From the NCBI GenBank assembly GCA_023246655.1, contig JAHFHX010000001.1:28648-92647 (forward strand): DNA of 64,000 bases. Direction: 5' to 3'. Positions within the stretch are counted from its first letter, which is position 1, and each line of letters opens with the position of its first letter. This document shows positions 1 through 64,000 of this stretch, piece after piece. Origin of the DNA: Candidatus Magasanikiibacteriota bacterium (GTDB taxonomy: Bacteria; Patescibacteriota; Patescibacteriia; Magasanikbacterales; GWA2-37-8). The notes below the pieces were generated by a model. It made no database searches and was not told the DNA's origin. It saw only the letters and a program-made list of their open reading frames with translations. A program made the position numbers and the translations under genes.

Positions 1-94
1 ATAAAGAGGAGGTATTCGCGAACGGGGTTTTTTGTTTGACGACTATTTAGGGAAAGCATATACTAGTAGTACTTTTGTTAAGTTTACCATTGAT

Positions 95-1543
95 ATGCCT
101 TTGTCTGATCTTGGTCTTATTGGCCTTGCAGTGATGGGTTCTAATTTGGCTCGCAATTTTGCGAGTCGTGGGTTTACTGTTTCTGTTTATAACCGCAGCC
201 CTGAACGTACCAATGAGTTTATTAAAGAGTTTGGTAATGAAAAATTAGTGGGCACATTTGATTATGTTCAATTTGTCCGCTCACTCAAACGTCCGCGCAA
301 GATTATGGTAATGGTAAAAGCTGGCGCGGCCGTCGATGGCGTTATCGCCGATCTTTTACCGTATCTCCAAGCCGGCGACATCATCATCGACGGTGGTAAT
401 TCACACTATCGTGATACTCAGCGGCGCTCTAAAGAATTGGTTGCCTCCGCCACAGGCGGAAAAAAAATTCACTTTGTTGGCTGCGGTGTTTCTGGTGGGG
501 AAGAGGGGGCTTTGCATGGCCCCAGCCTTATGCCGGGCGGAAGTAAAGAAGCGTGGCAACAAATTAAAGTGTATTACCAAGCGATTGCGGCCAAAGATTT
601 TTCTGGGCGGCCGTGCATCACCTATGTTGGGGACAATGGCGCTGGGCATTATGTGAAAATGGTGCACAATGGTATTGAGTATGCCGTGATGCAACTTATG
701 GCCGAGGCCTATCAAATGTTGCGCGTGGTGTATAAGCAAACTCCCCAGCAAATTGGCGAATTATTCAAAAAATATAATGCCGGAAAATTAAATTCATTTT
801 TATTTCAAATTGCCGTGCCGGTTTTAACGCGCCAAGATGAATTAAAAAAAGGATTTTTGATTGATGCCATCCTCGACCGTGCTGGCGCTAAAGGCACTGG
901 CCAATGGGCGAGTGTGGACGCCTTGGAGCGGGGGATGAGCATCTCGTCTGTTACCGAAGCAGTATTCGCGCGCTCCACTTCGGCCGCGAAAAATGATCGG
1001 CTAAAACTCTCAAAACTCTATCGAATGCTCCCCACCAAAGGCGGGTCCACCTTGGGTGGAAAAAAATTTCAGACCATTCTGGAAAATGCTTTGTACGCCG
1101 CAATGATTTCGTGTTATGCGCAAGGGTATGAGCTCATCCGTAAAGCTGCAGCAGAGGAAAAATGGGAAGTCAATTTGGCGGAAATATCCCGCATTTGGGA
1201 AGGTGGCTGCATTATTCGCGCTAAACTCCTCAATGTGCTTCATTCCGCCTATCAAAAAGGCAATTCAAAAAATAGTCCGCTCTTGGCCGTGCCCGGCATC
1301 GTCACCTTAATTAAAAAACATCTTCCCGAGCTGCGCGCGCTCGTTTCGTTTGCTGGCACCACCGGCGTTTCCACTCCCAGTTTTTCCACGGCGCTGTTTT
1401 ACGTGCAAGACATGACGACTGAGCGTCTCCCCGCCAACCTCATCCAAGGCCTCCGCGATTTTTTCGGCGCCCACACCTATGAACGTACCGATCGGCCGGG
1501 GAGTTTTCATACGGAGTGGAATCAACGAACAATTAACAATTAA
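95..1543 (+). CDS. gnd: 6-phosphogluconate dehydrogenase (decarboxylating)
   Basis: N-terminal Rossmann motif GLIGLAVMGSNLARNF and length ~480 aa are typical of 6PGDH. Start chosen at ATG 95 (MPLSDLGLIG...). The listed ORF extends to 32 through a non-ATG start. An AAGGAGG-like SD sits at 4-13. Confidence 0.85.
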   Translation: MPLSDLGLIGLAVMGSNLARNFASRGFTVSVYNRSPERTNEFIKEFGNEKLVGTFDYVQFVRSLKRPRKIMVMVKAGAAVDGVIADLLPYLQAGDIIIDGGNSHYRDTQRRSKELVASATGGKKIHFVGCGVSGGEEGALHGPSLMPGGSKEAWQQIKVYYQAIAAKDFSGRPCITYVGDNGAGHYVKMVHNGIEYAVMQLMAEAYQMLRVVYKQTPQQIGELFKKYNAGKLNSFLFQIAVPVLTRQDELKKGFLIDAILDRAGAKGTGQWASVDALERGMSISSVTEAVFARSTSAAKNDRLKLSKLYRMLPTKGGSTLGGKKFQTILENALYAAMISCYAQGYELIRKAAAEEKWEVNLAEISRIWEGGCIIRAKLLNVLHSAYQKGNSKNSPLLAVPGIVTLIKKHLPELRALVSFAGTTGVSTPSFSTALFYVQDMTTERLPANLIQGLRDFFGAHTYERTDRPGSFHTEWNQRTINN

Positions 1544-1580
1544 CAATTCAATTTGTTATTTGTTCATTGTTAATTTTTTT

Positions 1581-2999
1581 ATGTCACCTCTCATCGCCCC
1601 ACAACCATTTCTTCTCACCATCTTTGGCGCTTCGGGCGACCTGGCTAAGCTTAAAATTTTTCCCAATCTCTATCGCTTGGCCGAATTTAAACGGTTGCCA
1701 AAGCAATATTATATTATTGGTTTTTCCCGTACTCCAAAAACCCGCGAAGAATTTCATCGGGATTTTTCTGCGAGTATCAGTGCAGCGGTTGGCAGTGAAC
1801 TTAAAACCGAGGTACTGACGGAACTTTTGAATCATGTCTATTATTTTTCCGGTCAGTATTCAGAGATTCAGAGTTTCCAGGCTTATCGAACGTTTTTTGA
1901 GCATGTGGCCGGTACGAAGAAAATAACGCACCTGGCTTATTTTTCCGTGCCTTCGGCAATTTATAAAGATATTATTAGCAACCTGGCGGCCATTCGCCAA
2001 AACAGCGATGATCTTCGTTTAATTTTGGAAAAGCCGTTTGGGCAAAGCCGCGCTAGCGCGGAAGAGCTCTTTCATTTTGCTTTGCAACATTTTAATGAGC
2101 AGCAATTTTATTTGCTGGATCATTACTTGGGTAAAACTGCTGTCCGTAGCATGCTGCGTCTCCGCGAGTCCAATCGAATTTTGAGTCATATGATGCGTGG
2201 CTACGAAATTGCCAATATCCAAATTTCTGCGTTTGAAAATTTTGGCGTTAAAGAACGGGCTAGTTATTTTGATCAGGTTGGTACAATGAAAGATTTTTTG
2301 CAGTCTCACTTGCTCCAAATGTTGGCGCTGCTTACCATGTCTATCCCTATTGAACAAAATGCGGCCAGTTTGCAGCGGGAACGTTATGCCATGCTTTCAG
2401 CTATTGCCTGTCCGTGTAGCGAACGTAATGTAGTGATGGGCCAGTATGCCAGCTATCTTAAAGAAAATGGCATTCCTAAAAGTTCGCGAACGGAAACCTT
2501 TGCGGCGGTACGTTTGTTGGTGGATCGATTAGATTGGCACGGCGTTCCGATGTATATTCGTACCGGCAAACAACTGAGCAAAAAACATACCTACGCAGTG
2601 GTTGAACTCAAGAAGTTCCCTTTTCAGCGCCCGGGCGAAGCTCCCAACCGTCTTATTTTTGAACTGTATCCGGTGGAGCGTCTTACGATAACGCTGGTTA
2701 ATCGCCTTGGTGAAATTGATAGCTTTCAAGAATTGAGTTTGAGTCAATCCATTGGTTGTAGTATTGAAGAAGGTTGCTTGCCAGAGTACGCGACCCTTAT
2801 GCTTGATGTTTTACGCGGCGAGAAGAAATATTTCCTGAGTTTCCCCGAGATTATTGCCCAGTGGAATGTAGCGGATCAGATCGTGCGTTTAGTTGAGGAA
2901 CAAAAAGTAAAATTAGAAAAATATGCCGATGGCTCCGAAGGTCCAAAGTCCCAGCATGCCCTTCCGGCGATGGATGGTTTTGCCTGGTTTAATCTATAA
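1581..2999 (+). CDS. zwf: glucose-6-phosphate 1-dehydrogenase
   Basis: G6PD NADP-binding motif FGASGDLAKLKIFP near the N-terminus, ~470 aa. ATG at 1581 gives MSPLIAPQPFLLTIFGASGDL. Confidence 0.88.
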   Translation: MSPLIAPQPFLLTIFGASGDLAKLKIFPNLYRLAEFKRLPKQYYIIGFSRTPKTREEFHRDFSASISAAVGSELKTEVLTELLNHVYYFSGQYSEIQSFQAYRTFFEHVAGTKKITHLAYFSVPSAIYKDIISNLAAIRQNSDDLRLILEKPFGQSRASAEELFHFALQHFNEQQFYLLDHYLGKTAVRSMLRLRESNRILSHMMRGYEIANIQISAFENFGVKERASYFDQVGTMKDFLQSHLLQMLALLTMSIPIEQNAASLQRERYAMLSAIACPCSERNVVMGQYASYLKENGIPKSSRTETFAAVRLLVDRLDWHGVPMYIRTGKQLSKKHTYAVVELKKFPFQRPGEAPNRLIFELYPVERLTITLVNRLGEIDSFQELSLSQSIGCSIEEGCLPEYATLMLDVLRGEKKYFLSFPEIIAQWNVADQIVRLVEEQKVKLEKYADGSEGPKSQHALPAMDGFAWFNL

Positions 3000-3022
3000 T
3001 TATTTCTTATCTCATAGCATCT

Positions 3023-4279
3023 ATGGAATCTACCAATGCTTTTACAAATGCTTTGGCACAACTCACCAAAGCCGCCGCGGTTATTAAACTAGAGCCGGCT
3101 ATGTATCAACGTTTGGCGTTGCCGCAGCGTTTTTTGGCAGTAGCAATTCCCGTCACCATGGATGATGGTTCCGTACGAGTATTCCACGGTTTTCGCAGCC
3201 AGTACAATAATGCGCGCGGGCCGTTTAAAGGCGGCATTCGTTTTCATCCGGCTGTTTCCGAAGATGAAGTGAAAGCACTCTCCCTGTGGATGACTATGAA
3301 ATGCGCCGTTGTGGGGTTGCCGCTGGGCGGTGGTAAGGGGGGTATTATTGTTAATCCAAAAGAACTATCAACGGGGGAATTGGAACGATTGTCGCGTGGC
3401 TATATCCGGGCGTTGTATAGATACTTAGGTCCAGACCAAGATGTGCCGGCGCCCGATGTGTATACCACCCCGCAAATTATGGCCTGGATATTGGATGAGT
3501 ACGAACATTTGGTTGGCCACCATGCACCGGGGCTTATTACCGGTAAGCCTTTGGCCATTGGTGGGTCGGCCGGGCGCGGAACGGCCACGGCGCAGGGTGG
3601 ATTCTTTGTGCTTGATGAAGCAATGAAAAAAATGGGAAAAAAAGTAGCCGGTACCACCGTTGCGGTGCAAGGATTTGGGAATGCCGGAAGCAATATGGTT
3701 GATCTGTTGGCTGCTCACGGGTATAAAGTTGTTGCCATTAGTGATTCACGGGGCGGCGTGTATCATGAGGCAGGAATTGATTCTAAACAATTACAGGAAT
3801 TAAAAAATAATGGGATGTCTCTTGAGTCGTATTGTTCTGGTAAGGCTGGCGCCTGCCGAGCTATTACTAATCAAGAATTATTGGAACTGCCTGTTGATGT
3901 ATTGGTTCCGGCCGCGCTGGAAAACCAAATTACAGCCGAGAATGCCCCGCGTATTAAAGCTTCCCTGGTGCTGGAACTTGCCAATGGCCCTACAACACCA
4001 GAAGCAGACGAAATATTATTTACGAATGGAACGAAAGTTGTGCCCGATATTTTAGCTAATGCCGGTGGCGTTACCGTATCTTATTTCGAACAAGTTCAGA
4101 ATGCAGCCAATTATTATTGGCCGGAGGCAGAGGTGATGAGTAAACTTAAAGCCATTATGGTTGAATCGTGTTCAGCGGTGTGGAAAGTACAGGAAGAACA
4201 CAACATAACCCTGCGAACCGCGGCGCACGTGGTGGCACTTCGTCGCGTCACCGAAGCGATGGCGGTGCGCGGGATTTAA
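3023..4279 (+). CDS. gdhA: Glu/Leu/Phe/Val dehydrogenase family, probable glutamate dehydrogenase
   Basis: GPFKGGIRFHP and LGGGKGGIIVNP signature motifs, plus a C-terminal NAD(P) domain GFGNAGS. Confidence 0.88.
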   Translation: MESTNAFTNALAQLTKAAAVIKLEPAMYQRLALPQRFLAVAIPVTMDDGSVRVFHGFRSQYNNARGPFKGGIRFHPAVSEDEVKALSLWMTMKCAVVGLPLGGGKGGIIVNPKELSTGELERLSRGYIRALYRYLGPDQDVPAPDVYTTPQIMAWILDEYEHLVGHHAPGLITGKPLAIGGSAGRGTATAQGGFFVLDEAMKKMGKKVAGTTVAVQGFGNAGSNMVDLLAAHGYKVVAISDSRGGVYHEAGIDSKQLQELKNNGMSLESYCSGKAGACRAITNQELLELPVDVLVPAALENQITAENAPRIKASLVLELANGPTTPEADEILFTNGTKVVPDILANAGGVTVSYFEQVQNAANYYWPEAEVMSKLKAIMVESCSAVWKVQEEHNITLRTAAHVVALRRVTEAMAVRGI

Positions 4280-4286
4280 AAAAGTT

Positions 4287-4970
4287 ATGAACGTTAGTAA
4301 ATTTAATTCGTCAACTCAGTTCATAGCCGCGACTGAGGCAGTTATTGTTGCACTCTGTAATGCCACTACCGGAGTGAAACACATTGCCTTAAGCGGCGGC
4401 AAAACTCCGCGGCCAATTTACGAAGCCTTGGCGACAAATGCGGCTATACATTTTGACGATATTGAGTGGTACTTGGTTGATGAACGTTATGTTCCACTGG
4501 ATCACCCGGACTCAAATTATAAAATGATTGTGGAAGCATTTAGCGCGGCCCAGCCAACATTTTCCGAGCATTTTCATTATTTTGATACCAGTTTGCCGCT
4601 TAAGGAATCTGCTCACCGTTACGAAACTGAGCTTAAAAATATTCCGGGGTTACAGTTTGATCTTTGTGTTCTTGGCATCGGTAGCGACGGCCACACCGCT
4701 TCACTTTTTCCGGGGAGCTCCGCACTTTATGAACGCGAACGCCTGGTCGTACCTGCCATTAACGAATTTGTTCCACACCCCCCGGTGCATGAGAGACTAA
4801 CGCTTACGTGGCCAATGATTTTAAAAAGTAAGGAAGTGCTTTTGTTAGCTTCAGGACAGGAAAAACAGGCGATAATTGCGGAATTGCAATTTTCTCACAA
4901 ACAATTTACAGAATTGCCAGCAAAAAAATTGTTGGAGCACCACAATTTTAAAATTTATTTTTTTTCATAA
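4287..4970 (+). CDS. pgl: 6-phosphogluconolactonase (glucosamine-6-P isomerase/6PGL family)
   Basis: LSGGKTPRPIYEAL and GIGSDGHTASLFPG motifs. Its position inside the zwf/gnd cluster favours 6PGL. Confidence 0.8.
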   Translation: MNVSKFNSSTQFIAATEAVIVALCNATTGVKHIALSGGKTPRPIYEALATNAAIHFDDIEWYLVDERYVPLDHPDSNYKMIVEAFSAAQPTFSEHFHYFDTSLPLKESAHRYETELKNIPGLQFDLCVLGIGSDGHTASLFPGSSALYERERLVVPAINEFVPHPPVHERLTLTWPMILKSKEVLLLASGQEKQAIIAELQFSHKQFTELPAKKLLEHHNFKIYFFS

Positions 4971-5133
4971 CAATACTATTGTCGGAAGGCAATTTTTTTA
5001 GTAGTATAAATGTCGTGAGGAAAGGCGGAGAGGAGATAGGCTGCGTGGGCAACATGCAAAACCTATCTTCCTCTCCCAACCTCACATTGCAAGATACTCG
5101 GTAGAAGCCCGAGTTTTTTGTTTGCTCGGTTTT

Positions 5134-6393
5134 CTAATCCGTGAACACCACGCCCATGTTGAGGGCATCCTTGGCGCCGTGCACGAGTCTTCCGCGGCAG
5201 GCTGTCACCACCGCCTCGGCCGGGGAACGCTCGATGAAGTACACCACGAGGCGCGTGAAGCGCTCGTCCGTCGTGAGCTCCCCGTTCGCGTTGTAGTGCC
5301 GGAATTCCCGCTGGCGCCCCTTGAGCTCCCGCTGGAGGATGTAACGCCCACTGGAGCGCTGCGCTGCGTGGAGCGTGTCCTCAAACCTCGAATCATCCGA
5401 GAAGGCCACCCCCTTCGTCCCCGCCGAGATGGTCTCCTTGAGTACGTAGCGCTCCGTCAGGTTCGGGAGGGCGCCGTGCCGGGTCACGAGGTGGGTTTCC
5501 GGGAGATGCTGCCGGATCGTCTGGAGGGACTGCCCGCTCATCTGGGAACGGAGAATCGCTTCGATGTCGGCGTCATTCCCCGGGTTGCTGAGGATGGCGA
5601 GCAGGTTTTTCGAGCCCATGAAGGGCTTCGGCGGCATGAGGAACTTGATCTCGCCCTTCCGGTAGAGGTCGGCGAGGGCGTCGGTGAGGCGCGGGTTCTC
5701 GGTCATCACGGGGAAGTTCACGAGGGTACGCGTCGTCTCGCGCTCGCCGCGGATGATGAGATTCTGTCCGTCGACCGCCGTCTCGATCTCGTCGGCGACG
5801 ATGAGCTCGACCCCAGCGCTTCGGAGCGCCTGCCGGAGGATGTGAAACTCCGGGAGGTAGAAGCGCTCGCGGTGGCCGTAGAGGAAGACGAGCTGATCGA
5901 GGCCGCGCTTTTTGATCGCCGTCCCGAGACTCGTCCTGATCCCCGGGAGCGTGCTCGCGCCCGGGTTCACGGCCTCACGGATGGCGGCAAAGAGGGTCGC
6001 GTAGCCCATGGCCCGCCGGTTCATCGCGTCGATCTCGGCGATCCACAGGTGTCCCGCGGCGTCTTCCACGAAGTCAACCTTCACGATGAGCGGCGTCGTC
6101 GAGGGCTTCAGGAGCTGGAGCTCCCGGTGCGGCCGCGGCACCTCCATCGCGACAGCGTTCTTCAGGAGATCCCAGGTCTTGCCCGGGGCCAGCTCCCGCT
6201 GGTGGGCGATGGTCGCGATCCGCCCGAGGCCAGCGAGGCTCTCGGTGATCGCGGGGCCCAGGTGCTCGAGCTCCGTCCTCGCGCTCATGGGGAGCGGGAA
6301 GACATCCGGGGTGAGCAGGAAACCGTGCGTTTCCCGCCGTCCGCCGTCCCAGATACCCGATTCAATGACGATCTGTTCAATGAGCCTGTACAT
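5134..6393 (-). CDS. GC-rich (approx 62-65% GC) hypothetical enzyme, possibly ATP-grasp / glutathionylspermidine-synthase-like amidoligase; likely horizontally acquired
   Basis: 419-aa ORF with protein-like composition. The opposite-strand ORF 5122..6531 is an R/E/L-rich shadow. AAGGA sits ~6 nt before the ATG at 6393. The segment SKNLLAILSNPGN resembles the SNKxxLxxLW segment of GspS-like ATP-grasp proteins, but family assignment is tentative. A terminator hairpin follows at 5100-5130. Composition differs strongly from the AT-rich flanks. Confidence 0.55.
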   Translation of the reverse strand: MYRLIEQIVIESGIWDGGRRETHGFLLTPDVFPLPMSARTELEHLGPAITESLAGLGRIATIAHQRELAPGKTWDLLKNAVAMEVPRPHRELQLLKPSTTPLIVKVDFVEDAAGHLWIAEIDAMNRRAMGYATLFAAIREAVNPGASTLPGIRTSLGTAIKKRGLDQLVFLYGHRERFYLPEFHILRQALRSAGVELIVADEIETAVDGQNLIIRGERETTRTLVNFPVMTENPRLTDALADLYRKGEIKFLMPPKPFMGSKNLLAILSNPGNDADIEAILRSQMSGQSLQTIRQHLPETHLVTRHGALPNLTERYVLKETISAGTKGVAFSDDSRFEDTLHAAQRSSGRYILQRELKGRQREFRHYNANGELTTDERFTRLVVYFIERSPAEAVVTACRGRLVHGAKDALNMGVVFTD

Positions 6394-7053
6394 GGTTGTG
6401 TCCTTGCAGTGAGTTGTGGAAACGATTGTCGCTCGTTTCCTTGTTCGTCAGGTTTATACCCTGAAAGGTGTTCTCGTCACATTTCAAAGTACAAAAAACC
6501 CTGCGGTGGGCGCAGGGTAGAGTACAAATAAAGTGTACGCTAATAGTACCCGGCGCCAGTGGTGAGCCAGTTCCAGGCAAAATAATAAGTTGTGGGCAGT
6601 TGTGAGAACATACGTTATATAATAATACTGAGGATTGCAGATAGGTATTCTATGATAAATGTTGGTTGTTCATGAGGGCATTGCGGTTTTGTTATAAAAA
6701 ATAAACCGCCCGATGACTCGGGCGGTTGGTTTAGTAATTTTGTTATCAATTACAAAATTCACCACTCGAGCAAAGAGGGCAGGTGGTACGACCAAAACAG
6801 TGTAATAGAGTGGTGAGAAAATTTCATACAGTTTAAGAATAGTAGTATCGTAATGTTATTTATTTTTTCAGTCAAGCTAGAGTTGTTGATAACTTTATTT
6901 TAAGTATCAATAATGCCGTGGCGTTGAGAACCAATATTTTTTTGTGCCACCTGCTGCCAGTTGTTGGATATTTTATTTTTCCTTCGCAACATCACCAATA
7001 ATCTTGGCGATGTAGTAGAAGGGGAGAGGCGAAATTTTTTCACCTCTCCGCGG

Positions 7054-7127
7054 GGCCCCAGGGCGGATTTGAACCGCCGACTCGCAGATTTTCAGTCCGC
7101 TGCTCTGCCAGGCTGAGCTACCGGGGC
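7054..7127 (-). tRNA. tRNA-Phe (anticodon GAA)
   Basis: The reverse complement folds as a cloverleaf: acceptor GCCCCGG/CTGGGGC, D-arm GCTC-AGCCTGGCA-GAGC, anticodon stem GCGGA/TCTGC with loop CTGAAAA (anticodon GAA), T-arm GGCGG-TTCAAAT-CCGCC. CCA is not encoded. A hairpin at 7021-7050 follows the 3' end. Confidence 0.9.
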
Positions 7128-7187
7128 GGGAGACTTGGGGAGTCAGGGCCGCACGCGTTGCACGCGCGGCGCTGACATCCCGGGGGG

Positions 7188-7337
7188 TCACCGATCGGCG
7201 GCAGGAGGGGGCGCGACCGGACTCTTGCGCCGCCGCGGGGGCGGCAGTTCGAAGGGGTCCACGTGGAATTGTGGATCCTTCTTGATAGGGGGGTTCCCAG
7301 CGGGGGGCTGGGACGGGGGTGCCGGGGTGCGTTCCAT
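7188..7337 (-). CDS. small proline-rich ORF (49 aa) in GC-rich patch
   Basis: ATG 7337..7335 is preceded by AAGGAGA at a 7-nt spacing. Encodes MERTPAPPSQPPAGNPPIKKDPQFHVDPFELPPPRRRKSPVAPPPAADR. The listed 91/100-aa ORFs in other frames lack ribosome-binding sites. Speculative. Confidence 0.3.
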   Translation of the reverse strand: MERTPAPPSQPPAGNPPIKKDPQFHVDPFELPPPRRRKSPVAPPPAADR

Positions 7338-7914
7338 GCGCGTTTCTCCTTACCCCCTTGTAAGCGGGGGTTTGCCAAAGAGTCTCTCAGCACGAGAGGC
7401 GATTGACGCTAGTGCATCGCACGCTATCTCTTGCTGATTATTCTATTTGTCAAAATGAGTAATACGATATCCCGAGTGAGTCGGGATTGTTAACGTCGGC
7501 ATCGAGCTTCGTCCGCCTTTGGCGCACTCGCTCTCCGCTCGTCGTTAACAAAAAAACCGCCCGAAGCTCGGGCGGTTTGGAAATTTGTGTTATTTAGCAA
7601 CCACAAGTTCCACCGCCTGAGCCAGGGGAGGTAAAGTAGAAAAAGAAAACTTGATTTAAGCGGTTGGAATTCATAATATTTAAATGGTAGCACAGGTTGT
7701 TTCGGTAGTCAAATGGAACCTTGTGGATAAATAAAAATTGCGTTATACTGTAGGGTATGGAACTGGTACTAAGTTATTGTAATAAAGCCTCGTAGAGAGT
7801 GGTTTTCTTGCACCCAAACCCCGCTGTGGCGGGTCGTAATGGGCGCCGCGAAAATCACTCTCTATTTCGGCCCAAATTAGATAAAAATTAATGATAATTT
7901 AATACCTACCTTAT

Positions 7915-9075
7915 ATGCAATTTTCTTCCTCAATACCTATTGAACCCTCCGCCACCCTTACCATCAATAGTAAGGCTTTGGAAAAAAAAGCTCGGGGGGA
8001 GCGGGTGTACAACCTTAGTGCAGGCGAACCGATGTTAGCACCACACCCAGCAATTGTAGAGGGGGCACTTCAAGCGATGCACGCTGGCAAAACCTTATAC
8101 CCGCCGGTCGCTGGCATACCAGAACTGCGCCAGGCTGCTGCCCAATGGATGCGCACAACGTATGGTACTTGGTTTGAACAAAAAAATACTTTGGTAACGT
8201 GCGGTGGTAAATTTGGTATTTTTGCTTTATTAGAGGCGTATCTACAACCAGGCGATGAGACGTTGATCATTGCGCCGTATTGGGTTTCGTATCCACAACT
8301 TGTCAAATTATTTGGTGGCGTGCCACGAATTATCCAAACCGAAGAAAAGAGTGGTTGGAAAATTTCCATGAGCGAACTTAAAAAGATTGAGACTAAGATT
8401 AAGATTTTGATATTGAATAACGCCGCCAACCCAACTGGTGCTGTGTACACTCGTGAAGAATTAAAGAATATTCTTGGCTGGGCGAAAGAAAAAAATATTA
8501 TCGTCATCTCTGATGAAGTGTATAGCGGCCTGGTGTATGATGGAGCGGAATATGTTTCCTGTGGCTCGTTCCCGGAGCACCAAGACCACGTTATTGTTAT
8601 CCAAAGTTGTTCCAAACATTTTGCCATGACTGGTTGGCGCGTTGGATTTGTATTCGCTCCTGAGGAAGTTATAAAAGTCCTTACCATGCTCCAGAGCCAG
8701 AGCACCACGGGTACGTCATCCATTAGTCAATGGGCAGCATTGGCGGCTTTGGAGCATGCTACGGAGATTATTCCAACTGTTCGCCAAGCTATGGAGCAGA
8801 GGCGTGATATTTTTATTAAGACATTCGCGCAATTATTTGGCATTACTCTATCTGTTCCAGCCTCCGCATTATATATTTTTATTGCTATGCGTCATTTGCA
8901 GTTAACTCATTCCGACTCAGTGCAATTTTGTAGGGAATTGATTGAAAAAGCCAACATTGCCCTGGTACCGGGTGCCGCGTTTGGAGCCGAAGGGTATGTG
9001 CGAGCGTCATTTGGGGCAGATGCGAACGAGCTTTGCGAATCACTGCAGGCCGTGGCAGTTTATTTACAGAAATAA
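7915..9075 (+). CDS. pyridoxal-phosphate-dependent aminotransferase, class I/II (aspartate aminotransferase-like)
   Basis: NAANPTGAVYTREEL and the PLP-lysine region SCSKHFAMTGWRVGF, ~386 aa. Confidence 0.85.
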   Translation: MQFSSSIPIEPSATLTINSKALEKKARGERVYNLSAGEPMLAPHPAIVEGALQAMHAGKTLYPPVAGIPELRQAAAQWMRTTYGTWFEQKNTLVTCGGKFGIFALLEAYLQPGDETLIIAPYWVSYPQLVKLFGGVPRIIQTEEKSGWKISMSELKKIETKIKILILNNAANPTGAVYTREELKNILGWAKEKNIIVISDEVYSGLVYDGAEYVSCGSFPEHQDHVIVIQSCSKHFAMTGWRVGFVFAPEEVIKVLTMLQSQSTTGTSSISQWAALAALEHATEIIPTVRQAMEQRRDIFIKTFAQLFGITLSVPASALYIFIAMRHLQLTHSDSVQFCRELIEKANIALVPGAAFGAEGYVRASFGADANELCESLQAVAVYLQK

Positions 9076-9214
9076 ATTTGAGGAAAAAAATATCCCGACT
9101 CAGTCGGGATATTTTTTGTTCCTTTATTGGCAGAAGGATACCAACAAAGGAACGGACGGAACGACGGACTCCGCGCCGAGTTGCGCGGTGTCTGCCGTTC
9201 CGTAGGTGGCGGGG

Positions 9215-9556
9215 CTATGCCCGCAAGCGGTTGCGGCGGCGATACTCCTGCGTGCGCCGCCGAGAATCAATTCGCGCCCAAAGCGACCGGATGGCTTCGA
9301 GCTCCTGCTCTTCGCGCCTGGCGCGCTCAATGCCCTTCCAAATCCTCTCGCGGCGACCGTTGTCGCTCGTCCGCCGGAGCAGGTCGACGAGGTGCATCCG
9401 TCGGCGGTGCACCGCGACGGAGCCGTTGTGCAGGAGATGCTCAATCTCCTGGCGATGTCCAAGACGCAGCGCCGCATGGAGCGGTCTGTGCCCGGGATAG
9501 AGCAACTGGGCGCTACGTATTAGCCGCCCGTAGCGTACGTCATCAAGGACAGGCAT
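9215..9556 (-). CDS. GC-rich small protein (113 aa) with a single ankyrin-like repeat and Arg-rich tail
   Basis: The ATG at 9556 is preceded by AAGGAGAAGG at a 7-nt spacing. The segment YPGHRPLHAALRLGHRQEIEHLLHNGSV fits the ankyrin consensus G-TPLH-AA--GH---V--LL--GA. It lies in a GC-rich patch at 9120-9560. The opposite-strand Arg-rich ORFs are shadows. Confidence 0.4.
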   Translation of the reverse strand: MPVLDDVRYGRLIRSAQLLYPGHRPLHAALRLGHRQEIEHLLHNGSVAVHRRRMHLVDLLRRTSDNGRRERIWKGIERARREEQELEAIRSLWARIDSRRRTQEYRRRNRLRA

Positions 9557-9818
9557 TCGCCTTCTCCTTGTTCAATTTTTGTTGTGTGCTCCGCGCACTT
9601 TTTACATCCCTAGGTTCCCAGGATGGCTAGCTGTTCTACACGGGGTAGACACGGAGTTGGCTAGCAAAGCAAAACACGCCACTCTACTAGTCCTTCAAAG
9701 TACTATTAGGGTAGTTTGTCTTAACCTTGGCCTAGCTTAGCAGAAAGTAGTTGGCTTTGTCAATAAAACGCCAATATGTTAGGATAACTCTTACTAAACC
9801 TTACGTAAGGTACATTTT

Positions 9819-10922
9819 GTGTTTAAACCATTTTCTTATCAATTTTACCGCACCACTAAAGAAGCTTGGGATGCTATGTATCAGGCTATTTTGGATGCGA
9901 CTAAATCTATTTATTGGGAAATTTATATTTTTATTGATGACGAGGCTGGAGGTAGGTTTATTGATGCGTTGTGTGACAAAGCTCGGGCTGGGGTTGAGGT
10001 AAAAATTGTGGTCGATGCTTTGGGTAGTTGGGGGTTGTCGAGCTTAGCGGAAGCGCGCCTAACCGGGGCGGGGGTAGAGGTACTTAAATATAATCGTTTG
10101 CACCCAGAATTAGCTTTGGGTCGTTGGTTTAATCGTCTGTGGCGGCGTAATCATCGTAAACTGCTTATTCTTGATGAAGAGGTCGCTTTTATTGGCGGAG
10201 TGAATGTCGAATCAAAATCTTTACTATGGAATGATTTATTTCTTAAACTTACGGGAGTCGTTGTTTGGCCACTCTTAAAGAGTTTTGCCAAAACATACGT
10301 GGCCGCGGGAGGTGATCGTCGCCGTGTGCGTCATTTGCGTCGATCACGTTTGCCGGAAGGGTTAGAAACGTTGCAGCGAAAAATTGAGTTTATTATTCAT
10401 TCGCCGTTTGGGAATAATCGTTCGCTGGTACGTAAGATGTATTACCGGAGTATTGCGGTGGCCAAAGAAAGTATTAATGTGTTGACGCCTTATTTTGTTC
10501 CAGATCGAGCCCTGATTCGATTGTTGACTCAAGCGCGTCGGCGGGGTGTAAAAATTAATTTGTTTTTACCGCAACGGCCGGATCACCAAATTATGGAATG
10601 GATTGCGCGCGCTTATTATGGCATTGTCCACCGTGCCGGAGTAAACATTTTTTTATCCAAAAAAATGAACCATGGCAAGGCCATGACCATTGATAATAAA
10701 TCCGGTTTTGTAGGGAGCTCTAACATAACCCCGCGAAGCTGGTTTATTAACGAAGAGGCTGGGGTATATTTTGACGATGCGGAGATGGCTGAGGAGTTGA
10801 ATACACTTTTTGCTCAATGGCAAACCGAAGCCGAGCCGCTTAATTTGGAACGCTGGAAAAAACGGGGGTGGCGGAGCAAAGCAAAGGAATGGTGGGCGAA
10901 GAAGATTGAGAAATATGTTTGA
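9819..10922 (+). CDS. cls: phospholipase D family protein / cardiolipin synthase-like
   Basis: Two HKD motifs: HRKLLILDEEVAFIGGVN and HGKAMTIDNKSGFVGSSN. The start is uncertain: GTG at 9819 or a downstream ATG giving MYQAIL. Confidence 0.85.
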   Translation: MFKPFSYQFYRTTKEAWDAMYQAILDATKSIYWEIYIFIDDEAGGRFIDALCDKARAGVEVKIVVDALGSWGLSSLAEARLTGAGVEVLKYNRLHPELALGRWFNRLWRRNHRKLLILDEEVAFIGGVNVESKSLLWNDLFLKLTGVVVWPLLKSFAKTYVAAGGDRRRVRHLRRSRLPEGLETLQRKIEFIIHSPFGNNRSLVRKMYYRSIAVAKESINVLTPYFVPDRALIRLLTQARRRGVKINLFLPQRPDHQIMEWIARAYYGIVHRAGVNIFLSKKMNHGKAMTIDNKSGFVGSSNITPRSWFINEEAGVYFDDAEMAEELNTLFAQWQTEAEPLNLERWKKRGWRSKAKEWWAKKIEKYV

Positions 10923-11044
10923 CGGGATAGCACGAATTCCCGACCCAGTCGGGACACGAATAACACAAATCAATTCGTGATATTCGTGGACCCGCCTCCC
11001 ACGCTAGCGCTAGCGTGGGAGGCGGGCCTCGAGCCCATTCATGT

Positions 11045-12349
11045 ATGTTAGAAGAAAAAAGATTACAATCAAATACTCCTTTAGCCGAGCGAATGAGACC
11101 TTGTTCATTTAACGAGTTTGTTGGTCAAGTCGATATAGTTGGGGAAGGGAAGCTCTTGCGCAAACTCATTGAGAATGATGAATTGTCCTCAATTATTTTT
11201 TGGGGTCCGCCGGGAGTAGGAAAGACTACGCTAGCGCGTATTATTGCAGAAGAGACGAAGGCGCGGTTTGTGGCGTTGTCCGGAGTGATGAGTGGGAAAG
11301 ATGATTTGCGGAAAGTGATTGAAGAAGCGCAAAGTGGAAAATCACAAATCCCAATTTCCAATGACCAAATAAATTCCAAATTCCGAGTTCCAAATCAAAC
11401 CCGGACCATTCTCTTTATTGATGAAATTCACCGCTGGAATAAGGCGCAGCAAGATGCACTGCTCCCCTATGTGGAACAGGGAATTGTGACGCTTATTGGC
11501 GCTACGACCGAGAATCCGTCGTTTGAGATTATTGGCGCGTTATTATCTCGATCGCGAGTGTTTATTTTGAAGTATTTGACGACCGAGAATATTGTTGTGC
11601 TCTTGAAGCGGGCGCTCGCCGATAAAGAAAGGGGATTAGGAAATTATAAGATTGAGATTGAGAATGAGACTTTGGAAATACTCGCGGAGCTTGCGGGTGG
11701 GGATGCGCGGGTGGCTTTGAATGGGCTCGAGTTGGCATTTAAATCGAAAGTCGGAAAGTCCGTAAAGTCTCTAAAGTCACCAATTGTAATTACAAATCAG
11801 GAAATAAAACAAGCGTTGCAGCGAACACATTTAGTGTTCGATAAAAAAGGTGAAGAATTTTATAACCTCATCTCCGCACTCCACAAATCCATGCGGGGGA
11901 GTGATCCCAATGCCTCGCTTTATTGGCTCGCACGAATGCTCGAGGGTGGTGCTGATCCTTTGTACGTCGCTCGTCGTATCCTGCGGTTTGCGAGTGAAGA
12001 TATTGGTATGGCCAATAGCGAAGCTATGATACAAGCGAATGCAGCGTATGATGCTTGCCACAAAATTGGGATGCCAGAGTGCACGGTGCATTTGGCTCAG
12101 GCAGTGGTATACTGTGCCAAATCCGCAAAATCAAATTTGTTATATAAAGCCTATCAGGCAGCAGCGAAGGATGCTCGAGAAACTTCTCAACTTGGGGTGC
12201 CAATTCATTTGCGCAACGCACCGGCAAAATTTATGGAGGAGATTGGATATGGAAAAGACTATAAGTATAATCCGGATTATGATGAACCGATAGAACAGGA
12301 TTATATGCCGGAGGAGTTGAGAGGAAGAAACTATCTTAAGAAGAAATAA
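11045..12349 (+). CDS. rarA: replication-associated recombination protein A (AAA+ ATPase RarA/MgsA)
   Basis: Walker A GPPGVGKTTLARIIA and Walker B ILFIDEIHR, plus the C-terminal MgsA helical domain. Start taken at ATG 11045 (MLEEKRLQSNTPLAERMRP). Confidence 0.88.
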   Translation: MLEEKRLQSNTPLAERMRPCSFNEFVGQVDIVGEGKLLRKLIENDELSSIIFWGPPGVGKTTLARIIAEETKARFVALSGVMSGKDDLRKVIEEAQSGKSQIPISNDQINSKFRVPNQTRTILFIDEIHRWNKAQQDALLPYVEQGIVTLIGATTENPSFEIIGALLSRSRVFILKYLTTENIVVLLKRALADKERGLGNYKIEIENETLEILAELAGGDARVALNGLELAFKSKVGKSVKSLKSPIVITNQEIKQALQRTHLVFDKKGEEFYNLISALHKSMRGSDPNASLYWLARMLEGGADPLYVARRILRFASEDIGMANSEAMIQANAAYDACHKIGMPECTVHLAQAVVYCAKSAKSNLLYKAYQAAAKDARETSQLGVPIHLRNAPAKFMEEIGYGKDYKYNPDYDEPIEQDYMPEELRGRNYLKKK

Positions 12350-12409
12350 CAAAATTCTAATGTACGAGTTATGCTAATTAACCTCTTTCATTTTAGCCAA
12401 AAAACACTT

Positions 12410-12546
12410 GTCATTCCGAATCCCCGTCGCAGGGGTGAGGAATCTCTGTCTCAATCAACCAACGACGGACAGAGAGATCCCTCCCGCCAGAGGCGGGCAG
12501 GCCTCGCGCTGTGTCCGCCTTTGGCGGAAGGCTTGCTCGGGATGAC
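12410..12546. repeat. GC-rich palindromic structured element with termini GTCATTCCGA...TCGGGATGAC, possibly a MITE-like repeat or ncRNA
   Basis: The outer inverted repeat encloses three internal hairpins (ATCTCTGTC/GACAGAGAT; CCCGCC-AGAG-GCGGG; CCGCC-TTTG-GCGG). It lies between convergent rarA and tsaE. Its termini resemble the GTCATTGCGAGG repeat family. The listed ORF 12371..12571 is probably not coding. Confidence 0.5.
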
Positions 12547-12640
12547 AAAACGGTATTTGAGCCAAATTTAGGGAAAATTAATTAGCACAACTCGTGCATT
12601 GGGGTTTAAACATTTTATTAGATATTAGGAATTAGGTGAA

Positions 12641-13657
12641 TTAGAAATCTTTAACGCTAATTTTTCTCTCCTCCCTCTCCCCATGCTCCAACGCAATCTT
12701 AATCACCCGTTTCCTTTTTAACAATCCCTCAATTTTCTCCGGCCATTCTACAATCGTCACGGTGTCTAACTGGCCCAAGTAGTCTTCTACGCCAATATTG
12801 AGCAATTCCTGCTCGTTTTTTAACCGGTACGTGTCGATATGTACCAACCTGTTAATTGTTAATTGTTTATTATTAATTTGGTACACATTCATTAGCGTAA
12901 ACGTCGGACTGGTAATTTCTTCTTGCACTCCTAACCCTGCCGCAATTCCTTTCACCAGGGTCGTTTTTCCCGCACCCAGTTCGCCGTAGAGACAGACAAC
13001 ATCCCCGGCTCGTAATTCGGTAGCGATTTTGGTTCCAACATTTCTAGTCTCTTGATCGGAGTGAGTGGTAAAAATTCTGCCATTTTTTTTCCGCTCTGAC
13101 CTTAAAACAAGTATAGCGATAGTGCCACTGATGCCAACCATTGCGAGAGGATAGATAGCGACAGCAAAATTCCATTGATTAATGGCAGCAAGGTTAAGCA
13201 AATTACCCAAGAAGAATAATGCCCAGGGCAAACGCCTCTCTCCTGTTGGATTGAGATATACTTTTTTTACCGTGGGGAGAGCTCCTAAACAATCAATGAA
13301 TAGATTCACCAGGAGCGCGGATAACGGTGAGCGAGTCGCTGCCCAGAGAGGGATACTTAGGGCACTCCCGGCAAGGCACCAGCGATCTAATCGTGCCCAG
13401 CCACCTTCACCATACCACAGTGACGCCAGAAACACAGCGCCGATACCAATGACATCTCCAAGCGGAACCCAAATGGTTTCATGTTGCGGTGTGGAGTAAT
13501 AATAACTGGAGAGTAAGAGTAATGATTCTAACATCCAAATTCCCCACCCTGCCCGATTCGGTCGCATTTGTTGGCGTACGGTAGCAAAAAAATAGGTGCT
13601 AAGCGCTATGAGATTCAAAATACCAGCTGCGATACCAATAATTGTTTTTGTTTCCAT
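12641..13657 (-). CDS. tsaE: tRNA threonylcarbamoyladenosine biosynthesis protein TsaE fused to an N-terminal ~190-aa multi-pass membrane domain
   Basis: The C-terminal half has the P-loop LYGELGAGKTTLVKGIAAGLGV, SPTFTLMNVY and HIDTYRL, all typical of TsaE/YjeE. The N-terminal half is hydrophobic with about six predicted TM segments. Confidence 0.75.
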   Translation of the reverse strand: METKTIIGIAAGILNLIALSTYFFATVRQQMRPNRAGWGIWMLESLLLLSSYYYSTPQHETIWVPLGDVIGIGAVFLASLWYGEGGWARLDRWCLAGSALSIPLWAATRSPLSALLVNLFIDCLGALPTVKKVYLNPTGERRLPWALFFLGNLLNLAAINQWNFAVAIYPLAMVGISGTIAILVLRSERKKNGRIFTTHSDQETRNVGTKIATELRAGDVVCLYGELGAGKTTLVKGIAAGLGVQEEITSPTFTLMNVYQINNKQLTINRLVHIDTYRLKNEQELLNIGVEDYLGQLDTVTIVEWPEKIEGLLKRKRVIKIALEHGEREERKISVKDF

Positions 13658-13742
13658 GCAAATTTTTGTAAAAGAATAAGAAATTTGTACCTTTTTAATA
13701 CAGAAAAGTCAAGTTTTAAATTTAATACTAGATAGCCGCAAT

Positions 13743-13836
13743 AAAAACATCCCGACTTAGTCGGGATGTTTTTAATTTTTTTCTCCTCGACTCTCCAGAA
13801 TCGTCCATTGCACAACTCTGGAGATTGGTCGAGGAG
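13743..13836. repeat. direct repeat copy A (terminator hairpin plus 55-bp hairpin unit)
   Basis: AAAAACATCCCGACTTAGTCGGGATGTTTTT followed by TTCTCCTCGACTCTCCAGAATCGTCCATTGCACAACTCTGGAGATTGGTCGAGGA. The 55-bp part is identical to the copy at 14672-14726. Confidence 0.85.
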
Positions 13837-13865
13837 AAGCAGAGGTGCCCGCGGCGCGGTTGCGT

Positions 13866-14147
13866 TCAGAGGATGATGATGTAGAAGGTTGTGGTGCGGG
13901 GCGGCACATCGCAGTCCCTTGCGTCCGCTGCTGTGCGGGACAAGAGCAGGACGACATTTGCTAGTTCCGTCAGCGCCCAGCTTGCGGGGGAGAACACCGT
14001 GTCGCGGCATCCTCCATCATTTTCCCGCCAGCCAATGCCGGGGCCATCTGTGTTTGAGCCACTGTATTCCACTTTGCCGATGACCCTGCGGCCATCGGCG
14101 TGAATTTCGATGATCATGCAGCCGGGCAGAACCTTGCCGAGTTCCAT
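13866..14147 (-). CDS. GC-rich hypothetical small protein (93 aa)
   Basis: The ATG at 14147 is preceded by AAAGGAG at a 9-nt spacing. It lies in a GC-rich patch between the two direct repeats. The C-terminal extent is uncertain because the ORF runs toward the repeat. Confidence 0.4.
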   Translation of the reverse strand: MELGKVLPGCMIIEIHADGRRVIGKVEYSGSNTDGPGIGWRENDGGCRDTVFSPASWALTELANVVLLLSRTAADARDCDVPPRTTTFYIIIL

Positions 14148-14219
14148 TTTTGGAATCTCCTTTCATCTCGCACCATAGCAAAGAGAGAAAGATTTGTAAA
14201 GGGTTAATCAAGTGGACCA

Positions 14220-14621
14220 TTGACAGTCATCAGAATAGCCGGGTATACTACTACCATGAATAAATCAGATTTTAAAAAAGAAGATTTGGACAAAGTGGTA
14301 ACGCTCGGCGTACTTTTGGAATACACCGACGAGTTTTTAATTCCTCGTTTTGCCGATGTTGTGAAAGAAATTGTTCCTTCGATTATTAAAGAATTAGTTC
14401 CACCAATGATTAAAGAAGCTAATGGCCAACTTACCCATGAGTTAAAAGTCTATATTGATGAAAAACTGGCTGATTATAGCTCCGATATTTTTAAACGCCT
14501 TGATAAAAAATACGAGAAAGAAAAACAGTTTAAAGAAAAAGTGGTTCAATTATTTAAGAAACATAAAATCGGTTCACCGGAAGACGTGGCCTTCTTAGAA
14601 GGGTTAGTGCAGGGAAGCTGA
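14220..14621 (+). CDS. hypothetical protein (133 aa, K/E-rich, coiled-coil-like)
   Basis: AT-rich ORF whose terminator belongs to direct repeat copy B. No recognisable domain. Confidence 0.45.
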   Translation: MTVIRIAGYTTTMNKSDFKKEDLDKVVTLGVLLEYTDEFLIPRFADVVKEIVPSIIKELVPPMIKEANGQLTHELKVYIDEKLADYSSDIFKRLDKKYEKEKQFKEKVVQLFKKHKIGSPEDVAFLEGLVQGS

Positions 14622-14640
14622 TGATAATTTCAGAAGAACA

Positions 14641-14726
14641 AAAAACATCCCCATTGAATCGGGATGTTTTTTTCTCCTCGACTCTCCAGAATCGTCCATT
14701 GCACAACTCTGGAGATTGGTCGAGGA
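14641..14726. repeat. direct repeat copy B
   Basis: AAAAACATCCCCATTGAATCGGGATGTTTTTTT plus the same 55-bp unit as copy A. Confidence 0.85.
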
Positions 14727-14764
14727 AGGGGGTGAGGGGGGGGCACGAGACACGTGCTGGCTTG

Positions 14765-15073
14765 CTAAAAAAACTCAGCCGCCTCGAGCCCGAAAATGGC
14801 ATCCACGAGCCAGGCCCAGCCGGTGGGTTCGGGCGGGAGCCAAACAGCCATCATCCGCCCTGTGCGGCTTAGCCGGAATTCCGTCCCGGCGGTGCCTCCC
14901 TGATAGACCTCGATGAGCGCCGCCTGCATCAGCTTGTAGCTGACTTTAGCGGCGCGCCGTTTACCCACGGCTTGCGTCGTGCGGCGGATGAACTCCGCCG
15001 TGTCGAGGCTGTCGTCGGGTGGGATAGTGAGCAGATCCCGCAGGATCGCTCGGTGCGGTTTTCTCAGTTTCAT
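14765..15073 (-). CDS. GC-rich hypothetical small protein (102 aa), weak resemblance to RelE/ParE-type toxins
   Basis: The ATG at 15073 is preceded by GGAGG at a 7-nt spacing. The C-terminal segment EFRLSRTGRMMAVWLPPEPTGWAWLVDAI loosely resembles the RelE/ParE core YRLRVGDYRIIY...LVVL.IGHR. No adjacent antitoxin is evident, so this is a low-confidence call. Confidence 0.35.
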   Translation of the reverse strand: MKLRKPHRAILRDLLTIPPDDSLDTAEFIRRTTQAVGKRRAAKVSYKLMQAALIEVYQGGTAGTEFRLSRTGRMMAVWLPPEPTGWAWLVDAIFGLEAAEFF

Positions 15074-15159
15074 TGCAAGACCTCCAATAGGTAGTCAAGA
15101 GGATTATCGAATTATTGTCAATAGTTGATTTAACTAGTCTTTTTCTGTATACTATTTTT

Positions 15160-15447
15160 ATGACTCTATCAATTGAAGAAGTTCGTAAAATTGCTCAATT
15201 GGCCCGAATCGAGCTTACGCCGGAGGAACTTGCTCGCCACGCCGAAACTATGTCGGCGGTTTTAGATTATATGAACATTTTAAATGAGGTGGATACTACA
15301 GGTGTTGAACCTACGTTTCAGGTTACGGGTCTTGAGAACGTGTATCGAGACGACGAAGTGGTTGAATGTAAACTGCGTGATAGACTCCTCAAGCAGATGC
15401 CAGAGGTGGAGATGGAGGAATTGGTTGTTCCCGGTGTTTTTGATTAG
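15160..15447 (+). CDS. gatC: aspartyl/glutamyl-tRNA(Asn/Gln) amidotransferase subunit C
   Basis: MTLSIEEVRKIAQLARIELTPEELARHAETMSAVLDYMNILNEVDTTGVEPT, ~95 aa, immediately upstream of gatA. Confidence 0.85.
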   Translation: MTLSIEEVRKIAQLARIELTPEELARHAETMSAVLDYMNILNEVDTTGVEPTFQVTGLENVYRDDEVVECKLRDRLLKQMPEVEMEELVVPGVFD

Positions 15448-15451
15448 CACT

Positions 15452-15563
15452 GTCATTGCGAGGAGTGAACTTCGCAGTGAACGACGAAGCAATCCCCCTT
15501 TTTGTGAGAAAGTTGGTGGCGCAATAAGGGGGATTGCCGCGTCGCTTCGCTCCTCGCAATGAC
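15452..15563. repeat. palindromic MITE/REP-like element, copy 1
   Basis: GTCATTGCGAGGAG...CGACGAAGCAATCCCCC / GGGGGATTGCCGCGTCG...CTCCTCGCAATGAC, a long imperfect hairpin between gatC and gatA. Copies occur at 59169-59283 (full) and 21746-21793 (partial). Confidence 0.85.
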
Positions 15564-15570
15564 AAATACT

Positions 15571-17013
15571 ATGAATCTGAACGAACTGACAGTTACCCAA
15601 GCCGCTGAAGGCTTGCGAAAAAAAGAATTTACCTCGGTTAAACTCACCGAGGCTTGTTTGGCACGCATCAACAAGCGTAACAAAGATATTAACGCCTTTA
15701 TTACCGTATGTGATGAGTCGGCAATCAGCGAAGCTAAAAAAGCAGACGAAATGATCGCCCGCGGCGAAGCAAGGCCGCTCACCGGTATTCCATTTGCCGT
15801 CAAAGACGCTATTTGTACTGCCGACGTTCGCTCGACTGGCTCGGCCAAGATTTTAGATAATTACACACCACCCTACGACGCCACGGTCATTAAGAAAATT
15901 CGCGATCAGGGTGGCGTATTAATTGGCAAAAATAATTGCGATGCGTTTGGCCATGGGGCGAGTAATGAAAATAGCATGTACGGGCCGGTGAGGAATCCTC
16001 ACGACCTGACCAAAGTGGCGGGCGGCTCCAGCGGTGGATCGGCTGCGGCAGTAGCAGATAATATGTGCGTCTACGCCATCGCGGAAGATACCGGCGGTTC
16101 AATTCGTTACCCGGCAAGTTTTTGCGGGGTCGTTGGCATGCGTCCTAGCTACGGCCGCAATTCACGCTACGGCATTATGCCGATGGCTTCGTCGCTCGAT
16201 ACCGTAGGCCCTATGACGAAGACCGTTGAAGATATGGCCCTGGTTATGGAATGTATAGCTGGTTCTGATCCGCTCGACGCCACCACAGTACCAGATGCTG
16301 TTCCCGCGTATCATACGGGAATTAAGAATGAAGAATTAAGAATGAAGAATTTGCGAATTGGTGTCCCACGAGAGTACTTTGAAATCGAAGGGATGGATGA
16401 GGAAGTGAGGACGATCACGGATGAAAAGATTGAAAGATTAAAAGATTTGGGGTGTAAAATTGTTGATGTGAGTTTGCCGCATACGAAATACGCGATTGCG
16501 GTCTATTATATTATTGTCCCGAGCGAAGATAGCTCAAATTTAGCGCGGCTTGATGGAATTCGCTATGGCGTGCGCAACACCGAAGGGCGAACGCTGTATG
16601 ATATGTATGCCAAGTCACGTCGCTTTGGGTTTCCAGAAGAAGTAAAACGCCGCATCCTTATTGGTACCTATGCTTTGTCAGCCGGGTATTATGATGCTTA
16701 TTATAAAAAAGCCCAACAAGTGCGCACCCTTATTAAAAAAGATTTTGATGAAGTCTTTCAAAAAGTCGACGTACTCATTACACCAACGTCGCCATTTCCT
16801 CCCTTTGCCATTGGTGACAAAGTGAGCGATCCTTTAGCGATGTATTTAGCCGATGTTATGGTTGGCCCAGCCGCGGTGGCAGGGATTCCGGCAATTTCAG
16901 TTCCCGGAGGGAAAACAAAAACCGGACTTCCAATTGGTGTGCAGATTATTGGAGCAAGGATGAGCGAAGGGACAGTGATGAATATTGGGTACTGGTTGGA
17001 AAAATCCAAATAA
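15571..17013 (+). CDS. gatA: Glu-tRNA(Gln)/Asp-tRNA(Asn) amidotransferase subunit A
   Basis: Amidase signature GGSSGGSAAAVA. The N-terminus MNLNELTVTQAAEGLRKKEF aligns with GatA starts. The listed ORF start at 15559 lies inside the repeat terminus, so 15571 is preferred. Confidence 0.9.
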   Translation: MNLNELTVTQAAEGLRKKEFTSVKLTEACLARINKRNKDINAFITVCDESAISEAKKADEMIARGEARPLTGIPFAVKDAICTADVRSTGSAKILDNYTPPYDATVIKKIRDQGGVLIGKNNCDAFGHGASNENSMYGPVRNPHDLTKVAGGSSGGSAAAVADNMCVYAIAEDTGGSIRYPASFCGVVGMRPSYGRNSRYGIMPMASSLDTVGPMTKTVEDMALVMECIAGSDPLDATTVPDAVPAYHTGIKNEELRMKNLRIGVPREYFEIEGMDEEVRTITDEKIERLKDLGCKIVDVSLPHTKYAIAVYYIIVPSEDSSNLARLDGIRYGVRNTEGRTLYDMYAKSRRFGFPEEVKRRILIGTYALSAGYYDAYYKKAQQVRTLIKKDFDEVFQKVDVLITPTSPFPPFAIGDKVSDPLAMYLADVMVGPAAVAGIPAISVPGGKTKTGLPIGVQIIGARMSEGTVMNIGYWLEKSK

Positions 17014-17077
17014 CAAATTTGATACTGTGATTTTGAATTTGATTTGATATTTGTAATTTGAGTTTTGTAATTTTTTT

Positions 17078-18448
17078 ATGTCTCCAAAATCCAAATCCAA
17101 ACCCGAACCCGAACCAGCCGTTGCCCCAGCATCCCCGATTCCTGAGCATCACCACCTCGAAACCGCTGGAGCGGCTGTTAATTATCGTGATAGTTGGCGG
17201 ATTTTTAGAATTATTGCCGAAATGGTAGATGGTTACCAGTTTTTGGCTGATCTTACAAAAGAAGTCATCGTGCTTGGTTCAGCGCGCATCCCACCGAATA
17301 ATAAATATTATAAGATTGCAGAAGAATTGGGCAGGCTTTTGGGTAAACATGGCTTTACCACTGTTACCGGCGGCGGACCGGGCATTATGGAAGCAGCCAA
17401 TAAAGGTGCGTTTGAAGCTGGCGGTGAATCGGTAGGGCTTAATATTCAACTGCCTTTTGAACAACGCATTAACCCCTATGTTAAGAAGGCTACAGCGTTT
17501 TATTATTTTTTTACGCGAAAAGTAATGTTAACTTCACCGGGTAATGCCTTCGTTTTTTTCCCCGGCGGGTTTGGCACGTTTGATGAATTTTTTGAAGTGG
17601 TAGATTATATGGAACTGGGGTTTATGGAAAAAGCCCCCATTGTTCTTGTTGGAAAAGAGTTTTGGCAACCGGTTGTTAACTTTCTCCGAAAAAAATCTAT
17701 CGACGAAGTGCACGCCATTACTGAAGCTCATATCGCCAATTGGCATATTGTTGATACTGCTGAGGAGGCATATGAACTTGTTAAAGATGCACCTGACCAC
17801 CCCAACAGCTATCATGATGACCCTAAAAATCCGCTGTATCAGGCCGGCAGTGCCGATTGGCGTGTGTTCCGAATTATGGCGGAACTCGTAGATGGATTTG
17901 AATTCCTTACTAATATTCAAAATGATGTAACGGTGCTTGGCACGAAGAGCGTGACGCCAGGATCGCCGTATTACCAGGCGGCCTATGAGCTAGGAAAAAT
18001 ATTAGCAAAAAACCAACACGCTGTACTCACGGGCGGCGGCCCTGGTATCATGGAAGCTGCCAACAAGGGTGCGTTTGAGGGCAATGGTAAAAGTGTTGGT
18101 ATTAATGTAAATTTTGCTGGTAAAGAACGAATTAATAATTATATTACCAATTCAATTAGCTTCTTTTTCCCGTTTGTTCGCAAGCTCATTATTACCGCCC
18201 CGTCGGAAGCGTTTGTTTTCTTCCCCGGCGGGTTTGGCACGCTCCATCAGCTATTTGAGCTCTTAACGCTCCAAGAAACTAAAAAAATGGAACCGTTTCC
18301 CATTATGCTTTACGATAAACCATTTTGGCAGCCGCTGCTTGATATTGTGCATAATTTGTATGCTGAATTTAAAACTATCAGCCACATGGATGAACTTTTT
18401 ATTAAGACCATTAATAAGCCGGAAGAAGTGATGGTGTACCTGAAATAA
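17078..18448 (+). CDS. tandem-duplicated LOG family (TIGR00730 / cytokinin riboside 5'-monophosphate phosphoribohydrolase-like) protein
   Basis: Two complete LOG-like domains, each with GGGPGIMEAANKGAFE and PGGFGT(F/L) motifs. Preceded by a low-complexity P/E-rich N-terminus. Confidence 0.8.
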   Translation: MSPKSKSKPEPEPAVAPASPIPEHHHLETAGAAVNYRDSWRIFRIIAEMVDGYQFLADLTKEVIVLGSARIPPNNKYYKIAEELGRLLGKHGFTTVTGGGPGIMEAANKGAFEAGGESVGLNIQLPFEQRINPYVKKATAFYYFFTRKVMLTSPGNAFVFFPGGFGTFDEFFEVVDYMELGFMEKAPIVLVGKEFWQPVVNFLRKKSIDEVHAITEAHIANWHIVDTAEEAYELVKDAPDHPNSYHDDPKNPLYQAGSADWRVFRIMAELVDGFEFLTNIQNDVTVLGTKSVTPGSPYYQAAYELGKILAKNQHAVLTGGGPGIMEAANKGAFEGNGKSVGINVNFAGKERINNYITNSISFFFPFVRKLIITAPSEAFVFFPGGFGTLHQLFELLTLQETKKMEPFPIMLYDKPFWQPLLDIVHNLYAEFKTISHMDELFIKTINKPEEVMVYLK

Positions 18449-18539
18449 AAGTTTGTAGCTGGTAGGAAGTAGCTTGTAGGAACGCGACTACACCACATCA
18501 TCGCTTACAAGCTACGAGCTTACTCCTCATTCCTCGTCA

Positions 18540-19334
18540 ATGATTCCTTTTTTTCAATCCAACACCATTCTCATTGGCCCCCTGACTATTCAAGTTTGGG
18601 GTTTAATGGTATCGCTGGGTATTATTGCGGGAGTGTTGGTTATGACTCGGCTTGCCAAAAAATTTTTTCTTTCTCAAGAGGTTGTGTTGGATCTGGCGAT
18701 GTGGAGTATTGTGGGTGGGTTTCTGGGAGCGCGTTTATTCCATGTTATTTTTTATCATCTTGATTATTATCTCTTGCATCCAAGTGAGGTGCTTAAATTT
18801 TGGCATGGTGGGGCGTCATCACTAGGTGGTTTTTTTGGGGCAGTAGTAGCAGTGTGGGTATTTGCCAAATGCCGCCATTTTACGTGGGCAGAACTTTTTC
18901 CCTATTTTGATATTGGTTCAGTTAGTTTTTGGCTCAGCTGGGGTATTGGAAGAATTGGATGTTTCTTAATTCATGATCATCCAGGAACGTTGTCGCATTT
19001 CATGTTGAGCGTACAGTTTCCCGCCGGCGCTCGGCATGATTTAGGATTGTACGATTCAATTCTTGGATTTGCATTGTTTGGCATTTTCATTTTGCTATTT
19101 AAACGATTCATTAAAACAGGTTGGGGATTTGTTGCTGGTTATTCCTGGATCGCATATGCAGTAGCTCGTTTTTTTCTTGATTTTTTTCGGGCGACTGATT
19201 TGGCCCAGAGTGATGTACGTTATGGCCACTTAACGCCAGCGCAGTGGGGGATGATAACACTTGTAATAGCATTGACCACCATACTTATTTTTGTTAAAGT
19301 TAAGCAGCCTAAGGAAAATAATGGGATAAAATAA
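18540..19334 (+). CDS. lgt: prolipoprotein diacylglyceryl transferase
   Basis: Multi-pass membrane protein with the Lgt-like HGGASSLGGFFGA region and an N-terminal GPLTIQVWGLMVSLGI helix. Confidence 0.8.
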   Translation: MIPFFQSNTILIGPLTIQVWGLMVSLGIIAGVLVMTRLAKKFFLSQEVVLDLAMWSIVGGFLGARLFHVIFYHLDYYLLHPSEVLKFWHGGASSLGGFFGAVVAVWVFAKCRHFTWAELFPYFDIGSVSFWLSWGIGRIGCFLIHDHPGTLSHFMLSVQFPAGARHDLGLYDSILGFALFGIFILLFKRFIKTGWGFVAGYSWIAYAVARFFLDFFRATDLAQSDVRYGHLTPAQWGMITLVIALTTILIFVKVKQPKENNGIK

Positions 19335-19343
19335 TTTTTTTCT

Positions 19344-19429
19344 GGAGAGTTCGCATAGTTGGTCTAGTGCGCACGCTTGGAAAGCGTGTATACCGAAAGG
19401 TATCGAGGGTTCGAATCCCTCACTCTCCG
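19344..19429 (+). tRNA. tRNA-Ser (anticodon GGA)
   Basis: Acceptor GGAGAGT/ACTCTCC+G, anticodon stem CACGC/GCGTG with loop TTGGAAA (GGA). Long variable arm TATACC-GAAA-GGTATC (class II) and T-arm GAGGG-TTCGAAT-CCCTC. Confidence 0.9.
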
Positions 19430-19483
19430 CTTTCACCTCGCCGTAGCTTGAGCGAAGGTGGGTAAGCAATTCTAAATTGATGT

Positions 19484-20200
19484 ATGTTAGCTTCCATTTG
19501 GCACACCATACTCTATCAGCCACTTTTTAATGCTTTAATTTTTATTTATAATTCTATTGCCAACCACAACCTTGGTTGGGCGGTGATTTGGCTTACTATT
19601 TTATTGCGTATTGTTCTGTTGCCACTTTCTATTATTTCGGAATTAGCCGCTTTGCGCCAGCAGAAAGCGAATGCCGAGGCTGCTAAAGCGCTGGAAGCCT
19701 TTAAAGGTGATCGGGTTGCCCAACAAGAAGCGGTTCGCAAAATTATAAAGAAATTTCATATCTCACCTTGGGCGAAAGTTATATCGCTGGGAATCCAGGT
19801 GTTGGTATTAATAGTATTGTACCAAGTTTTTATCAATGGTATTGGTGGACAAAAAATTTTTAAAACCCTCTATCCATCTATTGATTTTCCCGGTAAAATT
19901 AATACTAGTTTTTATGGTTTTGAAATCGGTCACCGGCACGATTATCTTTGGGCTGGCATCGCAGCAATCTATTTACTCATCTCAATTCTTATAGAGAAGC
20001 GCCAAATTCAGAGTTGGCAAAAATCGGAAATGTACTTTTTGTTGTTTTTCCCCCTTTTTACCTTCGTAGCCTTGTGGTATCTGCCAATGGTAAAGTCGCT
20101 TTTTATTTTGACAACCATGATTTTTTCTGATATAGTTAGTATCATGTGGGCGCTTGTTGTGTGGATGTTTAAATCAAAGCCAGCTGGGGCACACCATTAG
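19484..20200 (+). CDS. yidC: YidC/Oxa1 family membrane protein insertase (short form)
   Basis: NLGWAVIWLTILLRIVLLPL motif typical of YidC, followed by further TM helices. Confidence 0.8.
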   Translation: MLASIWHTILYQPLFNALIFIYNSIANHNLGWAVIWLTILLRIVLLPLSIISELAALRQQKANAEAAKALEAFKGDRVAQQEAVRKIIKKFHISPWAKVISLGIQVLVLIVLYQVFINGIGGQKIFKTLYPSIDFPGKINTSFYGFEIGHRHDYLWAGIAAIYLLISILIEKRQIQSWQKSEMYFLLFFPLFTFVALWYLPMVKSLFILTTMIFSDIVSIMWALVVWMFKSKPAGAHH

Positions 20201-20283
20201 TGTTTTAAAGTTTTTAGCAAGGAATCTTCTTCTCTCGCGACCTGCTCGCTCAGAAGTGAATTTCCTTGCGAAAGGAAATTCAT

Positions 20284-20856
20284 ATGTCTTCCGAATCCCT
20301 CGACAAGTTAATGTACTCCTTCGTCGTCGATGACGTTTTAAAGGGGCTTTTTATTTATGTCCCCCCCGGCTACGTAGCGTGTGTGTATGATCTTGGCCGC
20401 GGCGTCCTCAAGAAAGTTTTGACCCCTGGGCTTCATTTTAAAATTCCTTTTTGGCAAAAAGCCAAATTATTTAATGTCCAAACCCTTGAGTATAGCATCT
20501 CTCGTCAATTCAACCTGGAACATGAACGGTCACTTGGTGATATCCCGATTGCCGCGGTTACCCAAGATGGTAAACGCGTAGGGGTAGAAGGGACGGTGCT
20601 CCTGCGCTTAGATATTCATCAGGTACCCTCTATCTGGCAAACTATTGGCGAAGATTTTGTTGCCAAAATTATTCGTCCCGCCATTCGTAGTCGTGTGCGC
20701 ATGGTCTTTAGTCATTATGATTATCAAGATATTATTGGTCCACAGCGTGATGCGGTTGAGATGGAGTTAAAGAATGAACTGGAACGCATTTTCTATGCGC
20801 GCGGAATTTATGTGGAAAATATTTTGCTAAGTGAGATATCGCCGATAAACCAGTAA
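20284..20856 (+). CDS. SPFH/band-7 (prohibitin/HflC-like) domain protein
   Basis: GLHFKIPFWQKAKLFNVQT and the downstream core are SPFH-like. Start taken at ATG 20284. A perfect 24-bp palindrome abuts the start. Confidence 0.65.
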   Translation: MSSESLDKLMYSFVVDDVLKGLFIYVPPGYVACVYDLGRGVLKKVLTPGLHFKIPFWQKAKLFNVQTLEYSISRQFNLEHERSLGDIPIAAVTQDGKRVGVEGTVLLRLDIHQVPSIWQTIGEDFVAKIIRPAIRSRVRMVFSHYDYQDIIGPQRDAVEMELKNELERIFYARGIYVENILLSEISPINQ

Positions 20857-21022
20857 AACAAAATCCCAAATTTCAAGTATCAAATTTCAAATAAGCACCA
20901 AATCCAAAATTTTAAATTTTGAGATTTGAAAATGGTGATTTATTTTGGATTTGGAATTTGTTATTTGGGATTTTTTAGTTGTGTATAATTTCTCTCTTGA
21001 CAGTATTGGTAGCCGTGGTATA

Positions 21023-21049
21023 TTATCACTCAGATAGTTCGAGTGCTAA
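21023..21049 (+). promoter_or_regulatory. CIRCE-like HrcA operator (TTATCACTC-N9-GAGTGCTAA)
   Basis: One mismatch to the CIRCE consensus TTAGCACTC-N9-GAGTGCTAA. It lies directly upstream of hrcA and downstream of a TATAAT -10 element at ~20986. Confidence 0.8.
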
Positions 21050-21054
21050 TTTTT

Positions 21055-21741
21055 ATGGAGCAACGTCAACAACAGCTTCTTGGCTTAGTTATAAATAATT
21101 ACGTGGCGACCGCCGAGCCAGTGGGGTCACGTTTTTTGGTAGAAAAAGCTGGACTCGATTGGAGTGAAGCAACAGTTCGCAACGAATTACGGGAACTTGA
21201 AGAGGAAGGGTATTTAACTCATCCTCATACTTCAGCGGGGCGCTTGCCAACCCTCAAAGGGTATCAGTATTATTTAAGTACGATTAATTTTAGTGAACTG
21301 AAATTGCCAAGACAAGAAAGCGCGTTGCTCGAGAAGTCGGTGCAGGCAGGAGGAGATTATGAAGGAGCGCGTAAGAATCTGGCCAAGGCGATTGTAGAAC
21401 TATCGCATGAGATGGTCCTGGTAGCTTTTTCCGCGGATTTCGTGTACTATACTGGCCTGTCAAACTTATTTCAAAAGCCGGATTTTTTTGATCGAGCGAT
21501 TGTAGCTAATATTTCTGAAGTCTTTGATCGTTGTGAGGAAGTGATCCCCGATTTTTTTGAAGACGTTCCCGAAGAGCCAAAGTTTTTCTTAGGGGATGAG
21601 CATCCGTTTGGTGAAATGCTGAGTGTTGTTTCCATGCGGTTTGGGAAAAATGGAGAGTCGCTGATCGCGCTCCTAGGGCCCCAGCGGATGGACTATAAGC
21701 ATAACTGGGAATTAATGAGTAAAGCGAAGGAATTGATTTGA
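21055..21741 (+). CDS. hrcA: heat-inducible transcription repressor HrcA
   Basis: N-terminal winged helix LLGLVINNYVATAEPVGSRFLVEKAGLDWSEATVRNELRELEEEGYL. Short (~230 aa) relative to canonical HrcA. Confidence 0.8.
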   Translation: MEQRQQQLLGLVINNYVATAEPVGSRFLVEKAGLDWSEATVRNELRELEEEGYLTHPHTSAGRLPTLKGYQYYLSTINFSELKLPRQESALLEKSVQAGGDYEGARKNLAKAIVELSHEMVLVAFSADFVYYTGLSNLFQKPDFFDRAIVANISEVFDRCEEVIPDFFEDVPEEPKFFLGDEHPFGEMLSVVSMRFGKNGESLIALLGPQRMDYKHNWELMSKAKELI

Positions 21742-21745
21742 TTGC

Positions 21746-21793
21746 GTCATTGCGAGGAAGACGATTCGCATCGGCTGACTTGGCAATCCCCCT
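21746..21793. repeat. partial (left-arm) copy of the GTCATTGCGAGGA palindromic element
   Basis: GTCATTGCGAGGAAGACGATTCGCATCG...GCAATCCCCC with no right arm. It sits between hrcA and grpE. Confidence 0.7.
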
Positions 21794-21846
21794 GCTTTCA
21801 GAACCAAGATTGAAAGATTAGAAGATTAAAAGATTGATATATTATT

Positions 21847-22386
21847 ATGCCCAACGATCAACAAAATATAAATCAAGATGAAGCGGAATTGAGCGAAGCG
21901 CCTGTTGCTCCTGTGGAAGAATCAGCATCTGAATGCCCCAATTGCGCAGTCGTTAAAGCCGAAGCCGCTGAATACAAACAAGGCTGGCAACGGGCGATAG
22001 CAGATTATCAAAATCTCCAAAAAGAAACTCGCGAGCGTCGTCAGGAATGGTTAGAAATGAGCGAGTTGCAGATTTTGGAAGAGTTTATTCCGGTGTATGA
22101 TAATTTTCGTAAAGCGTGGAACGTGGAACGTGGAACGTTTGGCCCCGAGGTGCAGAATTGGATAAAAGGCGTTGAATATATTAAAAAACAATTTGGGGAT
22201 ATTTTAAAAACACATAAGATTGAAGAAATTAAAACCGTGGGAGAAAAGTTTGATCCGAAGTTTCATGAAACTATCGGCGAAGAAGAAGACGAACAGGAGT
22301 CAGGGACGATATTGCGAGAGATTGATGGTGGGTACACCATGGGTGGACGGGTGATAAAGGCAGCTAAGGTAGTGATAGCGAAGTAA
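21847..22386 (+). CDS. grpE: nucleotide exchange factor GrpE
   Basis: The C-terminal FDPKFHETIGEE matches the GrpE signature FDP..H.A. Position is between hrcA and dnaK. Confidence 0.8.
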   Translation: MPNDQQNINQDEAELSEAPVAPVEESASECPNCAVVKAEAAEYKQGWQRAIADYQNLQKETRERRQEWLEMSELQILEEFIPVYDNFRKAWNVERGTFGPEVQNWIKGVEYIKKQFGDILKTHKIEEIKTVGEKFDPKFHETIGEEEDEQESGTILREIDGGYTMGGRVIKAAKVVIAK

Positions 22387-22510
22387 TTTTCAATGATCAT
22401 TGAAATATTGTAAATTGATTGAAAATTAAAAATTGTAAATTGAAAATTTTAAACTTACTTTTAATACAGCAGTTGGTCAAACGGCCATCGGCTGGTCTAA
22501 GGAGAAAAGT

Positions 22511-22960
22511 ATGTCGTTAATCCGTTGGTCTCCTCTGTTCGACCCATTCCAGGACATGGACGAAATGTTTAATTGTCTCCAAGGCGTAATGCCAATGGGG
22601 CAACAAATGAAAGCGTTTGTTCCAGCTATTAATATGTATGAGACAGATCAAGCGGTTGTTATCGAAACGCCGCTCGCTGGTGTTAATCCCGAAGATGTTG
22701 AGGTGAGTGTGCAAAAAGGCGTTTTAATTCTTAAGGGTGAAAGCAAGAAAGAGCACGAAGTGGACGAGAAGAATTACTATCGCAAAGAAGTGCGGAGCGG
22801 TTCATTCTATCGTGAAGTTGCTTTACCGAGCCCGGTGATGGAAGATAAAGTCAGTGCCGAGTTTGAGAATGGTATGCTTAAGGTGACTTGTCCAAAAGCC
22901 GCATCGGCGGTAATGAAGAAGGTGAATGTAAAATTTATTAAGAAGGAAAATAAAAAGTAG
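22511..22960 (+). CDS. Hsp20/alpha-crystallin family small heat shock protein
   Basis: Alpha-crystallin domain PAINMYETDQAVVIETPLAGVNPEDVEVSVQKGVLILKGE...FYREVALP. SD AAGGAGAA before the ATG. Confidence 0.85.
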   Translation: MSLIRWSPLFDPFQDMDEMFNCLQGVMPMGQQMKAFVPAINMYETDQAVVIETPLAGVNPEDVEVSVQKGVLILKGESKKEHEVDEKNYYRKEVRSGSFYREVALPSPVMEDKVSAEFENGMLKVTCPKAASAVMKKVNVKFIKKENKK

Positions 22961-22974
22961 ACATTGTAAGCAAT

Positions 22975-23577
22975 ATGGCCGAAGGACCACCACGAAGGGA
23001 TTCAAAAAAAGGTATTGCAGCCCTTGTCGCTGGGGGAGTTGCTCTTGGCGCTGCTGGGGTTTGGTTGGCCAATGAAGCCCATCAAGAAGTCGCGCAACCG
23101 TCCAGGCAGGTAGCGCCCAGACAACCACGAGAACGAAGAGCACCAGCGCCAGCAGCAACGCCGTCACCAGATTTTAGTATTTTGCCACCTGGTGAACGAG
23201 CAGTGCGCCGAGGTTCTGAAGACGACCCGGATGCATCGGATCGCCCACTGACCGAAGCGGAAGTTTTGGCGGTACTTGCAGAAGGGGACACGGCAGAACA
23301 GGCGGACAAAATTTTTGAGTATCTAAAGCCTCCCAGGATTCATAATTTAGAAAAGATTCAGTATAGCGAAGAAGGACACGTTTTTGAAGTCTATAGCAAT
23401 ACCCAACCAAGCGGCCCGCCGATTGCTCAATTTAAAATTCATGAAGCTTCCGGCGGATCATTATCATTTTTGTACCGGCCAATTGTGAGTGTTGCAGAGG
23501 TAACGCCTGAGGAAAAAGAATGTCATAATTTGGGAGAATTAGAGAGCGCTCTTGTATCAACTATTGTAGGTAGATAA
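22975..23577 (+). CDS. hypothetical protein with GC-rich, Pro/Ala/Arg-rich N-terminal half and AT-rich C-terminal half
   Basis: 200-aa ORF. The N-terminal segment GIAALVAGGVALGAAGVWL is TM-like. No recognisable domain. Confidence 0.45.
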   Translation: MAEGPPRRDSKKGIAALVAGGVALGAAGVWLANEAHQEVAQPSRQVAPRQPRERRAPAPAATPSPDFSILPPGERAVRRGSEDDPDASDRPLTEAEVLAVLAEGDTAEQADKIFEYLKPPRIHNLEKIQYSEEGHVFEVYSNTQPSGPPIAQFKIHEASGGSLSFLYRPIVSVAEVTPEEKECHNLGELESALVSTIVGR

Positions 23578-23624
23578 TTAATAACTTTAGTTATTGTAGT
23601 GGGTTGTTATTTGCTTATTGTTAG

Positions 23625-24038
23625 TTGTTCATTATTACTATGCCAACATCCAAATCTGATCTAGCCAAACTTACCAAACTCGGTAAACCGTCCAAGGCCT
23701 CCCGTACGCTCGAAGTATTCCCGAATCACGCTCCTAAAGGTAGCATGGAAGTGACACTCTACTGTACCGAGTTTACTTGTCGTTGTCCGCTGACTAATCA
23801 ACCGGATTATGCCGAAATTGAAATTGTATATGTGCCCGATAAGTATGTGGTGGAGTCTAAGTCTATGAAATTATATTTGGAAACGTATCGCGAGGAAGGC
23901 GTGTTTCATGAACATTTGGCAATGGATATTGGGAAGGATTTTGTACAGTTTGTAAGGCCAAAAGAAAGTATAGTAAAGGTTCGTTTTAATTCTCGAGGCG
24001 GAATTGCTATAACTGCTGAATGGAAATACAAAAAGTAA
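23625..24038 (+). CDS. queF: NADPH-dependent 7-cyano-7-deazaguanine reductase (type I QueF)
   Basis: EFTCRCPLTNQPDYAEIEIVYVPDKYVVESKSMKLYLETYR matches the QueF Cys and E(S/L)K(S/A)hK(L/Y)(Y/F/W) motifs. Confidence 0.85.
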   Translation: MFIITMPTSKSDLAKLTKLGKPSKASRTLEVFPNHAPKGSMEVTLYCTEFTCRCPLTNQPDYAEIEIVYVPDKYVVESKSMKLYLETYREEGVFHEHLAMDIGKDFVQFVRPKESIVKVRFNSRGGIAITAEWKYKK

Positions 24039-24048
24039 CTAAATTTAT

Positions 24049-24483
24049 ATGAGAAACTTAAAACCCGGAGAGCTTGTCGCTGGCTTGGTAGTAGCCGCTG
24101 GGTTAGGTGGGCTCGCTGGAAAAGAAATGTTTTCTGCAACACAGCAACCAGGTATACATACCGAAGTTCGTAATGGAGATCAGGAAAAGATAATCCAAGG
24201 TTTAGAGAAAAAACTCAAAATGAGTTTTCCAGGCACCACGGTTGTTCATACTAGAGATACGCTGCAGATTCTACCGCCAGGATTGCACGGTGAGGTGTAT
24301 ACGAGCTACGTAATTGAATTAACTATTGATACTCATGGTGGAAAAGTTGAGATTAGCGATAGTAGTCCAGCCTCTGTTGCTGAGGAACAATTAGTTGATG
24401 ATTTTGCTGCTATACAAAGGGTGGTTGCAGAAAGATTAACAAAACTTGATGAGTGGAGGAAATCGTTACAAGCGGTTGATTAG
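24049..24483 (+). CDS. hypothetical protein (144 aa, N-terminal TM segment)
   Basis: ORF only; no recognisable motif. Confidence 0.4.
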   Translation: MRNLKPGELVAGLVVAAGLGGLAGKEMFSATQQPGIHTEVRNGDQEKIIQGLEKKLKMSFPGTTVVHTRDTLQILPPGLHGEVYTSYVIELTIDTHGGKVEISDSSPASVAEEQLVDDFAAIQRVVAERLTKLDEWRKSLQAVD

Positions 24484-24516
24484 CTAACATTAAAAGATTT
24501 TGTTTATGGAGTAATA

Positions 24517-25218
24517 GTGTATAGTATGAGTTGGTTAGAAGGAAAGAAAAAGTATATGTTGGGTTTGGCGGCTGGTTTATCTCTGTGGGGAATAACCAGA
24601 GATGAACCAGAAAAATCGATGCCGAAAGATAAGCCAGTAAAGACTGTTCAGACCAAGCAAGACAACAGCGAAATTCAGCAAGCTTTTTGGCGCCAACGAG
24701 CCGAGGAACTAGCACAGGAACAAGCTGCAGCGCAACTAACAAAAGCAGGAGAACAAATTAGTCCTCGTGTTGATTCCTCGCTAGAAGACGATGAAGAAGC
24801 TGACGAAATTTCACCAGCTGATGTTACCGAGATATTTAAGAGACTCGAGAAAGCTCGGGTTACCAAACAGTTCTTAGAACAAAATGTTCCTGGCCTTAAA
24901 GCTAAAATGTCAGATGACGGCGAAGAATTATTAGTGGCCTTTCCTAATGAAAAAGGAGAAGCTATAGAAACAGATATTCTTTCTTTAGATCTAACTGAAT
25001 CAGAAACAGTTGGAGTGGGGACGTTAACTGATTTTGATGCTTTGGTAAGCGTTCCGGCCAACAATTTAAGAAGACTTGCAGAGGTGGTAAGAAAAAAATT
25101 TATTGTTTTAGCTAAAAATAAAGAATTATTCGAAGGCAAAGACCATGATGATATAGAAGCGCAGAATCAGATTATTAACGTGATAAGAGAACAAGGCCTG
25201 CCGATGAGAGACCAGTGA
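24517..25218 (+). CDS. hypothetical protein (233 aa, acidic, N-terminal TM segment)
   Basis: ORF only. Antisense ORF 24675..25139 is a shadow. Confidence 0.45.
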   Translation: MYSMSWLEGKKKYMLGLAAGLSLWGITRDEPEKSMPKDKPVKTVQTKQDNSEIQQAFWRQRAEELAQEQAAAQLTKAGEQISPRVDSSLEDDEEADEISPADVTEIFKRLEKARVTKQFLEQNVPGLKAKMSDDGEELLVAFPNEKGEAIETDILSLDLTESETVGVGTLTDFDALVSVPANNLRRLAEVVRKKFIVLAKNKELFEGKDHDDIEAQNQIINVIREQGLPMRDQ

Positions 25219-25260
25219 GCAAATTGATTAATTTATTTAATTTTTTTTATTTATAATTTT

Positions 25261-27177
25261 ATGTCCAAGGTTTTAGGTATAGATTTGGGCACCACTAACT
25301 CTTGTGTTGCCATCATTGAAGGTGGTCAACCGAAAGTATTAGAAAATAAAGAAGGCGCGCGCACCACGCCCAGTATTGTCGCGATCTCCAAATCGGGTGA
25401 ACGGCTTGTGGGTCAGCTTGCGAAGCGCCAAGCGGTCACGAACGCGGAAAATACGTTGTATTCTATTAAGCGTTTAATTGGTCGCAAATGGGATGATGCG
25501 GAAGTTCAGCGCGACCTTAAACTCATGCCGTATAAAATCGTCAAAAGCGGCGAAGGCGTGAAAGTTGTTATGCAGGGGAAAGAATATAGCCCTCAAGAAA
25601 TTTCCGCGATGATACTCGGCAAAATAAAAGCGGACGCGGAAGAGCGGTTGGGCGAAAAAATTACCGAAGCTGTCATCACCGTGCCGGCCTACTTTGACGA
25701 CGCGCAACGCCAAGCCACGAAAGATGCCGGTGAAATTGCTGGCCTCAAAGTACTCCGCATTATTAATGAACCAACTGCTGCTGCGCTCGCGTACGGATTT
25801 GATAAGAAGAAGGATGAAAAAATTGTGGTGTACGATTTGGGTGGTGGTACGTTTGATGTCTCGATTCTCGAAGTGAGCGCCGATTCCGTGCAAGTGTTGT
25901 CAACAAATGGCGACACACACCTCGGTGGTGATGATTTTGATCAGATCCTCATCCGCTGGATTATTGATGAATTCAAGCGTAGTGAGGGAATTGATTTAGG
26001 CAAAGATAATTTAGCTCTCCAGCGCATTAAAGAAGCTGCCGAAAAAGCGAAGATTGAATTGTCCACCGCGCAAGATACTGAAATCAATCAGCCCTTCATC
26101 ACCAGCGATGCCAACGGCCCCAAACATTTGGTAATGAAACTCACACGTTCAAAATTGGAAGAACTCGTCGGTGAATTGGTGGAGAAAACCCTCGGCCCCG
26201 TGCGCCAGGCGCTTACGGACGCCAAACTTTCGGCGAGCGACCTTAACGAAGTGGTGATGGTCGGCGGAATGACCCGCATGCCGCTCGTGCTCGCCACGGT
26301 CGAAAAATTTTTCAACAAAAAACCAAACATTAGCGTGAACCCGGATGAAGTGGTCGCAGTTGGTGCAGCCGTGCAAGGTGGCGTGCTCCGTGGCGATGTT
26401 AAGGATGTGCTCCTCCTCGATGTTACTCCGCTTTCCTTTGGTATTGAAACCATGGGTAGCGTAATGACCAAACTTATTGAGAGGAATACCACCATCCCGA
26501 CCTCAAAGTCTCAAGTTTTCTCAACAGCCGCCGATAGTCAGCCGAGCGTGGAAATTCATGTGCTCCAAGGGGAAAGACCTATGGCCGCGGACAACAAAAC
26601 ACTCGGTCGGTTCATTCTCGATGGCATTCCGCCAGCCCCACGCGGCGTGCCGCAAATTGAGGTGAGCTTTGACATTGACGCCAACGGCATTCTCCATGTG
26701 AAGGCCAAAGACAAAGCCACCAACAAAGAACAATCCATCCGTATTGAGTCATCTTCTGGTCTTTCCAAAGAAGAAATTGAGAAGATGAAAAAAGATGCGG
26801 AAATGCACGCTGAGGAAGATAAAAAGAAACAGGAACTTATCGAAGCTCGCAACATTGCTGACACGATGATGTATACTACGGAGAAGATGATGAAAGAAAT
26901 TGAGGAGAAGAAAGTCGCGAGCGTTACCGATGACGAAAAGAAAGCGGTGACTGATAACCTTGCCAAAGTGAAGGAAGTAAAAGATAAAGATGATGTGGAA
27001 GCGATTAAAAAAGCGGCCGATGAGTTGTCCAAAGCCGCGCAAGCGGTGGGGATGAAGATGTATTCTGCTACGCAGAGCGCAGATAAGGGCGCTGATGGCA
27101 ACGCCGCTGATAACGCTGATAAAAAATCTGACGACAAAGGGCCAATTGAAGGGGAAGTGGTTGATGATAAAAAGTAA
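25261..27177 (+). CDS. dnaK: molecular chaperone DnaK (Hsp70)
   Basis: [24 protein letters not shown] and [11 protein letters not shown] Hsp70 signatures, 638 aa. Confidence 0.95.
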
Positions 27178-27254
27178 AATTGCACACGATACAATAGACA
27201 TGGAAAAAGATACAATTTGTATCTTGCTACGTGTATTTTGTATCGTGTTTCTCT

Positions 27255-28358
27255 ATGTCCAAAGATTACTACAAAATTCTCGGTGTTGATAAAAATGCTT
27301 CCACTGATGATATCAAAAAAGCTTTCAAAAAGCTCGCTATGACTCACCACCCTGATCGCCAGGGTGGTAATGAAGCCAAGTTTAAAGAAATCAACGAAGC
27401 CTACCAAGTTTTGGGCGACGCGGAGAAGCGCAAGAAGTTTGATCAGTTTGGTTCGGATTTTGAACAGCAAGGCGGCTTTGGGCAAGGCGCTGGTTGGGAG
27501 GATTTTATGCGCGCGGCGCGCGGCCAGGGTGGCGGCGGAAATTTTTCATTTGATTTCGGTGGCATGGATTTAGGCGATATTTTTGGTGATATGTTCGGCG
27601 GTGGTGGCAGAGGGCGTGGTGGTTCTCGGCAGGCCCGCGGTCGCGATATACAAGTTGATGTGGAACTAGATTTTAAAGAAGCGGCTTTTGGGGTGGAGCG
27701 AGAATTATCACTGCGCAAACAATCCAAATGCGATGTCTGTAGCGGAAGTGGAGCCGAACCAGGAAGTAAAATGGAAAAATGTGGCACCTGTCATGGCCAG
27801 GGCCAAGTCACGCAGGTGCAGCGAACATTTTTGGGTGCCATGCAAACGGTAGCGACGTGTCCAACGTGCCAAGGGCGTGGGGAATCGGCTTCTAAAAAAT
27901 GTAAACACTGCGGCGGTAACGGCGTGATGACAAAATCAACAACGGTGAAAGTAAAACTTCCGGCTGGCATCGACAATGGCCAATCCATCCGTCTTTCCGG
28001 TCACGGTGAAGCCGCGCCGCACGGCGGGCAAAGCGGGGATTTGTATGTTGCCGTCCACATTAAACACTCCAAAATTTTTGAGCGTGATAATTTTGACGTT
28101 TATACCAATGCCGAGATCAGTTTTGTCCAGGCCACACTTGGCGACCATATCTCCGTTGAAACCATTGACGGTGAGTTGAAGGTCGCGGTGCCCGAAGGCA
28201 CAGAGTCTGGTCAGCTCATTCGGCTCCGCGGTAAAGGTGTTCCGCATCTCCAAGGTAGTGGGCGAGGGGATCATTACGTGCGTGTAAAAATTCGGGTGCC
28301 GAAGAAGGTGAGTAAGCAAGCTAAAAAACTTCTTGAAGAATTGAAAAGGGAAATTTAG
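27255..28358 (+). CDS. dnaJ: molecular chaperone DnaJ
   Basis: J-domain KDYYKILGV...HPDR, a G/F-rich linker, and four CxxCxGxG zinc-finger repeats. Confidence 0.93.
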
Positions 28359-28413
28359 CTATTGACAGCATTGTAGTCTAGCGATATAGTAACTACAGAA
28401 GTAAAATTTTTCT

Positions 28414-28728
28414 ATGGAACAAAAAATTAATGAAATCCAACAAACCCTGCATGAAGTTCTCGACGCCGTGAATGATTTGGCGACGAACAATGAGAATAGT
28501 TTCCAAAAATTGGAAACCGACATGACCACAATAAAAGCAACCATGGTAACCAAGGATTATATGGATGTCAAACTGGCTGATCTCAAAGGCGACCTAGTTT
28601 TACTCATGCGCAAAGAAGACACCAAGCTCAAAGCGTTGGTAGATATTTTGCATCAGAAAAAAGTTATTTCCCAAACTGACGCCCAGCATATTTTTGGCAT
28701 GGACCCGTTTCCCCAGGCGGCGTTGTAA
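28414..28728 (+). CDS. hypothetical protein (104 aa, coiled-coil-like)
   Basis: ORF followed by a terminator-like hairpin at ~28765-28790. Confidence 0.4.
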   Translation: MEQKINEIQQTLHEVLDAVNDLATNNENSFQKLETDMTTIKATMVTKDYMDVKLADLKGDLVLLMRKEDTKLKALVDILHQKKVISQTDAQHIFGMDPFPQAAL

Positions 28729-28891
28729 ATTTAAGATTAGCCACAATTTTAGAAAAATCCCTTCCCCACAGGGCTTTTTTATTTTATTCACACCCAAGCC
28801 TTGCAATCAAGAGAGAGAGAGTACTATTGGAATATCACCTCTTAGCTTAATTACTAATTTAAGCCATTTAATTCGTTTAATCATTACAATT

Positions 28892-29437
28892 ATGAAAGAA
28901 GGAACAAAAAAAGGCTTGGTTGCAGCGGGGATTCTTGCCGCTGGTCTTGAAGGGGCGCATGTAAATAGCAAACTTGACGATATAGCACAGGCTGCTGACA
29001 AAACTCACCAGCTTGCTGAGGAAACCCACGATATTGCTGGCGCGCCAGAGGCTGAACAGAGCGATTATCGTTTTTTGCTAGGAGTGCTTCAGCGTATACA
29101 GGACACTGACAATAACGATCATTACTCCCATAAAAAAAGCGTAGACGCCCAGGGGAGTGCGTTTGTAATTTTAGAGTATAAAGATGGCTTAACAGCAACA
29201 TTGGGTCGCATTTCGAAATGGCCGAGCCTATTCTATGGCGCTGACTTTGCAAAAAGGAGTGTGATTCAGAAAGACAACCTGCAGAAATTGACAGCAGGTG
29301 TCGTAAAAGAATTAAGCCATCGGCTTCAAGAAGTACAGGATTCTTGGTTTCCCGGCGGATTTCCCAATCACGCTAAAGATATAGCAGACTTATCGAAATT
29401 AACAGCAAGCGTTGACAGGCAACTCAGTGAAAAATAA
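28892..29437 (+). CDS. hypothetical protein (N-terminal TM segment)
   Basis: ORF starting MKEGTKKGLVAAGILAAGL. The listed ORF 28694 extends upstream through the terminator region. Confidence 0.4.
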   Translation: MKEGTKKGLVAAGILAAGLEGAHVNSKLDDIAQAADKTHQLAEETHDIAGAPEAEQSDYRFLLGVLQRIQDTDNNDHYSHKKSVDAQGSAFVILEYKDGLTATLGRISKWPSLFYGADFAKRSVIQKDNLQKLTAGVVKELSHRLQEVQDSWFPGGFPNHAKDIADLSKLTASVDRQLSEK

Positions 29438-29876
29438 AAATGAAAATTATTTACTACATCACCATATGATGCCTGAAGCCGGCCCAATAAGTGCGGAGCA
29501 AGAAGTCAAAAATTTAGTGTTGGAAAACGAAATTTTTAAAGATATAATTCAGCAAGTTTGTTTTGATTTTGATAATTCATTGACCGAGTTACAACGAGGA
29601 GAAGAATTGCATGAGAAAGGCAATTGGAAAACGCAATCAACCGAAGAATTAAAAATGTTAAAAATGTTATTGACGCGTAACCCGGTGACCAGACGAGAGA
29701 TTGGGATATTATTAAAACGGATAAGCGGCGCCGATGACGTGGTAGCCAGCGAAGCGCGGCAAGAGTTAAAAAAAATAGCGTGGGATACCCTTGAGCGAGG
29801 TAGAAAATCCAATATGTTTAATCGCGCGGGAGTTAGCAATGATGACGTAGACAAGTTTACGGGCAAAACAGCTTAA
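29412..29876 (+). CDS. hypothetical protein
   Basis: ORF only. The start is uncertain (an alternative is MMPEAG at ~29466). Confidence 0.35.
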   Translation: MTGNSVKNKNENYLLHHHMMPEAGPISAEQEVKNLVLENEIFKDIIQQVCFDFDNSLTELQRGEELHEKGNWKTQSTEELKMLKMLLTRNPVTRREIGILLKRISGADDVVASEARQELKKIAWDTLERGRKSNMFNRAGVSNDDVDKFTGKTA

Positions 29877-29962
29877 ATTGCCAAAGCAATTTGAATTCTT
29901 TAATAGGCGCAATCATTATTTCAACCTTGAAAACAGCCTGCCATCTATGGTATGCTGTTTTT

Positions 29963-30471
29963 ATGTCCAAGCGCGAGTTTGAGAAATTTTATAATAACCA
30001 TTTGGACAAAGTTTACCGCTTTGTTTTTTTTCGTTGTAATGGCAATCGTGAGTTGACCGAGGATCTGGTTTCGGAAATTTTTATGAAAGCCCTGGAGCAT
30101 TTTGATAGTTATGATGAGAAGGTGAGTAAAAGCGCTTGGATTATGACGATCACGCGCAATCACCTGGCCAATTATTGGCGTGATAGCAAAAAAACCTCTT
30201 TACTGCCTGAGGACGAAGATCGCGAAGATCAGGAGGGAACCGGTGACGGTTTTGGCTAGCCGCAGCCAAACATATTTTTGAAAAAGAGAAAAGTCAGAGC
30301 GAGGTATATGAACTTTTGGCTAAAATTGAGCCTGCTGAGGCTGAATTAGTAACTTTTCACTATATTTTAGGGTATAGTTATGCAGAAATTGGTGAGTTGA
30401 AGGGGCAAACTGAGGGAGCTGTCAAAGTGGCGGCTCATCGCGCGTTGAAGAAATTAAGGTCGTTATTATAA
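29963..30471 (+). pseudogene. ECF-type sigma-70 factor interrupted by a -1 frameshift between region 2 and region 4
   Basis: Frame A (29963..30259) encodes region 2: LDKVYRFVFFRCNGNRELTEDLVSEIFMKALEHFDSYD...WIMTITRNHLANYWRD. Frame B (30247..30471) encodes region 4: EVYELLAKIEPAEAELVTFHYILGYSYAEIGELKGQTEGAVKVAAHRALKKL. The frames join at the T4 run in GGTTTTGGC (30248-30256), where one extra T would give a single ~169-aa ORF. Confidence 0.7.
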
Positions 30472-30592
30472 TTTTGGATTGTCCCCTCCTTGCGAAGGAG
30501 GGGCGAGGGGTGGTCCAAGTTGCGTCGACACAGAGCGTTGACCCCTCCCTGTCCTCCCCTTCGTAAGGAGAGGACAACGAAAAACAAACAGT

Positions 30593-31531
30593 ATGATTCG
30601 CAATATCAGATACAACTTATGGAAAATGAAATGCTCGCTCAAACCCGGGCGTGCTTTTAATAGAACACTTTGGCGAAAGTTAGATGATGCGTGGTCTGAT
30701 TATCATCATGTACCGCGGACATGGTATCAGCGGCATGTGATGCGTTTGGCCACGGCCGCGGTGAGCGGTTTTGTGGTGTGCGCGAGCGCTGCGACGGGCG
30801 CGTATGCCTACACTAGTCCGGATGTTACTGAGGGCAACATTCTTTATCCAATTAAGCAGACACTCGAGCAGGTTGAAGAGAAAACTAAGCATACGCCCGA
30901 AGCGAAAGCGCAATTTTATTTAAAGCAATTATCACGGCGGGAAGCTGAGAAAAAGACGCTCGAGCACAGGCAAGAGCGCACGGAGCGGCTGGAAGCACAG
31001 ATAAATCAAATTGAGGTCAAGCTCGAAGCAACCGAACATGAACTTACTACCAGCACCCTTGTTAATAATACCGAACTGCGCGAGAAAATGTATAATCGAT
31101 TGGAAAAACGGAAGAATCGTTTAGAAAAACAAAAAAAGAAATTGGACGAGCGGTTATTGAAGTTGAATCTTCAAGCTCATATTCTTGTCACGAGTTCGTC
31201 TACTAACCTTGAACCCGAGTCTGAGAATAAAGAGTCTACCGAAATAGGCGCCTCCTTTAGTGTTTCTGTGGAGAAACGCAGAGATACCTCGAATGCGACT
31301 CGTCGCGCTGAGCGTCTCAAACGATTGGAACAACACCCTGAGCGTTTAGAAGAAGGATCGCAGCAGTTTGATACGGTTTCAGCCTCAACCACTGAAACAA
31401 TTCAAGAAGGTGGTGGTACTGAAGCGTCTCGACCTGGTAAAGATAATTTTAGACAGAGGCTTGAACGGCGACGCGATCAAATAATCCAAAATAAATTGAT
31501 TCACTTGATTCCGCAACCGAGGGGGCGGTAA
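30593..31531 (+). CDS. putative anti-sigma factor-like membrane protein (single TM, long coiled-coil/charged region)
   Basis: It lies immediately downstream of the ECF sigma factor. It has one hydrophobic segment, VMRLATAAVSGFVVCASAATGAYA, followed by a K/E/R-rich helical region. The functional call is by context only. Confidence 0.4.
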   Translation: MIRNIRYNLWKMKCSLKPGRAFNRTLWRKLDDAWSDYHHVPRTWYQRHVMRLATAAVSGFVVCASAATGAYAYTSPDVTEGNILYPIKQTLEQVEEKTKHTPEAKAQFYLKQLSRREAEKKTLEHRQERTERLEAQINQIEVKLEATEHELTTSTLVNNTELREKMYNRLEKRKNRLEKQKKKLDERLLKLNLQAHILVTSSSTNLEPESENKESTEIGASFSVSVEKRRDTSNATRRAERLKRLEQHPERLEEGSQQFDTVSASTTETIQEGGGTEASRPGKDNFRQRLERRRDQIIQNKLIHLIPQPRGR

Positions 31532-31638
31532 CTTTTTTTCTCGTCATGGGTATAGTAATCTGCTTCTGATGCTTCTGTCATAGTCGAGACAGGAGTTGTC
31601 CAGGGCTCATACATAATTAATTATTAATTTTAAAATAT

Positions 31639-32586
31639 ATGAAAAGAATTTTTACCACCGTAACCATCATTGCGCTATCACTTTTTCAAGCTTTACCAGC
31701 TCTAGCCATGGAAGCGTCAAGCACGGTTTCGGTAACTACAACTAATCGTGGTCAGGTCATGAAGGATTTGCGCCATGATATTAATGAGAAGCGTAAAGAA
31801 GTTCGCGACGAATTGAAAGATAAAATGAAAGCGGTGCGGAATGAAATTAAAGACAAGATGAAAGAAGTTCAGGATGAGTTTAGAGGCAAAATGAAAGATG
31901 TTCGTGACGAATTTAAGGAGAAGCGAGATGAAATGAAACACAAACTTATCCGTCGTGAACTCATGCTGCACGGAGAACTTACCGCCATGAGTGGGGTAAC
32001 TGCTCCCGCCACGCTGACGGTTAAAGTGAGTGATGTGCGGCCAGATTTTCATAAACAATGGGAATTGGTCTCCAGCTCAACGTTCCCCGGCAAAGATAAA
32101 ATAGTCACTGTAAAAGTTGATGCGAAAACTAAAGTTGTTCGCCGTTTCAATGGCAAGAGCGGCCTTGATGAATTGACGGTGGGGGACACGATGCAGATTG
32201 TGGGGCGTTTGAACGAAGATGGTAGCGTATCGGCGCGTGTGGTGAAGGATGATTCTATCCAAATGACACATCGCGTGTATCACGGGACGATTGGTTCGCT
32301 GGACGCTACAGCGAAATCATTCAGCCTGACCCTCATGAGTTCATCGTCCGTTGCCTTTATGGTCAAGACTGACAGTAATACCAAATTCATGATCCCGGGT
32401 GTGACCAGTACCTCGTTTGCTAATTTGAAGGTCGGCGACAAGGTATGGATACGCGGTATAGTGAACACACGCACGAAGATTATTGATGCTAATGTAGTGA
32501 AAGTAAAACTTCCAGTGGTAGCCCCTGCTCCAGCCCCGACCCCAACGTCAACTCCAACACCAACTTCAACCGCGTCTTCGACTTAA
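31639..32586 (+). CDS. secreted repeat protein (signal peptide, tandem KDKMKxVRxE repeats, C-terminal PT-rich tail)
   Basis: Signal peptide MKRIFTTVTIIALSLFQALPALA. Repeats EVRDELKDKMKAVRNEIKDKMKEVQDEFRGKMKDVRDEFKEKRDEMK. Tail PAPAPTPTSTPTPTSTASST. Confidence 0.5.
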   Translation: MKRIFTTVTIIALSLFQALPALAMEASSTVSVTTTNRGQVMKDLRHDINEKRKEVRDELKDKMKAVRNEIKDKMKEVQDEFRGKMKDVRDEFKEKRDEMKHKLIRRELMLHGELTAMSGVTAPATLTVKVSDVRPDFHKQWELVSSSTFPGKDKIVTVKVDAKTKVVRRFNGKSGLDELTVGDTMQIVGRLNEDGSVSARVVKDDSIQMTHRVYHGTIGSLDATAKSFSLTLMSSSSVAFMVKTDSNTKFMIPGVTSTSFANLKVGDKVWIRGIVNTRTKIIDANVVKVKLPVVAPAPAPTPTSTPTPTSTASST

Positions 32587-32613
32587 ATAATCAGTAGAAA
32601 AAAACATCCCGAC

Positions 32614-33024
32614 TTAGTCGGGATGTTTTTGATTATCTAAAATTTTATTCACCTCCGCATCCGCCTCTTTGTTCCCGGCACGCATGGTGTGGCGATACGT
32701 TACTTTTTTAAATTGCGTGGCAGTGTTGTAGACCTGCATAAATAATTTTTGGAGTGTTGGCTCTTTCACTTTGTACTCTCCTCGCATTTGTTTTACGATC
32801 AGTTCGCTATCGAGTACGCAGTGAACTTCGGTCGCACCAAGCTCTTTAGCTTTTTTGAGAGCAGAAATAAGGGCCGAGTACTCAGCAAAGTTATTAGTTT
32901 GGTGCCCCAAATATTCGCCATAGTGCGCCAGCACAACGCCCGCCTCATTTTTGATAACAATGCCAGCGGCAGCTGGCCCCGGGTTGCCACGCGCTCCGCC
33001 ATCGGTGTGGGTGATTAATTTCAT
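32614..33024 (-). CDS. rnhA: ribonuclease HI
   Basis: THTDGGARGNPGPAAAGIVIK and the catalytic E/D/D/H pattern (EYSALISAL, HCVLDSELIVKQ, GNKEADAEVNKIL), ~136 aa. Confidence 0.88.
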   Translation of the reverse strand: MKLITHTDGGARGNPGPAAAGIVIKNEAGVVLAHYGEYLGHQTNNFAEYSALISALKKAKELGATEVHCVLDSELIVKQMRGEYKVKEPTLQKLFMQVYNTATQFKKVTYRHTMRAGNKEADAEVNKILDNQKHPD

Positions 33025-33131
33025 AACACAGATTACGCAGATTAATAAATTGGATTACGCAGATTAGTGATAGTGATTACAGAGATTTCCAAATCCGTGT
33101 AATCCTCACCGTTAATCCGCGTAATCGGTGT
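33025..33131. promoter_or_regulatory. cluster of five GATTACRCRG / TGYRTAATC repeats upstream of rnhA
   Basis: Read on the minus strand, the copy proximal to rnhA is TAATCTGCGTAATCTGTGTTATG with ATG as the start codon. This matches the motifs at 47891-47928 and 56952-56990. Confidence 0.6.
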
Positions 33132-34472
33132 TTAATATGGTAGTTTCCAAAGTCCCTGGTTATCTACAAAGTAGAGTATACGCCTCGATGTATCTACGGT
33201 AAAGGCAGAAATTGATTGTGGGGCCAGTTCTTGTTCAATATTATAGCTAGAAAAAAGAATAGCAAGTTTATTGCCTCGGAGGAGTGCTAGAGTAGCTTCA
33301 TCGAGTGGTAACACCTGGGCAAGAGTATCACTAAAACGGTTAATTAGATATGGTTCACCTTCTTCCGGAAAGTCCCAAAGTTCCCACGGTGTCCAGATGA
33401 TCCACTCACCTGATTTTAATGAACGAACAAATTGTCCCTGGCTGAATTGTCGGTATTTATTTGGAGTCACCAGAAGCAATTCGTTAGAATGCAATTGTTT
33501 AAGCCACACAACGGCTTTATGAGCGGCTGCTATTCTCCATCCAGACGTAGTTGCGTTGGTTGGTAGTGTGATAGTGGTCCAGGGAGTCATAAAACCAAGT
33601 ACATCTTTGATAATCCGGAGTTGCCCAGTGGTGGTACTGTTTTCAAGAGCCCACAATTCTCCGTCATCTATATGCCAATCCATAAAGGTATGGGTGGCAA
33701 CAGGAAGCTGGTGTTGAAGGCGTGGGAAGAGTACGTTAAGGGTTGTGCTGGTATTATAATAGAGTTCTGGTTCAGTAGTATTTCGCCACTCAAAAGAGAT
33801 AATCGGTGCTGAAGTTGTTGATTGTATATCAAATTGATGTTCTATATTTTCACTATCAATTACCACCAGTGTTGGTGAAGAGTTTGAATTATCTGTGAGG
33901 GCCAAGAAATTCGTGCGAGGTGCCCAGATCAAACGAACTGGTTTTAAGGAAGCGATGCTCCGAATGTGGAGAAAGATTTTCTTTTGAGTATTATATAGCC
34001 AGAGTTCAGTGCTACTCGCTGAAGAGGCTTTAGTATAGGCCAGATATTGACCATCAGTTGAAAGAGCAATTTTAGGGATCGTGCCTGTAGCTATTTGTTC
34101 AGGTGATGCCTTTTTTAGTAAATGAATATTATTAATATAGGTAGTTTGTTCATTCGTAACTACAATTTGTTTTTCCCAATCATAATAATTGGGGGCGCTG
34201 ATACGCAATCGGTATGTCTGGGGCTTAATGTTTGTTAAGCGAATCGGTATATCTTTATGGATAAGCAGATCATTCAAGTACACCACAGCATTTTTAGGAA
34301 GTATATCAATATTAACGCTCCCCGTTGCCTTGAGTAGACCGTTTTTTATGTCGTAGCGAAATCCAGCAGTATAGAGGAGTACAGCTGGTACCAGTACACA
34401 AAATAAGAAGATAAAAATACCCAGTACGAATAATCGCCAGGGACGGGTAAACACAGCGCCAGGATACTCCAT
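33132..34472 (-). CDS. hypothetical membrane-anchored protein (446 aa)
   Basis: N-terminal TM segment WRLFVLGIFIFLFCVLVPAVLLY followed by a large extracytoplasmic domain. No recognisable motif. Confidence 0.5.
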   Translation of the reverse strand: MEYPGAVFTRPWRLFVLGIFIFLFCVLVPAVLLYTAGFRYDIKNGLLKATGSVNIDILPKNAVVYLNDLLIHKDIPIRLTNIKPQTYRLRISAPNYYDWEKQIVVTNEQTTYINNIHLLKKASPEQIATGTIPKIALSTDGQYLAYTKASSASSTELWLYNTQKKIFLHIRSIASLKPVRLIWAPRTNFLALTDNSNSSPTLVVIDSENIEHQFDIQSTTSAPIISFEWRNTTEPELYYNTSTTLNVLFPRLQHQLPVATHTFMDWHIDDGELWALENSTTTGQLRIIKDVLGFMTPWTTITLPTNATTSGWRIAAAHKAVVWLKQLHSNELLLVTPNKYRQFSQGQFVRSLKSGEWIIWTPWELWDFPEEGEPYLINRFSDTLAQVLPLDEATLALLRGNKLAILFSSYNIEQELAPQSISAFTVDTSRRILYFVDNQGLWKLPY

Positions 34473-34583
34473 AGTGTGGTTATTGAAGAGCTAAGTGAGA
34501 CTGTTGCCAGGTACGTTTAATTATAGTATACTCAATCATACGTGAAAAAATCGTCGCCGTCAAAGATGAAAACTGTTTGTAGT

Positions 34584-35891
34584 ATGTCATATCTTATCAT
34601 TGAAGGAAGAAGAAAATTACAGGGCGCCATTGCGACCCAGTCGAATAAAAATTCGGCTTTAGCAATTTTATTTGCCTCCCTCATGATTAAAGGAAAAACC
34701 ACGCTCGTTGATCTTCCAGCGATTGATGACGTAGAGCAAGTGCTCGCGCTCTTTATCAGTATCGGAGTCAAAGTTAAACGCCCAGCGTCCGGGGAAGTTG
34801 TCATCGACGCTACTCATCCATTAGCGCTCGAACACATGGATCCGGCGGTAACCAAACGCATTCGCGCTTCCCTGTTGTTGTGGGGCGCGCTCGCCGCACG
34901 TGCTCAAAATTATAAAGTGTACAAATCAGGTGGCTGCCATTTAGGTGAACGCACGGTTCGCCCTCATTTTTATGCCCTTCAAAAATTTGGTGTCACCGTC
35001 ACCTCACACGAAAAATATTACGCCGTTCAAAATGCCCCACTTAAAGCCGCGGCTGTGACCATGTATGAATCGGGCGATACCACGACAGAAAATGTCATCA
35101 TGGCTGCTGTATTGTCTCCCGGAACCACCACTATTAAGATGGCATCCGCCAATTACATGGTTCAGGATCTCTGTTATTTTCTCAATCGTGCTGGTGCCAA
35201 GATTATTGGCATTGGGTCCACTACTCTCGTCATCACCGGAGTAAAAAAATTACGACCAGTTACCCAGTATCCTATTATGCCGGATCCAATTGCTGCCATG
35301 ACGTTTATTGCTGCCGCGATTGTTACCGGCTCGCACCTGCTTATTAAAAATTGCCCACTGGAATTTTTAGAATTGGAACTGTGTAAATTAGAGGTGATGG
35401 GACAGAAGTATAAGTTAAAAAATAAACGCCAATCAAAAAACGGTGCTTTCCAAATTGTTGATGTTGAAATTTTTCCAAGCACGCTCACCGCGCTCCCTGA
35501 TAAAATTTATGGCCGCCCGTTTCCCGGTTTAAATATTGATAATTTACCTTTATTTATTCCTATTTTGCTTACTGCCCATGGCCGCACGTTAGTCCATGAT
35601 TGGGCCTATGAAAATAGAGCGGTGTATAGTTTGGATCTTCAGAAGTTAGGAGCTCATATTACCCTGCTTGATCCTCATCGGTTGTGGGTGGAAGGCCCAA
35701 CGAAATTTGTTCCAGCTGAACTCACCTGCCCTCCGGCTCTTCGTCCGGCAGTGAATGTGCTCATTGCCATGCTGGCAGCGCCTGGCACATCAATTTTACG
35801 TGGTACTGATACTATTGATCGTGGTTATGAAAATATATATGCACTTTTAAATAAAGCTGGGGCACATATTGAAATCCGATCAGAAAAATAG
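34584..35891 (+). CDS. murA: UDP-N-acetylglucosamine 1-carboxyvinyltransferase
   Basis: The N-terminus LIIEGRRKLQGAIATQSNKNSALAILFASLM aligns with MurA [25 protein letters not shown]. The active-site region is KSGGCHLGERTVRPH. Overall EPSP-synthase fold. Confidence 0.8.
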   Translation: MSYLIIEGRRKLQGAIATQSNKNSALAILFASLMIKGKTTLVDLPAIDDVEQVLALFISIGVKVKRPASGEVVIDATHPLALEHMDPAVTKRIRASLLLWGALAARAQNYKVYKSGGCHLGERTVRPHFYALQKFGVTVTSHEKYYAVQNAPLKAAAVTMYESGDTTTENVIMAAVLSPGTTTIKMASANYMVQDLCYFLNRAGAKIIGIGSTTLVITGVKKLRPVTQYPIMPDPIAAMTFIAAAIVTGSHLLIKNCPLEFLELELCKLEVMGQKYKLKNKRQSKNGAFQIVDVEIFPSTLTALPDKIYGRPFPGLNIDNLPLFIPILLTAHGRTLVHDWAYENRAVYSLDLQKLGAHITLLDPHRLWVEGPTKFVPAELTCPPALRPAVNVLIAMLAAPGTSILRGTDTIDRGYENIYALLNKAGAHIEIRSEK

Positions 35892-35916
35892 ATTCATCAG
35901 AATTAATTATTTTTTT

Positions 35917-37188
35917 ATGCCTTCATCTCCATCGGCAAATTCGCTTCGTAGTTATCGATATATTGGGCTCTATCTGGGGGTGGTCATTGCCCTGGTAGCT
36001 TTTGGGAGCGGTATTTTAGTTGGACGTAACTCCACCCTTATCAAATCAAATCCAGCAGTTTCCAATCAGTCAGAAATTTCCCAAATTATTAATGTCGATC
36101 GCTCGATAAACCATGTCACGACGGTTGATTTTAATCAGTTTTGGCAGATTTGGGACCGAGTGAAACAAAAATATGTCCGACAACCAGTGAAAGAAACGGA
36201 AGTGTTTTATGGTGCTCTTCAGGGAATGGTAGCAGGTCTTGGTGATCCTTATTCTGCTTATTTTCCACCCAAAGCGGCTGAAGATTTTGTTAAAAGCCTC
36301 TCAGGGGAATTTAGCGGTATCGGAGCGGAAATTGGAGTTAAAAATAGTCAGCTTATGATTATTGCTCCTTTACCTGATTCGCCAGCCCAGCGAGCCGATT
36401 TACGTCCAGGAGATAAAATTTTAGCGATTGATAAACAAATCACTGCGGGGATGGATGTGACGACAGCAGTTATTAAAATTAGAGGACCGGCTGGTACTAC
36501 TACTACATTAACGATTAGTCGAGATGGAATCGCTAAGGCAAAAGAGGTGATTATTACTCGTGCTACTATTAATGTGCCTCCTGTTATCATGACGATCGTA
36601 CCGGGGAATGTTGCCCATCTGCGAGTCATGCAATTTAATGAGCGTACGATACCAGAATTTACCAAGAAAATACGAGAATTAAAAAATAAACAGGTTGCTG
36701 GTTTAGTGTTGGATTTGCGTAATAATCCGGGCGGACTCCTTGAGAGCGCAGTAGCAATGGCAAGTAAGTGGATTCCTGAAGGAGTGATTGTAAAAGAGCG
36801 CTTAAATAATAACCAAGAGCGAATTCACGAAACTATGGGGAGGCATGAGCTTGAGGGATTCAAAACCGTTGTGCTTGTCAATGGTGGCTCGGCATCTGCT
36901 TCCGAGATAGTGGCGGGGGCATTGCACGATTATGGAGCCGCAACGGTGGTAGGAGAAAAAACGTTTGGAAAGGGATCGGTCCAGGATTTAGAAGAATTTC
37001 CTGATGGTTCAGCTTTAAAAATTACCATTGCCGAATGGTTTACTCCCAAAGGAGTTAATATTAATGAGAAGGGCATTATGCCTGATATTGAGGTTAAAGA
37101 AGATTTTGAGAAAGAGAAGATCGGGGAGGATGTAATGCTTGATAAAGCACTACACATACTTGGGCAAAAAGAATCAAGCGGACAGTAA
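35917..37188 (+). CDS. ctpA: carboxyl-terminal processing protease (S41 family)
   Basis: PDZ region followed by LDLRNNPGGLL and GGSASASEIVAGAL S41 motifs, after an N-terminal TM anchor. Confidence 0.85.
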   Translation: MPSSPSANSLRSYRYIGLYLGVVIALVAFGSGILVGRNSTLIKSNPAVSNQSEISQIINVDRSINHVTTVDFNQFWQIWDRVKQKYVRQPVKETEVFYGALQGMVAGLGDPYSAYFPPKAAEDFVKSLSGEFSGIGAEIGVKNSQLMIIAPLPDSPAQRADLRPGDKILAIDKQITAGMDVTTAVIKIRGPAGTTTTLTISRDGIAKAKEVIITRATINVPPVIMTIVPGNVAHLRVMQFNERTIPEFTKKIRELKNKQVAGLVLDLRNNPGGLLESAVAMASKWIPEGVIVKERLNNNQERIHETMGRHELEGFKTVVLVNGGSASASEIVAGALHDYGAATVVGEKTFGKGSVQDLEEFPDGSALKITIAEWFTPKGVNINEKGIMPDIEVKEDFEKEKIGEDVMLDKALHILGQKESSGQ

Positions 37189-37202
37189 GGTGGTTTTTAT
37201 GT

Positions 37203-38108
37203 TTAGATACGTTCTATCCAATGGTGGTCAATAGCGACATCTAATTCAAGAAAAATTTTTTTGTTTAACGCCTGCTCGAGTTCGCGGCGGGCGGCACTGC
37301 CGATTTCTTTAATGGCACGCCCGCCAGCACCAATGATCATTTGTTTATATCGTCGTTCGGAGGTAAAAATTGTTGCGGTAATAACGAATACATCCGGTTT
37401 AGCTTCGATGTTCGTTACTTCCACGTGGGTGGAATAAGGCACTTCTTGCCGCAGGGCTAAAAAGATTTTTTCGCGAATAATTTCGGCAACCCACATTTCT
37501 TTATTCATGTTAGTTATCTGTTCCGGTGGGTAGAGGGGTTCGCCGGGCGGGAGTAGTTCAAACACTTTGGCAATGAGTGGCTGAATATGGCGATTTCGCA
37601 GTGCCGAGAGTTCAAAGACATCAGTAAATTCATTAGCCAAAGCTCGGTAATCGTCTCGGTATGATTGTTGAATTTCGGGGACATCACATTTGTTAATAAC
37701 TAAGAGCTTAGGAATAGTAAGTTGACGGAGCAGTGATAAAGTAAAGCGCTCTTCTGGGCCCACTGGTTTTCCCGGGTCAACTACATAGAGCACCAGATCA
37801 ATATCACGAAGTGCTTCAGTAACATTTTCCAGTAGTTTCCCGGTGAGCGGGCGGCGATTCCCTTTAAGAACACCGGGAGTATCAATAAAAACTGCTTGTC
37901 CTTCTGGACGATTCAAAACTCCGTGAATGGCACTGCGCGTGGTCTGTGGTTTATGAGTTACGGCCGCAAGCTTAGTACCGATTAAAGTATTAAGGAGAGT
38001 AGATTTACCCACATTGGAACGGCCAACCAAAGTAATTAAGCCAGATTTTAATGCTTGCTGAGGAAGAGCGTTAGAAGTTTTTTCTGATTTCTTTGTCATA
38101 GTAAACAA
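37203..38108 (-). CDS. era: GTPase Era
   Basis: G1 GRSNVGKSTLLN, G3 DTPG, G4 NKCD, and a C-terminal KH domain. Confidence 0.88.
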   Translation of the reverse strand: MFTMTKKSEKTSNALPQQALKSGLITLVGRSNVGKSTLLNTLIGTKLAAVTHKPQTTRSAIHGVLNRPEGQAVFIDTPGVLKGNRRPLTGKLLENVTEALRDIDLVLYVVDPGKPVGPEERFTLSLLRQLTIPKLLVINKCDVPEIQQSYRDDYRALANEFTDVFELSALRNRHIQPLIAKVFELLPPGEPLYPPEQITNMNKEMWVAEIIREKIFLALRQEVPYSTHVEVTNIEAKPDVFVITATIFTSERRYKQMIIGAGGRAIKEIGSAARRELEQALNKKIFLELDVAIDHHWIERI

Positions 38109-38219
38109 TGTAGTGAATATTCTATATGCGAAAGTTCAATAATGATAATCTTAGATCTTTACCTCTTAGGCAAGGATGTTGTATAATAGTACCCGAAAGC
38201 TAATTGCAAGGCAAGTTTT

Positions 38220-38678
38220 ATGAAAGTGATTTTACTTCAAAAAACCCCTGGGTTGGGGGATGTTGATGATATAAAAGAGGTCGCGGACGGTTATGCGCGT
38301 AATTTTTTGTTTCCTCGGCACCTGGCAGTACAAGCCTCAACCAAAGCTTTGGACCAACGGGAAGCCCATCACCGAAAACAAGCTAAGGAAGCGGAGCGTG
38401 ACTTGCATGAAAGTGAACAATTAGCCGCCAAAATTGATGGTCTAGAAATTGAGCTAGTGGAGAAAGCTACCGAGAAAGGCGTACTCTACGCGGCGGTGAC
38501 ACCTCAGAAGGTGAGCATGGCGCTGCAAAAGATTGGTTTTAGTATTGAGCCAGACCAGATTAAAATGAAACCGATGAAGGAATTAGGTGCTATGGAAGTT
38601 CCCGTCAAATTTGGTCACGGGCTTGAAGTGCAGATTAACCTGACCGTGAATCCGCAAAAAGAAAAACATACAGTATGA
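38220..38678 (+). CDS. rplI: 50S ribosomal protein L9
   Basis: MKVILLQKTPGLGDVDDIKEVADGYARNFLFPRHLA is a typical L9 N-domain. Preceded by a promoter-like TTGTATAAT. Confidence 0.88.
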   Translation: MKVILLQKTPGLGDVDDIKEVADGYARNFLFPRHLAVQASTKALDQREAHHRKQAKEAERDLHESEQLAAKIDGLEIELVEKATEKGVLYAAVTPQKVSMALQKIGFSIEPDQIKMKPMKELGAMEVPVKFGHGLEVQINLTVNPQKEKHTV

Positions 38679-40312
38679 CTAATACTAAATACATTTTTGT
38701 CGTTGGTGGCGTGATGAGCAGCGTTGGAAAAGGGGTAACGGCTTCTTCCATCGGAGCGATTTTGCAGGGCCGTGGGTATAAAGTCACGAATATTAAGTGT
38801 GACATGTACGTTAATATTGATGCGGGGACAATTCGCCCGACTGAGCATGGCGAGGTCTTTATTGGCGAAGACGGCATTGAGGCTGATCAAGACTTGGGTA
38901 ACTACGAACGTTTTACTGGCAACCCCATGAGTTCGCTTAATTACATTACCACGGGCCAGGTGTATCAAGAAGTTATTCGTCGCGAGCGTAATTTAGAATA
39001 CGGAGGTGAGGATGTGGAAGTAGTACCCGATGTACCAAATGAAATTATTCGACGTATTAAAATGGCCGCCAAGAAGAATGAAGCGGAGATTGCCGTTGTT
39101 GAATTTGGTGGTACCGTTGGTGAGTATCAGGTGCTATTATTTTTGGAAGCAGCGCGTATTATGAAAGTAAAACATCAGCGCGATGTTGCTTTTGTGCTCG
39201 TAAGTTATTTACCTTTGCCCAAGCATGTTGGTGAGATGAAAACAAAGCCAACCCAATATGCGGTCCGAACGTTGAACGCGGCCGGAATCATGGCAGATTT
39301 TATTGTTGCGCGCGGTGAGCGTGCTCTTGATAATCGTCGTCGCGATATCCTTGCTAACGTCTGCAATTTACTGGACGGTACCGTGATTGCAGCTCCGGAT
39401 GTTGATTCAATTTACGATGTCCCACTCCAATTTCACGCGCAAAATTTTGATGGCCGCCTTTTGCGGACATTGCATCTTCGGGCGCGCAAGAATGATCTGC
39501 AAGCCTGGAAGACCTTCTCGAAGAAGATTCGTGGACTTAAAAAATCCATGAAAATTGCTATTGTTGGAAAGTATTTTGGTACTGGTGATTTTACGCTCGC
39601 TGACTCCTACATTTCTGTCATTGAAGCAATCAAACATGGCGCCTGGGATCGAGGAGTTAAACCAGAGTTGACTTGGATCGATTCAGAAACCTATGAACAA
39701 ACACCAAATCGATTGCAAGAATTAAGCACATTCGATGCCATTATTGTGCCCGGTGGGTTTGGCACGCGTGGCATTGAAGGCATTATTAGTGCCATTCGTT
39801 TTGTGCGCGAGCACAATATTCCCTATTTAGGGTTGTGCTATGGAATGCAACTCGCTAGTATTGAGTTCGCTCGCACTGTCTTACACCTCGCCGGGGCCAA
39901 TACCGTGGAGTGTGACCCGCAGTCTCCCTATCCAATAATTCATGTTAACCCACAGCAAGCCAAAAATATTCGCGAAAATCGCTATGGGGCGACCATGCGG
40001 CTTGGTGCTTATCGCTGCGTGTTAAAAAAGGGAAGCCAAACACAGAAATTATACAAAGCAGATGAGATCAGCGAACGCCATCGCCATCGTTATGAATTTA
40101 ATAATGAGTATCGCGAACGAATGGAGCAGGCTGGATTCGAAATTGTGGGAGTGAACCCGGAGACAAATTTAGCAGAAATCATTGAGCTAAAAAATCATCC
40201 TTATTTTATCGGCACACAATTTCATCCGGAATTTAAATCTCGACCATTACGACCACACCCACTGTTTGTTGGTCTGGTTGCCGCCGCGTTAGAACAACAA
40301 AAGAAGCGTTAA
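38675..40312 (+). CDS. pyrG: CTP synthase
   Basis: N-terminal KYIFVVGGVMSSVGKGVTASSIGAIL and a glutamine amidotransferase domain (GLCYGMQ, HPEF). ATGA overlap with rplI. Confidence 0.93.
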   Translation: MTNTKYIFVVGGVMSSVGKGVTASSIGAILQGRGYKVTNIKCDMYVNIDAGTIRPTEHGEVFIGEDGIEADQDLGNYERFTGNPMSSLNYITTGQVYQEVIRRERNLEYGGEDVEVVPDVPNEIIRRIKMAAKKNEAEIAVVEFGGTVGEYQVLLFLEAARIMKVKHQRDVAFVLVSYLPLPKHVGEMKTKPTQYAVRTLNAAGIMADFIVARGERALDNRRRDILANVCNLLDGTVIAAPDVDSIYDVPLQFHAQNFDGRLLRTLHLRARKNDLQAWKTFSKKIRGLKKSMKIAIVGKYFGTGDFTLADSYISVIEAIKHGAWDRGVKPELTWIDSETYEQTPNRLQELSTFDAIIVPGGFGTRGIEGIISAIRFVREHNIPYLGLCYGMQLASIEFARTVLHLAGANTVECDPQSPYPIIHVNPQQAKNIRENRYGATMRLGAYRCVLKKGSQTQKLYKADEISERHRHRYEFNNEYRERMEQAGFEIVGVNPETNLAEIIELKNHPYFIGTQFHPEFKSRPLRPHPLFVGLVAAALEQQKKR

Positions 40313-40319
40313 AAAAGTA

Positions 40320-41702
40320 TTATCTACCCGCCATGGCACCAAGGATGGTGATGGTACGAAGCAGAATTGCAAGATCAAGAATTAAACCGCGATGTTTAAG
40401 ATAAAAGAGATCATATTCAAGCTTGTATAAATTTTCGTCAATCGTTCCATAATAAGACTTGTGAAGTTGTGCCCAGCCGGTAAGCCCTGGTTTAATGAGA
40501 TGTCGGAGTGTATAAAAAGGCATGCGGGTCGTTAATTGTTCTACAAACTCTGGTCGCTCTGGTCGGGGGCCAATTATGCTCATATGTCCTTGGAGGATAT
40601 TCAGACATTGTGGAACTTCATCAAGACGAGTCTGACGTAAAAATTTTCCGAATCTGGTAATGCGGGCATCATTGAATTTTGCAAATTGTGGGCCAGCAAC
40701 TTCGGCACTGCCGTCGATTGCTAGGGAGTGCATGGTGCGAAATTTGTAAATGGTAAAAGGTCGACCAGCGCGGCCGATTCTTTTTTGTTTAAAGAGAATT
40801 GGACCAGGGGAAGTTAGTTTGATTATGGTGGCAATGAGTGGAAAAGTTCCAATAAAAAAAAGTGCCATCGCGAGTGCCACGCTATAGTCAAGGAGAATAC
40901 GAAAGCGATCATATACTTTTTTCTGTTGTTCTCGTAGATTCGTAAGAAACCACGCTTCGGAAAAAGTGCTCGTTGGAATTCGTCCGAGGAGTTCTTCATA
41001 AAAACGGCTGAGGTCAAGCACTTCGATTTGACGAAAGAGGTGTTGATAGAGTTCTTGCAAAATGAGGTTATTATTAGCAAATTCCGGTGTGATGATAATG
41101 AGTTGTGGGGGAGGTGTTGTCGGAAGGTTGAGAAGTTCGTGGAGAGTTTTCGCGATCGGAAATTTACTGATGGTAGCGGGCGGCTGAACGGTTATTATTG
41201 GAGAGATTACGCCAATTACATTAAATCCGCGCTGTGGTTCCGTTTGTAACAAGGTAATAAGTTCCACCACCTCTGGTGTAAGCCCAACAAAGACCACGTT
41301 GTTACGCAGCAGGACAGGGGAGAGAAAACGATTATGGAGGTATCGCCAGAGTGCAATAAATCCGAAACCAACCAAGGCAGTGAATAAGAGAATCGTTTTG
41401 GGGGTTAAATACGTTCCCGGATGGAGATAGAAAAAGATAATGCCAATGACGACCCACACGATGCTGATAATGATTAATTTTTGAAAAAGGGGCCAACTGT
41501 TTTTTGCTTGGTTAAGATCGTAGAGACCAGCGATAAATAAAATCAGTCCTGCAATAACAAATAGGGCACTAAATGGAGAAAGTAGGGCCAATAACGTGGC
41601 CGAGGGGAGTTCAAGATGACGTAGCGTTAGGGCACTATAGAGACCAATGTAGAGAAGCACCAAGTCGCCACCCAGGAGAATCAATTGTTTGAGACGATAC
41701 AT
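40320..41702 (-). CDS. undecaprenyl-phosphate sugar phosphotransferase (bacterial sugar transferase, WbaP/EpsL-like)
   Basis: N-terminal TM helices and C-terminal LFKQKRIGRAGRPFTIYKFRTM...SIIGPRPERPEF. Confidence 0.82.
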   Translation of the reverse strand: MYRLKQLILLGGDLVLLYIGLYSALTLRHLELPSATLLALLSPFSALFVIAGLILFIAGLYDLNQAKNSWPLFQKLIIISIVWVVIGIIFFYLHPGTYLTPKTILLFTALVGFGFIALWRYLHNRFLSPVLLRNNVVFVGLTPEVVELITLLQTEPQRGFNVIGVISPIITVQPPATISKFPIAKTLHELLNLPTTPPPQLIIITPEFANNNLILQELYQHLFRQIEVLDLSRFYEELLGRIPTSTFSEAWFLTNLREQQKKVYDRFRILLDYSVALAMALFFIGTFPLIATIIKLTSPGPILFKQKRIGRAGRPFTIYKFRTMHSLAIDGSAEVAGPQFAKFNDARITRFGKFLRQTRLDEVPQCLNILQGHMSIIGPRPERPEFVEQLTTRMPFYTLRHLIKPGLTGWAQLHKSYYGTIDENLYKLEYDLFYLKHRGLILDLAILLRTITILGAMAGR

Positions 41703-41759
41703 AGAGACTGTCTTTCTTTTCCAAAATAAGTTATACTAAAAGACAATGTAATAACAACT

Positions 41760-43745
41760 ATGCTTTCATTTTATCATTCTTTAGCGCAAAAAGCAATACT
41801 CGTACTCTTGTTGGGTGCGGTTTTGTATACGTCTGATGCGGCCTGGGCTCGGGTTCCAACCGATCCAGAGTATGCAGCACAACAGATGATATGGGAACAA
41901 ATTGGTGCTCCCACTGCTTGGGATATCACTACCGGATCAAGTGATGTGGTTGTAGCAGTTATTGATACTGGTGTTGATACTTGGCATGATGATCTTAAGG
42001 GAAATATTTGGACTAATCCTTATGAGATTCCCGATAATGGCCGTGATGATGATCATAACGGTTATATTGATGATCTCCATGGTTGGAATTTTGTAGAAAA
42101 TAATAACGATGTACGTACCTCGGTATTTGAACATGCTGATGATCCTGAGGCGGTTCGTCACGGCACATTGATTGCTGGTCTTATTGGCGCCGAAGGTAAT
42201 AATAACGAGAGCGGAGTAGGACTTAATTGGCGTATTAAGCTTATGCCTATTCGGGCGATTCAGAGCAGTGGTGCAGGTGATTACGCCACCGTCAGTAGGG
42301 CGATAGACTATGCCGTAGCGAATGGCGCTCATATTATTACCATGAGTTTTGTTGGCGACATTAATGATACGGTCCTTAAAGACCATCTTAAGGCTGCCTA
42401 TGATCATGGGGTATTAATTGTCGCCGCCGCTGGTAACCATTCCCGCAATAGTTCTGGTAATCTTAATGATCACCCACTCTATCCAGCCTGTTATGATCAA
42501 GGGGATACTGTTAATTGGTTTTTAACAGTGGGATCAGTGAATACACTAGATCAGTTGAGTAGATTCAGTAATTATGGTACGTGTCTTGATCTCGTGGCAC
42601 CAGGGGAAAATATTTTTAGTACCGAACGTTATGCCCCGCAATTCGGTTATCAAAAAAAATTTAATGGTCCCTGGAAAGGGACATCCTTTTCTGCACCGTT
42701 GGTGGCCGGGGCGGCTGCCCTCCTTAAGTCAATTCATCCAGAATGGGGTCCAGTTGAACTTATCCAAACCCTTCGTAATACCGCTGATCCTATTGAAGCG
42801 CAGAATCTTAGCTTAGCTAGCAGTAGTTTGGGGCGTGGACGGTTAAATATTGGTAAAGCCGTCGCCGTGGCTATGCAGCTTAAGCGGGGTGGGCCGGCTG
42901 GCGGCTATTATTACTTTTTTAATGGACCAGTTATTAATCGTTTGAATTTTACGAGTAGTTCAGTGGAAACAGTAGCTCATGTCGGTGATAACATTATCAA
43001 GAGTGTTGCTATTTATAATCCCAATATAAGTACCAAAACACAGGTGGCAGCGCTCTTAGAGGGAAAACCATTTTATCATGTGCGATTAGTGCGTGATACC
43101 GGTGAATTAATTCAGGATTTTTCCCTTGAACTCAGTATTCGCAAAGACGCCGTGGTGAAGCGTTTAGCGGTAACTACGGCACCGGGGGCTCCTAGTCCCT
43201 TTATCGTGGAGGTTTACTATCCTCAAAAAAAGCAAACGGTATTTAAAGCTTTTGATGTTCGAGGAGAATTAGCGCAGGAGGCTGCTGTCCCTGGCGAAGT
43301 ATCAGGTTGGGCGATTGGGCGTAATAATCCAGAGATTTTGCTTGCTCAACGGGTTGGTAAGAAAACTGAGGTGCGCCGGATCTCGTGGAATGGTGGCGCA
43401 GTGCAATCATGGAAAATAAGCGAAGATAGTGCAGCACGAATTGAAGCTGTCCGGGTCGGACAAGTGCTACCGGGAAAAAATGAGCAGGGAATAATTTTGT
43501 TGCGCCGCGGCCGACGCGTGGAACAACTCATCCTAGAGACTAATATAGGAACGATTACTACACGGCTCATAGATGTTACCGCCGATCCAGCACCATGGCG
43601 TCTTTTGTTAGCGCAATCAACTGCTACCGATAGCATGCTTATTTTTCCGTTTACTACTGGTGGGGGCATTTTTAGGCTCGCAACCGGGGCGGGGGAACCA
43701 GTGGCTGAAATTAAACTTCCGCGCCTTAACGGGCTAACCAATTGA
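41760..43745 (+). CDS. secreted S8 family serine peptidase (subtilase)
   Basis: Signal peptide plus catalytic triad motifs VAVIDTGVDTWHDDL (Asp), HGTLIAGLIGA (His) and GTSFSAPLVAGAAALL (Ser). Confidence 0.85.
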   Translation: MLSFYHSLAQKAILVLLLGAVLYTSDAAWARVPTDPEYAAQQMIWEQIGAPTAWDITTGSSDVVVAVIDTGVDTWHDDLKGNIWTNPYEIPDNGRDDDHNGYIDDLHGWNFVENNNDVRTSVFEHADDPEAVRHGTLIAGLIGAEGNNNESGVGLNWRIKLMPIRAIQSSGAGDYATVSRAIDYAVANGAHIITMSFVGDINDTVLKDHLKAAYDHGVLIVAAAGNHSRNSSGNLNDHPLYPACYDQGDTVNWFLTVGSVNTLDQLSRFSNYGTCLDLVAPGENIFSTERYAPQFGYQKKFNGPWKGTSFSAPLVAGAAALLKSIHPEWGPVELIQTLRNTADPIEAQNLSLASSSLGRGRLNIGKAVAVAMQLKRGGPAGGYYYFFNGPVINRLNFTSSSVETVAHVGDNIIKSVAIYNPNISTKTQVAALLEGKPFYHVRLVRDTGELIQDFSLELSIRKDAVVKRLAVTTAPGAPSPFIVEVYYPQKKQTVFKAFDVRGELAQEAAVPGEVSGWAIGRNNPEILLAQRVGKKTEVRRISWNGGAVQSWKISEDSAARIEAVRVGQVLPGKNEQGIILLRRGRRVEQLILETNIGTITTRLIDVTADPAPWRLLLAQSTATDSMLIFPFTTGGGIFRLATGAGEPVAEIKLPRLNGLTN

Positions 43746-43805
43746 CCCTGTTAGCAGAACCATGATACTATAAGGTCATGATTGTTTTTAGTATTTAGTC
43801 TTCTT

Positions 43806-44837
43806 ATGGAATCTCCTATTTTTGAGAAAAAAAATGTCTTGGTAATTGGTGGCGCTGGATTTATTGGTTCTCACTTGTGTGAGCGTCTTTTGAAAGACGC
43901 AAATGTTATTTGTATTGATAATTTCTCTAATTCTCGTCCTGATAATATCAACCACCTCCTTCAGTATGCCGATTTTGAGTTTATTAATCACGATATTAAT
44001 CAGCCCTTAAATGTAGAGCAGTTTGATGAACTCGATAAATTTAAGGTTAAATTTCAAGGTATCCAGGAAATATATCACTTGGCCTGCCCTACGAGTCCTA
44101 AAGATTTTGAAAAAAATAAAATTTTGACTCTGTTGGCTAATTCTGGGGCTATGATTAATACCTTAGAATTAGCGGTGCAATATCGCGCTAAATATATTTT
44201 TACATCAAGTGCGGTTGTTTATGGTGATCAGGCGGATACCACCCGCCCGCTTAAAGAAACAAATTTTGGGCCAGTGAATCAATTATCACCCCGGGCTTGT
44301 TTTGATGAAGGGAAGCGTTTTGCTGAGACGTGTGTTGCCACCTATGCACAGACGCAAGGAATCGATGCCAAGATTGCTCGTGTTTTTACAACCTACGGAC
44401 CACATATGCGATTATTTGAGCAACAGTTGATTCCTGATTTTATTATTAACGCTTTGGAAGGACGAGATTTAATGGTATATGGTGATGAAAATTTTTCAAC
44501 TACCTTGTGTTATGTCACTGATATGGTTGATGGCTTAGTTCGTCTTATGGGGAGTGGTCCTGAAGTTAAGGTCGTTAATGTCGGCGGCGATCACGTTATT
44601 AAATATACCGAAGTTGCCCAAATGATTTTGGATATTACCAGTTCGAGTTCTGCAATTCGTTTTGAACAACCATTATTATTTTTAACCAAAAAAGGAGCAC
44701 CCGACCTTAGCTATGCCAAAGAAGTGCTCGGTTGGTTGCCGCTTGTTCGTTTGGAAGATGGATTACGCAAAACTATTGATTATGTCATTTCTCATAAAGA
44801 AGAGCTTCTGTTTGGAAATAGTGGCGCTTCACGCTAG
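43806..44837 (+). CDS. NAD-dependent epimerase/dehydratase, UDP-glucuronate decarboxylase (UXS)-like
   Basis: VLVIGGAGFIGSHLCERLL Rossmann motif. YGPHMR resembles the UXS YGPRM region. Confidence 0.75.
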   Translation: MESPIFEKKNVLVIGGAGFIGSHLCERLLKDANVICIDNFSNSRPDNINHLLQYADFEFINHDINQPLNVEQFDELDKFKVKFQGIQEIYHLACPTSPKDFEKNKILTLLANSGAMINTLELAVQYRAKYIFTSSAVVYGDQADTTRPLKETNFGPVNQLSPRACFDEGKRFAETCVATYAQTQGIDAKIARVFTTYGPHMRLFEQQLIPDFIINALEGRDLMVYGDENFSTTLCYVTDMVDGLVRLMGSGPEVKVVNVGGDHVIKYTEVAQMILDITSSSSAIRFEQPLLFLTKKGAPDLSYAKEVLGWLPLVRLEDGLRKTIDYVISHKEELLFGNSGASR

Positions 44838-44846
44838 TACTACAAT

Positions 44847-45509
44847 ATGGTCTTTATAATCGTTCCTGCTTATAATGAAGAGGAAGCAATAGGTCGCGTT
44901 GTCCGCGACCTTTTTCAACAGGGTTTTCAGAATGTTGTTGTGATTGATGACGGTTCCATAGATGAGACAGGGGCCTTAGCCCGCTCAGCAGGCGCAACTG
45001 TTCTACGTCATTCTATTAATCGTGGACAAGGGGCTGCGCTGCAAACTGGTAATCAATATGCACTTGAGAGCGGGGCAGAAATTGTAGTACATTTTGATGG
45101 CGACGGGCAGTTGAATGCAAAAGATATTGCCCTAGCAATTAATCGTCTTAATACAGAAAAGCTTGATATTATTCTCGGTTCGCGTTTTTTAGATAGCCGC
45201 ACTCATATGCCCTGGTCTAAACGCCATATTCTTTTGCCCATAAGCCGTTGGATAAATTTTGTATTCACCGGATTACAACTATCCGATGTGCATAATGGTT
45301 TTAGAATACTGAGCCGATCAGCCCTCAAAGCAATTGTTATTACCCAAGATGGTATGGCTCATAATACCGAAATTGTAGCACAGATTAAGATTCATAATCT
45401 TACATTTGCCGAGCACCCAGTTGAAGTTCGTTATTATGAATATGGGCAGGGGGTTCGGGGCGGACTTAAAATACTGAGTGATTTTTTGTTTGGTCATTTT
45501 GTAAATTAA
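44847..45509 (+). CDS. family 2 glycosyltransferase (polyprenyl-phosphate sugar synthase-like)
   Basis: MVFIIVPAYNEEEAIGRVV, a DDGSID-type DXD motif, and LGSRF. Confidence 0.8.
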   Translation: MVFIIVPAYNEEEAIGRVVRDLFQQGFQNVVVIDDGSIDETGALARSAGATVLRHSINRGQGAALQTGNQYALESGAEIVVHFDGDGQLNAKDIALAINRLNTEKLDIILGSRFLDSRTHMPWSKRHILLPISRWINFVFTGLQLSDVHNGFRILSRSALKAIVITQDGMAHNTEIVAQIKIHNLTFAEHPVEVRYYEYGQGVRGGLKILSDFLFGHFVN

Positions 45510-45516
45510 AATTTCT

Positions 45517-45864
45517 ATGACGCTCATTCAAGTCATACTGATTATTTTCTTTCTTTTTGCTTCCTTTAAAGTGCTCGGGCGATGGCGGACAGGGGAGCTC
45601 TCCGGCGGGGTGGTAGTTATGTGGCTATTATTTTGGATCGTGGCCACGATTGTGGCACTGATTCCCGATATTACCTTTCGCGTAGCGCATCTGGTAGGAA
45701 TTGGTCGGGGGGCAGATTTGGTAGTATATCTGTCGCTCGCGATACTATTTTTTATGGTTTTTCGTCTCATGGTAAAAGTTGAACGAATCAATCGTGATAT
45801 TACTAAGTTGACACGCCAATTAGCTTTAATGCAGCCTGATGGAAAAAGAGAAATTAATTTATGA
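45517..45864 (+). CDS. DUF2304-like small membrane protein
   Basis: Three-TM ~115-aa protein directly after a GT2 gene, which is the common arrangement for this family. Confidence 0.55.
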   Translation: MTLIQVILIIFFLFASFKVLGRWRTGELSGGVVVMWLLFWIVATIVALIPDITFRVAHLVGIGRGADLVVYLSLAILFFMVFRLMVKVERINRDITKLTRQLALMQPDGKREINL

Positions 45865-47003
45865 AGATTGCTCACGTTATTGCTACATTTCCACCTCATA
45901 TTGGCGGGATGGGTAACGTTGCTTTTCATGAGTGTAATGAATTGGTTCAGCACGGCCACCAGGTGACTGTTTTTACCCTACACTATGGTAGTTTGGAAAA
46001 TCATGATGACGCACTGCCGTTTAAAGTGGTACGATTAAAGCCATTCATTAGGGCTGGGGATGCGGGTTGGATTCCCCAACTATTCAATCGTCTCAAAAAT
46101 TTTGATCTCGTCCACCTGCATTATCCTTTTTATGGTGGGGCCGAGTGGATCTGGTTAGCACACAAGTTGTATAATCAGAAATACCTGGTGACGTATCACA
46201 TGGAGGCACATCCCCGTGGTGTGGTGAAAAGGCTTATCCATTTTTTTTATAACTTATTTTTAACAAAAATAATTCTTCGTGGCGCCAAGAAGATTCTAGT
46301 TGTTGATAAGGATTATTTTTTTAAAAATCCACATGGTGGGGTTGTCCCCTTCCAGAACATAATAGAATTACCCAACGCCGTAAATACCAATGTTTTTCAG
46401 CCGCGCGCGGTAACCGTGAATGACTGTGGTTGGTTAGAGTGGGAGAACAAAAAAATAGTGTTGTTTGTTGGTAACCTCATGCCCGTGAAGCGGCTCGATT
46501 TATTATTGCAAACATTCAGCCAACTAAAAGATGATGTGGTTTTGGTGGTGGTCGGTGGAGGTTATGAAGAAGCCAAATACAAAAAAATGGTAGTGGATCT
46601 GGAGCTCGGTTCCCGCGTTAAATTCGTCGGACGCTGTTTTGATCAAATCCAGCTAGCTCGCTATTATAATATAGCAACTGCCGTTGTGGTGCCTTCAGAC
46701 GCTGAATCGTTTTCCCTCGTCGTCGTCGAAGCGTTAAGCTCCGGTTGCCCGGTCGTGGCGAGCGATATCCCTGGCATTCGTAGCCGCATCGTAGATGGTC
46801 GCGATGGGTATCTTTTTCAGTCAGGCTCCAGTAATGATCTCAAGGAAAAATTAGAGAAAGTTTTATTGCTATCTCCCGAACAACGAAACGCTATGGGGGA
46901 ACGGGGAAGGGCCAAGATGAAGGCGGCATATGGAATCGAAGAACATATAAAAAAGTTAGAAGAAATATATCAAGGAATAGTGACAAGTAAGTCCGATAAT
47001 TAA
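45861..47003 (+). CDS. family 4 (GT-B) glycosyltransferase
   Basis: The C-terminal EX7E region ESFSLVVVEALSSGCPVVASDIPG. Confidence 0.8.
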   Translation: MKIAHVIATFPPHIGGMGNVAFHECNELVQHGHQVTVFTLHYGSLENHDDALPFKVVRLKPFIRAGDAGWIPQLFNRLKNFDLVHLHYPFYGGAEWIWLAHKLYNQKYLVTYHMEAHPRGVVKRLIHFFYNLFLTKIILRGAKKILVVDKDYFFKNPHGGVVPFQNIIELPNAVNTNVFQPRAVTVNDCGWLEWENKKIVLFVGNLMPVKRLDLLLQTFSQLKDDVVLVVVGGGYEEAKYKKMVVDLELGSRVKFVGRCFDQIQLARYYNIATAVVVPSDAESFSLVVVEALSSGCPVVASDIPGIRSRIVDGRDGYLFQSGSSNDLKEKLEKVLLLSPEQRNAMGERGRAKMKAAYGIEEHIKKLEEIYQGIVTSKSDN

Positions 47004-47060
47004 ACCGTTAAACGGTCAAATTACTTTTCACGAGTGAGCAACAATGTAATAATATAACAT

Positions 47061-47897
47061 TTGAATAATTTTACAATGTCCTTCAGCTACGAACAATCTA
47101 TTTGGGGAAAAGGGAAAGCGAGTTTACAGTGGTCGAGTCCCACCAGTTTTCGTCTCCGGCAGGCTTGTGAGGCGATCGCTTCGCTTAAAGCGGGAGCAAA
47201 AGTTTTAGAAATTGGCTGTGGAGCCGGGCAGTTTATTCGAGCTATACAAAAAATTCATCCGGAATTTGAATGTTATGGTGTTGATATCAGTCGGCAGGCA
47301 ATTGAGTTTGCCAAGACAAACAATGATGGGGTGACGTATGCTCTTAATGAGCCGTACCAATTCTCCTATGAGGACGCCACGTTTGATGCAGTTCTTATTT
47401 TTGATGTTTTAGAACATGTTGCTGATCCCGGTAAGCTCCTCACTGAAGTGCGGCGCGTGCTTAAAAATAACGGCATTTTGTATGCCTTTGTTCCTTGTGA
47501 GGGCGATTGGTTGTCGCTGTGGCAGATGCTTGACACAGTACATCTGAAAAGAGACCTTACTCAAAAGTACGCCGGTCATATTCAGTTTTTTTCCAGAAAA
47601 CAACTACAAAATTTATTTATTCAAAAAAAATTTGAAATTAGTAAATTACGTTATAGCGAACACCTTCTCGGGCAATTCCTGGGTGTGGTTGTATTTAGTT
47701 TGATGGATCGTGCTGCTCATCAGCAGGGAATTAAACAGCTCAATAACGAAACTTATTTTGAAAAACAATCACCACGTCGCTTCGTAAAAGTAATCAAAAA
47801 TATTGTGAATAGTCTCGTATATCTGGAATCTACGTTGTTCTCGCGTCTGCCATCACCAAATGTACATCTGGTGGCGAGGAAGTCAGCATCCACATAA
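47061..47897 (+). CDS. class I SAM-dependent methyltransferase
   Basis: Motif I VLEIGCGAGQF and motif II/post-I DAVLIFDVLEHVADP. Confidence 0.8.
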   Translation: MNNFTMSFSYEQSIWGKGKASLQWSSPTSFRLRQACEAIASLKAGAKVLEIGCGAGQFIRAIQKIHPEFECYGVDISRQAIEFAKTNNDGVTYALNEPYQFSYEDATFDAVLIFDVLEHVADPGKLLTEVRRVLKNNGILYAFVPCEGDWLSLWQMLDTVHLKRDLTQKYAGHIQFFSRKQLQNLFIQKKFEISKLRYSEHLLGQFLGVVVFSLMDRAAHQQGIKQLNNETYFEKQSPRRFVKVIKNIVNSLVYLESTLFSRLPSPNVHLVARKSAST

Positions 47898-47925
47898 TCC
47901 TCACAAAATCTGCATAATCTGTGTT

Positions 47926-48540
47926 ATGAAAGTCATTCATATTATTCCCTCAGCCTTTAGTTATTTTGATGATATTCGTTCCAATGCGTTTTATGTGGTA
48001 GATAATCTCAGCAAGATTGGGGTAGAAACAGAGGCTATTACTATTGAGTTTGGGATGACGGTACCCACTGCTGTTCGTGAAGCGATTGGGGAAGAAGCAC
48101 CTTCCCAAAAATATCAGGGACTGGCTCCCATGTCTCAGGTTATGGCATCGCTCGATCAGTTTGATATTATTCACGTCCATTGTCCGCTGTTTGGTGCCGC
48201 GGGAAAAATTCTTAGTTGGAAGCGCCAGCATCCTAACCGCTGTTTAGTAGTAACCTACTATCGCCGGGTAATGATACCAGATTTTTTTAGCTTACTCATC
48301 GTTGCCTATAATTTTTATTATCTACCACGTTTGCTGGCCGCGGCGGAAGTAGTAATAACCCCGGCATTACGTAGTATGCCTTGGAGCTTACAACGCCGGA
48401 ATCAACGGATAATTGAAATTGATGAATCTCCTAGTTTTAACGGCGTTGATGTGACAGTTAACCCGGATGGAGAAGTGTTATCTCCCGGAGAGCAGCTTGC
48501 CATGAAATATGCCATGGTGTATACTACTATCGTTAATTAA
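47926..48540 (+). CDS. hypothetical protein resembling the N-terminal domain of GT4 glycosyltransferases
   Basis: MKVIHIIPSAFSYFDD...FDIIHVHCPLFGAAG is GT4-N-like. The start codon is embedded in the conserved TAATCTGTGTTATG motif. Confidence 0.5.
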   Translation: MKVIHIIPSAFSYFDDIRSNAFYVVDNLSKIGVETEAITIEFGMTVPTAVREAIGEEAPSQKYQGLAPMSQVMASLDQFDIIHVHCPLFGAAGKILSWKRQHPNRCLVVTYYRRVMIPDFFSLLIVAYNFYYLPRLLAAAEVVITPALRSMPWSLQRRNQRIIEIDESPSFNGVDVTVNPDGEVLSPGEQLAMKYAMVYTTIVN

Positions 48541-48572
48541 AATTTGTATTTTCTATTAATTAATATTAATTT

Positions 48573-49424
48573 ATGGAAGAAAAGAAATCATTTTTTGAAT
48601 TACTCGATCCTAAAAATGCTCTTATTGTTGGCGTAATTGGAGGGTTGCTTACATTGGGAACACTTGGTTTTATTGTACTTGGAATTTTGTTCCTTAAGGG
48701 TGACGTTAAATTTTCAGCAATATCACTGGCGCCAACGGTAGCCCCAGTCGCCAATCAATTAGCGGCGCAACCAGCACCAACACCACCAGCCAATATTCCT
48801 AAAACCGATCGACCGAAAGTGGAGCTTTTTGTGATGTCGTATTGTCCGTTTGGTCTCCAGATGCAAAAAGCTTATGCACCAGCGTGGGAACTTCTTGAAG
48901 GCAAAGCTGATATTGATGTGAAATTTGTTTCCTATGCTATGCATGAATTGAAAGAAGTTGAGGAAAATACTCGCCAGTATTGTATTGAACAGGAAGAGCC
49001 GAGCAAATACATTGCTTATCTGAAATGTTTTACGACCAGCGGTGATTATAAATCTTGTATGAGCACCGCGGCTATTAACACATCGAAAATCGATCGGTGT
49101 TATACTGCTACCGATAAAAAATTTGGTGTGATGGCTGAATATAATAACAAAAGTAAGTGGCTTTCCGGACGTTTCCCGGTGTACCCAATTCATCAGAAAT
49201 TAAATGATACGTATGGCGTGCAAGGATCGCCAACCTTGATAATTAATGGTGTATTGGCAGAAGTTGGACGAACCCCCGAAGCAGTTAAACAAGCAATTTG
49301 TGCCGCCTTTACCAACCCGCCCGTGGAGTGTGGACAGCCCTTAAGTAACTTGGCATTCCAACCAGGATTTGGTGCTGGTCAAGCTGCGGCGGCAGGAGCG
49401 ACGCAGCCAGGGTGCGGAACCTAA
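48573..49424 (+). CDS. membrane-anchored thioredoxin-fold protein (DsbA-like thiol-disulfide oxidoreductase)
   Basis: N-terminal TM segment, then a thioredoxin-like domain (VELFVMSYCPFGLQMQKAYAP...VQGSPTLIINGV) containing the CPFG motif. Confidence 0.65.
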   Translation: MEEKKSFFELLDPKNALIVGVIGGLLTLGTLGFIVLGILFLKGDVKFSAISLAPTVAPVANQLAAQPAPTPPANIPKTDRPKVELFVMSYCPFGLQMQKAYAPAWELLEGKADIDVKFVSYAMHELKEVEENTRQYCIEQEEPSKYIAYLKCFTTSGDYKSCMSTAAINTSKIDRCYTATDKKFGVMAEYNNKSKWLSGRFPVYPIHQKLNDTYGVQGSPTLIINGVLAEVGRTPEAVKQAICAAFTNPPVECGQPLSNLAFQPGFGAGQAAAAGATQPGCGT

Positions 49425-49458
49425 TTTTAAGAGCAGTAAGTACTTAAAACTCACTAGT

Positions 49459-49770
49459 ATGGGAAACTTTAAAAAAGGGCTTTTTCTTGGTGGTCTTGTT
49501 GGGGCAGCACTTATGTGGCTCAATGCCACGCCGAAGGGAAAAGAAATGCGAGCTAAACTTGTGTTGCATCTTGAACCTCTTTATGTTGAGCTTAAAGCTA
49601 GTCTTAAACAGCTTGAGGGGCCAACCAAAGAAATGTATGATGCTTTGGTGGAGCGAGCGGTTGAAGAGTATGGCGCTAAAAAGCAATTAGCGGGAGAAAT
49701 GAGAAATGTTCTCATGCGCGAATTAAAGAAGAAATGGCATGAGCTCGAAAAAGAACTGAATCAATCCTAA
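49459..49770 (+). CDS. YtxH-like small protein
   Basis: MGNFKKGLFLGGLVGAALMWL N-terminus, then a helical K/E-rich region. Confidence 0.45.
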   Translation: MGNFKKGLFLGGLVGAALMWLNATPKGKEMRAKLVLHLEPLYVELKASLKQLEGPTKEMYDALVERAVEEYGAKKQLAGEMRNVLMRELKKKWHELEKELNQS

Positions 49771-49785
49771 GTATACAACCCCCGA

Positions 49786-51630
49786 TTATTTCGGGGGATT
49801 TTTTTCTATATCCTCTACTACCAGTTGCAATTCTCGGTTTCCGTTCCATTCGTTTACTCCAACGGTAAAGGCTATATTAATTATATCGCCTGGTTTCAAA
49901 TTCACTTTCCAATTAGCCGGATGGCGTTCTGCATCTCCAAAACCAAACGCGATAGTTTTACGGACTACGTGAGAATTATGTTTTACCATAAGACGTAGGT
50001 GTTTGCCATCTTGTCCAACGGGTTCTACACCCATAACGGTGAGCCTATATGCAGCATACATTGGTTCTTCGTTGGCTTGGCCAAAGGGCGCAAATTTTTC
50101 TAAGAGATCATAGAGCTTCCAATTTATTTCATCCAAATCGATTTTAGCATCAATGTGAATTTGTGGGGTAAGATCGAGGTCAGCGCAACCAGCCGTGGCT
50201 TTTTCTAGCATCGTTTTTTTAAAATTCTCCAATATTTCTGGACTCTTTAACGAAAATCCACAGGCCTGCGGATGGCCGCCGAATTTTTGAAAAAATTCCG
50301 GAATAGTTTTGAGCGTTTCAATCATATTAAATCCAGGAACCGAGCGTCCCGAGCCGGTAATAATCTCATTATTTAACCCCATCACCAGAGTTGGTTTGTA
50401 GAATTCTTCTTTAAGACGACTGGCGATTAATCCTAAAATTCCAGTGCTCCACCCTTCGCCTAGAACAAACAAGATCGGATTCTTTTCTTGTTGCTGTTTC
50501 ACAATCTGATAACGTGCTTGGAGCACCAACTGTTCGGTTAATTTTTGACGGTCAACATTGCTCTTGGAGAGTTGCTCGGCGAGCTCCGTAGCTTCGGCTT
50601 CAGTTTCCGCCATAAGAAGCTTAAAGGCAGCGTTAGCGTGGTCCATGCGCCCGGCAGCATTAATACGGGGAGCAATTTGGAACCCAATCGTATGGGTATC
50701 AAACGTTCGTTTTGATTCACCATTCTCATTCACGAGCCCAGCAGAGATAAGTAGTTGTTTAAGTCCTCGATTGCGCGTTTTGTTAAGTACCATTAGGCCA
50801 TAGCTTACCATGGTTCGTGATTCCCCGGTGAGTGGCACCATGTCGGCAACGGTTGAGATTGCTACTAGATCTAGCAACCATTTTTCAAATGATTCATGTG
50901 ATTGACCGTCTGGAAACAATGGCGTAGTACTTATTTCTTGATGTCGTTTCAGTAGTGCCTGGACTAATTTAAATGCCACCCCACCGCCAGCCAAAGTTTT
51001 ATCGGGATATTTTTCTTTTGGAACCAAAGGGTGAATAATAGCATGAGCTGGAGGAAATACGGCCGGCATTGCGTGGTGATCGGTTACAATTACCTGCATT
51101 CCAAGATTTTTTGCCAAAGTAATTTCTTCTGTGTTGCTAATGCCACAGTCGCACGTTATAATAAGATCGGTTCCGCCATCTTTTAAAAATTGGACCGTGC
51201 GACTGTTGAGTCCGTAGCCATCAATTTCGCGATGGGGAAGAAAAATGTCGGTATTAGTGGCTCCTAATTTTTTAAGACATAACATGATCACAGCGGCGGC
51301 GCATACCCCATCAGCATCATAATCACCGTGCACGACAATTTTTTTATCATTCTTAATGCAATCAAAAATAATGGCCACGGCCTTTTCCATGTCATTAAAA
51401 AGAAACGGGTCATGGAGATCCGTCAAATAATCTGGATTCAAGAATTCATCAATTTGTTCCTGTGTTCTGAGCCCTCGATTCCAGAGGAGTTGAGCGATAT
51501 TCGCCAAGAGTTCCGGGTGTTCATTGAGGAATTCTTGAGGCGGTGGAGGTGCGATAATCCATTTTTTAGACACAAATGTAGGTAAGTAAGTTATTTCCCC
51601 ATTTCTTTTTTGGTAAATAATTTTTTCCAT
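49786..51630 (-). CDS. recJ: single-stranded-DNA-specific exonuclease RecJ
   Basis: DHH motifs VHGDYDADGVCAAAVIM and ITCDCG, and a DHHA1 domain with the GGH motif. Confidence 0.85.
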   Translation of the reverse strand: MEKIIYQKRNGEITYLPTFVSKKWIIAPPPPQEFLNEHPELLANIAQLLWNRGLRTQEQIDEFLNPDYLTDLHDPFLFNDMEKAVAIIFDCIKNDKKIVVHGDYDADGVCAAAVIMLCLKKLGATNTDIFLPHREIDGYGLNSRTVQFLKDGGTDLIITCDCGISNTEEITLAKNLGMQVIVTDHHAMPAVFPPAHAIIHPLVPKEKYPDKTLAGGGVAFKLVQALLKRHQEISTTPLFPDGQSHESFEKWLLDLVAISTVADMVPLTGESRTMVSYGLMVLNKTRNRGLKQLLISAGLVNENGESKRTFDTHTIGFQIAPRINAAGRMDHANAAFKLLMAETEAEATELAEQLSKSNVDRQKLTEQLVLQARYQIVKQQQEKNPILFVLGEGWSTGILGLIASRLKEEFYKPTLVMGLNNEIITGSGRSVPGFNMIETLKTIPEFFQKFGGHPQACGFSLKSPEILENFKKTMLEKATAGCADLDLTPQIHIDAKIDLDEINWKLYDLLEKFAPFGQANEEPMYAAYRLTVMGVEPVGQDGKHLRLMVKHNSHVVRKTIAFGFGDAERHPANWKVNLKPGDIINIAFTVGVNEWNGNRELQLVVEDIEKNPPK

Positions 51631-51998
51631 CTTAACTCCCGGAAGTCCCAGTACGAATCAGCTAAAAAACAGGTAAAGAGAATGAACATTAATTCCAGTG
51701 ACCAATACTCGGCAGCTGGGAGCGGGGTCTGGTAGCTCGCAAACAGCAGTATTCCAAATATAATCCAATAAACAACAGTTTTGGTTGTTAGATGGCGGAA
51801 TTCCTGTTTTTTTATGTGGCTCCGAATATGCCACAACATAATTCCATAGAGCATAATCACCGGTCCGGCAATGAACCATTCGTATTCATGGGGGTCAGCT
51901 CCCCACTGCTTCATGAGTGCGAATGCCGACCAGAGAATAGCGGACAAGGCAAAAAATAGAAATACGATATCGAGCTGGTATTTTCGGAGTAAGACCAT
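51591..51998 (-). CDS. hypothetical small membrane protein (135 aa, 4 TM)
   Basis: ORF with hydrophobic segments. Overlaps the recJ start by 40 nt. Confidence 0.4.
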   Translation of the reverse strand: MVLLRKYQLDIVFLFFALSAILWSAFALMKQWGADPHEYEWFIAGPVIMLYGIMLWHIRSHIKKQEFRHLTTKTVVYWIIFGILLFASYQTPLPAAEYWSLELMFILFTCFLADSYWDFRELRWKKLFTKKEMGK

Positions 51999-52104
51999 AC
52001 AACAATGCTAATCTACAAATTTTTATCCGAATTTACTAATGTCCTAGTAATGGCGAATATTAATTTGTCTTATTAGGATATTCGTAGATTCGGATTATAT
52101 ATGT

Positions 52105-52200
52105 TTATTGGAACGCCGGAGCAATAGTAAAAAAGAGCATCGCCACGATGCCAATAATAGCAATTAATATCCACAGAGCTTTGCGAGTTTTTCGTTTCAT
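52105..52200 (-). CDS. putative 31-aa single-TM small protein (MKRKTRKALWILIAIIGIVAMLFFTIAPAFQ)
   Basis: Not in the ORF track. Its ATG overlaps the stop of the upstream gene as ATGA (52197-52200), which suggests translational coupling. The peptide has a basic N-terminus followed by a hydrophobic helix. Confidence 0.3.
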   Translation of the reverse strand: MKRKTRKALWILIAIIGIVAMLFFTIAPAFQ

Positions 52201-52544
52201 ATACTAGTGGTTTTGTTTTTTAGACTGTAGCGAAAAGTGAGTCGCCATGTTCTATCTTGTTTTTGTTGTAACTCAATTTTAGATGTCTTAGCATCTTTTA
52301 GAGCAATATGATTGTTACTTGTATATCCTAAACCAACTAAGGTATCAAAAACTATTCCACCAGGGTGGTTCATTAATAAATCGACCTGGTCCTCGGAAGG
52401 GCGGCCGTCAAAATCAATTACAAACAGTGTATCTGTATTTGTGGTTGAAATTCTAACGTCGGTAATTCTTTTCAGCTCAAGATTACCCTCTCGACGTTGG
52501 GGGTTATAGCCAACTTCTTCTGTAAAGGGAGGTCGCCTGCGCAT
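52197..52544 (-). CDS. hypothetical protein (115 aa)
   Basis: ORF only. Confidence 0.4.
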   Translation of the reverse strand: MRRRPPFTEEVGYNPQRREGNLELKRITDVRISTTNTDTLFVIDFDGRPSEDQVDLLMNHPGGIVFDTLVGLGYTSNNHIALKDAKTSKIELQQKQDRTWRLTFRYSLKNKTTSI

Positions 52545-52559
52545 AGGTGAAAAATTTAA

Positions 52560-54449
52560 TTATCTTTTTAAAACTGCTAAATACGCTTCTGAAGGGATGT
52601 CTACTTTTCCGTGCGCTTTCATTCGTTCCTTGCCTTTCTTTTGTTTTTTCAGGAGTTTCATTTTTCGGGTCACGTCACCACCACTCATTTTAGCAAGCAC
52701 ATCTTTGCGCAAGGCAGAGAGTCGTTCGGCGGCAATTATTTTACCACCAATCGCAGCTTGAATTTTAAGTTCAAACTGTTGTTTTGGCAGACTCTCTTTG
52801 AGCGATTCCACAATTTTTTTACCTGTCGCATAAGCCGCATCTTTCCAAACCAGCGTGGTAAGTGCCTCGACCAGCTCTTCCGCAACCAGAATCTCCAACT
52901 TTACGACCTCGGTTGGCTCGTATTGTTTCAATTCATAATTCATGGAGGCATACCCGGACGTGACTGTCTTTAGCTTATCATAAAAATCAGTCACGAGCGA
53001 GGCTAGTGGGATTTCGTAATGCAAGAGTGCGCGTTGGTCTACGCCTGTGCTTAAGTACTCGGTATTGATATAGCGACCTTTACGTTCGGCAATGAGCCCC
53101 ATTACACTGCCAACGTAATCTTTAGGGGTAATGATATCAAGGGTCATCCAGGGTTCTTCGACCGTCATAATATAATTGGAGTCAGGCATTTCTTGTGGAC
53201 TCCGAACCAAGAGTTTATCCTCGTTCATTTTTTTTACACGGTACGCTACACTTGGTACGGTAATAATTATCTCCAAGTCGTGTTCGCGCTTCAAGCGTTC
53301 TTGAAAAATATCCAGGTGGAGCATTCCAAGGAAACCACATCGGAAACCAAACCCGAGCGCTTGGGAGTGTTCTGGTTCATACATCAAGGAAGAATCGCTT
53401 AATTTAAGTTTATCAATCGCGTCCCGGAGTTCCTGGTAGGCACTACCTTCTTTCGGAAAAATGCCAGCAAAAACCATGGGTTTGACTTCTTTATAGCCAG
53501 GGAGTGATTCGCGGGCAGTTGGATTGCTATCCTCATCAAGTGTCGTAATTGTATCACCCACACGACAATCCTGTACCTCTTTAAGGCCAGTTACGACATA
53601 ACCAATTTCACCATTCATGAGCCGTTCAGCCGGAACAAATTTAGGTGAGTAATAGCCAAGTTCTAGAATTTCCACCTCCGCATGCGTAGACATAAAATAA
53701 ATTTTGTCTCCCTTCTTGAGAGCCCCATCAACAATCCTCACGGAAGTAACCACTCCCTTATATTCATTAAATTGCGAATCAAAAATGAGTGCTCGGGCCG
53801 GTTTTATAGAGTTATCTGGTGGGGGAGGAATACGTTCCACGATCGCTGTAAGGATTTCGGCGACTCCGTGTCCAGTTTTTCCCGAAGCCAGGAGAATTTC
53901 ATTTTCTCGACATCCTAATAAATGTATAATTTCGGCTTTCGTTTTTTCTACATTCGCAATCGGCATGTCGATTTTGTTGATGACTGGAATAATGGTCAAA
54001 TTTTGTTCCAAAGCAAGATACAGGTTTCCAATCGTCTGTGCTTGTACGCCTTGGGTGGCGTCCACCAGGAGAATGGCGCCTTCCACAGCAGCGAGGGAAC
54101 GAGAAACTTCGTAATTAAAGTCGACGTGACCGGGAGTGTCAATGAGATTGAGGACTACGGTCGATGGACTACGGACTACGGCCTGATCACGCTGGTTGTC
54201 TGTGGTCTGTGGTCTGTGGTCTGTGGTCTCGTACAACATACGCACCGGCGCCAGCTTAATCGTTATCCCTCGTTCTCGCTCTAAATCCATACTATCAAGC
54301 AGTTGGCTTTTCATGTCACGTTTGGATACCGTTCCGGTTAATTCTAAAAAGCGATCAGCGAGTGTTGATTTGCCATGATCAATGTGAGCGATGATACAAA
54401 AATTTCTAATCCGAGTATTCATATTTTTACCTAGGCACCACCATATCAA
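52560..54449 (-). CDS. lepA: translation elongation factor 4 (LepA)
   Basis: G1 AHIDHGKSTLADR, G3 DTPGHVDF, and the C-terminal LepA domain. The G-domain contains an insertion encoded by short tandem repeats. Confidence 0.93.
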   Translation of the reverse strand: MIWWCLGKNMNTRIRNFCIIAHIDHGKSTLADRFLELTGTVSKRDMKSQLLDSMDLERERGITIKLAPVRMLYETTDHRPQTTDNQRDQAVVRSPSTVVLNLIDTPGHVDFNYEVSRSLAAVEGAILLVDATQGVQAQTIGNLYLALEQNLTIIPVINKIDMPIANVEKTKAEIIHLLGCRENEILLASGKTGHGVAEILTAIVERIPPPPDNSIKPARALIFDSQFNEYKGVVTSVRIVDGALKKGDKIYFMSTHAEVEILELGYYSPKFVPAERLMNGEIGYVVTGLKEVQDCRVGDTITTLDEDSNPTARESLPGYKEVKPMVFAGIFPKEGSAYQELRDAIDKLKLSDSSLMYEPEHSQALGFGFRCGFLGMLHLDIFQERLKREHDLEIIITVPSVAYRVKKMNEDKLLVRSPQEMPDSNYIMTVEEPWMTLDIITPKDYVGSVMGLIAERKGRYINTEYLSTGVDQRALLHYEIPLASLVTDFYDKLKTVTSGYASMNYELKQYEPTEVVKLEILVAEELVEALTTLVWKDAAYATGKKIVESLKESLPKQQFELKIQAAIGGKIIAAERLSALRKDVLAKMSGGDVTRKMKLLKKQKKGKERMKAHGKVDIPSEAYLAVLKR

Positions 54450-54476
54450 ATTTGATACCTTTATATCGTATTCTGT

Positions 54477-56099
54477 TTATAACCCTTCAGCCTCATCAAT
54501 CCCTGCCGGTACATTCCAGAGCCGAAGCCAACGGCGCTTGAGGCTGGCGTGCAGATGTATCATTTCATGTACCTTTAGGCAGTAACAAATTATTCCGTAC
54601 ACCAAAAGCCCTACCGTACCAGAAATAAACCCTTGCAACAGAATACCCCAAAAGCGGTTAAGATCAAGTACCCCAGCGAGTGGAAATTTGAGGAATTGGA
54701 TAGTGAGCCCCATCGCGCAGGCGGCGATAGCAACCCTATAGAACATGTGGAATAATTTTCCTTCCTCAATCGAACCTGATTCTATCCGCAGAGCAATAAT
54801 GAGCATGAGAGCGTTAAGTATTGCGCCAATTGAACTCGCGAGAGCAAGCCCGGCCACGCCAAGCGGTCTCATTAGGATGAGGGCAGCAATAATTGCTATC
54901 AGTTCAGCAATGACGCCAAGAGTAAAGGGAGTTTTGGTATTGGAAAGAGCGTAGAACGCTCGGGCGTAGAGTGGAACAAGAGACTGGGCAAAGAGTCCGA
55001 GCGCAAAGAATGCTAGTGTGTTGGCAGTGGCGATGGTAGCTCGCCAATCAAAGGCGCCAGTACCATAAAAAACACGTACAATTTGTGCACGCAAGAGCAG
55101 AATAATTATTGCAATTGGAATAATAAGAAACAGGATTTGCCGTGTCGTGGCGCTGAGGTGTTCAATAAAACCAGCTCCATTTTTTTTTGCTACCATGGTT
55201 GAAAGTACTGGAAATACTGCCAACGCAAATGGTATGCCAATAATACCAATTGGCACGCCCTGTAAATTGTTCGCTAAATTATAAACTGTTATGCTCCCCG
55301 CCGGCAGGAAGGATGCTAATATGGTAACCACCACGACATTCAGTTGGGTGATAGCAAGGCCAAGCGTGCGTGGAATCATCAATTTACCAATGGTGAGCGT
55401 GTTGGTGTCTTTAAGATTAAATGACCAGTGCCAGCGAAAACCGCTGGCATAGGCCCCATAACATTGAATCCCAGCGTGGAGGAGAGCTCCCAGTACTACC
55501 CCGGCTGCAAGACCTTGAATCCCGAGGGCTGATTTTGTAAGGAGGGTGGCTCCGAGAATAATTCCAATGTTATAAAAGATTGGTGCAATGGAATAGAGAA
55601 TAAATTGTTTCAGGGATTGTAAAATGCCCCCTAGCACCATGGAGATTCCTAAGAGAACCGGAGAGAGGAACATGATGCGAGTGAAGGAAAGTACGAGTTG
55701 TTGGTTGGCGCCCGAGAATCCTGGTGCAATAATTTTGGATAATGGTGCGGTAAAAATTATGCCGAGTCCGAATAAAACCACTAGGGCTAAACCAACAATA
55801 TTAATAATATTATTAGCTAACCGCCATGCTGGAGCTTTATTATCATTGGTATAAAAAAGTTTGGTGAAGGTAGGAATAAACCCTGCGGTTAGTGCTCCTA
55901 CAATGAGTAAATTATAAATTAAGTCAGGAATTTTAAATGCCGCGTAGTAAGCATCCAGTACTGCTCCGGCCCCAAAATAATGTGCAAAAACACGATCGCG
56001 GACTACACCAACCAGGCGACTCGTCAACGTCGCCACTGCAATAACGATCGCAGCGCCGGTAATTGATTTAGATTCAGCAGTTAATAAGCGTGAAATCAT
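54477..56099 (-). CDS. murJ: lipid II flippase MurJ (MviN family)
   Basis: N-terminus AAIVIAVATLTSRLVGVVRDRVFAHYFGAGAVLDAYYAAFKIPDL is a MurJ signature. About 14 TM segments. Confidence 0.88.
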   Translation of the reverse strand: MISRLLTAESKSITGAAIVIAVATLTSRLVGVVRDRVFAHYFGAGAVLDAYYAAFKIPDLIYNLLIVGALTAGFIPTFTKLFYTNDNKAPAWRLANNIINIVGLALVVLFGLGIIFTAPLSKIIAPGFSGANQQLVLSFTRIMFLSPVLLGISMVLGGILQSLKQFILYSIAPIFYNIGIILGATLLTKSALGIQGLAAGVVLGALLHAGIQCYGAYASGFRWHWSFNLKDTNTLTIGKLMIPRTLGLAITQLNVVVVTILASFLPAGSITVYNLANNLQGVPIGIIGIPFALAVFPVLSTMVAKKNGAGFIEHLSATTRQILFLIIPIAIIILLLRAQIVRVFYGTGAFDWRATIATANTLAFFALGLFAQSLVPLYARAFYALSNTKTPFTLGVIAELIAIIAALILMRPLGVAGLALASSIGAILNALMLIIALRIESGSIEEGKLFHMFYRVAIAACAMGLTIQFLKFPLAGVLDLNRFWGILLQGFISGTVGLLVYGIICYCLKVHEMIHLHASLKRRWLRLWNVPAGIDEAEGL

Positions 56100-56839
56100 G
56101 GTGATGGTGGGGCAAAATTGAGTGTGAGTAACGCATACGCCGTACCAATTTTTTGCTCTTCGGTGCGGGCAATGGTGAGTGTCCCCGCAGTGTCATTCTT
56201 GTTAAAGGTAATTTGTCTGCTGTTGCTATTTTGATTCTCTTCGGAAATTGTATATCCTGCTTTGCGCAACTCCTTTTTATAGTACGACATAATAAACCCT
56301 GGCTCAGCATCAAGATTTTTCCATTCAATTTCTATACTATCACGCGGGTCACCAACCGGTGTTTGAATTAACTGCCAGATTCGTTTAAGGTAGTGAGATT
56401 GCTCTTCTGATGGCGTTGGTTCTGGTTCGGACGCTGTGCTGTAGTTGGAATTAGTACGTAGTAATAGTGGTGATAAAATAATTTTTGGGAAGAAAGCGGC
56501 TAATTCAAGACCGCGGCTTTTATATTTTCCCGAGATAAATGTTATTTGTTCAATATTGTCTTTATCATAGAGTGGAATATCGATTGGAAAATGAGCGGGA
56601 AGTGTTTTTATGGTTTTTGGACCTGGGCCAATAGCCAACCACACAGCGATAATGATTGCAATTACAAAAAGTATCACACTACTGCAACCAGTGAGACAGG
56701 TGCGACGGAAGCCAGAATGATGTTTGCTTAATTCTTCAATTGGTGGTTCAACAATTTCGATTTTGTCGATATTCGGACGACGCATAGATATAATATAAAT
56801 CGACGGAATTACAGATACAAAAAAATTACCTCCGTACAC
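56096..56839 (-). CDS. hypothetical membrane-anchored protein (247 aa)
   Basis: One TM segment then an extracytoplasmic domain. ATGA overlap with murJ suggests the same operon. Confidence 0.45.
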   Translation of the reverse strand: MYGGNFFVSVIPSIYIISMRRPNIDKIEIVEPPIEELSKHHSGFRRTCLTGCSSVILFVIAIIIAVWLAIGPGPKTIKTLPAHFPIDIPLYDKDNIEQITFISGKYKSRGLELAAFFPKIILSPLLLRTNSNYSTASEPEPTPSEEQSHYLKRIWQLIQTPVGDPRDSIEIEWKNLDAEPGFIMSYYKKELRKAGYTISEENQNSNSRQITFNKNDTAGTLTIARTEEQKIGTAYALLTLNFAPPSP

Positions 56840-56987
56840 CCGGCTTGTTTCTTGTAGTATAGCAATAAAGTTCGTTTTTGCCTAGCCTAGACTATATTGC
56901 TCTTTTGTTAAGCGACTGATATACTTAACACAGATTATGCGGATTACAATCTGTGTAATCCTCACAAAAATGTGTGTAATCTGTGTT

Positions 56988-58457
56988 ATGCGTATTACTT
57001 TTTTCGGTGCCGCCGGTGAGGTAACTGGTTCTTGTAGTCTGCTTGAAGTCGGTCCCTATAGAATTCTAATTGATTGCGGGATGTTTCAGGGCAGCCTTGA
57101 AATGGAAGCTATGAATCATCAGGCATTACCTTTTGATCCTAAGAGTTTGACCCATGTTTTTATTACCCATGCGCATCTTGACCATACCGGCCGGCTGCCG
57201 CTCTTGGTTAAGCAGGGGTATGTTGGCTATTTTTATGCCACTGCCCCCACCATGGAGCTCGCGGAATTGGTCATGCGGGACGCTCATGGCATCATGTTAT
57301 ATGATCATCAACATTTTGGTCGGCCAATTCTATATGGCGAAGAAGATATTGCTGGTGTAATGACCCAGTTTAAGACGGTGGAGTATGGGGAAGAGATGGA
57401 ATTCCCCGCTTGGGCGGGGAAGGCCTCGCAGCCAGGGGTGGGTGAGACCATTGAGTCGCCACTTGCCACTGCCACGCAACGACCTCACCCACCCCTACCC
57501 CGCCCAAGCGGGGAATCGAACGTTGCCGAAAGTGTCACCGTCACCTTCCACGACGTCGGCCACATTTTTGGTTCGGCCTTTATTGAGATCAGAGCCGAAG
57601 GCAAAAAAATTGTTTTCTCCGGAGATGTCGGCAACGTTCATGTGCCAATTTTACGCGATACAGAACCACTCCCGTCTAACCTTGATCTCTTGGTGTGTGA
57701 GTCCACGTACGGCGATCGCCTGCATGAAGTGCAGGCCACGCGTGAAGAAATGATTGAACAAGCGATCCTTAACGCCGTTAAAGGTGGGGGAGTGCTTATG
57801 ATTCCGTCATTTGCTTTGGAACGGACCCAAGAACTTATTTATGAACTTAACAAACTCATTGATCACAAACATAAACTAACCAACGTCCCCATTTATCTGG
57901 ACAGCCCGCTCGCCATTGATGCTACCAAAGTGTATCGCAAGTACCCACAATATTATGACGAAAAAGCCGCCGAATATTTTAAAGAGGGTGATGATATTTT
58001 TACCTTTCCTAATCTCATTACCACTTATTCTCGGGAAGAGTCAATGAAAATTAATCACACGCCGGGCCCCAAAGTTATTATCGCTGGCGCCGGCATGATG
58101 AACGGCGGCCGCATCCTCCATCACGCTCTTCATTATTTATCTGATGCCCGTAACACCATTCTTTTCATCGGCTATCAATCACCCAGCACCCTCGGCCGAC
58201 AAATTATGGAAGGCCACTCTCCGGTCACGGTGCACGGTGAACGCGTAGTCGTTAAATGCCAAATAAAAGTTATGGGCGCGCTCTCGGCGCACGGCGATCA
58301 AAATAAACTGGTGAGTTGGATTAGCGCCGGTCGGCCCAAAAGAGTTATCTTCAATCATGGGGAACCCGGGCCCTCTGCGGCGGTGGCGAAAAGGTTGCAG
58401 CAAGAATGCGGTGTTGAAGCTGCTCCAGCAGTGCTCAATTCAACCGTTATTGTTTGA
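56988..58457 (+). CDS. MBL-fold metallo-hydrolase, RNA-metabolising beta-CASP nuclease (RNase J-like)
   Basis: MRITFFGAAGEVTGSC and HAHLDHTGRLP (HxHxDH), plus beta-CASP motifs. Contains an in-frame 38-codon GC-rich insert at 57402-57515. The start codon is embedded in the conserved upstream motif. Confidence 0.8.
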   Translation: MRITFFGAAGEVTGSCSLLEVGPYRILIDCGMFQGSLEMEAMNHQALPFDPKSLTHVFITHAHLDHTGRLPLLVKQGYVGYFYATAPTMELAELVMRDAHGIMLYDHQHFGRPILYGEEDIAGVMTQFKTVEYGEEMEFPAWAGKASQPGVGETIESPLATATQRPHPPLPRPSGESNVAESVTVTFHDVGHIFGSAFIEIRAEGKKIVFSGDVGNVHVPILRDTEPLPSNLDLLVCESTYGDRLHEVQATREEMIEQAILNAVKGGGVLMIPSFALERTQELIYELNKLIDHKHKLTNVPIYLDSPLAIDATKVYRKYPQYYDEKAAEYFKEGDDIFTFPNLITTYSREESMKINHTPGPKVIIAGAGMMNGGRILHHALHYLSDARNTILFIGYQSPSTLGRQIMEGHSPVTVHGERVVVKCQIKVMGALSAHGDQNKLVSWISAGRPKRVIFNHGEPGPSAAVAKRLQQECGVEAAPAVLNSTVIV

Positions 58458-58649
58458 TTCAATTTCTGGTATGTATTTCACAAAGCTTAAAAATATTTTG
58501 CAGAAAAATAAACTATTTTTTATTTTGGTGATCGCTAAGCATTTTAGATAATAAACGTTTTTAAAATAACTTATCCACAATCCCGACTCAGTCGGGATTT
58601 TTTGTTGTACATTAGCCAAAATTACGTAGATATTTTTTGGTGTAAAGTG

Positions 58650-58678
58650 TTGACCAATGTAGTTAAGTGGTGTAAAAT
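58650..58678 (+). promoter_or_regulatory. sigma-70-like promoter of the dcw cluster (TTGACC-N17-TAAAAT)
   Basis: -35 TTGACC at 58650-58655, a 17-bp spacer, and -10 TAAAAT at 58673-58678. GTGG(T/G)G direct repeats at 58667, 58687 and 58697 resemble MraZ operator repeats. Confidence 0.6.
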
Positions 58679-58734
58679 GGAAGTAGGTGGGGAAAGGTGG
58701 TGAAAATGCTTGTCCCACTTTTTCTTCCCTCAGT

Positions 58735-59166
58735 ATGTTTATCGGTGAATACAGTCACAATCTTGACGACAAAGGCCGCTTGGCCATCCCCATTAAATTC
58801 CGTCAGGCTTTAAAAAAAGGGGCGGTAGTAACGCGGGGACTTGATAGTTGCCTTTTTTTATACACGTGTGATGAGTGGCAAAAACTCGCCGAGAAATTAG
58901 CCGCGCTTCCAATTAGCCAAGCCAACAGTCGAGCGTTTGCCCGCCTCATGCTTGCGGGTGCTATGGATGTGGAAGTTGATAAACAAGGTCGCGTTATCCT
59001 CCCGGAATACTTACGGCATTTTGCTGGGTTAAAAAAGGGCGTGATTGTCGCCGGTCTCTATAGTCGCTTAGAAATTTGGGATGAAACCAAGTGGGGGATG
59101 TATAAAGGTCAGACTGAGGCCGAGAGTGGAAATATTGCTGAGCGGATGGGGGAGTTGGGTGTGTAG
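58735..59166 (+). CDS. mraZ: transcriptional regulator MraZ
   Basis: MFIGEYSHNLDDKGRLAIPIKFR, and a second DxxxR-type repeat VDKQGRVILP. Confidence 0.88.
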   Translation: MFIGEYSHNLDDKGRLAIPIKFRQALKKGAVVTRGLDSCLFLYTCDEWQKLAEKLAALPISQANSRAFARLMLAGAMDVEVDKQGRVILPEYLRHFAGLKKGVIVAGLYSRLEIWDETKWGMYKGQTEAESGNIAERMGELGV

Positions 59167-59168
59167 CT

Positions 59169-59283
59169 GTCATTGCGAGGAGGAGCTTGGCAGCGACGAC
59201 GAAGCAATCTCCCCGTTTAAGAAATTTTTAGACAGGGGGATTGCCGCGTCGTCCCGATGCGAATCGGGACTCCTCGCAATGAC
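59169..59283. repeat. palindromic MITE/REP-like element, copy 3 (full length)
   Basis: GTCATTGCGAGGAGGAGC...CGACGAAGCAATCTCCCC ... GGGGGATTGCCGCGTCG...GGACTCCTCGCAATGAC. It sits between mraZ and rsmH. Confidence 0.85.
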
Positions 59284-59292
59284 ACAAAAAAT

Positions 59293-60228
59293 ATGCGCCA
59301 TATTCCAGTCTTACCGAATGAAATTACTGACCTTTTACAACCAAAACCAAACCAGAATTTTATCGACTGCACTCTGGGTGATGCCGGGCACGCGGAAATG
59401 ATTCTTGGAAAAACCTCACCCAACGGAAAGTTGTTAGGAATCGACGCTGATCCAGAATCGCTCCTGCGCGCCAAGCAATATCTCTACCAATTTGGTGAGC
59501 GTGTAGTCTACGCGCGTGATAATTTTGTTAACCTGACAAAAATTGTTGCCGAAAATAATTTTGGTCCGGTCAACGGAATTTTGCTGGATCTGGGTTGGTC
59601 TAGTCCGCAGTTTAGTGAGCGGGGAAGAGGGTTTAGTTTTGAGAAGGATGAACCACTTGATATGCGATATCAAGGAAAATCCGAATCACAAAATCCAAAA
59701 TCAGAAACGACAATTGAAACCGCGAGTGAAATTGTTAACCACTATCACGAAGAAGAGTTAGCTCGGATTTTTAAAACCTATGGCGAAGAAAATTTGAGTA
59801 AAGAAATTGCTGCCGCAATTGTTGCGAGTCGAAAGAAACAGCCGATCGAACGTACCAGTCAACTCGTTGAAATTATTCTTGAAGTCTACCAAAAAAAATT
59901 ACATAGCACTAAACAAATTCCTTGGATTGGCGGGCTCCACCCCGCTACCAAAGTTTTTCAAGCTCTGCGAATTGAAGTCAACCACGAACTTGAGATATTA
60001 CAACAAGCATTGCCTCAAGCCGTGGAGATCCTTTGCTCTGGTGGGCACTTAGCTGTTATCAGCTTTCATTCTTTGGAAGATCGAATAGTAAAGCATTATT
60101 TTACATCAATCCAGAATAAATTAATTAAGTTGGTAAACAAAAAACCAATCACAGCGAGTGAAGAAGAGATTAAGCGTAATCCCCGGGCCAGAAGCGCGAA
60201 GTTGCGAGTGGTGGAAAAGATGATGTAG
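59293..60228 (+). CDS. rsmH: 16S rRNA (cytosine1402-N4)-methyltransferase RsmH (MraW)
   Basis: HIPVLPNEITDLL...FIDCTLGDAGHAE and DLGWSSPQF motifs. Confidence 0.9.
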   Translation: MRHIPVLPNEITDLLQPKPNQNFIDCTLGDAGHAEMILGKTSPNGKLLGIDADPESLLRAKQYLYQFGERVVYARDNFVNLTKIVAENNFGPVNGILLDLGWSSPQFSERGRGFSFEKDEPLDMRYQGKSESQNPKSETTIETASEIVNHYHEEELARIFKTYGEENLSKEIAAAIVASRKKQPIERTSQLVEIILEVYQKKLHSTKQIPWIGGLHPATKVFQALRIEVNHELEILQQALPQAVEILCSGGHLAVISFHSLEDRIVKHYFTSIQNKLIKLVNKKPITASEEEIKRNPRARSAKLRVVEKMM

Positions 60229-60292
60229 AAAGTAGAGAGTAGAGAGTAGTAAGAAACGTTACCACTCTTTACTCCTTACTTACTACTCACTC

Positions 60293-60661
60293 ATGCAAAT
60301 TATGTCTCTTCGTCTTCGCCTGAAATACAAAATGAATTCAATTCGCCATTTTACCTCTTCTTTTTATTTGCCGTCTTGGATGACCGGTACCGCGATGCGG
60401 GTTATGCTGAGTTTAGTAGTTGTTGTATTAGGTGCTGCCTACGTTATGGAGACTAATACGCTCGCAACCAGTGGCTATGAAATTCATTCATTAGAGCAAC
60501 GGATTAGTTTTTTACATAGTGAGCTGCAGCGTTTGCATACTACCGTGGCCGAGGCTCAATCTATGGCCAGTATTCAGAAGCGTTTGCCAGAGATACAGAT
60601 GGTGGCGGTGACCGATATTATATATCTTAAACTCAATAATGAAGTGGCGGTAGCGAAATGA
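60293..60661 (+). CDS. FtsL-like cell division protein
   Basis: Position after rsmH in the dcw cluster. Single TM segment MRVMLSLVVVVLGAAYVM followed by a coiled-coil. Call is by context. Confidence 0.5.
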   Translation: MQIMSLRLRLKYKMNSIRHFTSSFYLPSWMTGTAMRVMLSLVVVVLGAAYVMETNTLATSGYEIHSLEQRISFLHSELQRLHTTVAEAQSMASIQKRLPEIQMVAVTDIIYLKLNNEVAVAK

Positions 60662-60721
60662 TGCCTGTTGACCTTGCAAGAATAATTATGTACCGTAGAT
60701 TTGAGGAGTAAAATTTGACGT

Positions 60722-61099
60722 ATGGAATTATCTGCCCATGAAAAAGCTGCACAACTTGGCCAAAGAAGATCAAAAGAGTTTCAAGAAAGAGAAACAACAA
60801 CAATAGAATTAAGCCCAGCTGTACGAGCACTACAAAAAATTGTGGGGTGGGTAGATTTGTTGCATGAGACCGAGTTCTCTGAATTAGATGGAGATTTTAA
60901 AAACCGAATTAAATTTTTATTTGAAAAAGTTGACGAGTTTAATTCTCAATTTAGTGGTACACTTCCAGAAATATCTCCAGTCATGATTAGCATCATGGTC
61001 GGGGATCAACGTGTTGGGGTAACTTTAAGGACAGATACACGCCAATTATTTCTTCAAATTGATCCAGTGACAATACTCGGTCAATTGTCCTTGGAATAG
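60722..61099 (+). CDS. hypothetical protein (125 aa)
   Basis: ORF only. Confidence 0.35.
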   Translation: MELSAHEKAAQLGQRRSKEFQERETTTIELSPAVRALQKIVGWVDLLHETEFSELDGDFKNRIKFLFEKVDEFNSQFSGTLPEISPVMISIMVGDQRVGVTLRTDTRQLFLQIDPVTILGQLSLE

Positions 61100-61209
61100 G
61101 GGCACTAAGGCGCTCATTATTATCGCGATTACGACGCGTTTTTTTTATTTTTTTTATGTGCTATAATAGAAACGTGAATCAATAAGCACGAATTGTCAGG
61201 AATGGAGTC

Positions 61210-61620
61210 ATGTATTCGTGTAGATTCCTAAACAAAATCGGTATTTCTATTGGTTTCTTTATGTATCTCGTTATTCTCCAACGTCTGTTGCTGGAGGCAG
61301 TATTAGATATTTTCTATTTCCCACTCTGGTGGTATACCGGAGGCGTTAAACACGCTTTATTTTGGTGTTTTAATTTATTTAAAGATGGCAACCGAACTTT
61401 AGCACCCGGACTGTGGTTCCGCAATATTTTTGTTCCCATGTACGGACAATATGATTGGCAAGGGAGAATTATTAGTTTCTTTATCCGTTTAGCCAATGTT
61501 ATTGGACGCATGATGGCGCTTGGTTTTTGGTTTGGTATTTGTATAACCTTATTCGCTGTGTGGTTTATTTTTCCAGTAATAATTATATATGGATTGATTT
61601 CATCATTTATGAAAATATAG
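61210..61620 (+). CDS. hypothetical membrane protein (136 aa)
   Basis: Hydrophobic ORF. An extended -10 TGCTATAAT lies upstream at ~61158-61166. Confidence 0.4.
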   Translation: MYSCRFLNKIGISIGFFMYLVILQRLLLEAVLDIFYFPLWWYTGGVKHALFWCFNLFKDGNRTLAPGLWFRNIFVPMYGQYDWQGRIISFFIRLANVIGRMMALGFWFGICITLFAVWFIFPVIIIYGLISSFMKI

Positions 61621-61638
61621 AGTCCATGTTGTAGCGAT

Positions 61639-64000
61639 ATGTTATTTGAACCTATTCAATCACTTCCACTTTTGATGTGTTCGTATTGTAACGCGAGCGG
61701 TTTTTTGCTGTGGCGACGGTGCAAAGAATGCGGTGGAATGGCCATGGGATATTTTTGGCATAACCGCTGGCTGTATTGGCGCTATCCTTTGACGCGTTAT
61801 AATTTACAACTGGAACGCAGTCGGCGAATATTTAACCGTCTTCGAAGAATTATCGTTTTTCTCTTGGGGGTTAATTTTTTGTTATGGGCGGGGTGGTCTG
61901 GCTATCGCGGAGTGCTCCGCGGTGACCCTACCAGTTTGCTTAATGGCAAAGATTTTTACCGAGGTGTCTTTATGTTATTCCTTGGGGTCGTATGTTTTAG
62001 TTATTTTTTCTATCGTCGATTTCACGATAAGCGGTTGGTTGATTTGGTTGAGCATTATGATTATCGTGATAACGCCGCCTTATATTCTCCGGTAGTCGCC
62101 ATACCGAGCTGGACTCAAGCAAAAAAGATACCACGCCGTCAGCGCCATAATGTCGCCGAAACTTTTACCGACGAGGCACTCTTAATTTTAAGTGATACGT
62201 ATCGTTTGGCCGATAAATTAGGGAGCATCACACTGACGCCGCTTCACTTGTTTTATAGTTTACTTACCCTCAATCAAATTAGTGGTATTTTTATCCGCTT
62301 GGGAATTCCCATTTCCAGTATTCAGCAAAAAATTGGTCCAGCTCTGAAGCAGGCAGGAGGCACCGGTGGGAGGGCGCTCGCCATTACTGACGATGTGCGC
62401 CAAATTCTGTTTCATGCTTACGAAGAAGCGTATCAGGCCCACCAAGAGTACGTCAGTGTTACAGATTTACTGTTAGCGACTGTACGACAGGCGCCAGCGC
62501 TTCAGGACCTTTTATATGATTTTGGTATTGATAAACAAAAACTCACTAATGTGGTTGAATGGGTGAGGATTCGTGAGCGATTGTACCGAAGTTATCGTAA
62601 ATTCCAGCAAGCAGCTCGTCATCGTTCTAAACATGGTATGGACCGTGCCATGACAGCAGTCGCCACACCGTATCTCAATCAATTTAGCGACGATGTAACA
62701 CTCTTGGCACAGTTAGGACACACTAGTCCTTGTGTTGCACGTGATAAAGAAATGGCCGAAGTCTTTCGAATTGTAGAAGGTGGTCAGCAGAATGTAATTC
62801 TCGTGGGGGATTATGGCGTTGGAAAAAAGAGTATCATCGAAGGAATTGCTGATCGTATGGTACAGGATGATGTTCCTGATCGTTTAAAAGATAAGCGTTT
62901 AATTCGGTTAAGCGTGTCATCTCTTCTTGCTGGCACAACGCCATCAGGGGCAGTAGAGCGTCTCATCAATATCATGCGCGAGATTGCTCGGGCGGGGAAT
63001 ATTATTCTCCTCATTCATAATATCCATGAACTCATTGGCGTCTCGGCTGGTGGACAGAGCGAAAGCCTTGATGTGGCGGGGACCCTGGCTGATTACCTCA
63101 CGGGTGGGCGATTTATGACGATTGCCACAACCACCACGGAGGCACACGCTCGCTATATTGCCAATTCTAAACTGAGCACCGTGTTTACTAAGGTAGAAAT
63201 TCTCGAAATGAGCGAAGATCAGGCTATTCAAGTGCTTGAATCAAAAGTGGGGTATATTGAATATAAAAATCACATCTTTTTCTCCTATGAGTCCATTGCC
63301 AAAGCGGTGCAGCTTGCCAAACGTTTTGTACATGATGTGCTGCTTCCGGGGAGCGCTTTGGAAATTATGAGTGAAGCAGCTAGTTTTACTCATAACAAAA
63401 AAGGGAAAGATACACTTGTCACCGGCGAAGAAGTGGCGGTAGTAGTGGCTGAAAAAACTAAAATTCCAGTTACTACTGTGTCGGCCGATGAAACTACTAA
63501 GCTCTTACATCTTGAAGAAACCATGCACCAAAGGGTCATTGGCCAGGATGAAGCGGTAAGTTTGGTTGCCAATTCACTCCGGCGCGCTCGCGCTCAGATT
63601 CGTGCTACCACCAAACCAATTGCCAACTTTTTATTTCTGGGGCCAACGGGTGTTGGTAAAACCGAACTTACCAAGACAATCGCGGAGGTCTATTTTGGCG
63701 GAGAAAATCGCATGGTACGGCTTGACATGAGTGAGTATCAGGATAAGACCAGTATTTATCGTCTGATTGGCGCACCAGGAGAGAAAGGGACGGGAATTTT
63801 AACCGAAGCTATTCGTCGTAATCCATTCGCCCTTCTTTTGCTTGATGAAATTGAAAAGGCTGATAAAGATGTCCTTAATCTTTTTTTACAAGTGATGGAT
63901 GATGGCCGCCTAACGGATAGCACCGGTCGCGTGGTAGACTTTACTAATATAATTTTGATTGCGACATCCAATGCTGGCACCAGCTACGTGCAGGAACAAC
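61639..64000 (+). CDS. ClpC/ClpB-like AAA+ ATPase (partial, continues past window end) with N-terminal Cys4 zinc-ribbon and TM extension
   Basis: Open frame from ATG 61639 to the window end, not in the ORF track. Clp-N repeats: ALLILSDTYRLADKLGSITLTPLHLFYSLL and ILFHAYEEAYQAHQEYVSVTDLLLA. D1 has a degenerate Walker A GDYGVGKKS. D2 has canonical GPTGVGKTELTK and the sensor LLLDEIEKA. N-terminal CSYCNASGF...CKECGG precedes two hydrophobic segments. Confidence 0.8.
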   Translation, partial: MLFEPIQSLPLLMCSYCNASGFLLWRRCKECGGMAMGYFWHNRWLYWRYPLTRYNLQLERSRRIFNRLRRIIVFLLGVNFLLWAGWSGYRGVLRGDPTSLLNGKDFYRGVFMLFLGVVCFSYFFYRRFHDKRLVDLVEHYDYRDNAALYSPVVAIPSWTQAKKIPRRQRHNVAETFTDEALLILSDTYRLADKLGSITLTPLHLFYSLLTLNQISGIFIRLGIPISSIQQKIGPALKQAGGTGGRALAITDDVRQILFHAYEEAYQAHQEYVSVTDLLLATVRQAPALQDLLYDFGIDKQKLTNVVEWVRIRERLYRSYRKFQQAARHRSKHGMDRAMTAVATPYLNQFSDDVTLLAQLGHTSPCVARDKEMAEVFRIVEGGQQNVILVGDYGVGKKSIIEGIADRMVQDDVPDRLKDKRLIRLSVSSLLAGTTPSGAVERLINIMREIARAGNIILLIHNIHELIGVSAGGQSESLDVAGTLADYLTGGRFMTIATTTTEAHARYIANSKLSTVFTKVEILEMSEDQAIQVLESKVGYIEYKNHIFFSYESIAKAVQLAKRFVHDVLLPGSALEIMSEAASFTHNKKGKDTLVTGEEVAVVVAEKTKIPVTTVSADETTKLLHLEETMHQRVIGQDEAVSLVANSLRRARAQIRATTKPIANFLFLGPTGVGKTELTKTIAEVYFGGENRMVRLDMSEYQDKTSIYRLIGAPGEKGTGILTEAIRRNPFALLLLDEIEKADKDVLNLFLQVMDDGRLTDSTGRVVDFTNIILIATSNAGTSYVQEQ

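Follow-up and report, generated by a model that had tools for sequence, protein, structure and literature searches.

Intergenic palindromes of a Magasanikbacteria genome resemble inverted pairs of Ssn-related hairpin motifs

Short palindromic elements lie between genes in a 64,000-nucleotide stretch of DNA (the window) from a metagenome-assembled genome of a Candidatus Magasanikiibacteriota bacterium, a member of the Patescibacteria. We propose that each element is an inverted pair of Ssn-related motifs (SRMs) on which an Ssn nuclease would act, and we put the probability of this explanation as a whole, including the action by an Ssn, at about 0.6. Homology of the window elements to SRMs is, taken on its own, very probable. 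They are most aptly classed with the SRM/NTS hairpin repeats that go with Ssn nucleases, not as a new kind of element; what is new about them is their split stems, their inverted-doublet form and their Patescibacteria host. Hairpin repeats of this class, characterized in 2025 mainly in Pseudomonadati, are thereby extended to a candidate-phylum genome.

The reference system is that of Chenal et al. (Nat Commun 2025, PMC11893778), who define the Neisseria NTS as CGTCATTCCCGCGMAVGCGGGAATCYRG, a sequence that contains dRS3, together with a variant, CGTCATACTCGGG-N5-CCCGAGTATC, and the degenerate SRM. SsnA is a 94-amino-acid single-domain GIY-YIG protein (cd10448) that binds the hairpin only as single-stranded DNA, nicks it a few nucleotides upstream and does not bind RNA. 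For the enzyme of N. meningitidis, cleavage depends most on the three bases before the palindrome (GTC) and binding most on the C that follows the palindrome, and the NTS loop is dispensable, replaceable or extendable. SRMs lie near 71% of ssn genes, and Rickettsia and Wolbachia are listed among the SRM-rich genomes (PMC11893778). Literature searches with TGC-type DNA strings or repeat-derived peptides returned no relevant paper by full text; the work of Chenal et al. was found solely through a related string, GTCATTCCCGC.

Palindromic elements of the window

The window holds two full palindromes (112 and 115 nt), one diverged full copy and one single arm (Table 1). The first-pass annotation had reported near-perfect palindromes with inverted termini at 15452-15563 and 59169-59283, and their sequences and folds are as it described, including an internal inverted pair, GCAATCCCCC/GGGGGATTGC, present in both. 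The two full copies are identical in 89 of 114 aligned columns. They have in common the outer stem and the inner stem (GACGAAGCAATCC.../...GGATTGCCGCGTC) and differ in side hairpins and loops, a modular likeness that is not limited to the short termini, as the annotation had allowed it might be. The conserved unit extends to the flanking T and A (TGTCAT...ATGACA). The terminal 14-mer GTCATTGCGAGGAG occurs at five sites when up to two mismatches are allowed, exactly at 15452+, 15550-, 59169+ and 59270- and with one mismatch at 21746+; the mean in shuffled sequence is 0.26, and five sites were reached in none of 100 shuffles.

Table 1. Positions and composition of the SRM-like elements in the window
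Feature	Position	Strand	Description
Doublet, gatC/gatA	15451..15564	.	Inverted pair of TGC-type SRM-like arms; outer stem TGTCATTGCGAGGAG/CTCCTCGCAATGACA, inner stem GACGAAGCAATCCCCC/GGGGGATTGCCGCGTC; gatC stop 15447, gatA likely start 15571
Left arm of 15451..15564	15452..15494	+	Forward motif on top strand, GTC-ATTGC...GCAAT-C
Right arm of 15451..15564	15532..15563	-	Forward motif on bottom strand, GTCATTGCGAGGAGCGAAGCGACGCGGCAATC
Doublet, mraZ/rsmH	59168..59284	.	Inverted TGC-type arms; cloverleaf with two side hairpins; mraZ stop 59166, rsmH likely start 59293
Left arm of 59168..59284	59169..59209	+	GTCATTGCGAGGAGGAGCTTGGCAGCGACGACGAAGCAATC
Right arm of 59168..59284	59239..59283	-	GTCATTGCGAGGAGTCCCGATTCGCATCGGGACGACGCGGCAATC
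Single TGC-type arm, hrcA/grpE	21746..21788	+	GTCATTGCGAGGAA...TTGGCAATC; without inverted partner
Doublet of another subtype	12409..12547	.	Between convergent rarA/mgsA-like gene (+) and TsaE-domain gene (-)
Left arm of 12409..12547	12410-12444	+	TCC-type
Right arm of 12409..12547	12476-12546	-	CCC-type, long side hairpin

The sequence at 12410-12546, previously suggested as a possible diverged relative, is a true relative of another subtype: its outer (GTCATTCCGA.../...TCGGGATGAC) and inner (GAGGAATC/GATCCCTC) stems keep the doublet plan with different letters. The sequence at 21746 had been taken for a left-arm remnant; it is instead a complete single arm (GTCATTGCGAG...GGCAATC) and not necessarily a remnant. 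All copies had been assigned to co-transcribed spacers, which is correct for the three of four that lie between co-directional genes but not for the copy at 12410, whose neighbors are convergent. The general description still holds: the family is palindromic and non-coding, is dispersed in multiple copies through short intergenic spacers and is of the REP/MITE kind. The REP/MITE-like label is apt in spirit; the terminal inverted repeats, however, are not those of a transposase with target-site duplications. Neither the four window sites nor three nested junctions in related genomes have such a duplication, and the T...A that flanks the window copies merely continues the palindrome.

A common arm plan with covarying triplets

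Each arm follows the plan (T)GTC + AT-XYZ ... variable insert ... Z'Y'X'-AT + C. All seven arms of the window open with (T/C)GTCAT, placing GTC directly 5' of the palindrome, and all seven have C directly 3' of it. Each closes with ...AATC or ...GATC, where the triplet is complementary to that after GTCAT. Across subtypes the triplets after GTCAT and before ATC change together (TGC/GCA, TCC/GGA, TTC/GAA, TCT/AGA and CCT/AGG), and in relatives of the window genome corresponding places are taken by other subtypes. Among 107 candidate arms from loci not selected by subtype, 40 have complementary triplets against ~1.8% expected, an enrichment of ~20-fold over chance that spans 12 triplet types. 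This complementarity across subtypes identifies each palindrome half as an oriented hairpin motif, GTC-palindrome(AT...)-C. A full element consists of two such motifs in inverted order, with the same XYZ in all four half-sites.

Because the arms are inverted copies of each other, the whole element can fold as one long hairpin or cloverleaf. As RNA, the full copies reach -64.8 and -69.1 kcal/mol (z = -10.4 and -9.5), the same on either strand, and form near-perfect hairpins or cloverleaves with small side hairpins; the whole doublet as DNA reaches -41.8 kcal/mol (z = -9.0). Isolated arms (32-71 nt) give weak DNA folds of -5 to -12 kcal/mol. None of these beats its shuffles (z from -1.8 to +0.6), and two of six form the AT-XYZ/Z'Y'X'-AT pairing that closes the side hairpin. 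When the right arm 59239..59283 is folded alone as DNA, ATTGC/GCAAT closes the side hairpin at -11.6 kcal/mol; the lone arm between hrcA and grpE has no significant fold (z = 0.01). At the Rfam gathering threshold, only two tRNAs pass in the whole window, and a permissive search around 15452-15563 returned only weak matches to long-hairpin miRNAs, with at most 29 bits against cut-offs of 47-119. On reading the sequence we saw no terminator U-run after the hairpins, no attC core site and no REP GTAG head.

Relation to the published motifs

The window arms share with SRMs and the NTS an oriented hairpin in which (C/T)GTC lies directly 5' of a palindrome opening with AT and C lies directly 3' of it. 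They also share an occurrence in many intergenic copies across bacterial phyla, and in other genomes same-plan arms enclose small GIY-YIG genes of a single domain. The positions critical for cleavage and binding by SsnA are precisely those whose letters do not vary among the window arms. However, published SRMs are simple hairpins of 20-50 nt, whereas the window stem has only ~5 bp (ATTGC/GCAAT), followed by a GAG/CGA junction and an inserted side hairpin, and the arms form tail-to-tail inverted doublets that fold as a cloverleaf of 112-137 nt. The Patescibacteria host also sets them apart, as this group is absent from the main text of PMC11893778, and an ssn gene has so far not been found in sequences of the Magasanikbacteria lineage.

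The published SRM search sequence, HGTCWYN(0-2)YYVSBRHN(0-5)WNVSBRGN(0-2)RNCYNB (PMC11893778), is an operational tool built from 29 genomes and not a biochemical definition. It has no match in the window, one in the Magasanikbacteria relative L125 (in an arm of the nested element at the gatC/gatA site) and two in a Tisiphia locus (L033), whose arms are of canonical SRM form. Since the form described here is missed by this pattern, current motif counts are probably underestimates. The NTS has dRS3 (ATTCCC-N8-GGGAAT) as its palindromic core. The TCC-CGC arms of L125 and L033 are of dRS3 type, whereas the window types (TGC and TCC-GAG) differ from dRS3/NIME in having other cores and split stems. 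In Neisseria, phage integration and recombination hot spots have been described at dRS3 copies (PMC11893778).

Distribution of the family

The annotation had named as a refutation the case that only the window copies exist and that relatives lack them; copies in fact extend far beyond the source genome. A scan of one genome per species with the pattern GTCATTGCGAG-N75-105-CTCGCAATGAC found at least 120 loci in many phyla. The matches listed include Bradyrhizobium, Chloroflexus, Mucilaginibacter/Pedobacter, Ignavibacteria, Legionellales, Coxiellaceae, Tisiphia, Helicobacter, Clostridia, Atribacterota, Planctomycetes and several candidate phyla. All copies are laid out as an outer stem, an optional side hairpin (often GCGAAGC-like), an inner stem CGAAGCAATC[C/T], a loop and the mirror image of these parts.

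Doublets are rare in viral contigs (50 loci among 2.9 million), and BLASTN of the element against plasmids and phages gave three and three short partial matches with uninformative annotation. When the ORFs lying up to 1.2-1.5 kb from 120 genomic doublets and from 50 in viral contigs were clustered all-versus-all, no recurrent neighbor gene emerged; the clusters reflected only the repeat's own translation or the shared synteny of prophages.

Same-plan doublets beside Ssn-type genes

Ssn-type genes were obtained by tblastn from plasmid records; among them is the gonococcal ortholog of SsnA, amid 17 NTS copies. Ssn-type proteins align with this ortholog, and the residues Y7, Y17 and E64 are invariant; these are the positions of the residues mutated in SsnA (Y6, Y17 and E64 in N. 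meningitidis numbering, PMC11893778). A window-like doublet, TGTCATTCTGAGTGAAACGAAGAATC...GATCCTTCA...TTCAGGATGACA, lies beside an Ssn-type gene in Planktothrix (L212), and doublets of the same plan flank such genes in Spirosoma (L214), Azospirillum (L216), Rhizobium (L215) and the cyanobacteria-like contigs L219 and L223. Among Ssn-type loci from IMG/VR, GTCAT arms are present within 450 nt in 22 of 31 and on both sides in 14 of 31. The layout [+arm]-ssn-[-arm], equivalent to a doublet with the gene in its loop, was seen in 12 loci, and [doublet]-ssn-[doublet] in four. TGC-type arms adjoin Ssn genes in two loci only, L225 (62 nt upstream) and L232 (on both sides). One arm of the Magasanikbacteria relative L123 (12807-12831) is identical at 25 of 25 positions to the arms that flank ssn in Planktothrix. 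GIY-YIG is the only gene family that we saw bracketed by GTCAT arms.

Searches that included hmmsearch with an Ssn profile found no Ssn-type ORF in the window, in ~60 kb of four relatives or in 177 TGC/TGC doublet loci (1.44 Mb). Likewise, no nuclease or transposase partner was present among the 33 window ORFs scanned against Pfam, and in a protein search for a Magasanikbacteria Ssn the best 120 matches were all cyanobacteria-like.

Some Ssn-type genes and their arms are placed between linked or conserved neighbors, namely sufB/sufC (L216), hsdM/hsdS (L223), hflX/mazG (L213) and MmeI/drmA (L212), a placement that resembles that of free-standing homing-endonuclease genes.

A different GIY-YIG family of ~80 amino acids ('...ERYLKSGSGKAF...'), found in Komeilibacteria (L120), was considered as a candidate and rejected as the wrong family: a GTCAT arm is near 7 of 80 loci, which is no enrichment. 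These genes (L120 650-1006(-), L129-L208; ...FERYLKSGSGKAFL.KRL) sit by tRNA genes. Enriched in the 260 nt upstream of the L129-L208 genes are the tRNA-end words TAGCTCAG and CTCCACCA (17 of 80 each) and GCGAAGG-type words (25 of 80). In L120, two tandem 115-nt repeats separate the GIY-YIG gene from an apparent tRNA 3' end.

Gain and loss in related genomes

Named relatives whose GatA is 74-80% identical to that of the window are Magasanikbacteria. Five orthologous spacers were compared among five Magasanikbacteria genomes (the window, L123, L125, L126 and L128); a genome stands outside a given comparison where the contig read does not reach the spacer or where it has no comparable one. The gatC/gatA spacer holds the TGC doublet in the window, a PDDEXK_3 gene in L123 and, in both L125 and L128, a doublet with a second doublet nested in its loop; in L126 it is empty (3 nt). 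The gatA/ldc spacer is occupied in L128 and empty in the window, L123, L125 and L126. Between ldc and lgt, an element is present in L123 and L128 and absent from the window and L125, L126 being outside the comparison. The 3' side of tsaE is occupied in the window and L128 and empty in L123 (L125 and L126 are outside the comparison). For hrcA/grpE, where L123, L125 and L126 are outside the comparison, the window has the single arm and L128 an unrelated palindrome, CCCTCTCCCTAGGGAGAGGG...CCCCTCTCCTTGAGGAGAGGG, at 12070-12194.

This patchy occupancy, sometimes with nested copies, suggests gain and loss of doublets. At ~80% GatA identity, the differences do not separate recent insertion from old insertion followed by loss. 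A search for strain-level variants at the mraZ/rsmH and gatC/gatA junctions returned identical contigs only. Beside some doublets (L212, L027 and L004/L040, the last pair from Chloroflexus) the 5' termini are tandemly stuttered, which may be scars of repeated cutting and repair at that boundary.

A model for Ssn action on doublets

The arm hairpin would become available when DNA is single-stranded, as in the lagging-strand template or in incoming transforming or conjugative DNA, and would then represent the type of site bound sequence-specifically by small single-domain GIY-YIG Ssn nucleases. Ssn would nick a few nucleotides 5' of GTC, which for the left arm 15452..15494 predicts a nick a few nucleotides 5' of 15452. 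A doublet would thus receive two nicks just outside the element, one per strand. Because isolated arms fold weakly, GTC and the trailing C would be hidden within the duplex of the long hairpin if the DNA were fully single-stranded; an arm could be recognized only if it folded first or if just half of the element were unwound.

The geometry of [+arm]-ssn-[-arm] is the same as that of a doublet, so doublets look like cargo-less miniatures of that unit. How SRM repeats multiply was left open by Chenal et al. (PMC11893778); a testable model is offered by the geometry of the doublets, which have a predicted nick beyond either end and whose arms are arranged in the same way around ssn. In its most speculative form, which we advance only tentatively, doublets would be the non-autonomous form of a selfish [arm]-ssn-[arm] unit: Ssn would nick outside the arms, and repair or copying would spread the hairpin-bounded segment. 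Were this so, a class of 'MITE' would be driven by a hydrolytic GIY-YIG single-strand nuclease and not by a transposase, would be active even in streamlined Patescibacteria, where it could land in the loops of other doublets and in operon spacers, and would carry in its XYZ triplet an address that co-evolves with the nuclease. The proposed explanation as such holds that Magasanikbacteria doublets were gained, lost and nested in short spacers, among them the spacers of operons, where they are tolerated.

Dependence on the uptake of foreign DNA is commonly proposed for Patescibacteria. If they do depend on it, cut sites specific for single-stranded DNA and spread across operons could shape recombination tracts, as such sites were shown to do in Neisseria.

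Alternative explanations

One alternative, the functional idea of the annotation, is that the elements act in RNA once operons are transcribed, as RNase III-type processing sites or 3' stabilizers that set the differential expression of gatC/gatA, mraZ/rsmH and hrcA/grpE. In its favor, the RNA folds have an extreme stability, co-directional genes flank three of the four copies and a same-plan element occupies the gatC/gatA spacer in three of five genomes despite ~80% protein identity. However, the elements are two-fold symmetric, both strands fold equally well, one copy lies between convergent genes and the hrcA/grpE copy is a lone arm that lacks a significant fold. The GTC, AT..AT and C letters are kept across phyla and around ssn genes, beyond what pairing needs. 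Relative to transcription, heterotypic TCT/CCT doublets are found either way round (L212 versus L223), with a U.G pair in the sense strand of L212, L123 and L128 but a C.A mismatch in that of L223. The same spacers are empty in the close relative L126, and hence no conserved regulatory need is evident; nor does any Rfam family match, and RNA is not a ligand of SsnA. Symmetry, orientation and distribution thus disfavor RNA as the primary site of function, which we regard as improbable, although the elements may have a secondary effect on operon expression. A very stable hairpin on polycistronic mRNA would most simply be a by-product. The elements might alternatively be inert relics, that is, SRM-type repeats of past origin, by descent or acquisition, in a genome that has lost or never had a matching Ssn, retained only because deletion from tight spacers is rare. 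An Ssn gene was not found in any Magasanikbacteria sequence examined, and 19% of genomes with more than 200 SRMs have no ssn homolog (PMC11893778). A palindrome within an ORF (57401-57516) and the lone arm at 21746 may, judging by eye, be decayed copies. Yet both TGC doublets retain perfect 14-mer termini and near-perfect arm complementarity, which is unexpected in old neutral DNA, and relatives carry several subtypes and nested copies, which indicates that turnover continues. Moreover, the sequence examined amounts to ~120 kb of a genome expected to be ~1 Mb, a size typical for the group. On balance we find it unlikely that the elements are relics.

A non-autonomous transposon of a classical kind, whether a MITE that depends on a DDE transposase or a REPIN mobilized by a Y1 enzyme of the RAYT/IS200 type, would account for short, palindromic, multi-copy intergenic elements with nested insertions and variable occupancy, and a parallel to REP/RAYT was drawn by the authors of the Ssn paper themselves (PMC11893778). 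The parallel is instructive. As with REP/REPIN-RAYT and BIME sequences, the hairpin repeats are short, the unit that looks mobile is an inverted doublet, and the repeat family is linked, in other genomes, to a nuclease gene present in one copy with repeats on its flanks; the location, too, is in operon spacers and at 3' ends without target duplication. The nuclease fold is GIY-YIG, however, not HUH/Y1, and the head is GTCAT, not the GTAG that is the REP hallmark. REP sequences are species-specific, whereas the GTCAT-arm motif frame is common to many phyla. With Rickettsia palindromic elements (RPE) and other bacterial MITEs (Correia, ERIC) they share the form of 100-150-bp palindromes scattered in small genomes, and the in-frame palindrome of the window recalls RPE, but TA or other target duplications and a DDE partner are lacking. 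Further against transposition of this kind are the lack of duplications at the window copies and nested junctions, the lack of a recurrent transposase-like neighbor in the 120 + 50 loci and of any transposase, Y1 or rve domain among the 33 window ORFs scanned, and the observation that GIY-YIG is the only gene family seen bracketed by arms. A search for a parent IS with the same ends as the window elements found none. We consider a classical transposon highly unlikely, and prefer inverted pairs of Ssn-related motifs as the explanation of these elements.

Gene starts and other repeats

The termini of the repeats contain false ATGs, within CAATGAC for gatA and within GATGCGAATC for rsmH. It had been pointed out that the gatA start listed at 15559 lies in a repeat terminus and that the true start is probably 15571, and indeed four relatives begin at the Met equivalent to 15571. 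The ORF start of rsmH at 59257 is also inside a repeat, and from the sequence the true start is likely to be 59293 (MRHIPVL). Translation of the repeat (for example as ...IGTPRNDT...) is likely to give rise to spurious ORFs and N-terminal extensions. Annotators should therefore mask these repeats, which yield false starts such as gatA 15559 and rsmH 59257 and peptides like ...PRNDT....

The palindrome at 57401-57516 is a 116-nt, near-perfect palindrome read in frame within a beta-CASP RNase gene (ORF 56988-58457, with Lactamase_B, Beta-Casp and RMMBL domains); the Lactamase_B_6 alignment ends at residue 139, where the palindrome starts. Its arms (CCCCGC-TTGG-GCGGGGAA / CCCCGC-CCAA-GCGGGGAATC) look like a decayed CCCC-type arm, and the whole is an RPE-like in-frame insertion.

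A second family, of terminator-like hairpins (AAAAACATCCCGACTnAGTCGGGATGTTTTT), is unrelated to the GTCAT elements and has five copies in the window (9086-9120, 13743-13777, 14641-14675, 32600-32634 and 58574-58608). Directly after two of these hairpins lie the copies of an exact 60-nt direct repeat, an imperfect palindrome found at 13776-13835 and 14667-14726, 891 nt apart. Short repeats of the GATTACGCAGATT / ATCTGGAT type occur in the window at 33014-33132, 47907-47938 and 56914-56945 and in L123 at 9460-9500 and 9970-10000, and one of the copies extends into what appears to be the N-terminus of ORF 56937. Repeats similar to these flank the PF13366 PDDEXK_3 gene in the gatC/gatA spacer of L123 and L124, the latter from the same ENA sample as the window genome.

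Follow-up and report, generated by a model that had tools for sequence, protein, structure and literature searches.

Is the sigma factor gene at 29963..30471 simply broken by a missing base, or does its division between two reading frames act as a switch, a recoding site or a source of two cooperating subunits? The gene lies in the window, which is the whole 64-kb stretch of DNA analysed here. An independently assembled contig, L001, covers the same site and serves for comparison below. The pieces of the gene are:

29963..30259, plus strand: frame-0 piece of the ECF sigma gene, with region 2 (Sigma70_r2) and the linker, 98 aa, closed by a premature TAG
30247..30471, plus strand: -1-frame piece, with the end of the linker (FWL motif, W98/L99) and region 4 (the -35-binding helix-turn-helix, Sigma70_r4_2), 74 codons, TAA at 30469-30471
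30250..30253, plus strand: T4 run with a deficit of one base, from the DNA of the window, L001 and relatives; T5 in L001 (GGT TTT TGG, that is, G F W)

Organization of the sigma factor gene

The frame-0 ORF starts at ATG 29963 and ends after 98 aa at TAG 30257-30259, and the -1 frame is open from 30247, right behind a TGA at 30244-30246, to TAA 30469-30471. The two frames overlap only within 30247..30256 (CGGTTTTGGC), so a single indel must be located inside that stretch. In Pfam, the frame-0 piece matches Sigma70_r2 (PF04542) over residues 9-77 (E 8.6e-15), and the -1-frame piece matches Sigma70_r4_2 (PF08281; E 9.9e-14). With one T more in the T4 run at 30250-30253, the gene becomes a single ORF of 510 nt that encodes 169 aa. 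The first-pass annotation had claimed both that sigma regions 2 and 4 lie in different frames and that one added T restores a single 169-aa protein. The ORFs and domains bear out the first claim, and the second is confirmed by the existence of exactly this 169-aa protein in another assembly (P0001). Against the TIGR02937 sigma70-ECF model the repaired protein scores 89.6 bits (cut-off 42.9 bits) over positions 2-164 of 165, far beyond chance, and it has the small two-domain form of ECF factors, in which regions 1.1 and 3 are lacking. For a Magasanikbacteria-like Patescibacteria genome, this is an unremarkable sigma-70 family gene of the ECF type (group IV).

Comparison with a near-identical assembly and with relatives

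P0001 is encoded by L001 (ENA ERZ27276474, contig k141_106886, 9,823 bp) and matches the repaired protein with 100% identity and 100% coverage. Positions 180..9823 of L001 align with 23611..33253 of the window at 99.93% identity, with six SNPs and one gap, and this sole gap of the 9.6-kb alignment lies at 30250-30253, where L001 has T5 and the window has T4. The site itself is covered by this one independent contig. Look-ups with the flanking genes and with the two partial products (98 aa and, from the C-terminal ORF, 51 aa) found no further T4-bearing contig on record and only L001 spanning the site, and an exact-pattern scan for the site with 3-7 bases in the run gave 0 matches in species-representative genomes and 0 in JGI metagenomes.

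A total of 285 homologues of the repaired protein were found, and the named relatives appear as 'RNA polymerase sigma factor' of Candidatus Magasanikbacteria and Patescibacteria MAGs. The 120 listed are all single chains of 155-205 aa containing regions 2 and 4, except P0065, which is the identical 98-aa fragment; it is recorded only from one NCBI contig (159,913 bp), presumably the window's own source record. The first-pass annotation had also proposed a comparison with orthologous sigma genes, and this gives a uniform picture: a single uninterrupted frame with both domains, which is broken at 30250-30259 in the window, is present in L001 and in all 13 of the related genome loci that hold both halves. 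The repaired junction restores W98 and L99 of the D-x-F-W-L motif, two residues that hardly vary in an alignment of 25 relatives. The DNA of the relatives at this site reads GCA TTT TGG (T4, in frame), AGT TTT TGG (T5), GCT TGG (no run) and so on. The length of the T run thus tracks codon choice, and the run is a by-product and not a conserved signal. Since a 99.93%-identical assembly carries the gene intact, the break points to an ordinary sequencing error or a strain-level mutation, and not to a programmed switch.

The same comparison bears on a functional two-piece sigma factor, in which the 98-aa chain with region 2 would join, on RNA polymerase, a 51-aa chain with region 4 that has its own start at TTG 30316. 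Two-subunit sigma factors exist, as in SigO-RsoA of Bacillus subtilis; here both domains are still open reading frames, and a GAGG stands 10 nt ahead of TTG 30316. However, no relative is split, either among the 13 related loci or, bar P0065, among the 120 listed of the 285 homologues, the near-identical strain (L001) has the fused gene, and the 51-aa product is on record in no assembly. The split also costs both products some 20 residues and the FWL motif, which hardly varies. The GAGG is probably nothing but codons of a conserved E-V-Y, because the organism makes no use of Shine-Dalgarno (SD) sequences (see below). Taken together, these points make a two-piece sigma factor hardly credible.

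Homopolymer runs and the origin of the missing base

Further independent contigs of the same organism (L019-L022 and L144) extend the comparison, together with L001, to six contigs from two ENA samples and 26,361 window bases. Over these bases there are 15 SNPs and one indel, which is the T run of the sigma gene. All 564 of the other homopolymer runs of at least 4 nt agree, including 34 of at least 7 nt, and within the sigma gene a T8 at 30024 and an A7 at 30188 agree among the compared assemblies. The concordance of 564 other runs gives no sign of systematic homopolymer error, and with no second run in disagreement a genuine variant is conceivable as well. Other split genes were considered as a mark of an error-prone assembly, but each of the five suspicious pairs of adjacent same-strand ORFs elsewhere in the window consists of unrelated neighbours.

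These runs also bear on slip-strand phase variation, which the first-pass annotation had suggested and in which a reversible, high-rate change in the length of the T run would toggle the sigma module. In its favour, T4 and T5 both exist in near-identical genomes, and the site is 220 nt from a pair of triplex motifs (see below) of a kind tied to local genomic instability by Holder et al. 2015. However, homopolymers below about 7-8 nt mutate too slowly for contingency loci, and a tract of 4 or 5 nt is far below this length, while the longer T8 and A7 of the same gene and the 34 runs of at least 7 nt in the compared 26 kb are invariant. A conserved tract at this position is absent in the relatives, where the run follows codon choice. 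On balance, the suggestion of a phase-variable switch does not hold up, and we consider it very unlikely.

The single-base deletion is, with a probability of about 90%, an error of the consensus or else a null allele of very recent origin at the strain level, carried by a strain or by part of the population. Between a consensus error and a real mutation the odds are roughly even. Four explanations had been put forward in the first-pass annotation; sequencing or assembly error and recent pseudogenisation survive, but a phase-variable switch and a programmed frameshift fail on the T5 of L001 and the 13 in-frame loci. Programmed frameshifting, phase variation and a two-piece sigma factor jointly account for a few per cent.

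The SNPs between the window and the compared contigs are clustered. Five of the six in L001 fall within 250 bp (window 28944-29194), in the hypothetical gene of ORF 28694..29437, and five of the seven in L020 fall within 140 bp (window 23151-23290), in the hypothetical gene of ORF 22975..23577. One of them, C29150T, creates a TAG stop in L001, so that L001 has a broken neighbour gene whereas the window has a broken sigma gene. In addition, L020 ends at 23594 and L001 matches the window only from 23611 on; positions 1-179 of L001 differ from the window upstream of 23611 and have no match elsewhere in it. This discontinuity at 23594-23611 is a strain-level rearrangement or an assembly break.

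Promoter, translation initiation and recoding

One candidate promoter was found ahead of the gene:

29927..29956, plus strand: sigma-70-type promoter-like site, TTGAAA, 18-nt spacer and TG-extended TATGCT, from a consensus scan (9 of 12 matches)

This site ends 6 nt ahead of the sigma ATG and probably functions as a promoter. In the window (29951-29956) and in four relatives (L003, L004, L005 and L007), the sigma ATG is preceded at a distance of 6-9 nt by a -10-like box, TATGCT or TATACT. Such a short distance suggests a leaderless sigma mRNA, which would be transcribed from a housekeeping-type promoter and not from an autoregulated one of ECF type. Over the whole window, SD-like motifs stand upstream of 2 of the 42 genes, as against 9.8% of random 17-mers, and the regions upstream of gene starts are A+T-rich. 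Translation initiation in the source organism seems to be SD-independent. Because SD motifs are nearly absent, SD-stimulated slippage and re-initiation at TTG 30316 behind the GAGG are both unlikely.

A programmed -1 ribosomal frameshift on U UUU (30250-53) would yield full-length sigma factor at a regulated low level, with the 98-aa chain as a second isoform. The local sequence has some of the expected elements: after a slip by one base from UUU 30251-53 to 30250-52, tRNA-Phe would regain full pairing; some 12 nt ahead of the T run stands an SD-like AGGAGG (30232-30237); and an in-frame stop closes the reading frame two codons past the run. The re-pairing of tRNA-Phe and the upstream AGGAGG make some low-level -1 slippage on the T4 allele physically possible. 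The 0-frame reading C GGT TTT GGC TAG, however, contains no X XXY YYZ heptamer, and only the Phe tRNA can re-pair. The 87 nt downstream (30254-30340) fold at -17.4 kcal/mol with z = 0.00 against shuffles, which gives no sign of a stimulatory structure 5-9 nt beyond the site. The only local hairpin (30251-30270) overlaps the T run itself. The AGGAGG encodes Q-E-G, neither it nor the T run is conserved in the relatives, and SD sequences are hardly used (2 of 42 genes). Recoding is moreover unneeded in L001, a genome differing by 0.07% that makes the protein from one frame, and the 13 in-frame loci and the unsplit full-length homologues among the 120 listed argue in the same direction. The earlier suggestion of a programmed frameshift is thus contradicted by the lack of a slippery heptamer and of downstream structure as well as by the in-frame genes, and we judge it highly improbable. 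A one-base deletion, by error or by recent mutation, remains the preferred reading.

The public gene call for L001 (1095-3746) fuses a 233-aa upstream ORF to dnaK via two TGA codons (883 aa). Recoding of TGA was considered and rejected, as the window has a normal intergenic gap (25216-25227) and a normal DnaK start. The fusion is therefore an artefact of a gene model that reads TGA as sense; code 11 applies, and the sigma gene is not rescued by recoding.

Consequences of the T4 allele and the downstream module

The loss of one T from the T5 run (GGT TTT TGG, G-F-W) would shift the frame, and translation of the T4 allele would stop at the TAG two codons on. The resulting 98-aa product would keep region 2 (core binding and -10 recognition) and an acidic linker. 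It would have neither the FWL linker motif nor region 4 (-35 recognition) and would be non-functional as a sigma factor, since with region 4 lost the truncated product should not recognise the -35 element. The truncation therefore most probably amounts to a loss of function.

Two genes follow the sigma gene in the same orientation:

30593..31531, plus strand: partner gene, encoding a protein of 312 aa that has a single predicted membrane helix and weakly matches DUF5667 (E 4.8e-4, under the Pfam cut-off)
31639..32586, plus strand: third gene of the module, 315-aa DUF5666 protein (E 1.7e-8) with a signal-peptide-like N-terminus

A DUF5667-like homologue lies directly behind the sigma gene in 12 related loci, and a DUF5666 gene is found downstream also in L002, L003, L004 and L007. 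The predicted order sigma factor, DUF5667 membrane protein, DUF5666 protein is a conserved one. In Pfam the partner protein gives the sub-threshold DUF5667 match and no anti-sigma domain; it is presumed to be the anti-sigma factor or another partner of the module, the anti-sigma function being assigned from position only.

A more elaborate scenario can be drawn from these data. The T4 allele could be real and mark a sub-population in which this widely conserved sigma / DUF5667 / DUF5666 module is off; the deletion might have been favoured by replication trouble at the adjacent triplex-motif pair, and traces of full-length sigma factor might still arise by -1 tRNA-Phe slippage on U UUU. If true, a minimal genome would show natural heterogeneity, on or off, in one of its few sigma factors, and as a whole we rate this scenario as improbable. 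With respect to the simpler reading, a one-base deletion by consensus error or recent mutation, the proper annotation is that of an ECF sigma factor gene with a frameshift, or of a 169-aa protein if reads show T5, and not that of two genes or of recoding. A real deletion would make the strain a small natural knockout, devoid of a sigma factor that is conserved across many Patescibacteria. The importance beyond annotation is small, as the feature is a one-base deletion in a conserved and already annotated type of gene.

A pair of triplex motifs behind the sigma gene

In the relatives, the sigma stop codon and the start of the partner gene are no more than a few bases apart. The window and L001 have an insertion of 121 nt (30472-30592) between the two genes; it is absent from the relatives and is lineage-specific. 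Two GC-rich hairpins had been noted after the gene in the first-pass annotation. They are present, with perfect arms of 9 bp in hairpin 1 (30483-30491/30495-30503) and arms of 12 nt at 92% in hairpin 2 (30550-30561/30565-30576), but they read as paired motifs of BoxC/PIT triplex type rather than as simple hairpins. Both are parts of one composite palindrome, an inverted repeat at 30472-30584 with 47-nt arms, which folds at -58.9 kcal/mol (z = -5.8). Its two units are:

30483..30514, plus strand: unit 1, pyrimidine arm CCCCTCCTT, loop GCG, purine arm AAGGAGGGG, linker CGA and third strand GGGGTGGT (mirror image); layout as in Holder et al. 2015 (PMC4666352)
30541..30573, minus strand: unit 2, inverted, CCTCTCCTT, ACG, AAGGGGAGG, ACAG, GGAGGGGT; the stem extends to 30551/30575, and with unit 1 it forms the inverted repeat

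BoxC, PIT elements and TM-ECO are names for class II purine-motif intrastrand triplex motifs of E. coli, some copies of which are inverted pairs (Holder et al. 2015, NAR 43:10126, PMC4666352; for BoxC/PIT elements, Hoyne et al. 2000, as cited there). Formation of a triplex has been demonstrated for the E. coli motif alone, in vitro; the motifs are linked to local genomic variability, and neither promoter nor terminator activity had been seen in earlier work (Holder et al. 2015, PMC4666352). In both units of the window, the third strand is a mirror image of the purine arm, with G facing G and with either A or T facing A; this is the order of a class II motif.

The 22-mer CCCCTCCTTRCGAAGGAGGGGC occurs in at least 120 JGI metagenome contigs and, among the matches listed, is nearly always followed by GGGG[A/T]GGT. 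Co-variation was counted over 229 hairpins in the JGI contigs listed, with unit 2 of the window entered as TCCTCTCCTT-ACG-AAGGGGAGGA / ACAGGGAGGGGT. Among the matches listed, arm AAGGAGGGG is accompanied by its cognate box GGGG[AT]GG in 110 of 137 hairpins, arm AAGGGGAGG by GG[AT]GGGG in 9 of 25, arm AAGGGGGAG by G[AT]GGGGG in 10 of 16 and arm AAGGGGGGA by [AT]GGGGGG in 7 of 13; non-cognate boxes number 0-4 per arm type, and the third strand co-varies with the purine arm. The layout of arm, loop, arm and mirror, combined with this co-variation, assigns the elements to the known kind of triplex motif. Judged by their sequence, the hairpins are an inverted pair of putative class II triplex motifs of BoxC/PIT type, a known kind of element in a new host group and in a new sequence variant. 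Motifs of this type have been studied mainly in enterobacteria and cyanobacteria, and they are also found in genomes of the candidate phyla radiation. A causal link from the motifs to the deletion 220 nt upstream is speculation only.

No copy of the repeat was found elsewhere in the 64-kb window, which holds a single pair. Rfam returned nothing at gathering score and, below it, only generic hairpin (miRNA-precursor) noise, and a literature search by sequence string gave only irrelevant primer matches. Nor are the hairpins intrinsic terminators; the terminator scan did not list them, as a T tract is missing behind them.

Other copies of the motif were seen in unrelated contexts. Its core CCCCCTCCTTACGAAGGAGGGGCTGGGGGAGGT lies inside the LepA coding sequence of a Candidatus Uhrbacteria MAG (L010, 667-688, in ORF 16..1656), where the copy falls in a variable loop that reads ...TPLLTKEGLGEVV...; this would be an in-frame occurrence of the triplex motif within a conserved gene. 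Head-to-tail tandem arrays of the triplex unit are present in two metagenome contigs, L030 (8432-8532, period of about 40 nt) and L105 (about 62 nt). The similar spacers of these arrays indicate a tandem repeat and not a CRISPR array.

Other features of the window

Secondary BLAST matches revealed a 60-nt direct repeat at 13776-13835 and 14667-14726, 98-100% identical and about 890 nt apart. The 226-aa ORF at 47860-48540 has a weak match only to the N-terminal half of a family-4 glycosyltransferase, and the ORF that follows is weakly thioredoxin-like and is not the missing C-terminal half. This locus may be a truncated or degenerate glycosyltransferase gene.

Comparison with known systems

As in the ECF (group IV) sigma-70 family, the repaired gene product has two domains and about 169 aa and matches TIGR02937 over its whole length, and the next gene downstream codes for a membrane protein. 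The gene differs in that a one-base deletion interrupts it in this assembly, and its partner is of DUF5667 type and not a recognised anti-sigma domain.

In -1 frameshifting of the dnaX type, an A AAA AAG heptamer is combined with an upstream SD-like element and a downstream hairpin. The window has in common with it a homopolymeric site and an SD-like AGGAGG about 12 nt upstream. In contrast to dnaX, the site has no X XXY YYZ heptamer, downstream structure or conservation, and it lies in an organism with SD-independent initiation.

A likeness in kind of mutation is offered by the mucA22 allele of Pseudomonas aeruginosa, in which one G is lost from a G5 run of the anti-sigma gene mucA. What the two share is the natural loss of one base from a homopolymer of 5 nt, by which one partner of an ECF sigma/anti-sigma module is put out of action, and mucA22 illustrates that short runs can be ordinary mutational hot spots. 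The two differ in that mucA22 hits the anti-sigma gene, is selected in chronic infection and is documented in isolates, whereas here the sigma gene is hit, in a single assembly.

The element behind the sigma gene shares with the BoxC/PIT motifs of E. coli a C-rich arm, a 3-nt loop, a G-rich arm, a 3-4-nt loop and a mirroring second G-rich arm, as well as, with some copies, the arrangement as an inverted pair. Its lineage-specific occurrence is in line with the variability reported around such motifs. The sequences differ, with CCCCTCCTT-rCG-AAGGAGGGG-n3-GGGG[A/T]GGT in the window as against CCCTCNCCC-N3-6-GGGNGAGGG-N3-GGGNGAGGG in E. coli. The host differs as well, being a Patescibacteria genome, and the 22-mer variant is very widespread, with at least 120 environmental metagenome contigs.

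Follow-up and report, generated by a model that had tools for sequence, protein, structure and literature searches.

A palindromic repeat read in frame within the gene of a TTHA0252-type ribonuclease and its probable dispersed family in Patescibacteria

Rickettsia palindromic elements (RPE) were reportedly described by Ogata et al. in 2000 and 2002. As far as the accounts in PMC10969869 and PMC3733652 extend, they are palindromic repeats of approximately 100–150 bp that contain no gene and are scattered over a reduced genome; close to half of them lie in frame in unrelated housekeeping genes, where they are read through and are described as compatible with the host protein's fold. REP sequences and REPINs are short GC-rich stem-loops that occur solo or as inverted pairs, head-to-head or tail-to-tail; the pairs fold into a longer hairpin, other repeats nest into REPs, and some REPs are located inside genes, two Xanthomonas species having different REPs at approximately the same place in recB (PMC3733652). 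Bacterial MITEs such as ERIC, BOX and QMITE1 of Coxiella are small elements, non-autonomous and present in multiple copies, that bear terminal inverted repeats; these three sometimes overlap or extend ORFs (PMC10969869, PMC5896051). Among the top matches listed, a literature search disclosed no account of palindromic in-frame repeats in CPR bacteria (Patescibacteria), which is not proof of their absence.

In the window, i.e. the whole 64-kb stretch of DNA that was analysed, which belongs to a Magasanikbacteria-like genome, repeat search detected a near-perfect palindrome folding over its full length as one long hairpin (Table 1). The outer arms (57401-57423 and 57494-57516, 23 nt) are 96% complementary and enclose a second, inner pair (57434-57459 and 57471-57496, 26 nt, 81%), and both termini are small hairpins themselves. 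Terminal inverted repeats had been placed at 57402-57421 and 57496-57515 in the initial annotation of this locus, and reading of the sequence located them there, as TTCCCCGCTTGGGCGGGGAA and TACCCCGCCCAAGCGGGGAA respectively, within the longer outer arms. The calculated RNA fold has an energy of -77.9 kcal/mol on the + strand and -89.7 kcal/mol on the - strand, with z-scores of -8.7 and -9.3, and none of 200 shuffles folded as well. The pattern CCCCGCNNNNGCGGGG is expected by chance 0.08 times per window. The GC-rich core also noted in the initial annotation was confirmed: GC content is 0.65 in the loop-coding stretch versus 0.50 in the host gene, and 100-nt segments across a GC island at 57351-57580 peak at 0.69 versus a window mean of 0.447.

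Table 1 Features of the palindromic element and its host gene (positions in the window).
Feature	Position	Strand	Description and basis
Whole palindromic element	57401..57516	.	116 nt, from invariant A to invariant T
Left terminus	57401..57419	.	A-T-T, then terminal hairpin CCCCGC-TTGG-GCGGGG (57404-57419)
Optional side hairpin GGCCTCGCAGCC	57422..57433	.	In place of the usual TA (GTAG) spacer; RNA fold
Inner left arm GGGGTGGGTGAG	57435..57446	.	Repeat search and family comparison
Variable centre	57447..57483	.	37 nt here; ~19-47 nt in full family copies
Inner right arm CTCACCCACCCC	57484..57495	.	Repeat search and family comparison
Right terminus	57496..57516	.	TA (lower-strand GTAG), hairpin CCCCGC-CCAA-GCGGGG (57498-57513), A-A-T
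Host gene, TTHA0252-type MBL / beta-CASP / RMMBL ribonuclease, 489 aa	56988..58457	+	Pfam, orthologue alignment, PDB, Foldseek

Metagenome contigs were scanned with a pattern derived from the element, and at least 120 matching stretches were found, mostly in CPR-rich Hainich groundwater (0.1 and 0.2 µm fractions). These gave at least 165 oriented arms, with at least 23 canonical full copies and approximately 96 solo arms. A 33-nt module underlies the family; it is composed of A-N-T, the hairpin CCCCGC-TTGG-GCGGGG, TA (forming GTAG) and then GGGGTGGGTKRG, the consensus of the module tail after GTAG being GGGGTGGGT(T/G)(G/A)G. Modules occur solo or as two inverted around a variable centre, forming a hairpin of 89-119 nt, sometimes with an additional 12-nt side hairpin (GGCCTCAAGGCC or GGCCTTGAGGCC) on either arm (L126, L134, L135, L154, L168, L189, L202 and L215). 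The A-N-T preceding CCCCGC is invariant in all 78 family arms, and GTAG is present in 73 of the 78; the former was not imposed by the search pattern and the latter not required. In the window copy two modules form a full inverted pair, with GTAG in the right arm and the side hairpin in its stead in the left arm. Full-length relatives are 70-83% identical to it, the alignments including L212 (83% over 112 nt), L161 (80% over 116 nt), L168 (79%) and L146 (79%). The centres closest to its own are those of L212 and L125. No second copy of the family was detected within the 64-kb window. As judged from these sequence comparisons, 57401-57516 is very probably one copy of a palindromic repeat family dispersed in Patescibacteria.

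The family was discovered through two weak protein matches (E 0.3 and 2.8), obtained with a query of concatenated six-frame translations, on contigs that carry family termini. A collection of genomes was also scanned with CCCCGCNNNNGCGGGG...N{60,90}...CCCCGCNNNNGCGGGG. Among the matches listed, the loci belonged nearly all to other, mostly GC-rich phyla (chiefly Proteobacteria), and none had the label Patescibacteria; these loci were discarded as relatives, their BLAST similarity being limited to the terminal hairpin.

Two of the metagenome loci, L212 and L125, are syntenic with the window (LepA 78% and RecJ 62% identical), and each includes a family copy in the spacer that matches window positions 51998-52103, whereas the spacer in the window has no copy. 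L125 has a further family copy upstream of a glycosyltransferase gene, nested within a different palindromic element, and there too the spacer in the window is empty. In both comparisons of an occupied with an empty spacer the sequences have diverged too far for the junctions to be fixed, and no duplication was seen in them. No target-site duplication was visible elsewhere, the flanks of 18 full copies showing only extensions of the palindrome (e.g. GTAATT...AATTAC). A clean empty site for the host gene was not found among its orthologues, since the turn is otherwise occupied in all the close ones. Clustering of flanking ORFs revealed no recurrent transposase-like ORF in 689 kb around 122 loci, and, with IS200 TnpA and E. 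coli RAYT as phmmer queries, none of the 3358 ORFs in the window and the loci was matched at E < 0.01; both are weak tests. We infer that the element is selfish DNA, mobilised in trans by an enzyme unlinked to it, and the hairpin-plus-GTAG anatomy together with the lack of target duplication would point to mobilisation by a single-strand HUH/Y1 (RAYT-like) mechanism.

The gene carrying the element is preceded by an upstream ATG at 56937, which is probably not the start codon since orthologues begin with MxITF. The protein contains the Pfam domains PF00753, PF10996 (8e-41) and PF07521, and alignment showed that it retains HxHxDH and all invariant columns of 29 orthologues. Its closest match was TTHA0252 of Thermus thermophilus, both by sequence (E 6e-92) and by fold (Foldseek TM-score 0.91, identity 36%), and RNase J was absent among the matches listed in the sequence and fold searches. 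The earlier description of the product as an RNase J-like MBL nuclease thus needs a minor correction: the protein is closest to a CPSF73-like beta-CASP RNase of the TTHA0252 type, and all its catalytic motifs are intact.

The insert is located between motif 2 (HxHxDH, residues 61-66) and motif 3 (H192), in agreement with the loop between MBL motifs proposed initially. The window protein and TTHA0252 (PDB 2DKF, 3IEK) have a common MBL, beta-CASP and RMMBL architecture, and the HMMER alignment between them breaks at query residues 139|183, corresponding to chain residues 129|132, such that 43 residues of the window protein stand against a two-residue turn in TTHA0252. In the AlphaFold model, pLDDT falls below 50 only for residues 144-178 and the strands on either side are confident. 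The insert is therefore predicted to replace the two-residue beta-turn of TTHA0252 with a disordered surface loop of approximately 38 residues rich in Pro, Gly and Ala, as had been anticipated when structural modelling was suggested as a check. In an exhaustive phmmer search of 1.84 billion representative proteins, the 42-aa insert peptide had no match at E ≤ 0.001, so the insert is not a conserved protein segment.

A codon of the host ORF starts at position 57402, and the 114 nt to 57515 constitute 38 codons without a stop, encoding F139-E176. The annotated claims of 38 in-frame codons and of an insertion that left the frame unbroken were thus upheld, the host ORF being intact and the element read through, although the peptide given at that time was shifted by two residues; the actual reading is FPAWAGK...RPSGE. 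As the element is open in three of the six reading frames, the absence of stops is not remarkable in itself. In canonical copies the TA (GTAG) spacer contributes a TAG stop in this frame, and it is the replacement of this spacer by the side hairpin that removes it. Probably, a GC-rich palindromic element with no coding role of its own entered the codons of a tight beta-turn in the MBL domain. The inserted length being a multiple of three and open in that frame, the ribosome would read through it and the enzyme would gain a disordered surface loop of about 38 residues, leaving the catalytic motifs untouched. The copy probably persists through the tolerance of the turn for extra residues and not through a function of the loop. 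The window probably derives from a metagenome-assembled genome, and a chimeric join made inside the gene during assembly or binning was considered as the origin of the insert; it is barely credible, as the reading frame, the beta-strands on either side and every invariant residue are kept across the junctions, and independent assemblies show in-frame copies of the same kind in other genes.

When ORFs were defined from stop to stop and not by curated gene calls, 33 of the 83 assessable copies of the family were embedded in long ORFs (9/16 full copies and 24/67 solo copies), compared with 57% of random segments. These ORFs are unrelated and of housekeeping type, one resembling a tRNA-guanine transglycosylase (named by eye), and the copies are read in several frames. 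Where both flanks were open on the same strand, the reading frame was continuous through 30 copies and broken in five. These reading-frame statistics suggest that family copies within genes are translated and not spliced. Excision of the insert as an intervening sequence, whether intron-like, RNase III-type or as a mini-intein, would leave the 38 residues absent from the enzyme; a perfect long hairpin is an RNase III-type substrate, and CPR genomes are known for insertions in their rRNA genes. This alternative is nonetheless highly improbable. The frame would be irrelevant to an excised sequence and only a minority of copies would be expected in frame, as opposed to the 30 of 35 observed in frame and stop-free, while RNase III excision in bacteria is not followed by ligation and the cut would split the mRNA. 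Scanning of the window at Rfam gathering thresholds found two tRNAs only and no known structured RNA at the element, and a permissive scan of 57300-57620 returned only generic microRNA-precursor hairpins at 17-37 bits versus gathering scores of 78-168. Inteins comprise at least about 130 residues with an N-terminal Cys/Ser and C-terminal His-Asn plus Cys/Ser/Thr blocks, whereas the insert has 38 residues without these junctions and cannot be one; no Pfam intein domain was found in the host protein, and the insertion is intein-free as first described.

None of the 120 best orthologues of the host protein carries the terminal peptides of this family, and 70 of 104 measured orthologues have only a short loop at the turn, which supports the earlier view of a lineage-specific insert. 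The remaining 34 have inserts of their own in the same turn. A homologous segment at this position in orthologues had been named as the observation that would refute the insertion, and this applies by half: a third of the orthologues do carry an insert there, but the inserts are different, non-homologous palindromic repeats. Indeed, palindromic-repeat sequence was present in the insert of all six orthologues for which the DNA was read; five of these inserts fold as strong GC-rich hairpins (shuffle z -2.9 to -7.3) and one is half an element only. In orthologue L247 the pair of modules has the opposite relative order. Other GC-rich hairpin types, e.g. CCCCTCC, occur in orthologue inserts, a second kind of repeat, TGTCATT...AATGACA, was also seen, and one clade (P0021, P0026, P0034 and P0106) has Lys-rich inserts unlike the GC-rich palindromes.

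Such recurrence could be taken to mean that this particular gene retains the hairpin for a role at the RNA level, for instance as a structured roadblock or as a site of autoregulatory cleavage in the ribonuclease mRNA. RNase III and RNase E do regulate themselves via hairpins in their own mRNAs, and both the enlarged loops in a third of the orthologues and the strong folding of five of the six inserts are in line with such a role. We regard it as unlikely, given that family copies are scattered over numerous unrelated ORFs and spacers with a frequency close to that of random positions, that most orthologues do without an insert, that the Lys-rich inserts depart from the palindromic type, and that terminator and promoter scans found no terminator-like or promoter-like site at the element. 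Strand-asymmetric folding was also evaluated as a sign of a functional RNA and rejected: the window copy folds better in antisense, but the nine embedded copies showed no consistent bias between sense and antisense, which itself argues against an RNA-level role.

The presence of unrelated sequences of varied length in this turn of many orthologues, together with the lack of a visible target duplication, would also agree with a hypervariable turn whose palindrome was formed on the spot, through template switching or an inverted duplication, and was never mobile. This origin is very unlikely, as the termini, the inner arms and part of the centre recur at 70-83% identity in unrelated contexts, the ends of the family are sharply defined, and the GC content of the element is foreign to the gene. 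With insertion of a dispersed repeat as the preferred reading, a broader proposal can be made tentatively, and we hold it to be possible but short of probable: Patescibacteria would harbour undescribed modular REP/REPIN-like repeats of at least two kinds (CCCCGC/GGGGTGGGT and TGTCATT...AATGACA) that nest in one another and are translated in a third to a half of cases, and the beta-turn of the ribonuclease would serve as a landing pad, later elements homing into the first. If true, the landing pad would have led to repeated lineage-specific loop expansions in a third of the orthologues, and Patescibacteria would join Rickettsia as a second and independent instance in which segments of proteins in reduced genomes are built by palindromic selfish DNA.

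Rickettsia has been the textbook oddity of in-frame palindromic repeats, and finding the same behaviour in Patescibacteria, which also have very small genomes, suggests that in-frame repeats generally result from the spread of hairpin repeats through gene-dense genomes. Inserts of this kind make the protein sequences in CPR metagenome bins longer and more diverse and create spurious 'hypothetical' peptides and N-terminal extensions, as in P0122, the first 77 residues of which are repeat-filled spacer; they can also mislead orthology and structure prediction. One beta-turn repeatedly occupied by different repeats constitutes a natural experiment on the insertion tolerance of proteins and on the question of repeats targeting each other.

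Among the known systems, RPE is, by analogy, the best functional counterpart of the window element, which is also palindromic, in frame, read through and placed in a surface region of a functional gene. RPE are found in Alphaproteobacteria, whereas the present family, compared with them by description, is found in Patescibacteria and has hairpin-within-hairpin termini and a 33-nt module capable of standing solo; sequence homology with RPE families is unlikely because of the GC-rich composition and the different phylum. With REP and REPIN sequences the family shares the GC-rich palindrome and the occurrence both solo and in inverted pairs. REPs have a conserved GTAG (or CGTC) at one end of the stem-loop, whereas the GTAG of this family, although next to a stem, separates the terminal hairpin from the inner arm instead of marking the outer 5' end of one stem-loop. 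REPs are, by name and statistically, mostly extragenic, whereas a third to a half of this family is inside ORFs, and REP/REPIN systems include a cognate RAYT flanked by repeats, whereas the search described above, a weak test, found no RAYT in the window and loci. The miniature inverted-repeat element, or MITE, of the initial annotation is apt insofar as the element is small, has terminal inverted repeats and no coding capacity of its own, and belongs to a family of many dispersed copies. Classical MITEs, in contrast, are flanked by target-site duplications and have a related IS that shares their terminal repeats; neither was seen for this family in the flanks and loci compared. Owing to the 33-nt modules, their occurrence as singles and inverted pairs, the GTAG beside the stem, and the absence of a visible target duplication and of a parent IS, the anatomy is closer to REP/REPIN or to the Rickettsia RPE than to a classical IS-derived MITE.

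The palindromic repeat at window positions 57401-57516 lies within the open reading frame 56988..58457 (+), whose product contains Lactamase_B, Beta-Casp (8e-41) and RMMBL domains. The best relatives of this protein (54-74% identity) carry the label Candidatus Magasanikbacteria or Patescibacteria, and their genes share the order murJ, hypothetical gene, ribonuclease gene, mraZ, rsmH. The nearest solved structure by sequence is that of Thermus TTHA0252 (E 6e-92), with which the AlphaFold model gave a TM-score of 0.91 and an rmsd of 2.8; RNase J is absent among the matches listed, and the RNase J-like label of the initial annotation is made more precise by "TTHA0252/CPSF73-like beta-CASP RNase". 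The protein retains every column invariant in 29 orthologues, HxHxDH included. In the HMMER alignment residues 1-139 correspond to TTHA0252 1-129 and residues 183-470 to TTHA0252 132-413, thus 43 extra residues take the place of a two-residue turn. Mean pLDDT of the model was 80.8, with values below 50 only at residues 144-178, flanked by confident strands (136-139 and 183-189). The enzyme is thus intact, and the insert is placed in a surface turn that is predicted to be disordered.

The element has the layout ATT-CCCCGC-TTGG-GCGGGG-AA-GGCCTCGCAGCC-A-GGGGTGGGTGAG-(37 nt)-CTCACCCACCCC-TA-CCCCGC-CCAA-GCGGGG-AAT. Re-reading of the sequence bore out the boundaries first assigned to it and the 19/20 match of its terminal repeats; the peptide then reported was off by two residues, codons 57402-57515 encoding FPAWAGK...RPSGE. 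RNA folding gave -77.9 kcal/mol for the plus and -89.7 kcal/mol for the minus strand, with z-scores of -8.7 (plus) and -9.3 (minus); in 200 shuffles no equally good fold arose. GC content of the loop-coding stretch is 0.65 versus 0.50 for the whole gene, and 100-nt windows of the island 57351-57580 reach 0.69 (window mean, 0.447).

No second element-like sequence was found elsewhere in the 64-kb window. A six-frame peptide query of the element gave two weak matches, on contigs L125 and L126 (L-numbers denote other loci or contigs, P-numbers database proteins), in which termini and inner arms are as in the window copy and the centres differ. A pattern for one arm, CCCCGCTTGRGCGGGG N0-30 GGGGTGKGT, recovered at least 120 stretches in metagenome contigs, those listed coming mostly from the 0.1/0.2 um filter fractions of Hainich groundwater and from further aquifer, sediment and sludge samples. 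Among the 165 oriented arms of the matches listed there were 23 elements with both arms canonical, about as many more pairing a canonical arm with a slightly diverged partner, and about 96 solo modules followed by unrelated sequence. The three bases ahead of CCCCGC are A-N-T in 78/78 arms, the two free bases past GCGGGG are TA in 73/78, making GTAG, and the module terminates after GGGTKRG; none of these features was set by the search pattern, so the module is 33 nt long and has sharp ends. On either arm of family copies TA can give way to a 12-nt side hairpin, GGCCTYRAGGCC, and on the left arm of the window copy this hairpin abolishes the TAG stop of canonical copies in the frame used here. 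End-to-end alignment of the window copy gave 83% identity over 112 nt with L212 (E 5e-28), 80% with L161, and 79% with both L168 and L146.

Two further repeat types were noted. In at least eight contigs (L130, L133, L136, L157, L178, L184, L232, L235; for example L184 6082-6230) a sub-family of arms, TCTTAAATCCCCGCTTGAGCGGGGGGGACCGCTTGCGGTGGGGTGTGTGCTCTTTGAAC..., precedes a conserved stretch of over 100 nt that is not palindromic; this conserved unit is distinct from the module and longer. The other type is a palindromic family related to that of the window copy, CCCCGCTTGAGCGGGG-ATTAA-GGGGTGTGTGA ... TCACACACCCC ... CCCCGCTCAAGCGGGG, present in L143, L192, L210, L217 and L224, and in L131, L174 and L182, which are labelled human-gut metagenome, so similar modules exist outside groundwater CPR (Patescibacteria).

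Embedding in long ORFs, defined as a stop-free frame reaching 50 codons or more beyond each side in copies sufficiently distant from contig ends, was found for 9/16 full elements and 24/67 solo modules, and for 57% of random segments of the same loci. Among copies with 60 or more open codons in each flank, both on one strand, the frame was continuous through 30 and interrupted in 5; most would be expected to be broken if frame were irrelevant. Embedded copies occur in several frames, in both orientations and in unrelated ORFs, one of which resembles, by eye, tRNA-guanine transglycosylase. The A-to-T length of embedded full copies is 3n+2 in 8/9, therefore the frame-adding unit is either two bases shorter (TTCCCC...GGGGAA, the 114 nt originally delimited) or one base longer. 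Judged from these open frames, the element is apparently read through in frame, and the proposal of the initial annotation, a miniature inverted repeat inserted in frame, proved essentially right, the finding being real. A search of 1.84 billion representative proteins with its 42-residue translation gave no match at E <= 0.001. An intein was rejected, the insert being far too small and devoid of intein junction residues. The element had no Rfam match above threshold, and a dedicated RNA role is unsupported because no promoter-like or terminator-like site is present at the element and the strand bias of folding is inconsistent across copies.

The loop between two anchor motifs could be delimited in 104 orthologues, being a basic 10-19 residues in 70 and 20-59 residues in 34. 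The 29-sequence alignment contains no other large indel in the conserved core, other large gaps arising only where a few orthologues are extended at the N- or C-terminus. Peptides of the family termini occur in 0/120 best orthologues. DNA was examined for six insert-bearing orthologues: the turn holds TGTCATTC...GAATGACA elements in L002 (with an extra hairpin) and L004, a remnant of such an element, its right half, in L001 (which is closest to the window protein), two CCCCTCC hairpins with the GGCCTCAAGGCC side hairpin and inner arms as in the window copy, in opposite order, in L247, and other GC-rich hairpins in L248 and L249. Shuffle z-scores of these inserts were -2.9 to -7.3, the L001 half element excepted. 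Inserts in P0100, P0030, P0064, P0073 and P0099 resemble translated repeats of the same kinds, and those of one clade are Lys-rich and of another nature. A homologous segment in orthologues had been named as evidence against insertion; some do carry a segment at this position, but it is not homologous and is absent from most. The recurrence fits a turn that is the sole place in the protein tolerating extra residues, so that only insertions there survive. It also fits the entry of elements into existing elements, given the nesting seen directly in L125 and the tandem elements of L002, and the two explanations are compatible with each other. Different REPs at about one recB site are a reported precedent in Xanthomonas (PMC3733652).

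The window itself has two copies (114 and 117 nt) of a nested palindromic repeat, TGTCATTGCGAGGAG ... CGACGAAGCAATC ... GATTGCCGCGTCG ... CTCCTCGCAATGACA; this TGTCATT...AATGACA kind occupies the ribonuclease turn in L002 and L004, and half of it that in L001.

L212 and L125 derive from relatives of the window genome (LepA 78%, RecJ 62% identical, collinear gene order). Each has a family copy in the spacer matching window 51998-52103, where the window is AT-rich only. Upstream of a glycosyltransferase gene, L125 has a second copy nested in a palindromic element of the form TGTCAT...ATGACA, and the homologous 50-nt spacer of the window has neither. The element is a bounded, dispersed, non-coding hairpin repeat with presence/absence differences between relatives. 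No target duplication was visible in the flanks of copies or in comparisons of occupied and empty spacers, no recurrent transposase was found among ORFs flanking family copies, and phmmer with approximate IS200 and RAYT (REP-associated HUH/Y1 transposase) query sequences, a weak test, gave no match. Mobilisation would occur in trans. RAYT enzymes cut REP/REPIN elements at GTAG (PMC3733652), and because hairpin ends, single and paired forms and GTAG resemble REP/REPIN, a single-strand HUH/Y1 route is tentatively ranked first among the possible routes.

Positions of the element arms and of other features in the window
Feature	Position	Strand	Details
Outer arms	57401-57423 / 57494-57516		23 nt, 96% complementary
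Inner arms	57434-57459 / 57471-57496		26 nt, 81% complementary
Nested palindromic repeat TGTCATTGCGAGGAG...CTCCTCGCAATGACA	15451-15564		just upstream of ORF starting 15559
Nested palindromic repeat TGTCATTGCGAGGAG...CTCCTCGCAATGACA	59168-59284		between mraZ and rsmH ORFs
GC-rich block	5121-6380		1.26 kb; 100-nt windows GC 0.70-0.76; kb-window 5001-6000 averages 0.63; window average 0.45
GC-rich islands	7021-7420, 9121-9570, 14701-15080		up to 0.70-0.78 in 100-nt windows
tRNA	7054-7127	minus	in GC-rich island 7021-7420
Perfect 36-nt palindrome CCCGCCTCCCACGCTAGC + GCTAGCGTGGGAGGCGGG	10991-11026		between PLD-like gene 9819..10922 and ORF 11015..12349
14-mer TAATCTGTGTTATG	33022-33035	-	
14-mer TAATCTGTGTTATG	47915-47928	+	
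14-mer TAATCTGTGTTATG	56977-56990	+	
14-mer TAATCTGTGTTATG	56924-56937	-	one mismatch

The GC-rich block looks like foreign DNA, and its 419-aa ORF (5134..6393, -) has no Pfam match. The second and third GC-rich islands stayed without an Rfam match when the threshold was relaxed and contain no convincing ORF. Chance alone would give 0.47 matches to the 14-mer; genes start at its ATG at 47926 (glycosyltransferase) and 56988 (ribonuclease), and at the latter two inverted copies make the repeat 56919-56937 / 56977-56995. These placements suggest that the genes share a promoter or leader signal, and leaderless mRNAs are a possibility. Database protein P0122 (L125 3742-3972) begins 77 codons too early, its N-terminus being translated from a spacer that two palindromic repeats, one nested in the other, fill; M78 matches the first residue of the window orthologue; repeat-filled spacers can thus be called coding sequence in CPR bins.

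In a limited literature search, no account of elements like these in CPR bacteria came to light. Two features are above routine: a high fraction of the copies is apparently translated, and different repeats have repeatedly occupied one turn. Neither the target duplication nor the parent IS of a classical MITE was seen for the family, and it differs from REP in not being predominantly extragenic. Its anatomy is closer to that of REP/REPIN. In behaviour it is like the Rickettsia palindromic elements, nearly half of which lie in frame in housekeeping genes (PMC10969869).
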